A stretch of 64,000 nt of DNA from TPA_inf: Saccharomyces. Its lineage: Eukaryota. Location: contig BK006936.2 of the NCBI GenBank assembly GCA_000146045.2, forward strand, positions 736,001 through 800,000. Reading direction: 5' to 3'. This document shows, one piece after another, positions 1 through 64,000 of this stretch (positions are counted from its first letter, which is position 1; each line of letters starts with the position of its first letter). The position numbers and the translations under genes were made by a program. The notes below the pieces were generated by a model. It had not been told where the DNA came from and ran no database searches. It was given only the letters and a program-made list of their open reading frames with translations.

Positions 1-263
1 TCCACTTCACAGATCTTGCTAACGGACCCAATTTCGACATGATTCTCTCCGTTATCTGCTGGTTCTTAGTCCACTGTCTGTTCTGTCCCCCTTCTGTCCA
101 AGAGATAGAATATAAAAAAGACTCATTATTTTTTTTTAGGTACTTCGCTTATTGGTGGTCAATGAGAAAAAAAATACTAAAAGCCATCGCCTCTTGGAGA
201 AGAGCAAACTATCAAAAATCATCAAGCCGACATTTCCACATCGAGTCTCATAGTCTTTCAATC

Positions 264-1736
264 ATGTTTCCCAGAGCTTCTGCATTGGCCAAATGTATGG
301 CAACTGTTCATCGTCGTGGGCTACTCACCAGTGGTGCACAATCGCTAGTCTCCAAACCAGTCTCGGAGGGAGATCCAGAGATGTTTGACATCTTGCAACA
401 AGAACGTCACAGACAAAAACACTCTATCACCCTTATCCCATCAGAAAACTTCACCTCGAAGGCCGTTATGGATTTGCTAGGTTCTGAGCTCCAAAACAAG
501 TATTCTGAAGGTTATCCAGGTGAAAGATACTACGGAGGTAACGAAATCATCGATAAGTCCGAATCCTTGTGTCAAGCAAGAGCTCTGGAACTGTACGGAT
601 TAGACCCTGCCAAGTGGGGAGTTAATGTTCAACCATTAAGCGGGGCACCTGCCAATTTGTATGTTTACTCCGCTATCATGAACGTTGGTGAAAGATTAAT
701 GGGATTGGATTTGCCAGATGGTGGTCACTTGTCTCACGGGTACCAACTTAAGTCAGGAACGCCAATTTCTTTCATTTCCAAATACTTCCAAAGTATGCCA
801 TACCATGTCGACCACACTACGGGGCTAATCGATTACGATAACTTGCAAGTATTGGCCAAGGCATTCAGACCAAAGGTGATCGTGGCCGGTACTTCCGCGT
901 ACTCGAGATTAATAGACTACGCTAGATTCAAGGAAATTTCCCAAGGATGCGGCGCATATTTGATGAGTGATATGGCACACATATCCGGTTTGGTGGCAGC
1001 CAATGTTGTCCCATCTCCATTTGAACATTCCGATATAGTTACCACAACCACTCACAAGTCCTTGAGAGGCCCAAGAGGTGCTATGATTTTCTTCAGAAAG
1101 GGTATCAAGTCTGTCACCAAAAAGGGCAAGGAAATCCCATATGAGTTAGAAAAGAAAATCAACTTCTCAGTTTTCCCAGGACATCAAGGTGGTCCTCACA
1201 ACCATACTATCGGTGCAATGGCAGTGGCATTAAAGCAAGCGATGTCTCCAGAATTCAAAGAATACCAACAAAAAATTGTCGACAACAGCAAATGGTTTGC
1301 TCAGGAACTAACCAAGATGGGTTATAAGTTGGTTTCCGGCGGTACCGATAACCACTTGATTGTTATTGACTTATCCGGTACTCAGGTAGACGGTGCTCGT
1401 GTCGAGACAATTTTAAGTGCCTTGAACATTGCTGCTAACAAGAACACCATCCCAGGTGATAAGAGTGCTCTTTTCCCCTCTGGTCTAAGAATCGGTACTC
1501 CAGCAATGACCACGAGAGGATTTGGCCGTGAAGAGTTTTCTCAAGTCGCAAAGTACATTGATTCTGCCGTTAAGCTCGCTGAAAATTTGAAAACTTTGGA
1601 ACCAACAACGAAACTAGATGCAAGATCAAGACTCAATGAGTTCAAGAAGTTGTGTAATGAATCTAGTGAAGTCGCTGCTTTGTCTGGCGAGATTTCCAAG
1701 TGGGTCGGTCAATACCCTGTCCCAGGTGATATCTAA
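264..1736 (+). CDS. SHM1: Serine hydroxymethyltransferase, mitochondrial (490 aa); YBR263W
   Basis: Long ORF 39..1736. The translation carries the conserved SHMT fold with a PLP-lysine region ([12 protein letters not shown]) and GGHLSHG motifs. I place the start at the Met beginning [12 protein letters not shown] (nt 264), which has a basic presequence-like N-terminus. Gene order matches the chrII reference. Confidence 0.93.
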
Positions 1737-1769
1737 GTAATTATGATTTAAAATCAAATACTTTATGTA

Positions 1770-2369
1770 TTAACATATACAGCCACTGCCGCTTTTTTTT
1801 TTATTTATTTCCAGTATATTTCCCTGTTCATTGTTCTTTGACAATGTCTTGAATTGACTTTCGGGAACCAAACTGATTATTATTTTATTCAATGTATCGA
1901 AATTGTACCCTGTCTTTGCACTTACGGCCACATACGGCAGACCCTGTAACTCCGCCGGTATAGTCACTTCCCCTGAATGCTCTTCGCAGACTAAATCGTA
2001 CTTATTGCCCACGATAATTACCTGCGTTCCCTGAGCACGGTCCTGTAAATCTTGAAACCATGTCTTTGCACATTGCAGACTGGATACGTCTCCCAATTCG
2101 AATACAATCAAAGCAATATTCGCATCTCGATAATACATTGGCACCAGTGATTTATACCGTTCCTGACCCGCCGTGTCCCATATCTCCATATGGATACGTT
2201 TCTCCGTAGAGGAGTCGTTAGAAGGAACCTCGATTGTCTTGGTGATGAACGCCGCACCTATCGTAGCCGCATGTTTTGCTAGAAACTTACCTGATTTGAG
2301 CCTAGTCACTATACTGGTTTTCCCCACTGATGAATCTCCTAGCAGTACCACTTTGATGGTTGCTTCCAT
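1770..2369 (-). CDS. YPT10: Rab-family small GTPase (199 aa); YBR264C
   Basis: P-loop GDSSVGKTS, switch [14 protein letters not shown] and a C-terminal CIC prenylation motif. The longest ORF extends 19 codons further upstream to nt 2426. I call the start at MEATIKVV, which agrees with the 199-aa protein I recall. Confidence 0.9.
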
Positions 2370-2581
2370 ATCGTATTCCTCCGTATTTTGTGCTACTTGT
2401 ATTTCCTGGAGTAATTTTACTATCATTGTTCCTTAACGTGAAACGTAAGGCTAAAAAACAATAAACGACAAAAAAAAAACAAAAAAATGAAAAATGCAGA
2501 GGAGTTTCTCTGCATTTACTGGAAGCGATTAAATAAGATTGCCTCAAGAAAAGAAGTTATCGGTATAATCTTTTGTAGGTA

Positions 2582-3544
2582 ATGAAGTTTACGTTAGAAG
2601 ACCAAGTTGTGTTGATCACTGGTGGTTCACAAGGTCTTGGAAAGGAATTCGCCAAAAAATATTATAATGAGGCTGAAAACACAAAGATTATTATCGTCAG
2701 TAGGTCAGAGGCTAGACTGCTGGACACATGCAACGAAATTAGGATTGAAGCTCACCTGAGAAGGGAAACCACTGACGAGGGCCAAGTGCAACATAAGTTG
2801 GCTGCGCCCTTGGACCTTGAGCAACGGTTATTTTACTACCCATGCGACTTGTCCTGCTACGAATCCGTGGAATGTTTGTTCAATGCCCTGAGAGACTTGG
2901 ATTTACTCCCTACACAAACGTTATGCTGTGCAGGGGGGGCTGTTCCTAAGTTATTTCGTGGGCTAAGCGGACATGAGTTGAACTTGGGTATGGACATCAA
3001 CTATAAAACAACTTTGAACGTGGCACATCAGATTGCCCTTGCAGAGCAAACCAAGGAACACCACCTCATCATCTTTTCTAGTGCCACCGCGCTTTACCCA
3101 TTTGTGGGCTATTCCCAGTATGCGCCTGCAAAAGCTGCAATCAAATCACTGGTAGCAATCTTAAGACAAGAACTGACGAACTTCCGTATCAGTTGTGTTT
3201 ATCCTGGTAATTTTGAAAGCGAAGGTTTCACTGTAGAGCAGCTAACGAAACCCGAAATTACAAAGTTGATCGAAGGCCCCTCAGACGCTATCCCATGCAA
3301 ACAAGCATGTGATATCATTGCCAAGTCGCTGGCCAGAGGTGATGATGACGTTTTTACAGATTTTGTCGGATGGATGATAATGGGGATGGACCTTGGGCTC
3401 ACCGCAAAGAAAAGCCGCTTTGTTCCGTTGCAATGGATTTTTGGTGTCCTATCAAACATTCTGGTCGTGCCATTCTACATGGTTGGCTGTTCCTGGTATA
3501 TCAGGAAATGGTTTCGTGAAAATGACGGCAAGAAGGCCAACTGA
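2582..3544 (+). CDS. TSC10: 3-ketosphinganine reductase, SDR family (320 aa); YBR265W
   Basis: Rossmann motif TGGSQGLG near the N-terminus, catalytic YxxxK (YSQYAPAKAA) and a hydrophobic C-terminal membrane segment. Confidence 0.92.
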   Translation: MKFTLEDQVVLITGGSQGLGKEFAKKYYNEAENTKIIIVSRSEARLLDTCNEIRIEAHLRRETTDEGQVQHKLAAPLDLEQRLFYYPCDLSCYESVECLFNALRDLDLLPTQTLCCAGGAVPKLFRGLSGHELNLGMDINYKTTLNVAHQIALAEQTKEHHLIIFSSATALYPFVGYSQYAPAKAAIKSLVAILRQELTNFRISCVYPGNFESEGFTVEQLTKPEITKLIEGPSDAIPCKQACDIIAKSLARGDDDVFTDFVGWMIMGMDLGLTAKKSRFVPLQWIFGVLSNILVVPFYMVGCSWYIRKWFRENDGKKAN

Positions 3545-3840
3545 GAGCACATCCACTCTCATTCCCGATATTCCCCGTGACTCTCTTTATTTCTTTCAAG
3601 ACAAACCCTAGTGGTGTAGCTATTTGTACATGTATAAGTATATACGAAATATTAATTATAACATTATTACCACGGCGATATTTTCCTATTTTTATTCTCT
3701 TTTCTTACTATATTTTGAAAGTTTTTCTTATGGGTACCGATGCGATGAGGTGAAAAAAATTTTCCTCTTTCCACTTTTAGTACAGGTTATGAGATGCTTC
3801 TCATTAGAAGTCAAGAAGAGAGCATATCAGTAACAATACG

Positions 3841-5022
3841 ATGAGTAGCAGTGGTGTTTATACGTGTAATTCATGTGTCCTGACCTTTGATTCAAGCGAC
3901 GAGCAGCGGGCCCACATGAAGTCCGATTGGCATCGCTACAATTTGAAAAGACGTGTTGCACAATTGCCACCAATATCATTTGAGACATTTGACTCCAAAG
4001 TGTCTGCAGCTGCTGCCAGTACTAGTAAGTCTGCTGAAAAGGAGAAACCTGTTACCAAAAAGGAGTTGAAAAGAAGGGAAAAGCAAGCATTGCTCGAAAA
4101 GAAAAAGAAACTGTTGGAAATTGCCAGGGCTAATATGCTTGAAAACATGCAAAAGAGCCAAGAGGGAAATACTCCCGACCTAAGCAAGCTCTCTTTGCAA
4201 GAAAATGAGGAGAACAAGGAAAAGGAAGAACCTAAGAAGGAGGAGCCTGAACAGTTGACCGAGGAAGAAATGGCGGAAAGAGTAATGCAAGAAAAGCTAC
4301 GCAACAGAGTCGATATTCCACTGGAACAATGTCTATTTTGTGAGCACAATAAGCACTTCAAAGATGTTGAAGAAAACCTGGAACACATGTTTAGGACCCA
4401 CGGGTTTTATATCCCAGAACAGAAATATCTAGTCGACAAGATCGGCTTGGTAAAATACATGTCGGAGAAGATTGGTCTTGGGAACATTTGTATTGTTTGT
4501 AATTACCAGGGGAGAACGTTGACCGCTGTAAGACAGCACATGTTGGCAAAGAGACACTGTAAAATTCCCTACGAAAGCGAGGATGAAAGGTTGGAGATAT
4601 CTGAATTCTACGATTTTACAAGCTCATACGCAAACTTTAATAGCAACACAACACCAGACAACGAAGATGACTGGGAAGACGTGGGCAGCGACGAAGCCGG
4701 AAGCGACGACGAAGATCTGCCACAAGAGTACTTATATAACGATGGTATAGAGCTGCATCTACCGACAGGCATCAAAGTTGGCCACAGGTCCTTGCAAAGA
4801 TACTACAAGCAAGACTTAAAGCCCGAGGTGATACTGACCGAAGGCCAAGGTACCCTGGTCGCTGCAGAGACGAGATCGTTCTTACCTGCCTTCGACAAAA
4901 AGGGCGTGCAGACTCAACAGCGTGTTTGGCAAACTGAGAGGTTCGACAAGAAAAGGCTCGATAAGAGAAGTGCCAAGTTCGTCAATAACCAACCACACTA
5001 CAGAGACCAACTTCTGCAGTAA
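3841..5022 (+). CDS. REI1: Cytoplasmic pre-60S ribosome biogenesis factor, C2H2 zinc-finger protein (393 aa); YBR267W
   Basis: Three C2H2-type fingers (CNSC...H...H, CLFCEH...H, CIVCNYQG...H...H) and a K/E-rich central region. Length and position match. Confidence 0.9.
   Translation: MSSSGVYTCNSCVLTFDSSDEQRAHMKSDWHRYNLKRRVAQLPPISFETFDSKVSAAAASTSKSAEKEKPVTKKELKRREKQALLEKKKKLLEIARANMLENMQKSQEGNTPDLSKLSLQENEENKEKEEPKKEEPEQLTEEEMAERVMQEKLRNRVDIPLEQCLFCEHNKHFKDVEENLEHMFRTHGFYIPEQKYLVDKIGLVKYMSEKIGLGNICIVCNYQGRTLTAVRQHMLAKRHCKIPYESEDERLEISEFYDFTSSYANFNSNTTPDNEDDWEDVGSDEAGSDDEDLPQEYLYNDGIELHLPTGIKVGHRSLQRYYKQDLKPEVILTEGQGTLVAAETRSFLPAFDKKGVQTQQRVWQTERFDKKRLDKRSAKFVNNQPHYRDQLLQ
3936..4388 (-). other. 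SLM6: Dubious ORF antisense to the REI1 5' region (150 aa); YBR266C
   Basis: Antisense ORF overlapping the K/E-rich part of REI1. Its low-complexity S/F/L composition is typical of a shadow ORF. The reference annotation lists it as dubious. Confidence 0.3.
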
Positions 5023-5298
5023 TTCTTTTTGCACTACTTTTTTTAGTATTTTGTCGCATATATACTGCTTCACCATTTGTACATTAGATAATTCTTCACT
5101 ACCCCCTCTATAGCAATGTTATAGTCATTGAATCATGCTTTGAAATGCCTGTTCTAATATTCTCTTCATATAATAAATGCGTGATGCCGGGTATTTGTGC
5201 GCCCTTGTTTGGCGCAAAAATCTCGAAAGTGAAAAAACTAATAGGCTTCTTAAAGCAGTTATATCTACAGCAAAGGAAATAGCTGCTGAAGACTGAAG

Positions 5299-5616
5299 AT
5301 GTTGGCGCGCAGTTTGGGTTACAGGTTGATATCGACCAGTCGTATCTTATATAATAAACCCACGGTTAAGTCAGTGGTGTCGTCGTGTCCTGCGGGAACA
5401 TCGCTTAACTTAAACATATGGAAGAGCGGTAAAGACGCAGTGGCACTCGAGGACAAGGAGTATCCAAATTGGTTATGGAGCGTATTGGATAGTGATCACG
5501 TTGTCGAACATGCGGCTGAGGACCCAGAGGGACAGGCTCTCTTAAAGAGAAGAAAGAACATAAGGAAGGCGAACAGGCAGCGAATCAAGCAAAACAATTT
5601 CTTGAGCCAACTTTAA
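5299..5616 (+). CDS. MRPL37: Mitochondrial ribosomal protein of the large subunit (105 aa); YBR268W
   Basis: 105-aa basic ORF in the expected position and length, with a mitochondrial-targeting-like N-terminus ([15 protein letters not shown]). Confidence 0.85.
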
Positions 5617-6159
5617 GCCTCCGTTAATAAGATCAAGTTTGGTATCCTTGTAAATAAATATGTGTGTACGTGGTTAAATAGTATGTTTTTAGCATAATGC
5701 CTTATTTTGTACCAACAAAAACATGATAGTTCCCACATATCTTTTCGCCTGGGGAATACCAAGTGGGACAAACAAAACGTTAAAAATTAAATCCTTTAGA
5801 GTACCACAAATTCGCAAGAAACAAGATAGTTGAATTGTCAATCATGGCTAAGATAAGTATGAATGTGCCCAGTGTAAAGATCAAAAACATGCCAAAGGTA
5901 AGGTTAAAAAGCACTAGAAAGACTGTCTCCACGAAAAACATGCGAAATAGGTTCAATTCATACTCGAAAAGAATTCGAAGGACGCTCACAAGAAAGAGAT
6001 TTTAGGCAAACATGAAACGTATGCATTTCATAACACACACATATATATATTATATATTCAAAATAAAGCATAACAACATACATATTGAAAAGTAAATTGA
6101 ACGTTACGCAGTTTCATCAAATAAGAATAGTATTATTAAAAATTGGCCGGACCAAATAT

Positions 6160-6576
6160 CTAGAAATCCGTTACTCTTCCGTTAAACGAATAATCGCCGT
6201 GTCTCAACGGGTCCTGCTTGGGACCCCCAACTTCACCAGTCTTGGGGTTAACATCACCTTCGAATTCAGGTATGGTCTTGGAAAATTCAGGCGAGAATGA
6301 CCCAATATCGTTTTTGGTTAAAAGCGGTGAATTCAAACTCTCCTTTGTACGATCGCCGGTGGCCTGCGCATTATACTGATCTATTGCCTCTTGCGATGTG
6401 GCAATCCTCTGAAGTCTTTCGAACTCTTCCTGCTCTTCTCTTGGCAGCTTGGGAGGGCCGGGGATCCTTTCAGTAGTTATTTTTCGGGTGGCCATATTAA
6501 ATGGTCGTCCACGTAGTAGATTTAAGGCTCCCGTGCGAGGATACCGATAACCTGTGCTTTTGATGGCGCACAACAT
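6160..6576 (-). CDS. SDH8: Mitochondrial SDH assembly factor (138 aa); YBR269C
   Basis: 138-aa ORF with an amphipathic basic N-terminus. Position and length match YBR269C (formerly FMP21). Confidence 0.82.
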   Translation of the reverse strand: MLCAIKSTGYRYPRTGALNLLRGRPFNMATRKITTERIPGPPKLPREEQEEFERLQRIATSQEAIDQYNAQATGDRTKESLNSPLLTKNDIGSFSPEFSKTIPEFEGDVNPKTGEVGGPKQDPLRHGDYSFNGRVTDF

Positions 6577-6760
6577 TAGTTCTTCTTTTTATTATTTGGT
6601 TCTTTCTGACTCTTTAGCAAGTTAATATGATCTGCACTTTCCCCATTGGCCCCTTTATAGGGCGGAAAAGAGCATCTGTTTTTCCGGATTCTTGGAACAA
6701 GAAAAAGGAAATACACCTATCTATATGCCACTATTGTATATTACTAAATAAAATATTTAA

Positions 6761-8398
6761 TTATATACTCATGCGTATGCCCTCAAGAAGTTCACCAATA
6801 ATTCTTTGGTTTCTGCTGTTACCTTTTATGGTATTCAGGATCCCAAAACACTGCAGCAGCGTCAGTTTATCTTCCTCTGTGACGCCGTTCTGTTCTTCCT
6901 CGCTGAAAATATATCTTTGAAAACTCTTACTGGCACCGTCATTTGTATGTAGGAAGCTTTCGTAATACGGAAGAATGATGGAGTCTCTAAAACACTTTAA
7001 TAAAAGGACATCAATTGACGGTGCGTACCTTGAAGGTTCAGATAGATATCCGTCAAGCCAGTAGTTACTATTTTTTTGGAAGCTTTTCTCGAAGGGCAGT
7101 AACACTGCCATCATGTCGTAGTAAACCTGTTGGTAAAACACCTTCCAGATTATGCCGACTCTTTTCAAAGCCGTATTTACGGTATCCTCATTGGCATAAT
7201 TGAACACAATCTGGTTCTCTAAAATGTAAAGTGAAGTGGTAATGAATTCCTCGATTTCGGCCAAAAACCTTGAGTGCGTTACGGCAGCCTTGGTTTGTGT
7301 TTTCAAAGTGATATAAAATTCCAGCAGCCGGTCAATATCTTCTATTTTTGCTGGCAATTGCCATACCCTCTTGTTTTTAAATAGCTCCACAACTATGCTG
7401 CAGTATATACCCCAGATATTCCCCTCCAGAACAAATAACTCCTGTACGGTGAAGCTTTTATAGTTTGCTATCAAGGATGGCAAGTTTTTCAGTAAATCAT
7501 GTAGTAAAGAAACATTAGTCGCGTCGAAAGCATCATCTTGGATCAGCGATAGAGCTGTATCATTAGGGTTGTTGTTAATGCTAGGGTTAAAGGAATATAC
7601 AGATTTTCCAGAGTCAATAAGGCCTCCAGTAGAAGTATGGATAAACTGTACGGGTGACCTATGTTTACCATATGAAGAATGCAGAAATTTACTGAATGGG
7701 CTGGGAACTACGGGTTCAACGTCGTCTTTACCAATGGAATTATGCGGCTTGTAGGGTAAAAGCTTTTTTGCCATTTTGCTAAAGACATTACTGCCTTTGT
7801 TTGAATGAGAATGTCCTGTAGACAGTGAAGATTGTAAACTGTTCACACTCATATTAGATTTCGTATGAAACAATTTAGAGCCACTCCTACTTATGTTGTT
7901 ACTACTTGTGCCGGTAATAACAGTGCCGTAGTTTTTTGACCCGCTCCTGCTTCGATTTCTCATATTATCTTTTGAATTGGTGAAGATGGACAGTCGCCTT
8001 TTATTGCCCCTTGAGTTGGAAGAAAATAAACTATCATTAGACGTGGTGTTCCCCTCCATTCGGTTACTACTTGATGAACCTATTTCGGAGTGACCATCGT
8101 TATTCTCCGTGCCTTGGCTGTACTCCTCTTCAATCGAATCCGTCGAGCGCCTTGCATTGGAACCATCATGGAATATAGATTGAAACCCCACCTGTGACCA
8201 TCTAGGAGCGGCATCATGAGGAGATTTGGATGTTTTTAGATGCACATCTTCGTCGGGATGTGTCAGCGCTTGCGGTACTATATCAGAAGAAACACTATAA
8301 ACTCTAGCTGGTTTGCGATTAGTTGCTTTTATGTTCGGGTTCGTGACGCTCAGTGAGCCTGAGGTAGCACTTCTTTTACGATTTAGGTCTGTTGCCAT
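6761..8398 (-). CDS. BIT2: TORC2 subunit, Bit61 paralog (545 aa); YBR270C
   Basis: 545-aa ORF with a long S/N-rich disordered N-terminal half and a structured C-terminal half. Length and position match. Confidence 0.85.
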   Translation of the reverse strand: MATDLNRKRSATSGSLSVTNPNIKATNRKPARVYSVSSDIVPQALTHPDEDVHLKTSKSPHDAAPRWSQVGFQSIFHDGSNARRSTDSIEEEYSQGTENNDGHSEIGSSSSNRMEGNTTSNDSLFSSNSRGNKRRLSIFTNSKDNMRNRSRSGSKNYGTVITGTSSNNISRSGSKLFHTKSNMSVNSLQSSLSTGHSHSNKGSNVFSKMAKKLLPYKPHNSIGKDDVEPVVPSPFSKFLHSSYGKHRSPVQFIHTSTGGLIDSGKSVYSFNPSINNNPNDTALSLIQDDAFDATNVSLLHDLLKNLPSLIANYKSFTVQELFVLEGNIWGIYCSIVVELFKNKRVWQLPAKIEDIDRLLEFYITLKTQTKAAVTHSRFLAEIEEFITTSLYILENQIVFNYANEDTVNTALKRVGIIWKVFYQQVYYDMMAVLLPFEKSFQKNSNYWLDGYLSEPSRYAPSIDVLLLKCFRDSIILPYYESFLHTNDGASKSFQRYIFSEEEQNGVTEEDKLTLLQCFGILNTIKGNSRNQRIIGELLEGIRMSI

Positions 8399-8851
8399 TG
8401 CTTGACTCTGTAGTTTAAGACTCGCCTAGCCACTTATGCTTATTGTGGTTTGTATTTTTTATTTACTGTCTTCTATCTTTCTCCCTTTAATTTTGACCTT
8501 ATTTTAAAGCCCGCAAAGATCGCTGAAAAATTGCTAGTAAAGGTCGCATGCAAAATGGATAAAGTGCTCTTGTCAAATTATTTCAACACCTTCATTCGCA
8601 GTATAGTGGTATATTGGATTGGGTAAAGGAAAACAGGCGACACCAATATTGGTTTAAGCTAGTAGCGTATGCAGCTCTATCCAGGCATTAAAATTGGTTC
8701 ACCTATTTCTGATAGTAGTTTTTTTTTTTCCAATCGTAAATTTTTTCTTCAATTTCGCGATGAGCTACAAAATAATAGTAGTGCAATCTGTATATTACTT
8801 TTCAAGTATCTAACTCATGCAAGTTAGGAGTTCCATAGCGGATATTTCACT

Positions 8852-10111
8852 ATGTTTGATCCTCTCGATTTGTACACCCCTGATGACATCCAGGTTGAGG
8901 CTTTACAGTTCAATCTAGCAGAGAGAGAGCCAAAAGATCCTTGCTCACCGCAACGTGACGAAATATTAACGGCTGTAGATGAAGAAGAGAGTGACGACGA
9001 TGACACCATTATCGATAATCTGGATCTGCCCTCCGTGAAGTATGCTCCGCCAGAAGTTATCCTTTGTATACTAATACTTCTGAAGCCCGATAGACAAGTA
9101 AACTTCAATCAGGAGACAGGGAAGAACAAATCTGTACTGGAGGTTTGCAAGAGTCATGGGCTGGAACCCGATCTGCTGAAAAGACTTTTGACTTGGTATA
9201 CAGAAGAATGGCCTAACAAGAGGTTAAACTCGTTGGAAAAGATATGCAATAAAATCCCAATGCTGAGATTTACAGTATCCAAAGAACTACTGTTGGGCTA
9301 CTATACTAGTGTATTGAAAAAATACAATAATAGTTGCGGATTGAATGAGGAAATCATACAAGAACTTCTTAAGGAATTGAGCTCAAGGATATCCGAAAAC
9401 TGTGGGAGAACGGCCCAACCATCCATAGTAAGATATTTTGAATTAAGAAATCTAAGCACTTCCATACCGCTTCATGAACCCTCTTTAACGGCCGATAATC
9501 TTGGTTGGAAAACATGGGGATCATCTTTAATACTTTCACAATTAGTCGTAGATCACCTGGATTACCTACATACCACTAATGTGAACATGTTAGCGAACAG
9601 CGACATCAAACAGATTAAAGTATTAGAATTAGGAGCGGGCACTGGTTTAGTAGGACTTTCATGGGCCTTAAAATGGAAAGAACTTTATGGAACTGAAAAT
9701 ATAGAAATCTTCGTGACGGATTTACCCGAGATTGTGACGAATTTGAAGAAAAATGTGTCATTAAATAATTTAGGAGATTTCGTTCAAGCAGAGATATTAG
9801 ATTGGACTAATCCTCACGATTTTATAGATAAATTTGGACATGAAAATGAATTTGACGTCATATTGATCGCCGACCCGATATATTCGCCTCAGCATCCGGA
9901 ATGGGTAGTTAACATGATATCGAAGTTTTTGGCGGCATCAGGGACCTGTCACCTAGAAATACCTTTAAGGGCAAAATACGCCAAAGAACGAGAGGTTTTG
10001 AAATTATTACTAAAAGAGAGTGATTTAAAAGTAGTTGAAGAACGGCATTCAGAGGGTGTGGATGATTGGGGTGCCGTTAAGTATTTATATAGGCAAATCG
10101 TTCGCAATTAG
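8852..10111 (+). CDS. EFM2: SAM-dependent lysine methyltransferase of translation elongation factors (419 aa); YBR271W
   Basis: Class I methyltransferase motif I (VLELGAGTGLVGL) and a post-motif acidic residue. Length matches. Confidence 0.88.
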   Translation: MFDPLDLYTPDDIQVEALQFNLAEREPKDPCSPQRDEILTAVDEEESDDDDTIIDNLDLPSVKYAPPEVILCILILLKPDRQVNFNQETGKNKSVLEVCKSHGLEPDLLKRLLTWYTEEWPNKRLNSLEKICNKIPMLRFTVSKELLLGYYTSVLKKYNNSCGLNEEIIQELLKELSSRISENCGRTAQPSIVRYFELRNLSTSIPLHEPSLTADNLGWKTWGSSLILSQLVVDHLDYLHTTNVNMLANSDIKQIKVLELGAGTGLVGLSWALKWKELYGTENIEIFVTDLPEIVTNLKKNVSLNNLGDFVQAEILDWTNPHDFIDKFGHENEFDVILIADPIYSPQHPEWVVNMISKFLAASGTCHLEIPLRAKYAKEREVLKLLLKESDLKVVEERHSEGVDDWGAVKYLYRQIVRN

Positions 10112-10360
10112 TGGGAAAGAAACGAACGCGCTTAGGCGAATAGTTTTTCTTTATAATAAAAATCATGCATGCTACATAGACATTGAAATGTGAATTATAA
10201 GTACTTGCCAGACCTTACATACTGATTTATACAATTTATGGAGAAGAAAACTGAATGGGCCACCTCGCCAAAAGGTTAGTTTTTGATTCAGACAGGAATC
10301 AATACTGGTAGTACATTAAACAATCAAGGCCGCCTTTATAGTTGCGCTTATGCAACATAA

Positions 10361-11803
10361 TCATCTGCAATCTGCAATCTTAGTTTCACTGCCTGTGGAA
10401 TAATTTTTTCCGTTAACTGCTTTGGAGTATTCTCGCAATAAAGGTTCATACCATACACTTAACTTTTCTTCACCTTTGTCCAGTAAATTTCTCAAGGCAG
10501 AATTCCTATAATGCACAGTCTCAAGATCTATAATAGCACCTGCGCTCCCATCACCTATCAAGCTGCCCATCACCTTTGGCATCTCATTGAGCAGAAATTT
10601 TGAAGTGTATTCGTATCTCGTCAAGGTTTCTACTACTTGCATTTGTTCTAAGTACGGTAGTCTTAAGACAATCTCAGCACTAAACTTGTTTCTTATAGCA
10701 TTGAAACATTCTTCATCTGCTGAAAGATTTCTCAACATTCCAATGCTGTAGCCACTGACGTGAAAATAGTTTTCGACCACATCTTTATGATATTTTACCA
10801 AGTACTGCGGATTAATTAATTCCAACCACTCGGTTATTAATTTTGCTTCGGACCCAATTTTTAAAGAATCTTTGTCCATAGTCTTGAATAAAGAATATTC
10901 ATCTTCCTCAATTCGTGACACCTCTGCGAATAACTGTAAAAGACAATTTGTAGAAAAGGCCCTGACATCAGGATAGTTCTCCGTGTCTTCAAAAAGTTGA
11001 GCAAATACTGGCAGTATTTTTTTTACATGTCTTAAAGCCCAGTATTTATCTTGATTTCGTATTTCCAGCAAAAACTTAGTATAATAATTAACCAATTCGA
11101 TGAAAACGAGGATATCTTCAACGGATTTCAGTATCTCTTCTTTAGTAAAGCAAAATATGATATCCTTGAACTCAGGACCGCTGATGAATTGAAACTCAAT
11201 AGTCAAGAAGTCAATTAATCTGACAAAAGAAACCGTTTCCATTCTACCCTTTACGCTCACCAGGTATGGCAAATTATTATCAAATAATCGACGCCTAATC
11301 AATTCATCTGTACTCAACCTTTCCAACGCTTTTTCGATTGCTGTAATGAGCTTATCATTCTCCACTTTCTCATCAAATAGAATATCCAATAGAATATCGA
11401 TGATATTACTGGTCGCGAATAAACCCTTTGGCTGCGAATTCTCAATGACTCTACATGCTGCTACTTTTAATGGATCTATTTCTGACCTAAGGGCCTTCAC
11501 TAAGTCCTCCGCGCTATAAACTTCTAGAACATCGTCAAAATCAGCCATGGGAACAAGCTTGTCCACAACGTCCAAAAGGTAATCGTAATTCAATGAATCA
11601 TAGGATACGTTAGACGTCAGAAAACGCTTGATCGTAGCCAGTAGTGGTTTAACATCCATATCTGGAAGGGAGACAACAGTCACAAGATTCAAAGAACATT
11701 TCCTTAATAGTGTGTTGATATCTTCAGGCAAGTTATCTTCATTAAGTTCATTTTCTAATTGCGTAAGGAGATTTTCCACGTAATTTGTTTCTTTCTCACT
11801 CAT
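10361..11803 (-). CDS. HSM3: Proteasome 19S base assembly chaperone (480 aa); YBR272C
   Basis: 480-aa ORF with helical, ARM/HEAT-like repeat character. Position and length match. Confidence 0.87.
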   Translation of the reverse strand: MSEKETNYVENLLTQLENELNEDNLPEDINTLLRKCSLNLVTVVSLPDMDVKPLLATIKRFLTSNVSYDSLNYDYLLDVVDKLVPMADFDDVLEVYSAEDLVKALRSEIDPLKVAACRVIENSQPKGLFATSNIIDILLDILFDEKVENDKLITAIEKALERLSTDELIRRRLFDNNLPYLVSVKGRMETVSFVRLIDFLTIEFQFISGPEFKDIIFCFTKEEILKSVEDILVFIELVNYYTKFLLEIRNQDKYWALRHVKKILPVFAQLFEDTENYPDVRAFSTNCLLQLFAEVSRIEEDEYSLFKTMDKDSLKIGSEAKLITEWLELINPQYLVKYHKDVVENYFHVSGYSIGMLRNLSADEECFNAIRNKFSAEIVLRLPYLEQMQVVETLTRYEYTSKFLLNEMPKVMGSLIGDGSAGAIIDLETVHYRNSALRNLLDKGEEKLSVWYEPLLREYSKAVNGKNYSTGSETKIADCR

Positions 11804-12060
11804 TGCTCCTGTTTCGCTGAGTTCTTTTGCGGTGATTATAGTTGTAAACTTGTTTTATTTTTAATCCCGTAATTAAGGTGTTTATATAAACTTACTCTTC
11901 AATTTTTCTATATGCATTTGAAACAGAAAAAAAGATATAAAAATACCAGCTATAACAAAAATCCATGTAAATAAAATTACTGTATATTTTTTTATGTAAT
12001 CTAATCAAAAAAAATTCACGTCTAATACTAGTCATAAATGGAGTTGAAGCCATTAACTAC

Positions 12061-13371
12061 TTATTTTTTATCTTCGTCCTTTTTCTTTTCTAAATGGACA
12101 TTATTACCATTAAAGGTTGTTGGGTCTTCAGGATCTTCTTGATGATCGTTGTTAACAAATTGGAAAACATTTGGCGAGACAGAACGTGACGTAGTAAGGT
12201 TGGTTTCCGATGGGTACCTGGTTCCGCTAGGTGTCAGCATTGGTGATGCATGAGCAGATGATTGAACTGGTTCCCGAACATTGTTGTATTGGAAACAGCT
12301 TGACGAAGCAGCTCCAGATAAAGGTGTTGAAGACCTCACTTCGTGACGATTCGGCTTCGATGTTTCCTCACGTTGTGATGTTACTTCAGGATCTTTATCG
12401 TTGTGCCACCACGTAGAGAATCCCTTATAAAGACGGCCCAAAAGGCTTGGTCCCTCCATCCCAGTCACAGATAGCCCCGAGTTTTGAGTTTCTAGTGGTT
12501 TAAGTAATAATGCAGACCTTGGAGTTAGTTCTAGTGTCTCTAGCGTCTTCAATTCATCAGAATCCTTAAATGTCACTCTGGGAATGCCCCTGTGGAATGA
12601 GTACGGGCAGTCTCCATCTGTCCTGTTGACGTCCACCCATTTTCTAACGTCATTTAATGTTTCAGACGAGTTGAACTCATGTTTTAGAGTCTTGCCATCA
12701 GTCATCCTGATTTGCAAGACGCATTTGCTGCTGTGCAGTTTTTGTGCGTCTTTTATGTAATCATGAACATCCAATGGCTTATCATCATCAAGGGTTCTGT
12801 GATGAGTTTCATCAAGAGCTTTTCTTTCTGCACGGTCTGCCCTAACAAGTCTTATAATTCTTTCTCTTTCCTCCTCAGCCAGCTTTCTTTGTTTCAGTTG
12901 TTCACGACGTTGGATCTCTAAGGTAGTCTCAGCAATCCGTTCTCTTGCATTTTTCCTATGGACGTCTCTGGATGACTTTTCTTCTCTAGCCAAACCTGGA
13001 TTGGTTTCCCTGGACGAACTCTCACCAGCCTTTTTGTCTTTGATGCCTATGCACGCCAGCAACTTCTCCCAATGTCGGTCATCCTCGCCTTGAATAATCA
13101 ATTCTATCTTTCCAGCACGTATCAAGTATATACTGGGTACAACTACATTAGGAAATACTTGCTCAAATAACTGGAACTGCTCAGTGTCTTTGACCAACCT
13201 CAACCAAATACTATGTTCCGCTAAAGTATCTAATGAGACATCATCTCCTTTAAACCAACTTTTCAGCCACTGGTCATCCCGTGCAGTGTTGTAAACGGCC
13301 AGCACAACGCCTTCCTTGATGGAATCGTTTATTGCTTCTTCCACAGAATCTCTAAACAGTGCTTCTAACAT
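12061..13371 (-). CDS. UBX7: UBX-domain protein, Cdc48 cofactor (436 aa); YBR273C
   Basis: N-terminal thioredoxin-like/UAS region, a central R/E-rich coiled coil (EQLKQRKLAEEERERIIRL) and a C-terminal UBX-like region. Confidence 0.87.
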   Translation of the reverse strand: MLEALFRDSVEEAINDSIKEGVVLAVYNTARDDQWLKSWFKGDDVSLDTLAEHSIWLRLVKDTEQFQLFEQVFPNVVVPSIYLIRAGKIELIIQGEDDRHWEKLLACIGIKDKKAGESSSRETNPGLAREEKSSRDVHRKNARERIAETTLEIQRREQLKQRKLAEEERERIIRLVRADRAERKALDETHHRTLDDDKPLDVHDYIKDAQKLHSSKCVLQIRMTDGKTLKHEFNSSETLNDVRKWVDVNRTDGDCPYSFHRGIPRVTFKDSDELKTLETLELTPRSALLLKPLETQNSGLSVTGMEGPSLLGRLYKGFSTWWHNDKDPEVTSQREETSKPNRHEVRSSTPLSGAASSSCFQYNNVREPVQSSAHASPMLTPSGTRYPSETNLTTSRSVSPNVFQFVNNDHQEDPEDPTTFNGNNVHLEKKKDEDKK

Positions 13372-13593
13372 TTGGTTACGGCTGTTTGGTTTAGCTATCC
13401 TTGCTTCTTTGTAAGTGCTTTCAACCTCAACCCAGCTCCCTTTTAAATTTTCAACATTACTACGAGGCCTGCCGAAGTTAATAAAGAGCGGCTTTAAATG
13501 TCATTTTAATAATTGAATGGCAAATAAAAACAACTACAGCTTCAAACATAAGAGTATATCATAAGTTGCTGTATATGGGCAGCACGTATTACT

Positions 13594-15177
13594 ATGAGTC
13601 TCTCGCAGGTGTCACCTTTACCCCATATCAAGGATGTTGTTTTAGGAGATACAGTAGGCCAAGGCGCATTCGCCTGCGTTAAAAATGCTCATCTTCAAAT
13701 GGATCCCTCCATTATTCTAGCTGTTAAATTCATTCATGTTCCCACTTGCAAAAAAATGGGACTCAGTGACAAGGATATCACAAAAGAGGTTGTTTTGCAA
13801 TCGAAGTGTTCTAAGCATCCTAATGTTTTGAGACTTATCGATTGTAATGTCTCTAAAGAATATATGTGGATAATTCTGGAGATGGCAGATGGTGGTGATC
13901 TATTTGATAAGATTGAGCCTGACGTTGGAGTTGATTCCGACGTGGCCCAATTTTACTTTCAACAGCTCGTTAGTGCTATTAATTATCTGCATGTAGAATG
14001 TGGAGTTGCTCACAGAGACATCAAGCCTGAAAACATCTTACTCGATAAGAACGGAAATCTGAAGCTAGCTGATTTTGGGCTCGCCTCTCAATTTAGGAGG
14101 AAAGATGGTACATTACGTGTATCCATGGATCAAAGGGGTTCTCCACCCTACATGGCTCCTGAAGTATTATATTCTGAAGAGGGTTATTACGCAGATCGAA
14201 CAGATATATGGTCTATTGGCATCCTCTTGTTCGTATTGTTGACTGGTCAAACGCCTTGGGAATTACCTTCATTAGAGAACGAAGATTTCGTCTTTTTTAT
14301 TGAAAATGATGGAAATTTAAACTGGGGACCCTGGTCAAAGATAGAATTTACTCACTTGAACCTACTCCGAAAAATTTTACAACCTGACCCAAATAAGAGG
14401 GTGACATTGAAGGCTTTAAAGTTACATCCTTGGGTATTACGTCGAGCTTCATTTTCTGGGGATGATGGTCTCTGTAATGACCCTGAACTCTTGGCTAAGA
14501 AACTGTTTTCTCACTTAAAAGTCTCACTGAGTAACGAAAATTATTTGAAATTCACTCAAGATACAAACTCTAATAATAGGTACATTTCTACTCAGCCAAT
14601 TGGTAACGAATTGGCTGAGCTTGAACACGACTCAATGCATTTCCAGACAGTTTCGAATACACAACGTGCATTTACCTCGTATGATTCAAATACGAACTAT
14701 AATAGCGGAACAGGTATGACACAAGAGGCTAAGTGGACGCAATTCATAAGCTATGATATCGCTGCCTTACAGTTTCATTCTGATGAAAATGATTGTAATG
14801 AATTAGTAAAACGACATTTACAATTTAATCCGAATAAACTTACCAAGTTCTACACGTTGCAACCTATGGATGTTTTGTTACCGATTTTGGAGAAAGCCTT
14901 GAATTTATCACAAATTAGAGTAAAACCCGACCTTTTTGCGAATTTTGAAAGATTGTGCGAATTATTGGGTTATGATAACGTTTTCCCACTTATTATAAAT
15001 ATTAAAACCAAAAGTAATGGGGGTTATCAATTATGCGGTAGCATTTCCATCATAAAGATTGAAGAAGAGTTGAAAAGTGTCGGATTTGAAAGAAAAACTG
15101 GTGATCCTTTAGAATGGAGAAGATTGTTCAAGAAAATTTCAACTATCTGTAGGGATATTATCCTAATTCCCAACTGA
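13594..15177 (+). CDS. CHK1: DNA-damage checkpoint Ser/Thr protein kinase (527 aa); YBR274W
   Basis: Kinase subdomains: glycine loop GQGAFACV, VAIK-equivalent LAVKF, catalytic loop HRDIKPENILL, DFG, and APE (PYMAPE). Confidence 0.93.
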   Translation: MSLSQVSPLPHIKDVVLGDTVGQGAFACVKNAHLQMDPSIILAVKFIHVPTCKKMGLSDKDITKEVVLQSKCSKHPNVLRLIDCNVSKEYMWIILEMADGGDLFDKIEPDVGVDSDVAQFYFQQLVSAINYLHVECGVAHRDIKPENILLDKNGNLKLADFGLASQFRRKDGTLRVSMDQRGSPPYMAPEVLYSEEGYYADRTDIWSIGILLFVLLTGQTPWELPSLENEDFVFFIENDGNLNWGPWSKIEFTHLNLLRKILQPDPNKRVTLKALKLHPWVLRRASFSGDDGLCNDPELLAKKLFSHLKVSLSNENYLKFTQDTNSNNRYISTQPIGNELAELEHDSMHFQTVSNTQRAFTSYDSNTNYNSGTGMTQEAKWTQFISYDIAALQFHSDENDCNELVKRHLQFNPNKLTKFYTLQPMDVLLPILEKALNLSQIRVKPDLFANFERLCELLGYDNVFPLIINIKTKSNGGYQLCGSISIIKIEEELKSVGFERKTGDPLEWRRLFKKISTICRDIILIPN

Positions 15178-15216
15178 AAAAAATGGAGACAAAAGAAGGG
15201 TTAAGATGCACTGATC

Positions 15217-15231
15217 AAAAAAAAAAAAAAA
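15217..15231. repeat. Poly(dA) tract (A15) in the convergent CHK1/RIF1 3' intergenic region
   Basis: Homopolymer run of A read directly in the sequence. Confidence 0.9.
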
Positions 15232-15355
15232 TTCTTTCTACTTATTATATATCTCTCTCGATTTCTAGTGTGTCATCGTAACTATATATTGTTTCGAGAG
15301 ATTTTATTATTGTAATTAATTTATTGCCATTTTGATCTATTCTACATACTAACAA

Positions 15356-18300
15356 TCAATTCATATCATTATCCCTGTTTGAGTAATATTCGAGCCTCAT
15401 CATAAAATCTAATAATTCAATTCTCAAGTTTCTTCTTTCTTCCACAGATATTCCGTTCAAGTCGCCCGGTGTGAACCCTCTCAATCTGGCCACTAACCTT
15501 CTCGACTTTTTTGAAAAAAAGTGCACTTTTAATGAAGGTGTGGCTTCCCTAGATGTAGCATCTTCGTTACCATCTCCCCCCAACAAAGGTTCGCCATCTG
15601 CTTCTGTGTGGGCTTGGCCTAATTGAATTTCATGGTGTTTTTCTTTTCCACCAATTGTTTTTGGTACGGTGTCTAAGCCATTCTGCGCGTTGATATTTGT
15701 ATTTTCTGTCATTCGAGGAGGTGAATCTGGTGGCATTAACTCATTCCTTTGCAATCTCTTTTTCAATTTCTCTTTTATTTGGCTCTTTGACCCTTGCATT
15801 TTCAAAGAATTGAAAATGGGTATACGAATTTCTGGTAACACTGAAATATCAGCAACTTCGGGTTGTTCTTCTAGACCTGTCTCTTTAGATACCGCATGTT
15901 CCATTGATTTTAAAAAGCCCTCATCTCTGACATTTTCTTCAACAGGTACAAAATCGTCATTAATATTGGCATCCTTATCTCCTTTAAGCGGTCCCTTCAA
16001 ATTTTTATTAAGTTCGCATGTTCCACTATCTTCTAAGCGTACATTGATACCTTCTTCGGTCATAACAACTTCCCTAGATTCTTCTTCAGTGCCTTGAATG
16101 GGTGTGCTGTCCATCCTGTCATTATTTTTGTTTCTACTGTTTATTGCACCCACTTGATGTTTCTCTTGCGCAACCGTTCCATGTTCATCTTCATCACTAC
16201 GCAAGTCATCAACTTTTGATTTTTCTGTCTGCTTTGAACTATTGAGAAGTATAGTCCCACTCGGGATCTGAATGCCGTCTCCTGGCACCTCATTCCTTAC
16301 TGGAGAGGCTTGTTCAACATTACAAGCATAATCGTTGTTTTCACCCTCATTATTAGGACGGGCTTTCTTCACGCTCTTGTACTGTGCAATATTGTCTTGC
16401 GTAAAACTTTTACTGTTGATTTTATTCATACTTTCCTGGTTCTCCTGTCTTTGAACATGTTCAACTTGCCCTTTTCCATCTTCCTTTGTTATGGTTTGCT
16501 GGTCAAGATCTAAAGTGACATTCAAGGAATTTTCATTACAGTTTGTTTCCACTTTTATGCTATTCCTTAAAGCTAACGAAGATTCTTCGTTGGCTATACT
16601 CTTGATGTTAGTACATATAACGTCACTGCTAGGCGACACCGCTTGTTCCTCAGAAACTAAAACGTCCACCATCGTTTCATGACCTTTCGATCTTTTATTT
16701 TCAGAGGTAGGCGTCTCTTTGGAAGGTCGTTTTAGAGGATTATCACTGTTAACAACGTTATGATCAGGATTCGTTTTGATAGATCTATTTGTTACCGCCT
16801 TCAGTTCGCTAGTGAGAACTTCTATCGGTTGGTATGCGTTCACTTCCGAGGATTGTGTATCAATACTTTCATGCAGCTCAGTAACATCCACCTCATCGCT
16901 TTTAGTAGAACAAATGTTGCTATGATTGGCCACGTTTTTATCTAACTGCGTACTCTTCATCTGCTGATCTATTTCTCTAATGCTTTCATTATCCACTTCC
17001 TCTAGTGTTTCATCATCAATTGATCTGCTTCGGTTAGCATGTGATTCTTGCTGTGAAGAATTCATTATTGCAGTATTTTTAAGCGATATTGAATCTGAAT
17101 CTTTCGCACTAATCTGGGAAGATATTTGAATTGAGGAGGGAGGCTCTTTCATTCCCTGCGTAGCCGGAACCTGGATATCTTGAGAATCCACTTTTCTCTG
17201 TAAGTTTGAAAGTTTATTTTCACTCCCTTCGCATGGAATATACATCGACTTAGTGTCAGGTATAGCTTCAATTTCCTTACTTGAGTCCCCTTGATGAACC
17301 ACGCCCGATTCCTGTATCCACTTTCCTATTGTCTTTAATGTTGCATTATAGGTTCTCTTATCTTTAAACTTACGATTATGTGATTTGATGAGGTCAATCA
17401 ACAGATTAACCATATCAATAGTTTGATAGTTAGGGTTTGGCGGTAATATACTAATTAACATGGAAAAAAATTTTTTGGCGGCACTTCTAGAAAGCGGTTT
17501 AGTGAGATATAATAAGACTAATTCACGGAGCATATTTGTACTCTTTTTGTGTTTTTGCATATTAGAGCTAACTGGATTTAAGAAGAAAACTAAAAGTGGC
17601 TCCTTTAATTTTTCCAAAATTTGGATCTCTTTTTGTATAATAATCTTTTCAAGCAACTCCAATATATAATCATCATCTCCATTTTCAATTTTTTCAATAA
17701 CTGCTGCCAGTAACTTCCCATTAGGCTTCTCCTTATACGTCAGTAATTTTAACAGTAGCTCTGGACTTATTTTGAAAAGAACTTCGCTGGTCATATTTCC
17801 GCAAAATTCATCCAAATGATCCGCCATATTATTCTTTATGCAAAAATTCAATAGGCCACTGAATAATGGTTCAATGGGATTTGCCATCGCCAGATGAAGG
17901 AGTTCTCTGATTATTTCTGATTTTTCTAACTCGCTATCAGACGCATTTTGTAAAACGTTCTCGATTTCTGAAAAATTTTGATTTAGCTGTTCAAGTTGTT
18001 GACCCTTCAACAGCCAACGAACTAATGTAAGCTGTTCGGAGCACTTGAATAGTTTTATGTTTGCTGCAAAATATGAAGCTCTGCTACGTGGTAACAGCTT
18101 CAATAGGAGATCTGAATTTAGATCAGGGATGGAATTTAGTAAATTTGGATTGGAATGAATACAGTACTCCAAAATATCCATAAATTTGTTACGCCTTAAA
18201 AATGGGAGCAGACCGGAAAACAGTTCAGGATTCCCTGGTAAAGAAGTTTTTAACAGCGTGATCAGATCCACGTTTAATTTGTTTTCATTTTTTGAAACAT

Positions 18301-21106
18301 AGCTTTGAATGAAATAAATAAAATTATTGTTCGACCACATAGACACATGAAGTAGTGTAAACAAATTAACTGGAAAGCTGAGCTTCAAACATAGGTCCAA
18401 GAAATTTTCAATGGAATTTTCATTCGGAACTTTGTTCACAATATTCGCCAAACTCTGAAATTCTCTGAAAGATATATTTGGTGGTAATAACGTTGATCCA
18501 ACCCAATTTTGGGCATATACTTCTGTTTTCTTATCATCCAATTCTAGAAACTTTTCTATTATCAGAAATTCAGATGTTTCGTTTCGAGCTTTCCTGATAA
18601 CATCTTTTAAAAGATCAAGGGTCATGTTTCCTTGCGAAATACCAACTTTGGAAATTTGGATATTGAAATTTACTAATGATGAATCATTCTTTCTTAAAAA
18701 CAGGTCCAAAAATGTATAAACAAACGATGAAGTAACAGCACCAAAAAAGTCACGAAAAATGGGTGTATCTTTGTTGTTTTGCGTGACTTTTAATATAAGA
18801 CTGCTAAAGGATTCTAAATGAGTTTGGTCCTTTCTATCCTCTGGAAGATGCTTCAAAGATGTAAGGATCAGATCATGAGCCAAATTAACGTTAGAAATGG
18901 CTACTTCAACAGCCTGGAACACAACTTTCATGATTTTATCGTATTCACGCTTGATGATCTGCGGGGGCAGGCTTGAAATGTCTTTTAACTTTACACCTTC
19001 TGAGGCTATAACACTCATTGGGTGAATATGCTTTTTATATTTTCTTTCCAATGCAACATCTGCATTCTTTCCCCCAATTAACAAATGCAAAACTGTGAAG
19101 AGTACATTTTGCAAGTGAATCGAATCATATTTGAAAACATAATCTTCATAAATCGGGGTTATTAGGTGGTCCCAAAATAGTTCAAACATATCTGTTGACA
19201 AATTCTTATTACTTGTAAATGCAGTGTAAACAACACCTAAAAGGTGGTAGATGATCCCTTCTCTAGCGCTTGGATCATTCACATAAGGAAGCGTCATTTG
19301 AAAAGGGGTTCGTAAAAGTGACAGTAAACTTTTGTTTCCTTCCTGATTTTTCTGTGATATTTTCGTGCATATGCAGTAGGTAATAATTCTCCAAACTTTG
19401 ATGGACATTAAGCGAGTCTTGGGGTGATTATTGATAAAGCACAGGTTATTTAAATCAAACCAAACTTTGTTAGATTCTGATGTCAAATCATAAACTCTCT
19501 TTCCGCTATCGTATAGTAATCCGGTCATTGAAAGCCACAAATCCATTGCTATTTTATTGTCATTTTTGACCACAATATAGTTTTTTATCTGCTGTGTAAG
19601 AAGATGACCAATTGTCACTTTATCTAAATTAGCGCTGTCATATGAATTTAACGGTAGTTTAGATAAAAATTTTTCCGGGATTGTTTCGCATACTGGAGAT
19701 AGCATGATACACTGGTAAATCCTTTCATGTTCATCAACAAAATCTAAGCATTTTTTTAGTAGTTCCAGTAAAACAACTATTGAAGTTATGAGAATTTTCA
19801 TGGAGTAAATTTCATCTCCGATAATAATCCTAGGTAGTACCTCACCTGGTAACCAAGAAGTTACCGTCTCAATCATTAATTTTGGATACTTGCTCAAAAA
19901 TCCCCTTATAAGTAGCAATTTTTCATATATTAGGTTGTGACTATTGATTTCCATTATTTCAGTGAAAGTGCTAATGATAGGTTTAATTTCTTCGTTGCTC
20001 AAGAAAAAAGTACCAAATTTTTCGTCTCTCAAGAAAGAGACTTGTGCTGTTATGATTATCTTGTTTGAATTTTCATTTCTTAGCGCACCGGTGGTCCACC
20101 TGTAAATAACTTTTAACTTATTAACCAAATCTGGCCTTTTCGTTAGCCACTTAACGATTTTGAAATTAGACATAATAGCACTGAAGAATCGAACTATTTG
20201 AACATATAGTCTGATTACAAATGGATTTTTTTTTTCACTACTACTTAATAATGTGTCCTGTGCTATTTGTAGATGCGGTATGCATATTTCAATGATACTT
20301 TCTATATTCACAATTAGAATATTGAATTTCTGATCAACCTCGTTAACATTTTTAGTGGTTAGAATGGGTATAATATTATTAAAGGTTGCGTATACCTCAA
20401 ACCTCCTCGCGACGTAATCTTCAGATTCTTGTCGCAAGATGCCCAATCCGCCCTCAATAATTTCTTTAAACTCCGAAACACTTTCATTATCAACTAAACC
20501 ATGGATCTCACCACTCACCCAATACTCTAAGGCGCGAGGATTTACCCTTGTTTCCTTATAAGGTGATGTGAAAATATTACCGTTGTGTAATTTGTGTTGG
20601 GTATATTGGAGTTTATTGTAACTCAAGTCGCTTACAGTCCTCACTGAAGGCAACCTATTCCTCAAAATTGATTTTCCTGGTTTGCTTGATGGAGAGGGTT
20701 TAGGTGAGGAACCTGGTATGCGGTAAATCGGTGATGATTCTATCCTATCAGAAAAAGCTACACTTTTTGTAACCGGTGATACATTATCACTATTAGAGGC
20801 AGACAACTCTGGAAGACTTTGCATTAGCCTGCTTCCTGTATCTTCTGGATATAAATTCTTGTTAATAGCTGATAAATCAAATTGTTTATTCTCGCAATCA
20901 CTTGAAGACGCTAGCTTTCGCCTCTTTGGCGTTGGCGATAGATCGCTTTGTATATGCATATGAGCTTGTGGAGATGGAGGTGGCAAGTTAGTTTTCATCC
21001 ACGGAGAGCTTCCATTGGAATAATTATCGTGTTGAGACCTACGGAGGATATGCTGATCAATTCGATCTATCGTATGTTTCTTTTTATCTGAAAAATCTTT
21101 CGACAT
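15356..21106 (-). CDS. RIF1: Rap1-interacting factor 1, telomere length and replication timing regulator (1916 aa); YBR275C
   Basis: Very long ORF of 1928 codons. I call the start at the second Met (MSKDFSDKKK), giving the 1916 aa I recall. It has a large HEAT-like N-terminal domain, and I recall RVxF/SILK-type PP1 motifs near its N-terminus. Confidence 0.93.
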   Translation of the reverse strand: MSKDFSDKKKHTIDRIDQHILRRSQHDNYSNGSSPWMKTNLPPPSPQAHMHIQSDLSPTPKRRKLASSSDCENKQFDLSAINKNLYPEDTGSRLMQSLPELSASNSDNVSPVTKSVAFSDRIESSPIYRIPGSSPKPSPSSKPGKSILRNRLPSVRTVSDLSYNKLQYTQHKLHNGNIFTSPYKETRVNPRALEYWVSGEIHGLVDNESVSEFKEIIEGGLGILRQESEDYVARRFEVYATFNNIIPILTTKNVNEVDQKFNILIVNIESIIEICIPHLQIAQDTLLSSSEKKNPFVIRLYVQIVRFFSAIMSNFKIVKWLTKRPDLVNKLKVIYRWTTGALRNENSNKIIITAQVSFLRDEKFGTFFLSNEEIKPIISTFTEIMEINSHNLIYEKLLLIRGFLSKYPKLMIETVTSWLPGEVLPRIIIGDEIYSMKILITSIVVLLELLKKCLDFVDEHERIYQCIMLSPVCETIPEKFLSKLPLNSYDSANLDKVTIGHLLTQQIKNYIVVKNDNKIAMDLWLSMTGLLYDSGKRVYDLTSESNKVWFDLNNLCFINNHPKTRLMSIKVWRIITYCICTKISQKNQEGNKSLLSLLRTPFQMTLPYVNDPSAREGIIYHLLGVVYTAFTSNKNLSTDMFELFWDHLITPIYEDYVFKYDSIHLQNVLFTVLHLLIGGKNADVALERKYKKHIHPMSVIASEGVKLKDISSLPPQIIKREYDKIMKVVFQAVEVAISNVNLAHDLILTSLKHLPEDRKDQTHLESFSSLILKVTQNNKDTPIFRDFFGAVTSSFVYTFLDLFLRKNDSSLVNFNIQISKVGISQGNMTLDLLKDVIRKARNETSEFLIIEKFLELDDKKTEVYAQNWVGSTLLPPNISFREFQSLANIVNKVPNENSIENFLDLCLKLSFPVNLFTLLHVSMWSNNNFIYFIQSYVSKNENKLNVDLITLLKTSLPGNPELFSGLLPFLRRNKFMDILEYCIHSNPNLLNSIPDLNSDLLLKLLPRSRASYFAANIKLFKCSEQLTLVRWLLKGQQLEQLNQNFSEIENVLQNASDSELEKSEIIRELLHLAMANPIEPLFSGLLNFCIKNNMADHLDEFCGNMTSEVLFKISPELLLKLLTYKEKPNGKLLAAVIEKIENGDDDYILELLEKIIIQKEIQILEKLKEPLLVFFLNPVSSNMQKHKKSTNMLRELVLLYLTKPLSRSAAKKFFSMLISILPPNPNYQTIDMVNLLIDLIKSHNRKFKDKRTYNATLKTIGKWIQESGVVHQGDSSKEIEAIPDTKSMYIPCEGSENKLSNLQRKVDSQDIQVPATQGMKEPPSSIQISSQISAKDSDSISLKNTAIMNSSQQESHANRSRSIDDETLEEVDNESIREIDQQMKSTQLDKNVANHSNICSTKSDEVDVTELHESIDTQSSEVNAYQPIEVLTSELKAVTNRSIKTNPDHNVVNSDNPLKRPSKETPTSENKRSKGHETMVDVLVSEEQAVSPSSDVICTNIKSIANEESSLALRNSIKVETNCNENSLNVTLDLDQQTITKEDGKGQVEHVQRQENQESMNKINSKSFTQDNIAQYKSVKKARPNNEGENNDYACNVEQASPVRNEVPGDGIQIPSGTILLNSSKQTEKSKVDDLRSDEDEHGTVAQEKHQVGAINSRNKNNDRMDSTPIQGTEEESREVVMTEEGINVRLEDSGTCELNKNLKGPLKGDKDANINDDFVPVEENVRDEGFLKSMEHAVSKETGLEEQPEVADISVLPEIRIPIFNSLKMQGSKSQIKEKLKKRLQRNELMPPDSPPRMTENTNINAQNGLDTVPKTIGGKEKHHEIQLGQAHTEADGEPLLGGDGNEDATSREATPSLKVHFFSKKSRRLVARLRGFTPGDLNGISVEERRNLRIELLDFMMRLEYYSNRDNDMN

Positions 21107-21162
21107 TGCAAATTGACCACAAAAACGATTTTGCAATGGCAATCCTGTAATAACGTTGACGA

Positions 21163-21178
21163 ATATATATATATATAT
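21163..21178. repeat. (AT)n dinucleotide microsatellite in the RIF1 promoter region
   Basis: atatatatatatatat read directly, about 60 bp upstream of the RIF1 start. Confidence 0.9.
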
Positions 21179-21619
21179 TCACTTTTATCTCCTTAGGTAC
21201 TGATGCCGACGAATTGCCTCAAATCGCTCTAAGACTGCGTTATTACTTTCGATCTTCTTGCTAACGATGAGTCGCCAATAAATAAAAAATCGACGCGTCG
21301 GTCAATTATAGTAACTTCTATTATTGTAGTAAATATGACATAAGAGGAAAAACACAAAGAACTGAAAATCAAAATGGCACTAATCACCTGCCTTCTGTTG
21401 ACTTCTTGTTTCTTATCAAAAGTAGAGTATATTCACGATGTAAATCTAAGATAGCTGTCCTTACTATATAAATATTTGCTGCGGCCCTTTTTTAACGATT
21501 TGTAAAGGATTACAGCAGTTCGTTATACTTGGCTGATAGCGTTAATTTTGCATACTTTTCTTATAATTGGTAATTTTCCTACGTATTATACAGTTGTACG
21601 TATACTTATATAACAAAGT

Positions 21620-24043
21620 TCATGTGTACTTCATATTAACCTCAGCGATACCCCTACAGATGATGTGCCAATCCATAGTTTTGTCTTTTTCGCGATTATA
21701 ATGCTTTTTCCACCATTTGAAGAGCTCATATACGAAGAACAAGTTTGGTTGAATGATAACATTAAGCCTCCGTACCCTCACAAACAAATACGCACTTGCC
21801 AGGTCACACTGGAGATATCTCATACATTCAGCTATACAAACTGTTGCAGATCTGGAGACTCCGACCATACAATGCACCAGAACTTTCCCTCCTGTTGCTT
21901 CGGAATTGCTAATAAAATCCAAAACTTTGTCTATTTGGTGGAAAAGCGGATCTTTGCCGTTGTCATCTAGATTTTCGATCTGGCAAATTTGAAATCCAGA
22001 ATTTTCACTTATTACTACGTTGCTGCCATTTTCTTGCTTATCGCTGACCACAGTATCAGCTCTATTTCTGCTTTTATTACATGTAGTATTACCTGCAACT
22101 TCATTGGTATTCGTCATAGTTATTGCACGATGTGGCCTTACAGGATGAGCAATTTTATCCTTATTCAATGTCCATGAAACAACTTCACCGACAGAAACTA
22201 TATGCGTAATTCCTAGAGACTTAAGTAAGGCAGGATTTTGTGCATGATCCAGGGATCCCAAATACAAGTGACGTAGAATCCGGGATGGCAGTGGGCCCTT
22301 CAAATTAACGAAATTAGACTCAAGAGGAATCTTCATAAAAAATATGCTACTAAAAAGCTCTGAAGAAATGTGTAATTGAAAGCTTTTATCCCTAAATTTC
22401 AATGCATTGGCATATAATTTTAGATTACTTCCATTCTGCGGACTAAACTCCCGCAGGACAGGTTGTAAATGGCCTAAAATTTGCAAGTCTGATGGAAAAA
22501 GGAAAAATGGTCTTGGATGGATCCTCAAAAGAGCGTCTTGTAACGGAATATTAAAGTGGAATATAATATAAGCTGTTAATAATAATGACGTTTCTGTATA
22601 TCCGTCTTCGCAATACATGAACGTCAATAATTCTTGAACTTGGGATACTTGAAATATTAAATAACAAACATTCAAAAGAATTTCCACAGACTGAATGTTT
22701 AAGTTCCCCAAACCTATACTACCTGAGGCAGGGAAAGTCAAATGCAAATGCTCTTGTGATTTTGACGCATCATCGTCTAATAAAAGATCTAGATATGTTC
22801 GGATTTTCGTTAACGACGGCATTTGCGAGTTTGACGTACATTTTATGATCAATTTCCACACCTCTTTTGTATTCGGTATGTTATACAGTTGAGAAATGGA
22901 GGTTGTCGGATTGTCCGTATCATAATTTAGAGACTTTAAATTTACTATGCTTGTATTCTCTTCGAAACGGTGGGTCAGAGATATATTGTTTTTTTTAATT
23001 ATTTGATAATTATGCCAATCAGTGGTGTTACCGCAAATCAACCCTGTTTCCTCCAATCGTGTAGCTGAAGTCAGCTTATTCAACTCTAACTTCTCGCACA
23101 AAACCATATTCTTATCAACGTTATTGAAACACACTATTTCACTAGGTGACGAACATAAATTCAAGGGAGTATTATTCTTGAAAAATTCGTTGTCTAATAA
23201 AGGTGTACCAATCAAAGTTTGAGGTATATCTGTATTGAAATTCTGATAAGTGCAAATAAAAAGATTCGTCTTGTAAAGCGATCCTCCACTCCCTACATAA
23301 CCCTTTTGAACAAACATTAAACAGATCTGTAAAAGTAGTGCAAGGGTTGTACAATTGGGGCAATTTCCCTCGTGTGAGCACGCTGGCGCTGATTCTGTTT
23401 GCATATCAGTGCTGCCACCAGTCCGCGAACAATAAATTACTATATTATCAACCATTTCTATCATCTTGGCACATTGCAGGTCGAACCTTCGGAATAGACC
23501 TCTCCTTCCCCAGACGTCCTGCCCACTCCGTTTTAGCGTGGTATTAGACCCAACCTTGTTTCTAGAATACCTTTTAAGTTCTAATGATAGTCCACGAGGA
23601 TCTACTTTCAGAAATGGTAAAATGCTATGATTGTGACAATAAGTAGCAGCGTTTTCCAAAGCAACATCATCCACTTGCAATTCCAATTGTCGTATCTGAA
23701 ACTTTAGCAAGTTCAAAAGTTCCTTTGTGTTATTGGGATATTGAAAACCATTAGAATCATTTCCAGTTTCACAGGTATCGCCCTCTCTATGAAAGGAAGT
23801 GCGAACTTTCCAGGACTGGAAGATATCATTCACTTCGAGAGAATTACGCAAAAGCGCAGAATTGTTAGCATCTGATTGCGATTTGACTATTGCAAGAGAA
23901 TGAGGAAAATCGGGTGGTTGACCAAAGGAAATATCATGAGCCCAGGGGAACATTTTTTTACATTCAGGCCATTCTGCATCCTGATGTAGTCGCATAAGAT
24001 CATGCAGTTCACCAGGTGTGATTGAGGGCACTTCCAAAACCAT
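21620..24043 (-). CDS. PPS1: Dual-specificity protein phosphatase (807 aa); YBR276C
   Basis: C-terminal DSP catalytic domain with a CX5R active site (VHCMVGVSRSAT). Length matches. Confidence 0.9.
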   Translation of the reverse strand: MVLEVPSITPGELHDLMRLHQDAEWPECKKMFPWAHDISFGQPPDFPHSLAIVKSQSDANNSALLRNSLEVNDIFQSWKVRTSFHREGDTCETGNDSNGFQYPNNTKELLNLLKFQIRQLELQVDDVALENAATYCHNHSILPFLKVDPRGLSLELKRYSRNKVGSNTTLKRSGQDVWGRRGLFRRFDLQCAKMIEMVDNIVIYCSRTGGSTDMQTESAPACSHEGNCPNCTTLALLLQICLMFVQKGYVGSGGSLYKTNLFICTYQNFNTDIPQTLIGTPLLDNEFFKNNTPLNLCSSPSEIVCFNNVDKNMVLCEKLELNKLTSATRLEETGLICGNTTDWHNYQIIKKNNISLTHRFEENTSIVNLKSLNYDTDNPTTSISQLYNIPNTKEVWKLIIKCTSNSQMPSLTKIRTYLDLLLDDDASKSQEHLHLTFPASGSIGLGNLNIQSVEILLNVCYLIFQVSQVQELLTFMYCEDGYTETSLLLTAYIIFHFNIPLQDALLRIHPRPFFLFPSDLQILGHLQPVLREFSPQNGSNLKLYANALKFRDKSFQLHISSELFSSIFFMKIPLESNFVNLKGPLPSRILRHLYLGSLDHAQNPALLKSLGITHIVSVGEVVSWTLNKDKIAHPVRPHRAITMTNTNEVAGNTTCNKSRNRADTVVSDKQENGSNVVISENSGFQICQIENLDDNGKDPLFHQIDKVLDFISNSEATGGKVLVHCMVGVSRSATVCIAECMRYLQCDLASAYLFVRVRRLNVIIQPNLFFVYELFKWWKKHYNREKDKTMDWHIICRGIAEVNMKYT

Positions 24044-24214
24044 GGTTGTTGCTCTAGTTTTCTATACCCGCCCCTTCTACCTCAATGACAATCTCTCTTT
24101 TATGGTTGGTGTTTCTTTTCACTTTTTTACTTCTTCTTGTACTTTTCTTTTTGAACCTTAAAAACTCTTGCAATTATGTTTCCATGATGCTTTTGAAGTA
24201 ATAATTTATTTTTA

Positions 24215-24616
24215 TTACGCGAAATTAATGGCCTTAACAACTGCCTGCCCCAACAGATAAAAACAAGCAAGGGTCAACCGTGTTGCAAAAAAAATGTCCA
24301 ACTTAGTTAAAGAAAAAGCACCTGTCTTTCCTATATCTAAAGTAAAGAAGATTGCCAAATGCGACCCCGAATACGTAATTACATCTAATGTAGCTATATC
24401 AGCGACCGCATTCGCTGCTGAGTTATTTGTACAGAATCTCGTCGAAGAATCGCTGGTCTTAGCACAACTGAATTCGAAAGGAAAGACAAGCCTACGATTA
24501 AGCCTAAATTCTATAGAAGAATGTGTCGAAAAAAGAGATAATTTCAGGTTTCTAGAGGATGCCATTAAACAACTGAAGAAGAATAGCGCACTCGACAAGA
24601 AGAGAGAACTAAACAT
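24215..24616 (-). other. Dubious ORF antisense to the DPB3 promoter and 5' end (133 aa); YBR277C
   Basis: Hydrophobic, low-complexity antisense ORF overlapping DPB3. The reference annotation lists it as dubious. Confidence 0.3.
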
Positions 24617-24899
24617 GCAACCGGGTCGGAGCGATCAAGAGGTTGTTATAGAAGAGCCTGAATTGCATGAGGATGATGGTGTAGAGGAAGAAGAAGAAGA
24701 AGACGAGGTATCCGAAGAAGAAGAGCCCGTACACAATGAAGAACTTCTTGATGATAGTAAAGATCAACAAAATGATAAATCCACGCGCAGTGTGGCAAGC
24801 TTGCTGTCGAGATTCCAGTATAAATCCGCACTAGACGTAGGAGAACACTCCGACTCTTCTGATATCGAAGTTGACCATACGAAAAGCACCGATCCTTAG
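24294..24899 (+). CDS. DPB3: DNA polymerase epsilon third subunit, histone-fold protein (201 aa); YBR278W
   Basis: N-terminal histone-fold (CBF/NF-Y-like) region followed by a strongly acidic tail (EEEEEEDEVSEEEEP). Confidence 0.9.
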   Translation: MSNLVKEKAPVFPISKVKKIAKCDPEYVITSNVAISATAFAAELFVQNLVEESLVLAQLNSKGKTSLRLSLNSIEECVEKRDNFRFLEDAIKQLKKNSALDKKRELNMQPGRSDQEVVIEEPELHEDDGVEEEEEEDEVSEEEEPVHNEELLDDSKDQQNDKSTRSVASLLSRFQYKSALDVGEHSDSSDIEVDHTKSTDP

Positions 24900-25256
24900 T
24901 GTTGTTGCTATTATTGCTATGTAATTACTATTCGATGCAATATGTTATACATATACATACACGCAATGAGAACCCTAACCTTGAACTTACTATTTTAAAA
25001 GGACATCTCGAAAAAGCTTAGGGATAATTAATATTTTGTAGGTTAGAGCTGTTATGTAGGGAAGAAAAACAAGGGCTTTAAAATAATAATCACATTACAC
25101 GAATAACTTAATTTGTCTTTCTGAAATGGAAAAAGAAAAAAATGACGACTGTAACATTGGATGAATTAATACTGTCATTATTGATACGTTGTTAATTATA
25201 GACAGAAATGTATTCAGTACAATAGAACAGTGCTCATAATAGTATAAAGGGTCACA

Positions 25257-26594
25257 ATGTCCAAAAAACAGGAATATATTGCACCAATAAAATACCAAAA
25301 CAGCTTGCCTGTGCCACAATTACCTCCTAAACTTCTGGTTTACCCCGAGTCTCCGGAGACGAATGCAGACTCCTCCCAACTAATCAATTCACTATACATC
25401 AAAACAAACGTCACTAATCTAATTCAACAGGATGAAGATTTAGGTATGCCGGTTGATTTGATGAAATTCCCAGGCCTATTGAACAAATTAGATTCTAAAC
25501 TGCTTTACGGCTTTGATAATGTGAAATTGGACAAAGATGATCGAATTTTACTGAGGGACCCTAGAATAGATAGACTGACCAAGACTGATATATCAAAGGT
25601 TACCTTCTTGAGACGCACCGAATATGTCTCCAATACAATTGCAGCCCATGATAACACATCGTTGAAAAGGAAAAGGCGCTTGGATGATGGAGATTCGGAT
25701 GATGAAAACCTTGATGTTAATCATATAATTAGTAGGGTCGAAGGAACATTCAATAAGACGGACAAATGGCAACATCCGGTGAAGAAGGGTGTCAAGATGG
25801 TTAAAAAATGGGACCTATTGCCCGACACAGCTTCAATGGACCAGGTGTATTTTATCCTAAAATTCATGGGCAGTGCATCATTGGATACTAAAGAAAAAAA
25901 ATCTTTAAATACAGGAATTTTCAGGCCAGTGGAACTGGAAGAAGACGAATGGATTTCCATGTATGCCACAGATCATAAGGACTCTGCCATTCTGGAAAAC
26001 GAATTGGAAAAGGGTATGGATGAAATGGATGATGACTCTCATGAAGGTAAAATATACAAGTTTAAAAGGATAAGAGACTACGACATGAAACAAGTGGCTG
26101 AAAAGCCAATGACAGAGTTAGCTATACGTTTGAATGATAAGGACGGCATAGCTTACTACAAACCCCTACGTTCAAAGATCGAATTAAGACGTAGGAGAGT
26201 AAACGACATCATTAAACCTTTGGTGAAGGAGCACGATATAGACCAACTTAATGTTACTTTGAGAAACCCTAGCACTAAGGAAGCTAACATAAGGGACAAG
26301 TTAAGAATGAAGTTTGACCCCATAAATTTCGCCACTGTAGATGAAGAAGACGATGAAGACGAGGAGCAACCAGAAGACGTTAAGAAAGAATCGGAAGGCG
26401 ATTCAAAAACAGAAGGTTCTGAGCAAGAAGGAGAAAATGAGAAGGATGAAGAAATCAAACAGGAAAAAGAGAATGAACAAGATGAAGAAAATAAACAAGA
26501 TGAAAACCGTGCAGCTGATACGCCCGAAACTTCAGATGCTGTTCATACTGAACAAAAACCAGAGGAAGAAAAGGAAACTTTACAAGAAGAATAG
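25257..26594 (+). CDS. PAF1: RNA polymerase II-associated factor 1, Paf1 complex subunit (445 aa); YBR279W
   Basis: 445-aa ORF with a conserved Paf1 core and an acidic E/D/K-rich C-terminus. Length and position match. Confidence 0.9.
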   Translation: MSKKQEYIAPIKYQNSLPVPQLPPKLLVYPESPETNADSSQLINSLYIKTNVTNLIQQDEDLGMPVDLMKFPGLLNKLDSKLLYGFDNVKLDKDDRILLRDPRIDRLTKTDISKVTFLRRTEYVSNTIAAHDNTSLKRKRRLDDGDSDDENLDVNHIISRVEGTFNKTDKWQHPVKKGVKMVKKWDLLPDTASMDQVYFILKFMGSASLDTKEKKSLNTGIFRPVELEEDEWISMYATDHKDSAILENELEKGMDEMDDDSHEGKIYKFKRIRDYDMKQVAEKPMTELAIRLNDKDGIAYYKPLRSKIELRRRRVNDIIKPLVKEHDIDQLNVTLRNPSTKEANIRDKLRMKFDPINFATVDEEDDEDEEQPEDVKKESEGDSKTEGSEQEGENEKDEEIKQEKENEQDEENKQDENRAADTPETSDAVHTEQKPEEEKETLQEE

Positions 26595-26783
26595 AATATT
26601 GAGAAGTGAAGGGAGATTGATTTTAAACCTGTAGTTCTTTTTACATTTGTTTGGAAATAAAAAAACCAAAGTAAATATTATAAATATGTATTAATAAAAT
26701 ATGCATTACCTCAATGTAGAAGAAAAAGATAGTGAGCACCCAAACGGAATCCAAAATGCAAAATCGAAATGACACCTAAAAAT

Positions 26784-28697
26784 TCAATGCTTCTTGATGA
26801 TTAATGCACCGGTTTGCCAGCCACCAGCAGTTACACTGACACAAATATAATCTTCAGGTAGTTCTATTTTCGTGGGCTTAACGACCCTAATGTTTCTTTG
26901 CCCTTCCCAATTGCCAATATGTAGCTCGTTAACTATTTTTTCAGAAGGGCCCAATCCTAAGCACCCACAATCCTGACTTTCAATACCCCATGAATACAAA
27001 TGACCGCGTTCGGTTAGTGCCACCGTGTGATAGTCACCACTTGCAACGGAGATAACATTTTCATTGATGTCTAGCTCCGTTAAACTATCTTTATCGACAT
27101 CTCCATTTGTTACTTTCAAAGTATAACAGTGAGTATCGGTGAAGAGGACTAATGAAGCAAAACAGGCGTTAATTTTGCACAGTTTTCCGACAATATTTAA
27201 ATCTACTATCTGGTTCAGTCCATTGTGGTACTTCCATAGTTTATCGCCGTTGTTATTAATGAAGAAAACGCAGTTATCTTGTAAACATGCAAAGTCGACA
27301 ATCCTGGAGTCTCCATTAACATCATTCGTATTCGGGACAATCTCGTATTTTGCAAAAGCAAAGCTCTCGCCCTTTTGAATAGCATCTCTTTCTTTCCATG
27401 CAACCAACCCGACCTTATATATATAGCAACAATTGAAATTCCAACCACTAGCAATTTTCAAAATAGGATTCGTAGCACGACTAGGTAGGTTAGCAAACTC
27501 AATTTTGACACCTTGGTCAGATTCCGTTGAGTCCCAAGAATAAATATTGTTATCTGTATCCATTGCTAGGAAATGACTTCTCCCAGAGCTTACCGCGACA
27601 AATTGAATATCATTAAATGATCCTAAATTTTCATCCCTACCACTATATAATGGGAAAGAATTTCTTGCGAACATTCTCCTGATATGATTATTTCCTGGTA
27701 CAGCCTTGTTAGCACTTCGTTCCAGCATTTCTATCTGGCTGTAAATATTCTCATGCGGCCCCATTGAAGGCATTGTAGTTCTAGGGACACCACTATGGCT
27801 CCCTCCGGGAGAGGCTGCAGGCGCACCTCCGCTATCTATGGTAATATGCTGAGCTGTAGTTGCATTTCCTGGTTCATAAGCAGTAGATGGATGGCTACCG
27901 CTCATTCTCCTTCCAGAAAATGTACCCGTGGTATTGACAGTACTCCCATTACTGCGGCTAGTGATCCGCGGATACGATCTTTCCATATTGTGAATCATTT
28001 CTCTGAAGGGATTATAATCATGCTGTGAACCACTGGGACCTGGTCCTTTTAACCCTCCAGAAAAAGTGGATCCGCTGCTGTAAAGGTTACCTGACTCAGT
28101 CAATATTTGGAAAGAAAAACCACCACTAGATACTTGAGCTATGATTTCGTCTCCATCCTTCTTGATGGCGCTTAACGGGTCCTCTGAAGGAGTGAAGTTA
28201 CTAGTTCTAGATGTTGTCCTACTGTTAAACCAAGGAACTTCAGTGGGGGTATTGACACCATATTTGAACCGCGGACTTGGCCCGTTTAGTGAAGTGGCGA
28301 CAAGTTCATTATTGGAACTCGCGGTATAGCCCAACCTTCCATGCTTTAAATAACCCCAACTATAAAACTTTGCATCATATGCCCGTAATTGGTATACTTC
28401 CTGCCATGACAAGGTGGGGAATGCTTCTCTTAAAATCGTCTCTGTGCAGGTCTTAAATTCCGCCGAATTTCGACCCTGGAAAGGCTCGTCATTTGTCTTT
28501 AATGTCCCAAATGCCTTATGAAATAGTTCATGCCACAAAATTTTAGAGTGGTCAAAATCTAGTAATGTATTATAATACTTATTTGTCTGCGAGAGGTTCT
28601 TAATATCATCACTGCTTAAAAATGGTAGCGTAGCTTGAACGATATCTGGGGACAATCCTGCGTCAGGCTCCTTTTCTCTGCTCTCAACTTCACTCAT
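26784..28697 (-). CDS. SAF1: SCF F-box protein with RCC1-like repeats (637 aa); YBR280C
   Basis: N-terminal F-box-like segment and C-terminal RCC1/beta-propeller-like repeats (GxxHxxAL-type motifs). I call the start at the second Met (MSEVESREKE) for 637 aa; the longest ORF is 642 aa. Confidence 0.87.
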   Translation of the reverse strand: MSEVESREKEPDAGLSPDIVQATLPFLSSDDIKNLSQTNKYYNTLLDFDHSKILWHELFHKAFGTLKTNDEPFQGRNSAEFKTCTETILREAFPTLSWQEVYQLRAYDAKFYSWGYLKHGRLGYTASSNNELVATSLNGPSPRFKYGVNTPTEVPWFNSRTTSRTSNFTPSEDPLSAIKKDGDEIIAQVSSGGFSFQILTESGNLYSSGSTFSGGLKGPGPSGSQHDYNPFREMIHNMERSYPRITSRSNGSTVNTTGTFSGRRMSGSHPSTAYEPGNATTAQHITIDSGGAPAASPGGSHSGVPRTTMPSMGPHENIYSQIEMLERSANKAVPGNNHIRRMFARNSFPLYSGRDENLGSFNDIQFVAVSSGRSHFLAMDTDNNIYSWDSTESDQGVKIEFANLPSRATNPILKIASGWNFNCCYIYKVGLVAWKERDAIQKGESFAFAKYEIVPNTNDVNGDSRIVDFACLQDNCVFFINNNGDKLWKYHNGLNQIVDLNIVGKLCKINACFASLVLFTDTHCYTLKVTNGDVDKDSLTELDINENVISVASGDYHTVALTERGHLYSWGIESQDCGCLGLGPSEKIVNELHIGNWEGQRNIRVVKPTKIELPEDYICVSVTAGGWQTGALIIKKH

Positions 28698-28969
28698 GAT
28701 GTGCTTTTCCATTTATAATTGAGAGTATATCCTTTGGACAATAAAACTATACTCCAAAAAAGGGGTTGGAGCTTTTATACGCCTTTATCCATTAATCATC
28801 CGTTTGCTCAATAAAAGGGTCTCGGCGAGGCGCCCGGAAGAATCATCTAGCAATACCTTCAAAATAATACGGACATTAAATACAAATTAACTAATTATCA
28901 TTAGGTAGAGGCCTACATATGCAAATTGGGTATATATTAAGCACTTTAAAATCAATTGTTTGTAGTTGT

Positions 28970-31606
28970 TTATAACCTATTGAATACTTTAGACAAAATC
29001 TCAGTCAAATTAGACCAATTTTTGATTCTGAGATTTTCGTTGGCTAAATGGCCATTGTCAGTGGATTGGCCACATGGTATTTGAACAGCTGGCGCGTCGA
29101 ATATTCTTTCCAACATTCTCAAACATGAAATAGAACCTCCTTCTCTTACTAGCAATGGTTCTACGTCCCATGCAGTAGTAATTTCGTCCTTTAATATTTG
29201 GTATGCATGATTTGTTGGGTCACCCAACCAACCTTCTGCTTCGTTTAAAACTTTAATTTCTAGATGATTTTGAGATTTCAATTGCTTGAAACTTTCTTCT
29301 AAATACGCTTTGAGATCTCTCTTGACTTGTTCTACACTTTGCTCAGGTACTAACCTGATGGAGATACCCATGGTGACACTTTTTGGAATAACTGTTATGT
29401 TACCAGGACCGCTAAACTTGACTGTTGTCATAGACAAGGAAGGCTTAGTCCAGTTGGTAATTAAATCTTGAACAGTAGTATTTTCGTCGATATTTGCAAG
29501 CTCGGTAATTTTCTGAAACCTTTGATATTCTTCTTCAGTCAGATCTTTCAATGGTGAATAAAAATTTGGAATCATAATTTCATTTTGTTCGTTTTGTAGT
29601 TTGGACACGATTTTCACTAAATTAACCATAGGTTCATCATAAACACCACCGTTAAGACCAGAATGTCCGTCAGGCTTATCGCTCCAGACTTTTATTTGGG
29701 CATTAATAACACCTCTCAATCCATAATTCAAGCATGGATGTTCTTGATCAACCCAAGTAGAATTACTTAATAAAATCCAGTCAATATCTTTTCCAATAAT
29801 ATCATGGTACTTTTCACAAACTTGCTTCAAACTAGCAGATCCGATTTCTTCACTTCCTTCCACCAAAAATACGACATCGTTCACCAATTCTCCCTGTTGA
29901 AACAAATACGCCACACTATGAATAGCGCTCACCAATGGCCCTTTATTATCTGATACTCCTCGACCTTTTAAGTATCCGTTTTCACAAGTTAAAGTAAATG
30001 GGTCGGTATTCCAGTTGAAAGTATTTCCAGACGATATAACGTCATAATGCCCATACCATAGAATACGCTTTTTCTTGGCACCCTTCACCTGTGAAACTTT
30101 CCCATTCCCTTGAAAATATGCGAATACAACAGGATTACCACCATCAGGCAATGGAAATAATTGGGAGTTTGTAGCTCCAAACTTCAAGAATAATTGTTGC
30201 AGGTAGATTGCACAACGCCTTAATGACAAAGTATTAGTAGTGTCTTTGCTTTGAGACACTGTCTGGAAAGAAATAAGTTCTCTCAGTGTGTTTAACATCT
30301 CCTCGTTATTTAGAGAGGCAGATTGATAGGCGGCCCATAAATTGGTGGTTTGTAATGTAGATGATGCATTGATGGGTGAGTTGCTTGACAGAGGCACCGC
30401 AGATAATAATGAGGTTATATCCCAGAGAGTCAATGACCCATCGCTACCACCCGTTAATAAACTAACAGATCCAGCATTTGATTTACTGAAAATCTCTGAG
30501 CTTAATATTTTTCCTTGTTGAGGGTTCCAATGGTTAACTTGGTTCTGGTAAAAATGCGTGATGCCTGATTCATCAATGGCAAATACATGGTCCATATAAA
30601 CTGATATTGAAATGACGTCCGATTCATGCTTTGTTTTCAGAGTTGAGATTATTTGCTGAGTATTTAAGTCCCAGATTTTTATAATCCCGTCAGTCAACCC
30701 GCAATATAAAAATGGGAACTCAATAGTTTGGGATATGACGCTATCTTCATTGTCGATTTTATCGTTTATCAAGGAGATTTTAACAGTGTTTTGCCCTTTA
30801 TCTTTAGAGAACTCCCAAAGCTTGCTTATTCCATCACCAGCGGATGAAATTATGTGCTCTGCACCAGAAGTTCGTGAGCTTTTTTCCAATAACTGATTAA
30901 ACCTGGGACACAATTTATTAATAGAATAAATAAACCCATAATGTGCATATTTAATAATGTTTTCGGAGGGAACCTCTATGATGGCAGCGCCACAGTTTTC
31001 TTGTAGAGAGGTCAATGAAGTTTGAGATAATGAATTTGAACTATATCCAGTCGGACCTAACGAATCAAAGAACTTATCATATCTTCTATGCGGTAATTTA
31101 TTGATATTTTCTACTCCATCAGAGGATTTTTTTTCAATCTTCTGAATCAAGTTCTCAACATATAGTAAGCTTGCATTTTGACAGCCAAAGACAATAGTTT
31201 CCAACGAATCCAAATATGCCAATGAGAAAATATCACCAATATCGGTCACTGAGTAAACAGTGGCTATTTCAGTAACAGGTAGAAAGTCATCTCTAATGGT
31301 CTTTTCGCCAATGGACCAAATTCTCACCAAAGAATCTGCGCCGCCTGAAAATAAAAAGTTTTCATCTTCTGATCCTGTCAAGCACAAAACCGAAGATCTG
31401 GTATGCGTTTCCTCTTGTGATTCGCCTAGTCTAATCGTATGTATTAGATTATATGTGGGAAGATCAAAAACCAATATCTTGGAGTCTTGGCTACCAGCAA
31501 ACAACAATCTTTTTTTTGGAAATGCAACAATGGATAAGATGGAAAAAGCGTGATTCCACCTATGAATTAGTTCAGAGTGCAATGCGACACCCCTGCTATC
31601 GTACAT
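28970..31606 (-). CDS. DUG2: Glutathione-degradation dipeptidase with WD40 N-terminus fused to an M20 metallopeptidase C-terminus (878 aa); YBR281C
   Basis: N-terminal half has WD repeats (WSIG, WDLN, WDIT). C-terminal half is an M20 peptidase (HYDVISSG, GRGVSDNKGP, LVEGSEEIGS). I call the start at MYDSRGVALH for 878 aa; the longest ORF is 889 aa. Confidence 0.9.
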   Translation of the reverse strand: MYDSRGVALHSELIHRWNHAFSILSIVAFPKKRLLFAGSQDSKILVFDLPTYNLIHTIRLGESQEETHTRSSVLCLTGSEDENFLFSGGADSLVRIWSIGEKTIRDDFLPVTEIATVYSVTDIGDIFSLAYLDSLETIVFGCQNASLLYVENLIQKIEKKSSDGVENINKLPHRRYDKFFDSLGPTGYSSNSLSQTSLTSLQENCGAAIIEVPSENIIKYAHYGFIYSINKLCPRFNQLLEKSSRTSGAEHIISSAGDGISKLWEFSKDKGQNTVKISLINDKIDNEDSVISQTIEFPFLYCGLTDGIIKIWDLNTQQIISTLKTKHESDVISISVYMDHVFAIDESGITHFYQNQVNHWNPQQGKILSSEIFSKSNAGSVSLLTGGSDGSLTLWDITSLLSAVPLSSNSPINASSTLQTTNLWAAYQSASLNNEEMLNTLRELISFQTVSQSKDTTNTLSLRRCAIYLQQLFLKFGATNSQLFPLPDGGNPVVFAYFQGNGKVSQVKGAKKKRILWYGHYDVISSGNTFNWNTDPFTLTCENGYLKGRGVSDNKGPLVSAIHSVAYLFQQGELVNDVVFLVEGSEEIGSASLKQVCEKYHDIIGKDIDWILLSNSTWVDQEHPCLNYGLRGVINAQIKVWSDKPDGHSGLNGGVYDEPMVNLVKIVSKLQNEQNEIMIPNFYSPLKDLTEEEYQRFQKITELANIDENTTVQDLITNWTKPSLSMTTVKFSGPGNITVIPKSVTMGISIRLVPEQSVEQVKRDLKAYLEESFKQLKSQNHLEIKVLNEAEGWLGDPTNHAYQILKDEITTAWDVEPLLVREGGSISCLRMLERIFDAPAVQIPCGQSTDNGHLANENLRIKNWSNLTEILSKVFNRL

Positions 31607-32221
31607 GATTTCACAATTACTTCTGCCCTCGTTTTTCACTTTTCCTTACAGGGTTGTTCGGTTTCTCGAAATAGTTTTTCACTTAAATAATTCAGTTACA
31701 CACATTTTATTGATATTGGTGCCACAGCTTTTCGCGGCGCACAATGCGATTATCACTCAAGTTTATGGTAAAGTCGGTATTCCCTCTCATGAGAAAAAAA
31801 AAAAAAGATACCATCTTCATTGAACTTCTAATTGCAGCAGTAATTGTGAGCAATGCTCAAGAGCTTCCTTACCATATAACAAAACATCGAAATCAGAGGA
31901 TCATTCTAGATCAAAGTGAAATGCCCTTAACTATGAAAAGGAATACGAAAATAGCTGTGAAGTGTTATTATAATTATTAACAAGGTTAGTAATCTTTAAA
32001 CAGAGCCTAATACTTGCGGGAAGGACTTTCAATGTTGCTTCACTGCAGCTTGTTGGCGGCTATTTGATGATGATTTTCTTGAGATACATAATTATTATTA
32101 TCACGTTTCACGGATTATTTTTGAAAAGCTAGAATTAATACAAAAGATAGGACTATTGAAGTAGTATACACCAATTTTTGCTTAAAAAAACTACGGGAAT
32201 CAAAGATTACCTTGAAAGTGA

Positions 32222-32680
<459 letters not shown>

Positions 32681-32942
32681 GTTATTTATAATCTTTCTTC
32701 AATATGCGTGTAAATACTAGTTTTCGACTTTATAGGTAGATAAAAAATAAAACTTAAGATTGTAAAACAAAATCAAATAAAACATGGCTTAGACATTGCA
32801 CCATATGTCATCTTTCTTTGAGTTAAATATAGATACATATAAATCTAAAAGAAGAGCAAAAAGTTCGTACGTATATAAATGCGCGTAGCAGAGAGAATTT
32901 GATCTTCTTTTTTGTTTTCCTTCTTTTTTTTCTTTTCTTTGT

Positions 32943-34415
32943 TTACATAGCACCTGGAACACCCAAGACTTGATTCAAAGCACTTTGACCGCCACTTTGT
33001 TGGTATTCAATGGTAATGACTTCTAGCAAAGAAAACCCACCAGCAATGCCAACAACTATACCAGCAGCTTTACCTTTCAAACCCAAAGATTCACCGATAA
33101 CGGTGATCAAACTTAAGACGGATGCACCCGTAACAGCTGCGATTGGAATGACTTTGTTCAATTCTTTAGCGACATTCTGTTCTCTGCGTCCCATCAAAGT
33201 GATACCTTGGTCTTTGAATTCCAAGGCTACATCACGAGCAGAGGAACCTGAAATAGCCTGCCACTTATCAGCAAACCAAATACCAGTAACCAATATAAAG
33301 GCGGAATAGGTGATGAAGGTTAAAGGTTGTTGAGTGACACCTTTGAAGAAAGATGTTGGTGGAGCCAAAAGAGATAATGGGAAGGTTGGGACTGCTAAAA
33401 GATTATTAGCATTCTCATAGTGGCCCATTATTTTGCAGATGATGTGAGTTGGTTCATTCTTGGCAACCAATTGAATTAAAACGAAAGCAAAAATGTGGAT
33501 GTAGAACAAGATGGTGTAAGAAAACAAAACAGATAAACAGCCAGTGTATAGTAGCTTAATTGGGTAAACATTGTTTGTACCACGGGCTCTTGTTGATCTG
33601 ATTGGCAATTCTACACGGACACTTTGCAAATAGCACACAATAATGGCAATTGCCAAAACTATAATAGTAGTTGTCAAGTTTGGTAGATAGTCTCTGTTGA
33701 ATGCAGAGATGATGCCGCCAATAAATGTCTTGTGCTTAGATCTTAAACCTTGAATCAAATTGATTAGGGCACCTTGGGCTTCGGTTTGGTCGTCCTCGCC
33801 AACTTTAATTTGAGAAACACCAAAAGTATCAGCCACCAAGTTAGTGGCGATTACCACAGTGTTGATTATCATAGCTCCAGAAGAAAATCCAAATCCTTTA
33901 TCGATGACTTCAGCTAACAAAGTGGTGAATATGCCAGCACCGACCAATTGAAAGTTGATCAACCCGATCTGTACCACAGATAAATCATCACCAAAATAAC
34001 CTGCAAATATGAAAATGTTGGTCAAAATCACATACTGAACAATGGCAAAAACTTTTGTTAAGCTTTGAAATAATTCTCTATCACTTTGGATCTTGAAATT
34101 AACTTTAATTACTTTCAAACCGGCTAATAATTGTAAGATTAACCCACTAGAAATGTTGGGAAAAAGGCCAAATTCTAGCAAGGTTCTTGGTTCACACCCA
34201 AATACACCTCTTAGAAAATAAATGGGGTCATTAACATTAGGTGTGGTAGCTTTGGGCAAACCAACAAGTGGGAATTGTGCAAAAAGGTAAATTAACCCTG
34301 CAAAAATAGTATAGACAATCTTGTCATCAAATGGTAATTTTTCAAAAGGTAACTCAACTTCCGGTAAAATCGGTAGGATAGGCTTAACGATATCAATTAG
34401 ACGAAAACCAGACAT
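32943..34415 (-). CDS. SSH1: Sec61 homolog, alpha subunit of the Ssh1 translocon (490 aa); YBR283C
   Basis: Ten-TM SecY/Sec61alpha-like hydropathy pattern with a conserved SecY-type plug and lateral-gate regions. Length matches. Confidence 0.9.
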   Translation of the reverse strand: MSGFRLIDIVKPILPILPEVELPFEKLPFDDKIVYTIFAGLIYLFAQFPLVGLPKATTPNVNDPIYFLRGVFGCEPRTLLEFGLFPNISSGLILQLLAGLKVIKVNFKIQSDRELFQSLTKVFAIVQYVILTNIFIFAGYFGDDLSVVQIGLINFQLVGAGIFTTLLAEVIDKGFGFSSGAMIINTVVIATNLVADTFGVSQIKVGEDDQTEAQGALINLIQGLRSKHKTFIGGIISAFNRDYLPNLTTTIIVLAIAIIVCYLQSVRVELPIRSTRARGTNNVYPIKLLYTGCLSVLFSYTILFYIHIFAFVLIQLVAKNEPTHIICKIMGHYENANNLLAVPTFPLSLLAPPTSFFKGVTQQPLTFITYSAFILVTGIWFADKWQAISGSSARDVALEFKDQGITLMGRREQNVAKELNKVIPIAAVTGASVLSLITVIGESLGLKGKAAGIVVGIAGGFSLLEVITIEYQQSGGQSALNQVLGVPGAM

Positions 34416-35238
34416 ACTAAAACAATGGAGAGTGGCGGGGGCAAATGTGCTAAAAAATGCGTACGAGTAATGGATTCAATTCAATAAAGCTATGAAAAAC
34501 CACCCAACCCAAGCAAAGAAAAAAAAAAGAGCAAGCTTTTCTGCAGTGTATTCGATCTTACTTTTATTAACTTTTACTAATTCAATGAAGGACCAAATGA
34601 CATCTATCAAGACTGTGGTAGCTAGCGAACAAAGGATAACTATTTTGTCGGTGTAAAACAAACCCTGCTTCCGCTTTGCTCTCTACCCGACATTTTTTTT
34701 TTCACTTTTTCAGCTCTTTTCTTTGCCACGAAAGCGTGTAAAGTGATACAGATCCTACCGTGTCTAATGATATCGTTAGCGCCCCTCTACATGGTTGCAT
34801 TAAGTACAGACAGAGGAATGATTAAACCTAAGACGAGGATAGTCCTTATGCATTATGAAAAGCAATTCAGGGCAGTTGAAGTCACATATATGGCTGCAAA
34901 TCGAATATAACTTGTAATGTAGTTCAAAGTGGCCGGTAGCAATAAAAAGAAAGGTATCTCAACAACTTTATGTTTCACGTTATGAAAGAATATCGTTAAC
35001 AGTCTCAACAGTGTCTGTTCTTATAATTTGGCATGAGTGTATGATGGTTGTTCTCTGTTGTTTCGGTACTATCAACGGTTATTATCATTGGACGCAAAAA
35101 TATCGTTGGCGGCTAAATACGGGGGTGGCAAAGAGTTTGCGCCCGCGTTCAGTGGATACAAACAGTATAAGTAGGACAGGCGACATCTTTAGTAAATAGT
35201 ACAGGAAAAGGAGGACTTATCAGGGTATCACACAAACA

Positions 35239-37632
35239 ATGGTACAGAACAATGAATCGGTTTTTTTCGTTGAATGCGACTCTTATAAGGAGAGCCCTTC
35301 CACTTCACCAATACGCTTGGACGACCTGGATGGAAATGACGCTGTGTCGGATCAGGGTTTAGCTTTCGACGGGGACGTAGGAATTACATCACAAGCTCGA
35401 GTAAGAAATCCTCGAGCTCAAATCTTCGAGGATAGTAATACTGACGTAGTATTGCATTTGGATGATCTTGATATGGTCCCACTAAATACGAAGTTCGATA
35501 TGCAGATGGAGATGGGTTCACCCATGGCGATGCCGGCAGAAACGCCACCTCCTGTCGAACCTTTAAAAACAAAAGATCTAGCATATTCATCCTTGGCTCA
35601 CCTTCCTAGCTATTTCTTTGAGCAAACACATTTCCGCATAGACCGCAAATGCCTGTTGGAAATGTCTAAGTTAAGGCGAAATTATCTAACTATAAGTAAA
35701 CAAGATGCTTTGTCATGTCCGCAGCTTCATTCAAGAGTGGCTGGGGGTTATCTTAAACCTGTAAAAGAAAAATTATTTGGAATACGTCACTTTCTTGATC
35801 TAGAGGAAAGTAATACTGTAAACCTCCTCCAGGATGGTAATTATATGACGGAATTGTTCAACAGTCAGATTAATATCCCCACTTTTAAAGAATTTAGGGA
35901 AGATTTTGAATGGTGCTTGAAAATTATAAGAGATAGAAGCCTATCAAGGTTTAGCGAAAAAAGATTACAATATCTTGTAAATAAGTTTCCAGTTTTTCAA
36001 CACCTACATTCCAAGGAAGAAATGAGACAGAGCAAAAAGGTGCCACACAAGGATTTTTACAACTGTAGAAAGATTGATCTGAATCTTCTGTTAAGCGGCT
36101 GTTTCTCACAGTGGCAATTGACTGAGTTTATTTGGACCAAGTTGAGAAAAGAACCGGACAGGGTTATCCATCAAGCTTTTAATGGTAGTCATATAACCTT
36201 GAGCCAATTATTCAAAGTGAATTTCGAGGAGACCGGTCAGTTCTTCAATGGGTTGAAAATTATTGACGATTCATTTTTGGAGTGGTATAAAGTTATTTAT
36301 CTCGCAAAATATCATTTGGTTAACGATGAAATGGAAATACACACAGGCTCACACGGTAAGCAGCTTCGATACTATTTGATTGCGAAAACATTTTTGGAGT
36401 TTGATAACTATATTAATGGTGAATACTTAGCGGAACTACTGAAAACGTTTTTAATAAAACCGCAAGAGGAGTCGAAATATCAGTTATGTCAACTCTCCGT
36501 GGACTTCCAATTTTATCTGCATTACGATAATTCCGATGTGGACAATTGGTGGATGGTCTTTGCCAATTGGCTGAACCACTATAATATATTTTCTAACAAT
36601 ATTCGCTGGAATATTCGCATTTCTAGAATTTATCCAGAACTGTATCATACTGGCAAGGTGAAGAATTTTCAGGAGTATTTAAATCTAATCTTCAAACCAC
36701 TTTTCAATGCCGAAAATTATCTACACAAGTCATTAGGACCTATTCTTTTGAAATTTCTTTCTCAAGTATCTTCGATTGATCTATGTATTCAAGATACGGA
36801 CAACTATATTTGGAAAAACTTCACAGCAGTTAGTTGCTTGCCAAAAGATTGGACATCTGGCGGTGATAATCCAACCATTTCACAATATATGTATTACGTC
36901 TACGTCAACCTAACAAAATTGAACCATATCCGCCAAGCCCTTCATCAAAATACCTTCACTTTGAGAAGTTCATGTTCTCCCACCTCAATGAATCGAACTT
37001 CACAGTTTAGTAATACACTGAACTTCACAGAACATACGGAAGCTATTTTAAACAATTTCTTGCTCGCCTGTGGAGGGTTTCTAAATGCAGAAAATCTCTG
37101 GAATGCACCACCATCACTGGTGTATCTTTTCTATCTAAGTCAAATTCCCATGGTTGTGGCGCCTTTGAATTCCATAGTAGATTCAAAGCCTACAATGCTG
37201 CAAGAACAAGCCCCGACGGGGCTTGTCCTAGAGCCCTCAAAGCCTTATAAGAAGAACCCTTTCATGAAGTTTTTTGAAATGGGGTTCAAGATATCGCTGA
37301 GCTCAGAATCTATCCTCTACAACAATTCGTATACGAAAGAACCCATTATAGAAGAGTATAGTGTAGCGGCTAGTATATACCGTTTACATTCAGCAGATTT
37401 ATGCGAACTTCTAAGAAACAGTGTCATAACCAGTGGATTTTCAAGTACCCTAAAGAACAAATGGCTCGGCGTTTCCTTAGCCAGCCATGACTACTTCGTG
37501 GAAAACACTGGGTTTGTAGACAAGTGGTATGATTGTAAACCAAATACAAGTTTAGAGCATAACGTTCCGATCATCAGACGTCAATATCGCAGTAGCACTC
37601 TCGCAGGGGAGTGGCGACTCATAATTGCGTGA
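35239..37632 (+). CDS. Uncharacterised AMP deaminase-family paralog (797 aa); YBR284W
   Basis: 797-aa ORF with similarity, from my recall of the AMD1/YJL070C family, to the AMP deaminase C-terminal fold. I do not see the canonical deaminase zinc-binding signature (SLSTDDP) in the translation. Confidence 0.82.
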   Translation: MVQNNESVFFVECDSYKESPSTSPIRLDDLDGNDAVSDQGLAFDGDVGITSQARVRNPRAQIFEDSNTDVVLHLDDLDMVPLNTKFDMQMEMGSPMAMPAETPPPVEPLKTKDLAYSSLAHLPSYFFEQTHFRIDRKCLLEMSKLRRNYLTISKQDALSCPQLHSRVAGGYLKPVKEKLFGIRHFLDLEESNTVNLLQDGNYMTELFNSQINIPTFKEFREDFEWCLKIIRDRSLSRFSEKRLQYLVNKFPVFQHLHSKEEMRQSKKVPHKDFYNCRKIDLNLLLSGCFSQWQLTEFIWTKLRKEPDRVIHQAFNGSHITLSQLFKVNFEETGQFFNGLKIIDDSFLEWYKVIYLAKYHLVNDEMEIHTGSHGKQLRYYLIAKTFLEFDNYINGEYLAELLKTFLIKPQEESKYQLCQLSVDFQFYLHYDNSDVDNWWMVFANWLNHYNIFSNNIRWNIRISRIYPELYHTGKVKNFQEYLNLIFKPLFNAENYLHKSLGPILLKFLSQVSSIDLCIQDTDNYIWKNFTAVSCLPKDWTSGGDNPTISQYMYYVYVNLTKLNHIRQALHQNTFTLRSSCSPTSMNRTSQFSNTLNFTEHTEAILNNFLLACGGFLNAENLWNAPPSLVYLFYLSQIPMVVAPLNSIVDSKPTMLQEQAPTGLVLEPSKPYKKNPFMKFFEMGFKISLSSESILYNNSYTKEPIIEEYSVAASIYRLHSADLCELLRNSVITSGFSSTLKNKWLGVSLASHDYFVENTGFVDKWYDCKPNTSLEHNVPIIRRQYRSSTLAGEWRLIIA

Positions 37633-37921
37633 ATTCGCTCATGTTTCTTCGAGGGGCGCATATTGTGACGCTAATATTATGTACCGCCCTTCCCCACACA
37701 CACAAAAAAAAAAGGTTAAGGATAAAGATAAGTAAACTAATGGAATATATAAACAAATAAGTAAGTAGATACTGTAAATAGAACACACGTTTTTTAATTT
37801 ATTTTTTTTTTTACATATCTTAATTTAATATAAATCAAAAAGCCCAAGCCTCAAACAAGAGTCTTATCACTCCATTTATAACATAACAATTCGAAATCTC
37901 TAAGCTCGCTTATAGTTGACA

Positions 37922-38356
37922 ATGACCATATTTTCTAGGTTCTCATATTTTGATAGTCTATTCTCCTTTAAAAAGCAAGAGCCTTCCCCCATTGAAATAA
38001 TCTATTGCAATGAAAACAATGGTTTCATAAACATAAAATCCTTAGAAAGCCCCACTGACGATAGCATGGAGGCGGACATTTCAGATAGAGAAATGGCTAC
38101 AATCCTGACTAGAAACAGAAACAATTTGGGTAAGGTTGCCATTGATAAGAAAGGCGTTAATAATCATTGCATAGATTTGAATGAGCTGAAAAAGGGCCTT
38201 GTCGCCAATGAACACAAATTGGATAACGATAACTCAACACGGCACCAGAACACATATTCACCAGAGGATTCCGTGGAATTTGATAGGTTCGATGATAAAC
38301 AAAGCAGAATACTAAAGTGTAGCACTAGAAGGAGCTACTTGAGATACAAGAAATAA
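37922..38356 (+). CDS. Small uncharacterised protein (144 aa); YBR285W
   Basis: ORF 37916..38356 with its first ATG at 37922. It has no recognisable domain and is hydrophilic with an acidic/basic mix. Confidence 0.55.
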   Translation: MTIFSRFSYFDSLFSFKKQEPSPIEIIYCNENNGFINIKSLESPTDDSMEADISDREMATILTRNRNNLGKVAIDKKGVNNHCIDLNELKKGLVANEHKLDNDNSTRHQNTYSPEDSVEFDRFDDKQSRILKCSTRRSYLRYKK

Positions 38357-38669
38357 GACAATTGAGCTGCTTCATTATATATCTTGATATAATCACCTTT
38401 CTTATCGTCAGAAAGAGTGTTCTCTATGTTTTTGTGCTTCCATAAATATATAGTTCAAAAAGTAATATCATATACTATTAATAATAAAAGTTATACTGAA
38501 TATATTGATTAGTTCTATTAATTACTATTGACACACTTTGAATTCCCTTAAATTAACCCTCAGGAAGAAGGGGTCCTTAGGAAAATTTTTCTTTTTTCAA
38601 TATAAAAGCGAGGAACAATGGATGGGAACAAAACCATGTTCAGCCTTTCAACAATTGGTAGAAGAAGCC

Positions 38670-38685
38670 AAAAAAAAAAAAAAAA
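38670..38685. repeat. Poly(dA) tract (A16) about 15 bp upstream of the APE3 ATG
   Basis: Homopolymer read directly. It lies inside the longer upstream in-frame ORF 38538..38699. Confidence 0.9.
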
Positions 38686-38699
38686 CAGAAACGCCAACC

Positions 38700-40313
38700 A
38701 TGCACTTTTCTTTGAAGCAATTGGCTGTCGCTGCGTTTTACGCTACCAATTTAGGCTCTGCCTATGTCATTCCTCAATTCTTCCAGGAAGCCTTTCAACA
38801 AGAAGAGCCAATTGAGAATTATCTTCCGCAATTAAACGACGATGATAGCTCTGCCGTTGCTGCCAACATTCCGAAGCCACATATTCCTTACTTCATGAAA
38901 CCACATGTAGAAAGTGAAAAATTGCAAGATAAAATCAAAGTTGACGATTTGAATGCTACTGCTTGGGACCTCTACCGTTTAGCTAACTATTCTACTCCTG
39001 ACTACGGTCACCCTACCCGTGTGATCGGGTCCAAGGGTCATAACAAGACTATGGAATACATATTGAATGTTTTCGATGACATGCAGGACTACTATGATGT
39101 TTCTTTGCAAGAGTTCGAAGCTTTATCCGGTAAGATCATCTCTTTCAACCTCTCTGACGCCGAAACCGGTAAAAGCTTTGCTAACACTACAGCTTTCGCA
39201 CTTTCTCCACCTGTGGACGGGTTCGTAGGTAAGCTAGTCGAAATTCCTAACTTGGGATGTGAAGAGAAGGATTACGCCTCTGTAGTCCCACCAAGACACA
39301 ACGAAAAGCAAATTGCCCTTATCGAAAGAGGTAAGTGTCCTTTTGGCGATAAGAGTAATTTGGCCGGTAAGTTCGGTTTCACCGCTGTGGTCATTTACGA
39401 CAACGAACCTAAATCTAAAGAAGGACTACACGGTACATTAGGCGAACCTACCAAGCACACTGTCGCCACCGTCGGTGTTCCATATAAAGTTGGTAAAAAA
39501 TTGATTGCCAATATTGCATTGAACATCGATTATTCATTATATTTTGCCATGGACTCTTATGTAGAATTTATCAAGACCCAGAACATCATTGCCGACACAA
39601 AACACGGTGATCCTGATAATATTGTTGCCCTTGGTGCTCATTCAGACTCTGTTGAGGAGGGCCCAGGTATCAACGACGATGGTTCCGGTACTATTTCCCT
39701 ATTGAACGTCGCTAAGCAATTGACCCATTTCAAGATCAATAACAAGGTCCGTTTTGCATGGTGGGCTGCTGAAGAAGAAGGTTTGCTAGGCTCTAACTTC
39801 TACGCTTATAACTTGACCAAAGAAGAAAACTCCAAGATCAGAGTATTTATGGACTATGACATGATGGCTTCTCCAAACTATGAATACGAAATTTATGATG
39901 CGAACAACAAGGAGAACCCTAAGGGGTCTGAAGAGTTGAAAAACCTGTACGTAGACTACTACAAGGCTCATCACTTGAACTACACTTTGGTCCCATTTGA
40001 CGGTAGATCCGATTATGTCGGGTTTATCAACAACGGAATTCCAGCCGGTGGTATTGCCACTGGTGCCGAAAAGAATAACGTCAACAACGGAAAGGTCTTA
40101 GACAGATGCTACCATCAATTATGTGATGATGTCTCTAACTTATCCTGGGACGCATTCATTACCAACACCAAGTTGATTGCTCACTCTGTGGCCACCTATG
40201 CTGACTCTTTCGAGGGTTTCCCAAAAAGAGAAACCCAAAAGCACAAAGAGGTGGACATATTGAATGCTCAACAACCACAATTTAAGTACAGGGCCGACTT
40301 CTTGATTATTTAA
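38700..40313 (+). CDS. APE3: Vacuolar aminopeptidase Y, M28 family with PA domain (537 aa); YBR286W
   Basis: Signal peptide after MHFSLKQLAVAAFYATNLGSAYV. M28 zinc-ligand motifs GAHSDSV, NDDGSG and AEEEGLLGS. A PA-domain insert is present. I call the start at 38700; the longest ORF begins at 38538. Confidence 0.9.
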   Translation: MHFSLKQLAVAAFYATNLGSAYVIPQFFQEAFQQEEPIENYLPQLNDDDSSAVAANIPKPHIPYFMKPHVESEKLQDKIKVDDLNATAWDLYRLANYSTPDYGHPTRVIGSKGHNKTMEYILNVFDDMQDYYDVSLQEFEALSGKIISFNLSDAETGKSFANTTAFALSPPVDGFVGKLVEIPNLGCEEKDYASVVPPRHNEKQIALIERGKCPFGDKSNLAGKFGFTAVVIYDNEPKSKEGLHGTLGEPTKHTVATVGVPYKVGKKLIANIALNIDYSLYFAMDSYVEFIKTQNIIADTKHGDPDNIVALGAHSDSVEEGPGINDDGSGTISLLNVAKQLTHFKINNKVRFAWWAAEEEGLLGSNFYAYNLTKEENSKIRVFMDYDMMASPNYEYEIYDANNKENPKGSEELKNLYVDYYKAHHLNYTLVPFDGRSDYVGFINNGIPAGGIATGAEKNNVNNGKVLDRCYHQLCDDVSNLSWDAFITNTKLIAHSVATYADSFEGFPKRETQKHKEVDILNAQQPQFKYRADFLII

Positions 40314-40570
40314 GTGTACTGTTCACATCAAGTATTTCTGTATAATTATCTAAAAGAAAATAAAAACCCTCTTTTTTTTAACTGCACGTGCATCAAGGGG
40401 ATCACAGCCTCCTTATCAAAGTGAAAAAAAGGTAGAAAAAAAAACTGAAATTGTGATATAAAAGTTTAAACAGGAAATTATTGTAAATTGAACAATATGT
40501 GTGAAGCCCGTTTTTGGTTTGTTATTCCCAACTAACCATACCCTCATAGATTACTCTGCATTTCTACTAT

Positions 40571-41854
40571 ATGGTTGAAACATTTAGTTTTGCTCATTTG
40601 GCTTATTTGGTCTTTGAGTCCGTTTTACAGGTAGTCATTATCGCACTCGCTGGTTTTTGGAGCGCTAGTTCTGGTCTGCTGCCCAAACAAAGTCAAAAAA
40701 TCATTTCTCTGTTGAACGTGGACCTTTTTACACCATGTCTTATTTTTAGTAAGTTGGCCAAATCCCTGTCCATGGCCAAAATCTTTGAAATAGCCATCAT
40801 TCCTATTTTTTTTGGTTTGACTACTGGTATTTCATTTATTTCCGGAAAGATAATGAGCCGTATCCTAGACTTGGATAAAGATGAAACTAATTTTGTGGTG
40901 GCAAACTCTGTCTTTGGTAACAGTAACTCTCTACCTGTGTCCTTGACATTATCTTTGGCTTACACTCTGCCCAACTTAACTTGGGACCAAATTCCTAATG
41001 ATAACAGAGATAACGTTGCATCAAGGGGTATTTTATACTTGCTGATCTTTCAACAAATCGGACAAATGCTGAGGTGGAGCTGGGGTTACAATAAGCTAAT
41101 GAAGTGGTCTGGAGAGAACACTCAGCATATGCCACCTTCTCAAGTGCAATCTTTGTTGGAAAGGACGCCCAACATTGATAACGAGGAACTTGTCAATGAG
41201 GAACAAGAGGAACAAGAATTGCTTGAAGAAGAAAATAACAGAATGAACTCATCTTTTTTGAGTTCGAGTTCCATCGGTGATAAGATTTGGCAAAAATCAT
41301 GCACTGTATTTGAGAGAATCAGAGCGAACCTTAATCCTCCGTTATATTCCATGATTTTTGCTGTTGTTGTGGCAGCAATTGGTCCGTTGCAGAGAGAGCT
41401 ATTTATGGAAGATGGGTTTATCAATAACACATTTGCCGAGGCTGTTACGCAGCTGGGTTCAGTTTCTATCCCACTGATCCTGGTTGTCCTCGGTTCTAAC
41501 TTATATCCTTCTGCGGAAGTCTTCCCTAAGACGGTTCACCATAGCAAGTTATTGATCGGCTCCATCATCGGAAGAATGATTTTACCTTCTTGCTTCCTTT
41601 TGCCTATTATTGCTATTGCTGTTAAGTACATAAACGTGAGTATTTTGGACGATCCAATTTTCCTTGTTGTCGGTTTTCTTTTGACTGTTTCCCCTCCTGC
41701 CATTCAATTAACTCAAATCACTCAACTGAATGAATTTTTCGAGGCAGAAATGGCCGATATTCTATTTTGGGGGTACGCTGTCTTAAGTTTGCCTGTAAGT
41801 ATTATTGTTGTCTCAGGTGCAATTTACGTTTTACAGTGGGCTAACCCAACTTAA
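40571..41854 (+). CDS. Uncharacterised multi-pass membrane protein, auxin-efflux-carrier-like (427 aa); YBR287W
   Basis: Two blocks of about five TM helices separated by a hydrophilic E-rich loop (EELVNEEQEEQELLEEENN). This topology is typical of the AEC/PIN-like transporter fold. Confidence 0.8.
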   Translation: MVETFSFAHLAYLVFESVLQVVIIALAGFWSASSGLLPKQSQKIISLLNVDLFTPCLIFSKLAKSLSMAKIFEIAIIPIFFGLTTGISFISGKIMSRILDLDKDETNFVVANSVFGNSNSLPVSLTLSLAYTLPNLTWDQIPNDNRDNVASRGILYLLIFQQIGQMLRWSWGYNKLMKWSGENTQHMPPSQVQSLLERTPNIDNEELVNEEQEEQELLEEENNRMNSSFLSSSSIGDKIWQKSCTVFERIRANLNPPLYSMIFAVVVAAIGPLQRELFMEDGFINNTFAEAVTQLGSVSIPLILVVLGSNLYPSAEVFPKTVHHSKLLIGSIIGRMILPSCFLLPIIAIAVKYINVSILDDPIFLVVGFLLTVSPPAIQLTQITQLNEFFEAEMADILFWGYAVLSLPVSIIVVSGAIYVLQWANPT

Positions 41855-41906
41855 TACAACTTTTCATTCCTTTGTATAGAGTCTTCATGAATGAAAGTCT
41901 TATTCA

Positions 41907-41921
41907 TTTTTTTTTTTTTTT
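41907..41921. repeat. Poly(dT) tract (T15) in the YBR287W/APM3 3' intergenic region
   Basis: Homopolymer read directly. Confidence 0.9.
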
Positions 41922-42011
41922 AGCATAGTTTTATATTCCTTTTTTATTCCAAGACTTATATTCTCATTATATTCTATTTAGTTTCGCATGGAATTTCAAG
42001 TACACATATAA

Positions 42012-43463
42012 CTACAGCCTTACTTGAAAATTGCCTGTCTGGGTCTTATACTTTGCACCCTTGTACAGCTTTGTATTTTTGCCAATTGTTAATCCAGATA
42101 CAATATCGATGGCTTCTACATAGATTCCACTGGCCGATTGTCCTATGTAAGAATATTCTAAGGAGACTGTTTGTAAATCAACTTTTTTTGTAAAATTTGG
42201 CCCAGTATTTTCATACTCAATACAGCCACGTAGTACAGGTACCGTTCCAGTGGCAGTTGATTTATCAAAAATCCATTGTCCTTGACCCATGATAATGCTA
42301 TTTTCAAAACGGCCATGAGTATTGCGCAATATTTTTATCTTATATGCTATTTCATTTGGATCAGCATTCTCAACATTGAACTGTAAATCTATTTTTAGGT
42401 CATCAACTTGTGAAACTTTTTTGAAATTTTCAATATTTAAGGATAACTCAAATTCATCAGAATCTTTACCCAATCCATTTTGGAAGTGTAAAGACATCAA
42501 GCCAATAGAATTCATCCTTACTCCGGATTGCTTTACTTGAGAACTTAAATCGACGGAATACTCCAGCAATCTGAACTTCCCATCTGGTGGTATAAACGTT
42601 ATATTAGAGGGAGAAAACACACCATCATTGATTTCAACACAGTCATGCAAACTGGGTATACCTATATCATTTCCCATAGTGTTTAATTTTACTGCAACTA
42701 GAGGATTATCATTCAAATAAGATCTCACGTCCACTATTCCATGGATACTTCCAGTGAGCAACCTTAGATGTGATTTTTTCTTTTCAAATACAACATGGAA
42801 TGTTTCTAACAAATCCACATAAAGCTCATTATTCTCATGTTTGCTAGCCCTTGAAGTTCTCCAGGGAACAATCTCTTCATTTTCGATTAGTGAATTACTA
42901 CCACGAGAAATCTGATTTTGTTGTAGCTGCTGTTGCCTTTGTTGTGGGAGTTGCACAGCCTGCTGTAAATTATGGGCTGTAGAACTTATGAACTTCGATA
43001 AATCCGATCTTTCAGGAACAGCTTCTTTAATTTTATTAACATAGAGCATATCACTCACATTTGGTTCACCCGCTTCGACGCAACAGTTAAAAATCAAACT
43101 GATTCTATCATAATTATTAACAATTTTCTTGATACTTAATTTATCCTTGTCAAAATATTCTAACAGGATACGATCTATAGTCTCTAAAAAGGTAAAACAA
43201 TCAAGCGGGCCTTTTGACTTCGAAGTGGAGGCTAAGCACCAATAATTGAGCTTATTTATAACTGAGAAATACTTATAGACCTCTAAATCTCTTCCAACCA
43301 TTGAATGGTCTAAATAATCATCACTACTGCTATCTTCGAGCAATTGAGGACATGTGGACTGAACGCGGGTCCACAGGTGCTTGAAGGAGGGAGCTGTTGC
43401 ACCTAAAAGATACTGGAAAATAAGTTTGTTCTTTGTATCAGTGATATAGAATGACAAATACAT
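42012..43463 (-). CDS. APM3: AP-3 adaptor complex mu3 subunit (483 aa); YBR288C
   Basis: N-terminal longin-like segment and C-terminal mu-homology-domain pattern. Length and position match. Confidence 0.87.
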   Translation of the reverse strand: MYLSFYITDTKNKLIFQYLLGATAPSFKHLWTRVQSTCPQLLEDSSSDDYLDHSMVGRDLEVYKYFSVINKLNYWCLASTSKSKGPLDCFTFLETIDRILLEYFDKDKLSIKKIVNNYDRISLIFNCCVEAGEPNVSDMLYVNKIKEAVPERSDLSKFISSTAHNLQQAVQLPQQRQQQLQQNQISRGSNSLIENEEIVPWRTSRASKHENNELYVDLLETFHVVFEKKKSHLRLLTGSIHGIVDVRSYLNDNPLVAVKLNTMGNDIGIPSLHDCVEINDGVFSPSNITFIPPDGKFRLLEYSVDLSSQVKQSGVRMNSIGLMSLHFQNGLGKDSDEFELSLNIENFKKVSQVDDLKIDLQFNVENADPNEIAYKIKILRNTHGRFENSIIMGQGQWIFDKSTATGTVPVLRGCIEYENTGPNFTKKVDLQTVSLEYSYIGQSASGIYVEAIDIVSGLTIGKNTKLYKGAKYKTQTGNFQVRL

Positions 43464-43666
43464 CTATTTTGGTTGGGTTGGTAAGGTTTACAGCCTCTGT
43501 TGTTGCCCAAGTCCTGTTATCGCCAACTTTAAATAAATCTCTTCTTGTTCTTTGACCAAAAATTTCATTTTTCGTCGCATTTAAAAGAAACTGAAATTTC
43601 AAACATAAACACCAAAACAAAGCATCATCAAGGGAACATATAGTAAAGAACTACACAAAAGCAACA

Positions 43667-44377
43667 ATGAATAATCAGCCGCAGGGTACCAACAGCGTTC
43701 CAAATAGTATTGGAAATATATTTAGCAACATTGGAACTCCATCTTTTAACATGGCGCAAATTCCGCAACAGCTGTATCAGAGCCTCACACCACAACAATT
43801 GCAGATGATTCAGCAACGACACCAACAGTTACTGAGGAGTCGTCTACAACAACAACAACAACAACAACAACAAACTTCACCGCCACCGCAAACGCATCAA
43901 TCTCCACCCCCTCCTCCGCAACAATCTCAACCCATTGCTAATCAATCAGCGACTTCTACCCCTCCTCCTCCTCCAGCACCACACAACTTACATCCCCAAA
44001 TTGGTCAAGTGCCCTTAGCTCCAGCGCCTATTAATTTGCCTCCACAAATTGCTCAGTTACCTTTGGCTACACAGCAACAAGTTTTGAACAAGTTGAGGCA
44101 GCAGGCCATAGCAAAAAATAATCCACAGGTTGTGAATGCAATTACTGTTGCACAACAACAAGTGCAACGCCAAATTGAGCAGCAAAAGGGACAGCAAACG
44201 GCACAAACTCAGCTAGAACAGCAGAGGCAATTGCTGGTTCAGCAGCAACAGCAGCAGCAACTTAGAAACCAAATACAGCGACAACAGCAACAACAGTTTA
44301 GGCATCATGTGCAAATACAACAGCAGCAACAAAAGCAACAACAACAGCAGCAGCAGCATCAGCAACAACAACAACAA

Positions 44378-44430
<53 letters not shown>

Positions 44431-46384
44431 ACAACAACAACAACAGCAGCAGCAGCAGCAGCAGCAGCAAGGACAAATACCGCAATCTCAGCAAGTTCCT
44501 CAAGTTAGATCCATGAGTGGACAACCTCCCACCAATGTTCAGCCAACTATTGGCCAACTTCCTCAACTTCCAAAATTAAACTTACCCAAGTACCAAACTA
44601 TTCAATACGATCCACCAGAAACCAAGCTACCATATCCAACCTATTGGTCAGACAAAAAAGCAGATACGGATACTTTGTTGTACGAACAAATTATCCAGCG
44701 TGATAAAATTAACAAATATTCGCTAATAAGAGAAACCAATGGTTACGATCCGTTTAGCATTTATGGATTTAGTAATAAAGAGTATATTAGTAGACTGTGG
44801 CATACACTGAAGTATTATCAAGATTTGAAGAACACTAGAATGAAATCTATCACAAGCACTTCTCAGAAGATTCCTTCGGCAAGTATTTGGGGAAATGGTT
44901 ACTCAGGGTATGGTAATGGGATTACGAATACAACTACCAGAGTTATTCCACAAGTAGAAGTTGGAAATAGGAAGCATTACCTAGAGGATAAATTAAAAGT
45001 CTATAAACAGGCCATGAATGAGACATCGGAACAGTTAGTTCCCATAAGATTGGAGTTCGATCAAGATCGTGACAGATTCTTCCTCAGGGACACTTTGTTA
45101 TGGAACAAAAATGACAAGCTTATTAAAATTGAAGACTTTGTGGACGACATGTTGCGAGATTACCGATTTGAGGACGCTACGAGAGAGCAACACATTGATA
45201 CTATTTGTCAATCTATACAAGAGCAGATTCAGGAGTTTCAAGGAAATCCATATATAGAGTTGAATCAGGACCGTCTAGGCGGTGATGACTTGAGAATTAG
45301 AATCAAGCTGGATATTGTCGTGGGACAAAACCAGTTAATCGATCAATTTGAGTGGGACATCTCTAATAGTGATAACTGTCCAGAAGAGTTTGCAGAGTCC
45401 ATGTGTCAAGAATTAGAACTACCAGGTGAGTTTGTGACTGCCATTGCTCACTCCATAAGAGAGCAAGTTCATATGTATCATAAATCACTGGCACTGTTAG
45501 GTTACAATTTTGATGGATCAGCGATAGAAGATGATGACATTAGAAGCAGAATGCTCCCAACGATTACTCTTGATGATGTTTATAGGCCTGCAGCGGAAAG
45601 CAAAATTTTTACTCCAAACCTATTACAGATTTCAGCTGCAGAGTTAGAGAGATTGGATAAAGATAAGGACAGAGACACAAGAAGGAAAAGAAGACAAGGT
45701 AGATCTAATAGACGTGGTATGCTCGCATTGTCCGGCACATCTGCAAGTAATACATCTATGAACGGCGTTCACAACACAGTAGCAGCAGGAAATGCTTCAT
45801 CGTTGCCACCAGGAGAGATTTTACTGCCAGATATTGCAGATATTCCAAGAACTTTCAGGACTCCAGTACCTAGCACTTTAATGCCTGGTGGTGTTGACGT
45901 AGGCCCTTCTGTGGAATCGTACGAATTGAGAAACACAACCACTTATAAAAGCAGGCCAGATAGACCTAAGCCAGTTTCACCTCCTTGTTATATTATTGAC
46001 CATATTCCGGGTCATTCGCTACTACTTTCTATTAAACTGCCTGGGAAAGTTAATACAAAAGAAGAGTTCGCAGCAGCGCCCAATGACACAAGTAGTGGCA
46101 CCAATGCAATGCTTCCGAGTCCAGAATCGCTGAAAACTAAGCTGAATAGTAACATTCGCGCTGGTGTGACGATACCTTCAATCCCAAACCCGATTGCCAA
46201 TCACACTGTTACTAATTCACCCAATCCCACACTGCAGCCAGTAATCCCAGGTGGGGCAGCTAGTAAATCGGTACCTACACCTAGTCTTCCTATAGCACCT
46301 CCAGTAGCACCACATGATAGCGAAGCGACATTGTTGACTAATAGCAATAATGGTAGCAGTAACAATAACACACAGAATACATAG
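43667..46384 (+). CDS. SNF5: SWI/SNF chromatin remodelling complex core subunit (905 aa); YBR289W
   Basis: Q/P-rich N-terminus, a long polyQ tract, the conserved SNF5/INI1 repeat domain (RLEFDQDRDRFFLRDTLLWNKND ... FEWDISN) and an S/T/N-rich C-terminus. Confidence 0.95.
43843..43872 (+). repeat. (CAA)n trinucleotide repeat encoding Q9-10 in SNF5
   Basis: caacaacaacaacaacaacaacaacaa read directly. Confidence 0.9.
44317..44469 (+). repeat. Mixed CAG/CAA trinucleotide repeat of about 150 nt encoding the main SNF5 polyQ tract
   Basis: Near-uninterrupted CAR codons read directly. The translation is QQQQKQQQQQQQHQ followed by 40 or more Q. Confidence 0.92.
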
Positions 46385-46590
46385 AAAATATATACACATA
46401 TATAAAATATACCGGAGATGTAAATAACCGTGGAAGAATTTGTATTATCATCGTGTTATACGATGCGGAGTCCCTTTGCGCCTACTTTTTTTAGAAGAAT
46501 AGTACATAACCTTTATAAAAATCTTCCAATTTAGATACATAAAAAGAGCATGAGAATAACAAGAACACGTAGTCTAGGAAACTAAGCGCT

Positions 46591-47556
46591 ATGCCAGAGC
46601 AAGAACTACTTATAGGGCAAGAAATGAATACACTTCATGCAGGTTCATCTACTGATGGCATAAATGTCGGAAACGCAGGACGAACTAGAGACACACAAAC
46701 TGGCGTAGAAGGGGAAACGGAAATAGGGTCTGACGAGGAAGATAGCATAGAGGACGAGGGAAGCAGCAGTGGAGGAAATAGTACGACAGAAAGACTAGTA
46801 CCACACCAGCTGAGGGAACAAGCAGCCAGACATATAGGAAAAATAGGAAGACATTTTAATATTCTTGATAGACTTTTTAAGAAACGTACACAACAGTCTT
46901 CGGATATACAACAAGGTGCCATGTTTGATGGTGTCTTTAGCAATTTAAGCGCAAAACCAGATACCACAGAGACTGAAGGTAATAACGAACAAGACATACC
47001 ACCTACATACGACGAAGCTGCTGCTGATATGGCCCCCTCGTATTATGGAATGGATTTGAACAATTCAGATATCTACTACGACGAAATATGCATTGAGGGG
47101 CTTCCTGTAGGAAATATAGCAAATTTATTATGGAATATCATCGTAAGCACGAGTTTTCAGTTCATTGGATTTTTAATAACCTACATTTTACACACATCTC
47201 ACGCAGCAAAGCAAGGTTCAAGGTTTGGATTAGGGTTAACGTTCATTGGATATGGTTATTCAATGATTCCCAATGATGTTACTTCAAAAGTCGGCAAAAA
47301 TAAAAGCTTAAATAGAATGGAATTAGAGGATCCAAATGAATTCGATGATGTTCGTCTAAATTCACAATCAACGACACAAGATAAATTTGAATCACATTTG
47401 AATCACGGTCTGGATGAAGAAAAACAAAACATACCATGGTTGGCTGTTTTTGTGGCATTTCTTGGGCTATTTATCACCCTGAAGAGTATATACGACTACA
47501 TTCAAGTCAAAAAATTGGAAAAGAAATACCTCAACCAAAGTCAAAATCAAGCATAA
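46591..47556 (+). CDS. BSD2: Metal-homeostasis adaptor for Rsp5 with membrane segments and PPxY motif (321 aa); YBR290W
   Basis: PPTY motif, hydrophobic TM segments in the C-terminal half (LLWNIIVSTSFQFIGFLITYIL) and an acidic/S-rich N-terminus. Confidence 0.87.
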   Translation: MPEQELLIGQEMNTLHAGSSTDGINVGNAGRTRDTQTGVEGETEIGSDEEDSIEDEGSSSGGNSTTERLVPHQLREQAARHIGKIGRHFNILDRLFKKRTQQSSDIQQGAMFDGVFSNLSAKPDTTETEGNNEQDIPPTYDEAAADMAPSYYGMDLNNSDIYYDEICIEGLPVGNIANLLWNIIVSTSFQFIGFLITYILHTSHAAKQGSRFGLGLTFIGYGYSMIPNDVTSKVGKNKSLNRMELEDPNEFDDVRLNSQSTTQDKFESHLNHGLDEEKQNIPWLAVFVAFLGLFITLKSIYDYIQVKKLEKKYLNQSQNQA

Positions 47557-47672
47557 GCCATCTTCTTCATTATGATAAAAAGAGATATATAACTTTTTTA
47601 AGTGATCGGCTGGTAAATAGACTTATAACGAGTAGAAAACATTAGATGATATATTGTACACAATAATACATT

Positions 47673-48572
47673 TCAGGCTAGCATAACTAAGACCTTTTCA
47701 TAGATAGTGAAAACAATACCACCACTCAAGACCAATCTCCCAAGTCTAGGCGTAGCACCTTTCCAAAACGTCTTTAACCCTTCTTCTTTGAAAATGGTTG
47801 CAAAACAATTCATTGTAGAGGAGTATTTGGTGGAATCCAAACTTTGCATTCTTGTTTTCACAGTATCAAGGGGCATGGTGGAATAGACCGTCACAATACC
47901 ACTAAATGCACCCACTAAGAAGGTTAACCCGGATGATAAAGGTTTGTCTTTTGGCGAATCCGTATAATCTTGGATCAAGGTCTTAATCTTATTGTAACAA
48001 CCCAATCTAACGGCTTGGTTTGCGGCCTGTCTCATGGAAACTGGCAAAACACCACGATAAAGACCAGAAAATCCTTTATCACGGACTAATGATGAATAGT
48101 TTCGTACTACACCGCGCCCATTATTATGGTATTTTGGTGTAGCAGATTGTTTATCATCGATCAAAGCAGTTTTGATTGCTTCAAAAGGAGTCACTGCGGC
48201 AACACTTTCTAATAGTCCCGCACCTAACCCAGCTATCACCCCTCTTGTACCACTTAGTTCTCCAGTTTCACTATCTCTTAGCATGTCTTTAATGGTATCA
48301 AAGCCAAGAAATCTAATACCCGCCTTAGCGGTGTTTCCAATAATAAATGCGGGACATCCGACATAAATGGAACCAATGCCCTGAGTTTTTGCAGTTTTAT
48401 ATATCAATACCAGAGGATTTCTTGATGCCTTGGAGGCCTTATCAATCAGCTGCAGCCTTGTTTTGGCAAACTCAAAAGGATATGTTATACATGCTTCAGC
48501 AGCACCGGCTAGGGACCCTGCCAGAAACGAGTGCAATGGATCTACGTCACTTTTGGTAGCTTTACTGGACAT
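47673..48572 (-). CDS. CTP1: Mitochondrial citrate/tricarboxylate carrier (299 aa); YBR291C
   Basis: Three mitochondrial-carrier repeats carrying the P-x-[DE]-x-x-[KR] signatures PFEFAKTRLQ, PFEAIKTALI and PLDTVKTRMQ. Confidence 0.92.
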   Translation of the reverse strand: MSSKATKSDVDPLHSFLAGSLAGAAEACITYPFEFAKTRLQLIDKASKASRNPLVLIYKTAKTQGIGSIYVGCPAFIIGNTAKAGIRFLGFDTIKDMLRDSETGELSGTRGVIAGLGAGLLESVAAVTPFEAIKTALIDDKQSATPKYHNNGRGVVRNYSSLVRDKGFSGLYRGVLPVSMRQAANQAVRLGCYNKIKTLIQDYTDSPKDKPLSSGLTFLVGAFSGIVTVYSTMPLDTVKTRMQSLDSTKYSSTMNCFATIFKEEGLKTFWKGATPRLGRLVLSGGIVFTIYEKVLVMLA

Positions 48573-48662
48573 CGGTAAAATGCTAATTTATAATTCAAGC
48601 TCTACTTTGGAGTTCTTTCATTGTGACATCAAAATGTTTTTAATTTTACGTTGGCTTCGACA

Positions 48663-48673
48663 TTTTACGTTTT
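48663..48673 (+). promoter_or_regulatory. Perfect 11/11 match to the ARS consensus sequence WTTTAYRTTTW (ttttacgtttt), about 90 bp upstream of CTP1
   Basis: Pattern match read directly. No functional evidence. The 11-mer is common in AT-rich DNA. Confidence 0.2.
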
Positions 48674-48701
48674 ATATATCACGCTAAAGTGAGACTAAAT
48701 T

Positions 48702-49073
48702 TCATTGTTCTTCTTTTTTTTTTTTTTCACTTCTAATAATTGAAAATTCCGCAGGAATTCTTCCATATTCTTGACTCTTCAGTAAGACTAACTTAATGGA
48801 AATAGAGAAAATAGTACATATTTGAAAAAAAAAAAAGAGGTGTTGAAATGATTTGAGAATATTAAATAGCTTACAAGCGTTAGCCGAGTTCCCAGACAGC
48901 AGAGTTTCTACCCTGTGCTCTTTGTTGGCGGCTTTATTGATGAGGAATATAAAAATGTAATTAGGCAAACCTACGCGCGAAAATATAAGAAGCAAAGATA
49001 TAAAGTGTAGTATATTTGAATATTTACATGAACGAAACGGCGACGTATAATGGTAATCGGCTGGGAACTTCAT
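48702..49073 (-). other. Dubious ORF (123 aa); YBR292C
   Basis: ORF in an AT-rich intergenic region containing the T14 run at 48724..48737. No domain. Confidence 0.3.
48724..48737. repeat. Poly(dT) tract (T14) in the CTP1 promoter region
   Basis: Homopolymer read directly. Confidence 0.9.
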
Positions 49074-51005
49074 TAAAAAGTCAAGATGTAAGTTACCTCT
49101 TAGTAAGAAGAGTTATTGCAGCAAGCTTAGTATCAATAGGGAGACTCTGTCATGTAAAAAAATAAATGAACACAATCATAACCTCTTCGACTGGGCTATT
49201 CGTTGTATAGTATATGTGGTGGAGTGTAATGAATGAAGTTCTCAGAAGCTTGAAAGCATATCAAAATCACGTATTGACTATGACAGATTCTTGTTTCTTG
49301 CTCCATTACTCCATTCGAGTTTTTCACAACTTTTGTCGTTCGTCTATAACATCTCTTTTTTTTCCCACTCTTCTAAAATATTGGCATAGCTGACATGTTT
49401 GGAACCGAATAAGCAATTACAATACGACAGTAAAATAAAAGCATGTTATTGCTGCTTGTAGAGAATTCCTGCATATGTAACTTTCTCATTCCGACGGGAT
49501 AAGTTCATAAACTAATCAGCGATGAGTTGCGGAAAATTCGTCAATAGAATATTTTCCAGTCAGTGGTGGTCCCAGTGGCCTGCAACCTAATGGCTATAGT
49601 TCTGGATAATAAATTGGGCAAAGGTCAGTATAAAGAATGAATGTATCAGGCCGTAATTGAAGCTTTCAAGTCCAGGTGAAAGGCCAAATCGACAATTAGC
49701 GAAAACAGGATTTTTTTACCAACTTGAAATAGTGACTGCTGTCTTTTTGCCTGATTAAGTGGTTATATATTTCAACTAATATCACAACAAAAGGCCTCTC
49801 AAAATTTGTGGCGAAGTGTACATCCTGGGTGCTCAGGTAAGCGTCGTCTTCGTATTTTTTTTTTTTCAACAGTAGTTTGGAAATAATGCTCTTCGAGGAA
49901 TGCGAGCGGAAATGTTATCCACTGTATAAGTCGATATTTTAAGGGACGCTAAATATATCATCATAGCTCGTCTATTGGTGGCTTCTCCAATTGCACTTTC
50001 AATGCATTATGGTAAAGTGTGGTGATAAGGCATAGTGATGTTTACAGAGGTCTGTTGGTTTCTCTGGGCTCGCTCATCATCCGACCAGTAACCTTGTGGG
50101 GTTTCACATATTGTTCTATGCATTATTATCACGGATTTGTGCCTGCAAATGCTGTTTCTTTGGCTTTTCTTTCTAAAAAAATTATGATATATATATTGTT
50201 CCTCCTTGTTTAACAGGCTTTACGGTATTGTGGATCCTAGTAATAGGCGTACTTTTCTTCATTTACATATTTGAACAATATATGTCTCACAAGTAGTTGA
50301 CCGAATAGCGTTACGTAAGGGTCAAAAACCTTTTCAGAATTGTATATATGACATTTTTAGAACATGATATAATAAACAGAATATAAAAGAAAATAGAGAC
50401 GACGTACCATGGCATGAAGAATTGTACTGATATCACATTGTGTTGAGCACTGATAGATTAATACTATATTTCTGCTAGGTGCGGGGGGTAACATGTCCTA
50501 ATGTGTGGCAACCACATTCTAAGGCTCGGTAAGTGATGCGATATATGTGCATGTGTGGCTTTCTTCCTAATTTGCTATTAGATGATTGTGTGCAAATCCA
50601 CAGAAATATACAATTTCGAGAATATATATACTAGTTATCGTTATAAGAACACACAGTATTGGCCAATTCTTGCCTCTGAATGGTACAAAATGCTTTAAAA
50701 TGTAGTAAATGAAACATTAATTCCAAATCAGATTTTTTTTCGCAATGCTTAAATCTAGTAAACACAAAGTACTACCGAAAAGCAAGGATGGAAACTATGG
50801 CAGTATTGAAGAGACTGAAATTCCTTCTGTCGACTACAGTGAAGACTTAGATGAGGACTTGGACAAAGGCGAAGATATAGCGCTTTCAAGAATCCCAAAT
50901 TGATGGATTATTGAAGCTACTCTTTTTTCTAATGTCTTTTTGTCCGGTTTTGACGGAACCGTTACAGCTTCGACGTACCAAACGATTGGTAACGAATTTA
51001 ATCAG

Positions 51006-52430
51006 ATGAGTATTTCAAATTGGATCACCACTGCGTATTTAATTACATCAACATCTTTTCAACCTCTTTATGGGTCATTTTCTGATGCACTTGGTCGAAG
51101 AAACTGCCTTTTCTTTGCTAATGGGGCTTTTACCATTGGATGTCTAGCCTGTGGTTTCTCGAAAAACATCTACATGCTTAGTTTTATGAGAGCATTGACA
51201 GGCATAGGAGGTGGTGGCTTGATCACACTTTCTACAATCGTAAATTCAGACGTTATTCCAAGTTCGAAAAGAGGAATTTTTCAAGCGTTTCAGAATTTAC
51301 TTTTGGGATTTGGTGCCATATGTGGAGCGTCTTTCGGTGGCACAATAGCGTCGAGCATTGGTTGGAGGTGGTGTTTTCTCATCCAAGTACCCATATCTGT
51401 GATTAGTTCCATATTAATGAATTATTATGTACCTAATCAGAAAGAATATAATCGTCAAAATTCTAGCATATTCCAAAATCCCGGAAAAATACTCAGGGAC
51501 ATAGATGTTATGGGCTCAATTCTTATTATAACTGGTCTCACACTACAGCTTCTTTACCTGAGCCTGGGGTGTTCTACTTCTAAATTATCATGGACCAGCC
51601 CTTCTGTGCTACTGCTATTAGTTGGGAGTGTAATAATCCTCTTACTGTTCATATTGCACGAAAGGAAAACAAGTGCTAGAGCGATTATTCCTATGGAGCT
51701 GGTCAATTCCTCCTACAGTGTCGTTGTACTTTCGATAAGTATACTTGTTGGTTTTGCCAGCTACGCGTATCTTTTTACTTTACCATTATTCTTTCAGATT
51801 GTACTTGGAGATTCCACTGCAAAAGCAGGATTACGTCTTACGATTCCTTCCCTATTTACTCCGGTAGGCAGTCTCATAACAGGATTTTCCATGAGCAAGT
51901 ACAACTGTCTAAGATTATTACTCTACATTGGTATTTCTTTGATGTTTTTGGGTAACTTTTTATTCCTGTTTATTGAAAAAACTTCTCCGAACTGGTTGAT
52001 TGGTCTATTTTTGATACCTGCAAATCTAGGACAAGGTATCACTTTTCCTACGACCTTGTTTACTTTCATATTTATGTTCTCTAAGAGTGACCAAGCTACT
52101 GCGACATCAACTTTATATTTATTCCGTAGTATTGGATCTGTATGGGGTGTTGCAATTTCAGCTGGCGTCATTCAATTATCTTTCGCAGGTTTATTGCGTA
52201 GTAATTTGAAAGGTCTACTGGATGAAAACAAGATAAAGAAACTTATTGTTCAGCTTAGTGCAAACTCCTCATATATTGGATCTTTACATGGCGAAGTTAA
52301 AAACACAGTCATAAAGAGTTTTGATGAGGCAACAAAGAGGGCTCATCTAATGTCTACATTACTCTCTTCATTGGCCCTGATACTCTGCATCCTTAAAGAC
52401 AATCTGGCGAAACCTAAAACAAGAAGATAA
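51006..52430 (+). CDS. VBA2: Vacuolar basic amino acid MFS transporter (474 aa from the reference ATG); YBR293W
   Basis: MFS (DHA-type) hydropathy and motifs. The in-frame ORF continues upstream to a TTG at 50940 and, past a single TGA at 50901, to an ATG at 50745. See the finding on 50745..51008. Confidence 0.85.
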   Translation: MSISNWITTAYLITSTSFQPLYGSFSDALGRRNCLFFANGAFTIGCLACGFSKNIYMLSFMRALTGIGGGGLITLSTIVNSDVIPSSKRGIFQAFQNLLLGFGAICGASFGGTIASSIGWRWCFLIQVPISVISSILMNYYVPNQKEYNRQNSSIFQNPGKILRDIDVMGSILIITGLTLQLLYLSLGCSTSKLSWTSPSVLLLLVGSVIILLLFILHERKTSARAIIPMELVNSSYSVVVLSISILVGFASYAYLFTLPLFFQIVLGDSTAKAGLRLTIPSLFTPVGSLITGFSMSKYNCLRLLLYIGISLMFLGNFLFLFIEKTSPNWLIGLFLIPANLGQGITFPTTLFTFIFMFSKSDQATATSTLYLFRSIGSVWGVAISAGVIQLSFAGLLRSNLKGLLDENKIKKLIVQLSANSSYIGSLHGEVKNTVIKSFDEATKRAHLMSTLLSSLALILCILKDNLAKPKTRR

Positions 52431-52819
52431 ACAATATATACCTATGCCCTTGACCGACTCAATTGATACATTAACAGTATTGAAACTAGATATTCTACTT
52501 GACACTAAACTTTTTTTGTATTTCGTGGAATTGCAACGTTTCTAATTGACCGACAGTGCTGAACTGTGAGCGAATGCAACTATCTCTATAGTTTTTTTAT
52601 CCTCTGTAAACTTTAACTAAATACATACTACTTTCATAATCTGTGAATAAGATGTGGCTGTGATAACCTAAAATAGTCACAAACCAATGAAAAAAGGCTT
52701 CAGAAAACTTGCTGTAAAGTCCCCCCACTTTTTTGTGTTACCGCCACCTCGAGTGCACTTTTTTTAATAAAGATCTCGTGTAATTGTCCAAATCTGACTT
52801 TTTCTTATAGTCTCGCTGG

Positions 52820-52829
52820 AACCACAGTG
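52820..52829 (-). promoter_or_regulatory. Met31/Met32-like core (CTGTGG on the minus strand, partial match to AAACTGTGG), about 410 bp upstream of SUL1
   Basis: aaccacagtg read directly. It is a partial consensus match only. Confidence 0.2.
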
Positions 52830-53234
52830 CGGCTTTGCAATTTTGCAAATCGGAATTTGAGTCACAGATCCCAGAAAAACTCCACACCTTCCCCACGCAG
52901 CAAGCGATAACGAACAAGTTGTCAAATTAGACCCATAATAATTTTGAACACTTCTACCTGTTCATGTCTTTTCTCGAACACTGTCATTTGAAATTATGCA
53001 CTGTGAAAAAAAGAAACAAAGACCAAAAGAATAATATAAATAGTGAAGTAAAATGTGTTGTAATGCACATGGATCTTGTACTGCTCAAACTTAATATTTC
53101 TATTGTAGAAAAATTTTCGATTTAAAATTGTGAAACCGATTATATAAAAGTATATTAGCTGACATTAACGTCTCAAAACCAGGTCAATAGCTTTAAAAAT
53201 AAAAATAAATCCCTGCAGAATACTCGGAAAGAAT

Positions 53235-64000: not shown

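Follow-up and report, generated by a model that had tools for sequence, protein, structure and literature searches.

The window, a stretch of 64,000 nucleotides of S288C DNA, carries on its forward strand the annotated VBA2/YBR293W ORF of 474 codons plus stop (51006..52430), the product of which is identical to Vba2p of S288C (NP_009852.3). Translation of the window reveals that the same frame extends further upstream. An ATG at 50745-50747 starts 52 sense codons (50745..50900; MLKSS...SRIPN) that end in a TGA (50901-50903). Beyond it, another 34 sense codons of the same frame (50904-51005; WIIEATLFSNVFLSGFDGTVTASTYQTIGNEFNQ) run directly into the annotated ATG; reading through the TGA gives 561 codons from ATG 50745. 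The coordinates and both peptide strings in a preliminary description of this locus were exact on re-translation. The open frame 5' of the annotated ATG exceeds chance: these 261 nt contain one in-frame stop, compared with a mean of 6.6 in windows of equal length from the adjoining intergenic DNA, where none of 344 windows had one or fewer, and shuffled versions of the segment had at most one stop in just 1.1% of cases.

The 52 codons at 50745..50900, which form a free-standing upstream ORF in the TGA allele, correspond to codons 1-52 of an ancestral VBA2 and would encode a cytosolic N-terminal tail; the 561-aa proteins of other isolates begin with the same 52 residues. They are followed by the derived premature stop, L53* (50901..50903), by a stranded coding segment of codons 54-87 (50904..51005) that would contribute TM1, the turn between TM1 and TM2, and the DHA2 TM1 signature, and by the annotated ORF, which starts at the internal Met88 and would comprise the ancestral TM2-TM14. 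Six further ATGs, including those at 50788, 50797, 50851, and 50903, separate ATG 50745 from the annotated start, which has a C at -3 and is overlapped by the stop of an out-of-frame ORF of 25 codons (50932..51009, same strand). The TATA-box consensus TATAWAWR has a single match in 50400-51100 and none in 50745-51006. This match (TATATATA; 50623..50630, forward strand) is located 122 nt 5' of ATG 50745 and, as a consensus hit, would probably mark the core promoter for the long ORF. It also sits within the fragment 50505-51093, from which a Venus reporter was expressed in BY4741.

TM1, fold, and family

The read-through product belongs to the Major Facilitator Superfamily. It scores 158.2 bits against Pfam PF07690 MFS_1 (cut-off 33.4) over profile positions 1-346, compared with 146.1 bits for the annotated 474-aa product, in which the match begins at profile position 34; the extension is needed to recover profile positions 1-33. 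Within the stranded segment, FLSGFDGTVTASTYQTI aligns with FMQVLDSTIANVAIPTI in TM1 of EmrB, and TM1 of EmrB and QacA align to Vba2 residues 54-87. When the 561-aa allele is modelled with AlphaFold (pLDDT 83.4, pTM 0.82), the helices are consistent with 14 TMs, residues 1-42 are disordered, TM1 spans residues 53-76 (pLDDT 82-92), and TM2 spans residues 88-116. In the model, TM1 thus begins at the residue occupied by the stop codon, and TM2 begins at the annotated Met88. These data support the previous suggestions that TM1 is stranded 5' of the annotated start, as the segment aligns with TM1 of solved DHA2 transporters and forms TM1 in a confident model, and that a protein initiated at 51006 would be devoid of this helix.

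Eight residues of the stranded segment are invariant (N63, V64, L66, D70, T72, A75, Y78, and I81), including D70 across 39 fungal homologues. All 39 possess TM1 and carry L, F, I, or V at residue 53, and only 13 of them have Met at residue 88. The DHA2 TM1 signature with its conserved acidic residue lies inside 50904-51005; barring read-through of the TGA, or initiation at a non-AUG codon directly downstream, S288C products would not include this motif. By the model, the 561-aa protein would have the 14 helices of a DHA2/V-BAAT transporter while the 474-aa protein would have 13.

The solved structures closest to the Vba2 model are the 14-TM bacterial DHA2 transporters EmrB (8zal), QacA (7y58), and EfpA (8ufd), with TM-scores of 0.70-0.74 (normalised to the query). 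They have the fold and the TM1 signature in common with read-through Vba2, but share only ~18-20% identity with it and are drug exporters of the cell membrane whereas Vba2 is a vacuolar importer of basic amino acids.

Alleles in S. cerevisiae and sister species

In a survey of 25 loci, codon 53 is TTA (Leu) in other S. cerevisiae isolates (L001, L006, L007, L010-13, L022-24) and CTA (Leu) in S. paradoxus, S. eubayanus, and S. mikatae, so that the site holds a sense codon in other isolates and sister species alike. The TGA corresponds to a single T->G transversion, with G at 50902 in place of the T of TTA, and is the sole difference from strain BAP_1a across 461 aligned bases. The intact S. cerevisiae isolates encode a 561-aa protein with Leu53, and the orthologues in the three sister species have 564-568 aa. 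Full-length identity, N-terminus included, is 93% for S. paradoxus and 82% for S. eubayanus, a Sulfate_transp gene lies downstream at all S. cerevisiae, S. paradoxus, S. eubayanus, and S. mikatae loci, and L001 has a Mito_carr gene on the upstream side. Together, full-length identity and the position upstream of SUL1 place these genes in one Saccharomyces VBA2 orthologue group. Segment 50904-51005 differs among Saccharomyces species by 12-23 synonymous and 0-2 non-synonymous changes, counts that point to strong purifying selection on it as protein in the sister species.

The TGA is found in independent assemblies (L002-L005, L008, L009, L014-L017, L025), amounting to at least ten besides S288C, and in S. 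pastorianus (lager yeast), and the exact 52-aa ORF is called on 599 public contigs. A mutation private to S288C was rejected on these grounds. The TGA alleles reside on haplotypes closely related to one another. The protein-cluster tables covered 40 of 202 members and laboratory strains dominate public reads, which precludes deriving an allele frequency from them and leaves the published count of 86 strains encoding the long form as the sole figure. Other alleles are disabled independently, by Q79* in L024 and by a 1-nt deletion near codon 105 in L022 and L023; further independent disruptions, seen as protein models only, are probable. A supposed Trp53 revertant (protein P0144) was rejected, as its DNA (L025) has TGA, which the code used by the gene caller reads as Trp. 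The L025 contig also contains homopolymer deletions.

These comparisons bear out the proposal that VBA2 carries a nonsense mutation in a transporter normally of about 561 aa, as opposed to encoding a naturally short protein, and correct the remainder of the preliminary description. The suggested origin of TGA from TGG is contradicted by TTA in the intact alleles and CTA in the sister species, the supposedly strain-specific mutation is a polymorphism common to many isolates and S. pastorianus, and the alternative of a mis-annotated N-terminus fails for S288C, in which the TGA is truly present. The mis-annotations are in other genomes, where the 474-aa model has been copied onto an intact ORF, as in several YJM strains and S. 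mikatae (RefSeq XP_056080638.1). Since S. cerevisiae harbors both the disabling TGA, derived from the inferred ancestral codon, and intact TTA alleles, the S288C allele classifies as a natural loss-of-function allele and VBA2 as a polymorphic pseudogene.

Discussion

Altogether, our results support a model whereby the window contains the S288C VBA2 allele L53*, which is very probably a natural loss-of-function or strongly reduced-function allele of a 561-aa transporter. In this model, ancestral VBA2 encoded a 14-helix MFS transporter of the DHA2/V-BAAT type in the vacuolar membrane, and a single T->G change at 50902 converted Leu codon TTA to TGA. Because the stop coincides with residue 1 of TM1, ribosomes that initiate at the ancestral AUG (50745) terminate after the disordered tail of 52 residues. 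The annotated 474-aa ORF simply begins at the next in-frame Met downstream, at the start of TM2. Neither S288C product contains TM1, the helix best conserved across the family, with its invariant Asp70, and we infer that the 13-helix remnant could attain neither the normal N-in topology nor the N-domain bundle. Given that L53* segregates beside intact alleles and other independent disruptions, VBA2 behaves as a polymorphic pseudogene.

Both the reference annotation and the initial functional study imply a genuine, partly functional S288C transporter made from 51006, with the truncation tolerated, and vba2-deletion phenotypes are cited as reported for S288C-background strains. Moreover, when Venus was joined 30 codons past ATG 51006 and 501 nt of the native DNA 5' of this ATG were included, the reporter was expressed, in a manner dependent on the N-terminal domain of eIF4B. 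The detection of protein from this fusion of the BY4741 fragment 50505-51093, an observation that, like these phenotypes, runs counter to loss of function, suggests that some translation reaches the annotated frame. We nevertheless regard a partly functional 474-aa protein as unlikely: it would be devoid of TM1 and its eight invariant residues, it is predicted to have 13 helices instead of 14, its start Met88 is not conserved and no homologue dispenses with TM1, transcripts starting upstream of 50745 would present seven ATGs before 51006, itself in a poor context, and the short form aggregates on expression (PMC4993999). Aggregation was seen under GAL-driven over-expression of a tagged protein and not at native levels, which is a further point counter to loss of function.

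Residual activity of the kind reported for S288C strains might alternatively stem from small amounts of TM1-containing Vba2 made by slight UGA read-through or from a near-cognate start just downstream (ATT at 50907 or 50910). In-frame candidate codons for such a start are found at 50907, 50910, and 50940, and near-cognate insertion at position 53 might be tolerated, as L, F, I, and V all occur there. AAU-UGA-UGG-AUU does not appear to resemble the contexts known to promote read-through in yeast (A at -1 and -2; CAR-NBA downstream). The sequence past the stop is conserved while the stop itself is absent from all orthologues and many isolates; being derived, polymorphic, and unconserved, the TGA cannot be a programmed read-through site, and we consider this source of Vba2 very unlikely. 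That the TGA is an error of reference sequencing or assembly, or that the 52 codons evolved as a regulatory uORF, is already refuted by the data in hand. A 52-codon ORF 5' of a gene can resemble a uORF, but this resemblance does not go beyond the bare sequence: in the sister species the segment joins the ORF without interruption and is under strong purifying selection as protein. A sequencing error is at odds with the recurrence of TGA in the independent assemblies and of the 52-aa ORF on the 599 contigs. Neither GTAYGT nor TACTAAC occurs in 50700-51100, which counts against the error and uORF readings and led us to reject splicing of an intron containing the TGA.

The stop in S288C VBA2 is already known. 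Bianchi et al. (2016; Sci Rep 6:31443; PMC4993999) reported a single TGA 5' of the annotated S288C VBA2 start, together with a 261-bp extension that yields a 14-TM protein, Vba2ext, encoded by 86 sequenced strains (Supplementary Note S1 and Fig. S2). [quoted passage not shown] Vba2ext is the same feature as that described here, with no essential difference, and our analysis carries little weight as a discovery, although the publication was confined to a supplementary note. We found no other literature report of the stop in VBA2 (YBR293W); Dias & Sa-Correia (2013; PMC3890622) noted the analogous stop in VBA3 and took VBA2 as full size. Our additions are minor and comprise the ancestral codons (TTA in S. 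cerevisiae and CTA in the sister species), the predicted positions of the stop at residue 1 of TM1 and of Met88 at residue 1 of TM2, the counts of synonymous and non-synonymous differences, the spread of the allele, lager yeast included, and the further independent disruptions and propagated mis-annotations.

In the reference annotation, the 474-aa Vba2p still appears as a normal protein. Shimazu et al. (2005; cited in PMC3890622 and PMC4993999) assigned to Vba2 the H+-dependent vacuolar uptake of Lys, His, and Arg. Much of the literature on vacuolar transport of basic amino acids uses S288C-derived strains, in which the "wild-type" VBA2 is a remnant without TM1; weak or negative vba2-deletion phenotypes in this background have little bearing on the intact transporter. 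Deletion of VBA1, VBA2, and VBA3 together left lysine pools unaffected in Sigma1278b (PMC13160679), a null effect that may count in favor of loss of function of VBA2.

A close parallel is VBA3 (YCL069W) of S288C, in which N-terminal coding sequence of a DHA2-family transporter is likewise cut by a single TTA->TGA change (PMC3890622; PMC4993999) and the annotated ORF likewise starts at a downstream Met, without the first helices. VBA3 is a different gene on another chromosome, outside the window, its extension measures 372 bp, and it is a paralogue of VBA5 that belongs at the plasma membrane rather than the vacuole. It is tempting to speculate that the repeated losses, namely the common L53*, Q79*, the codon-105 frameshift, and the TTA->TGA change of VBA3, reflect selection for loss of the transporters in domesticated or laboratory lineages as opposed to neutral decay, but we think this unlikely. 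The present evidence for VBA2 and VBA3 fits both selected loss and neutral decay. FLO8 in S288C is a natural disabling allele of laboratory yeast. The premature stop in AVT4 of Sigma1278b (PMC13160679) is, like L53*, a disabling polymorphism of a strain background. Unlike the AVT4 and FLO8 alleles, VBA2 L53* is widespread beyond laboratory strains, and its remnant is displayed as a normal gene in the reference annotation. The alleles of AVT4, FLO8, and VBA2 are all nonsense or frameshift polymorphisms of the strain background that silently set what counts as "wild type" in functional studies.

Results

The VBA2 frame continues upstream of its annotated start

On the forward strand, an ATG at 50745 opens a frame of 52 sense codons (MLKSSKHKVLPKSKDGNYGSIEETEIPSVDYSEDLDEDLDKGEDIALSRIPN) that ends at a premature TGA at 50901-50903; 34 further in-frame sense codons (WIIEATLFSNVFLSGFDGTVTASTYQTIGNEFNQ, 50904-51005) then run without a break into the annotated 474-codon VBA2 (YBR293W) ORF (ATG 51006, end 52430), the product of which is identical to NP_009852.3 (Vba2p, S. 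cerevisiae S288C). The preliminary description gave exactly this layout. The 261 nt 5' of the annotated start contain 1 in-frame stop. In neighbouring intergenic DNA, 261-nt windows have a mean of 6.6 stops, with one stop or fewer in 0 of 344, and a stop count as low as that of the segment recurs in only 1.1% of its shuffled versions. Chance does not account for the open frame upstream of VBA2.

Among the hits of a protein search are S. cerevisiae entries of 561 aa that match the full conceptual product, the frame from 50745 with the TGA taken as sense, at 99% identity and that read SRIPN-L-WIIEA. BAP_1a DNA differs from the window at 1 of 461 bases, a T for G at 50902, making the codon TTA (Leu) instead of TGA. 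In S. paradoxus, S. eubayanus and S. mikatae, the site reads CTA (Leu) within uninterrupted ORFs of 564, 564 and 568 codons, respectively. Based on these codons, the site passed silently from CTA to TTA and then, by a T-to-G transversion, from TTA to TGA. A leucine codon at 50901 in other isolates, S. paradoxus and S. mikatae bears out the earlier suspicion of a lost sense codon, while the TTA of the intact S. cerevisiae allele and the CTA of the sister species exclude the TGG-to-TGA change offered as its example. Across these species, a 35-codon stretch shows 12-23 synonymous versus 0-2 non-synonymous differences and has therefore been maintained as a protein.

The stranded segment encodes TM1

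Reading the TGA as sense extends the Pfam MFS_1 match back to profile position 1 (residue 60 of the 561-aa product); in the annotated protein, the match covers the profile only from position 34. In alignments to solved 14-helix DHA2 transporters, the first helix of EmrB (FMQVLDSTIANVAIPTI) pairs with FLSGFDGTVTASTYQTI of the stranded segment, and the QacA alignment begins at residue 54. For the 561-aa allele, AlphaFold gave a confident model (pLDDT 83.4, pTM 0.82) from an alignment of 39 fungal homologues, and the top solved-structure matches of this model are EmrB, QacA and EfpA. In this model, residues 1-42 are disordered, helix 53-76 forms TM1 and is followed by a short helix (78-85) and by TM2, which begins at residue 88; 14 transmembrane helices are predicted in total. 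The stop thus falls on the first residue of predicted TM1 and the annotated Met at the first residue of predicted TM2, so that the TM1 signature recognized earlier upstream of the annotated start is indeed where TM1 of EmrB and QacA aligns. Among the 39 homologues, conservation in the N-terminal region is highest in TM1: N63, V64, L66, D70, T72, A75, Y78 and I81 are invariant (39/39), residue 53 is L, F, I or V in all 39, only 13 have Met at residue 88, and 14-90 residues precede TM1 in every one.

Expression from the S288C allele

Transcripts starting 5' of 50745 would carry ATGs at 50745, 50788, 50797, 50851, 50903 and 50932 ahead of the annotated ATG, itself preceded by C at -3, and translation begun at 50745 would end after 52 residues. 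The sole nearby TATA consensus lies at 50623, 122 nt 5' of ATG 50745, and none lies between 50745 and 51006, a position that would suit the long ORF. An out-of-frame ATG that opens a 3-codon ORF (50901-50914) overlaps the premature TGA (TGATGG), and the stop of an out-of-frame 25-codon ORF (50932-51009) overlaps the annotated ATG (ATGA); both overlaps look incidental but would affect re-initiation at 51006, should it occur. In the work of Liu et al. 2022 (PMC8762332), BY4741 DNA joined to Venus gave a detectable protein with a strong dependence on the N-terminal domain of eIF4B; from the published primers we mapped its fragment to 50505-51093, and the annotated frame thus does receive some translation. 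No splice signals able to remove the TGA are present, and TM1 is absent from every AUG-initiated S288C product.

Distribution and further disruptions

Among VBA2 loci from other assemblies (L001-L025), TGA occurs in L002-L005, L008, L009, L014-L017 and L025, and TTA in L001, L006, L007, L010-L013 and L022-L024. The exact 52-aa upstream ORF is called on 599 public contigs, including one S. pastorianus genome. The stop is real and not confined to the reference, and the mutation is therefore not strain-specific as initially suggested. The haplotypes carrying TGA are closely related and S288C-like, consistent with one origin and some later recombination.

The DNA reveals at least two more disabling alleles of independent origin, both on a TTA background: CAA to TAA (Q79*) in L024 through C to T at the equivalent of 50979, and, in L022 and L023, loss of 1 nt from a T4 run (equivalent of ~51053-51056), causing a frameshift near codon 105. 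In other assemblies, shortened protein models of 218, 408, 418, 424, 471, 512 and 545 aa (P0002, P0003, P0009, P0015, P0127, P0132 and P0147) hint at further disruptions. Trp53 in protein model P0144 is not a true variant, since the L025 DNA has TGA and the gene call used a code reading TGA as Trp. L025 itself, a 986-bp contig (Logan SRR11071395), also lacks one base in each of two T runs (equivalent to 50923 and 50937), probably through assembly errors. The S. kudriavzevii-type copy of hybrid VIN7 (L021, ~1370-1500) has a shifted frame across the TM1 start (…FKNFKPVDYRSYSFSNVFLSGFDG…), 5' of the annotated 474-aa start, suggesting a frameshift in that copy or a homopolymer error of an older assembly.

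In L010-L013 (YJM450/YJM320-type), the equivalent of ~51151-53930, spanning the VBA2 body, the VBA2-SUL1 spacer and the 5' part of SUL1, is 95-96% identical to S. paradoxus versus 89-91% to S288C, while sequence 5' of ~51151 is 99-100% S288C-like. The pattern suggests introgression from S. paradoxus with a breakpoint within VBA2, which would make the gene chimeric but intact (TTA). L007 carries a 20-bp deletion (equivalent of 50679-50698) just 5' of the ancestral ATG, removing a small ATG-containing stretch (AATGGTACAAAATGCTTTAA), and its upstream flank is also more divergent.

Discussion

Altogether, the VBA2 TGA is very probably a nonsense polymorphism; with the corrections to its origin and spread, the Leu codon in intact alleles and orthologs supports the original interpretation of a nonsense mutation and not a naturally short transporter. 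The best-supported reading is that S288C VBA2 is a natural allele with lost or strongly reduced function, the intact gene encoding a vacuolar transporter of 14 helices, complete loss of function being the less certain of these claims. Bianchi et al. 2016 (Sci Rep 6:31443, PMC4993999) found that short YPet fusions formed intracellular aggregates and that Vba2ext-YPet, the extended protein with Leu replacing the stop, was exclusively at the vacuolar membrane.

The main counter-evidence is that VBA2 deletion in an S288C background reportedly lowers vesicle uptake (Shimazu 2005, as cited in PMC3890622 and PMC4993999), and Bianchi et al. report a minor Vba2 contribution in BY4742. Such residual activity could reflect partial function of a 13-helix remnant, or rare read-through or near-cognate initiation restoring TM1; a derived and polymorphic stop rules out programmed read-through. 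Lysine pools were unchanged in a vba1-2-3 triple deletion in Sigma1278b (PMC13160679), a background that may carry either VBA2 allele.

The S288C 474-aa model has evidently been transferred without checking. The YJM-type genomes L006, L007 and L010-L013 have Vba2p annotated at 474 aa, yet carry TTA and an intact 561-codon ORF, and S. mikatae IFO 1815 XP_056080638.1 (L020, 1219-2925) is a 474-aa model over an open frame of 568 codons with Leu at the stop site; the reference model has therefore been propagated to genomes where it is wrong.

The VBA2 stop was already known, though buried in a supplement and missing from the reference annotation, and its interest is low because it has been described; the practical value lies in caution on annotation and strain background. 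Supplementary Note S1 and Fig. [quoted passage not shown] Finally, we note that in S288C both VBA2 and VBA3 (YCL069W, on chromosome III outside the window) carry a TTA-to-TGA change in a Leu codon 5' of the annotated start (PMC4993999), that in VBA3 having been noted earlier by Dias & Sa-Correia 2013.
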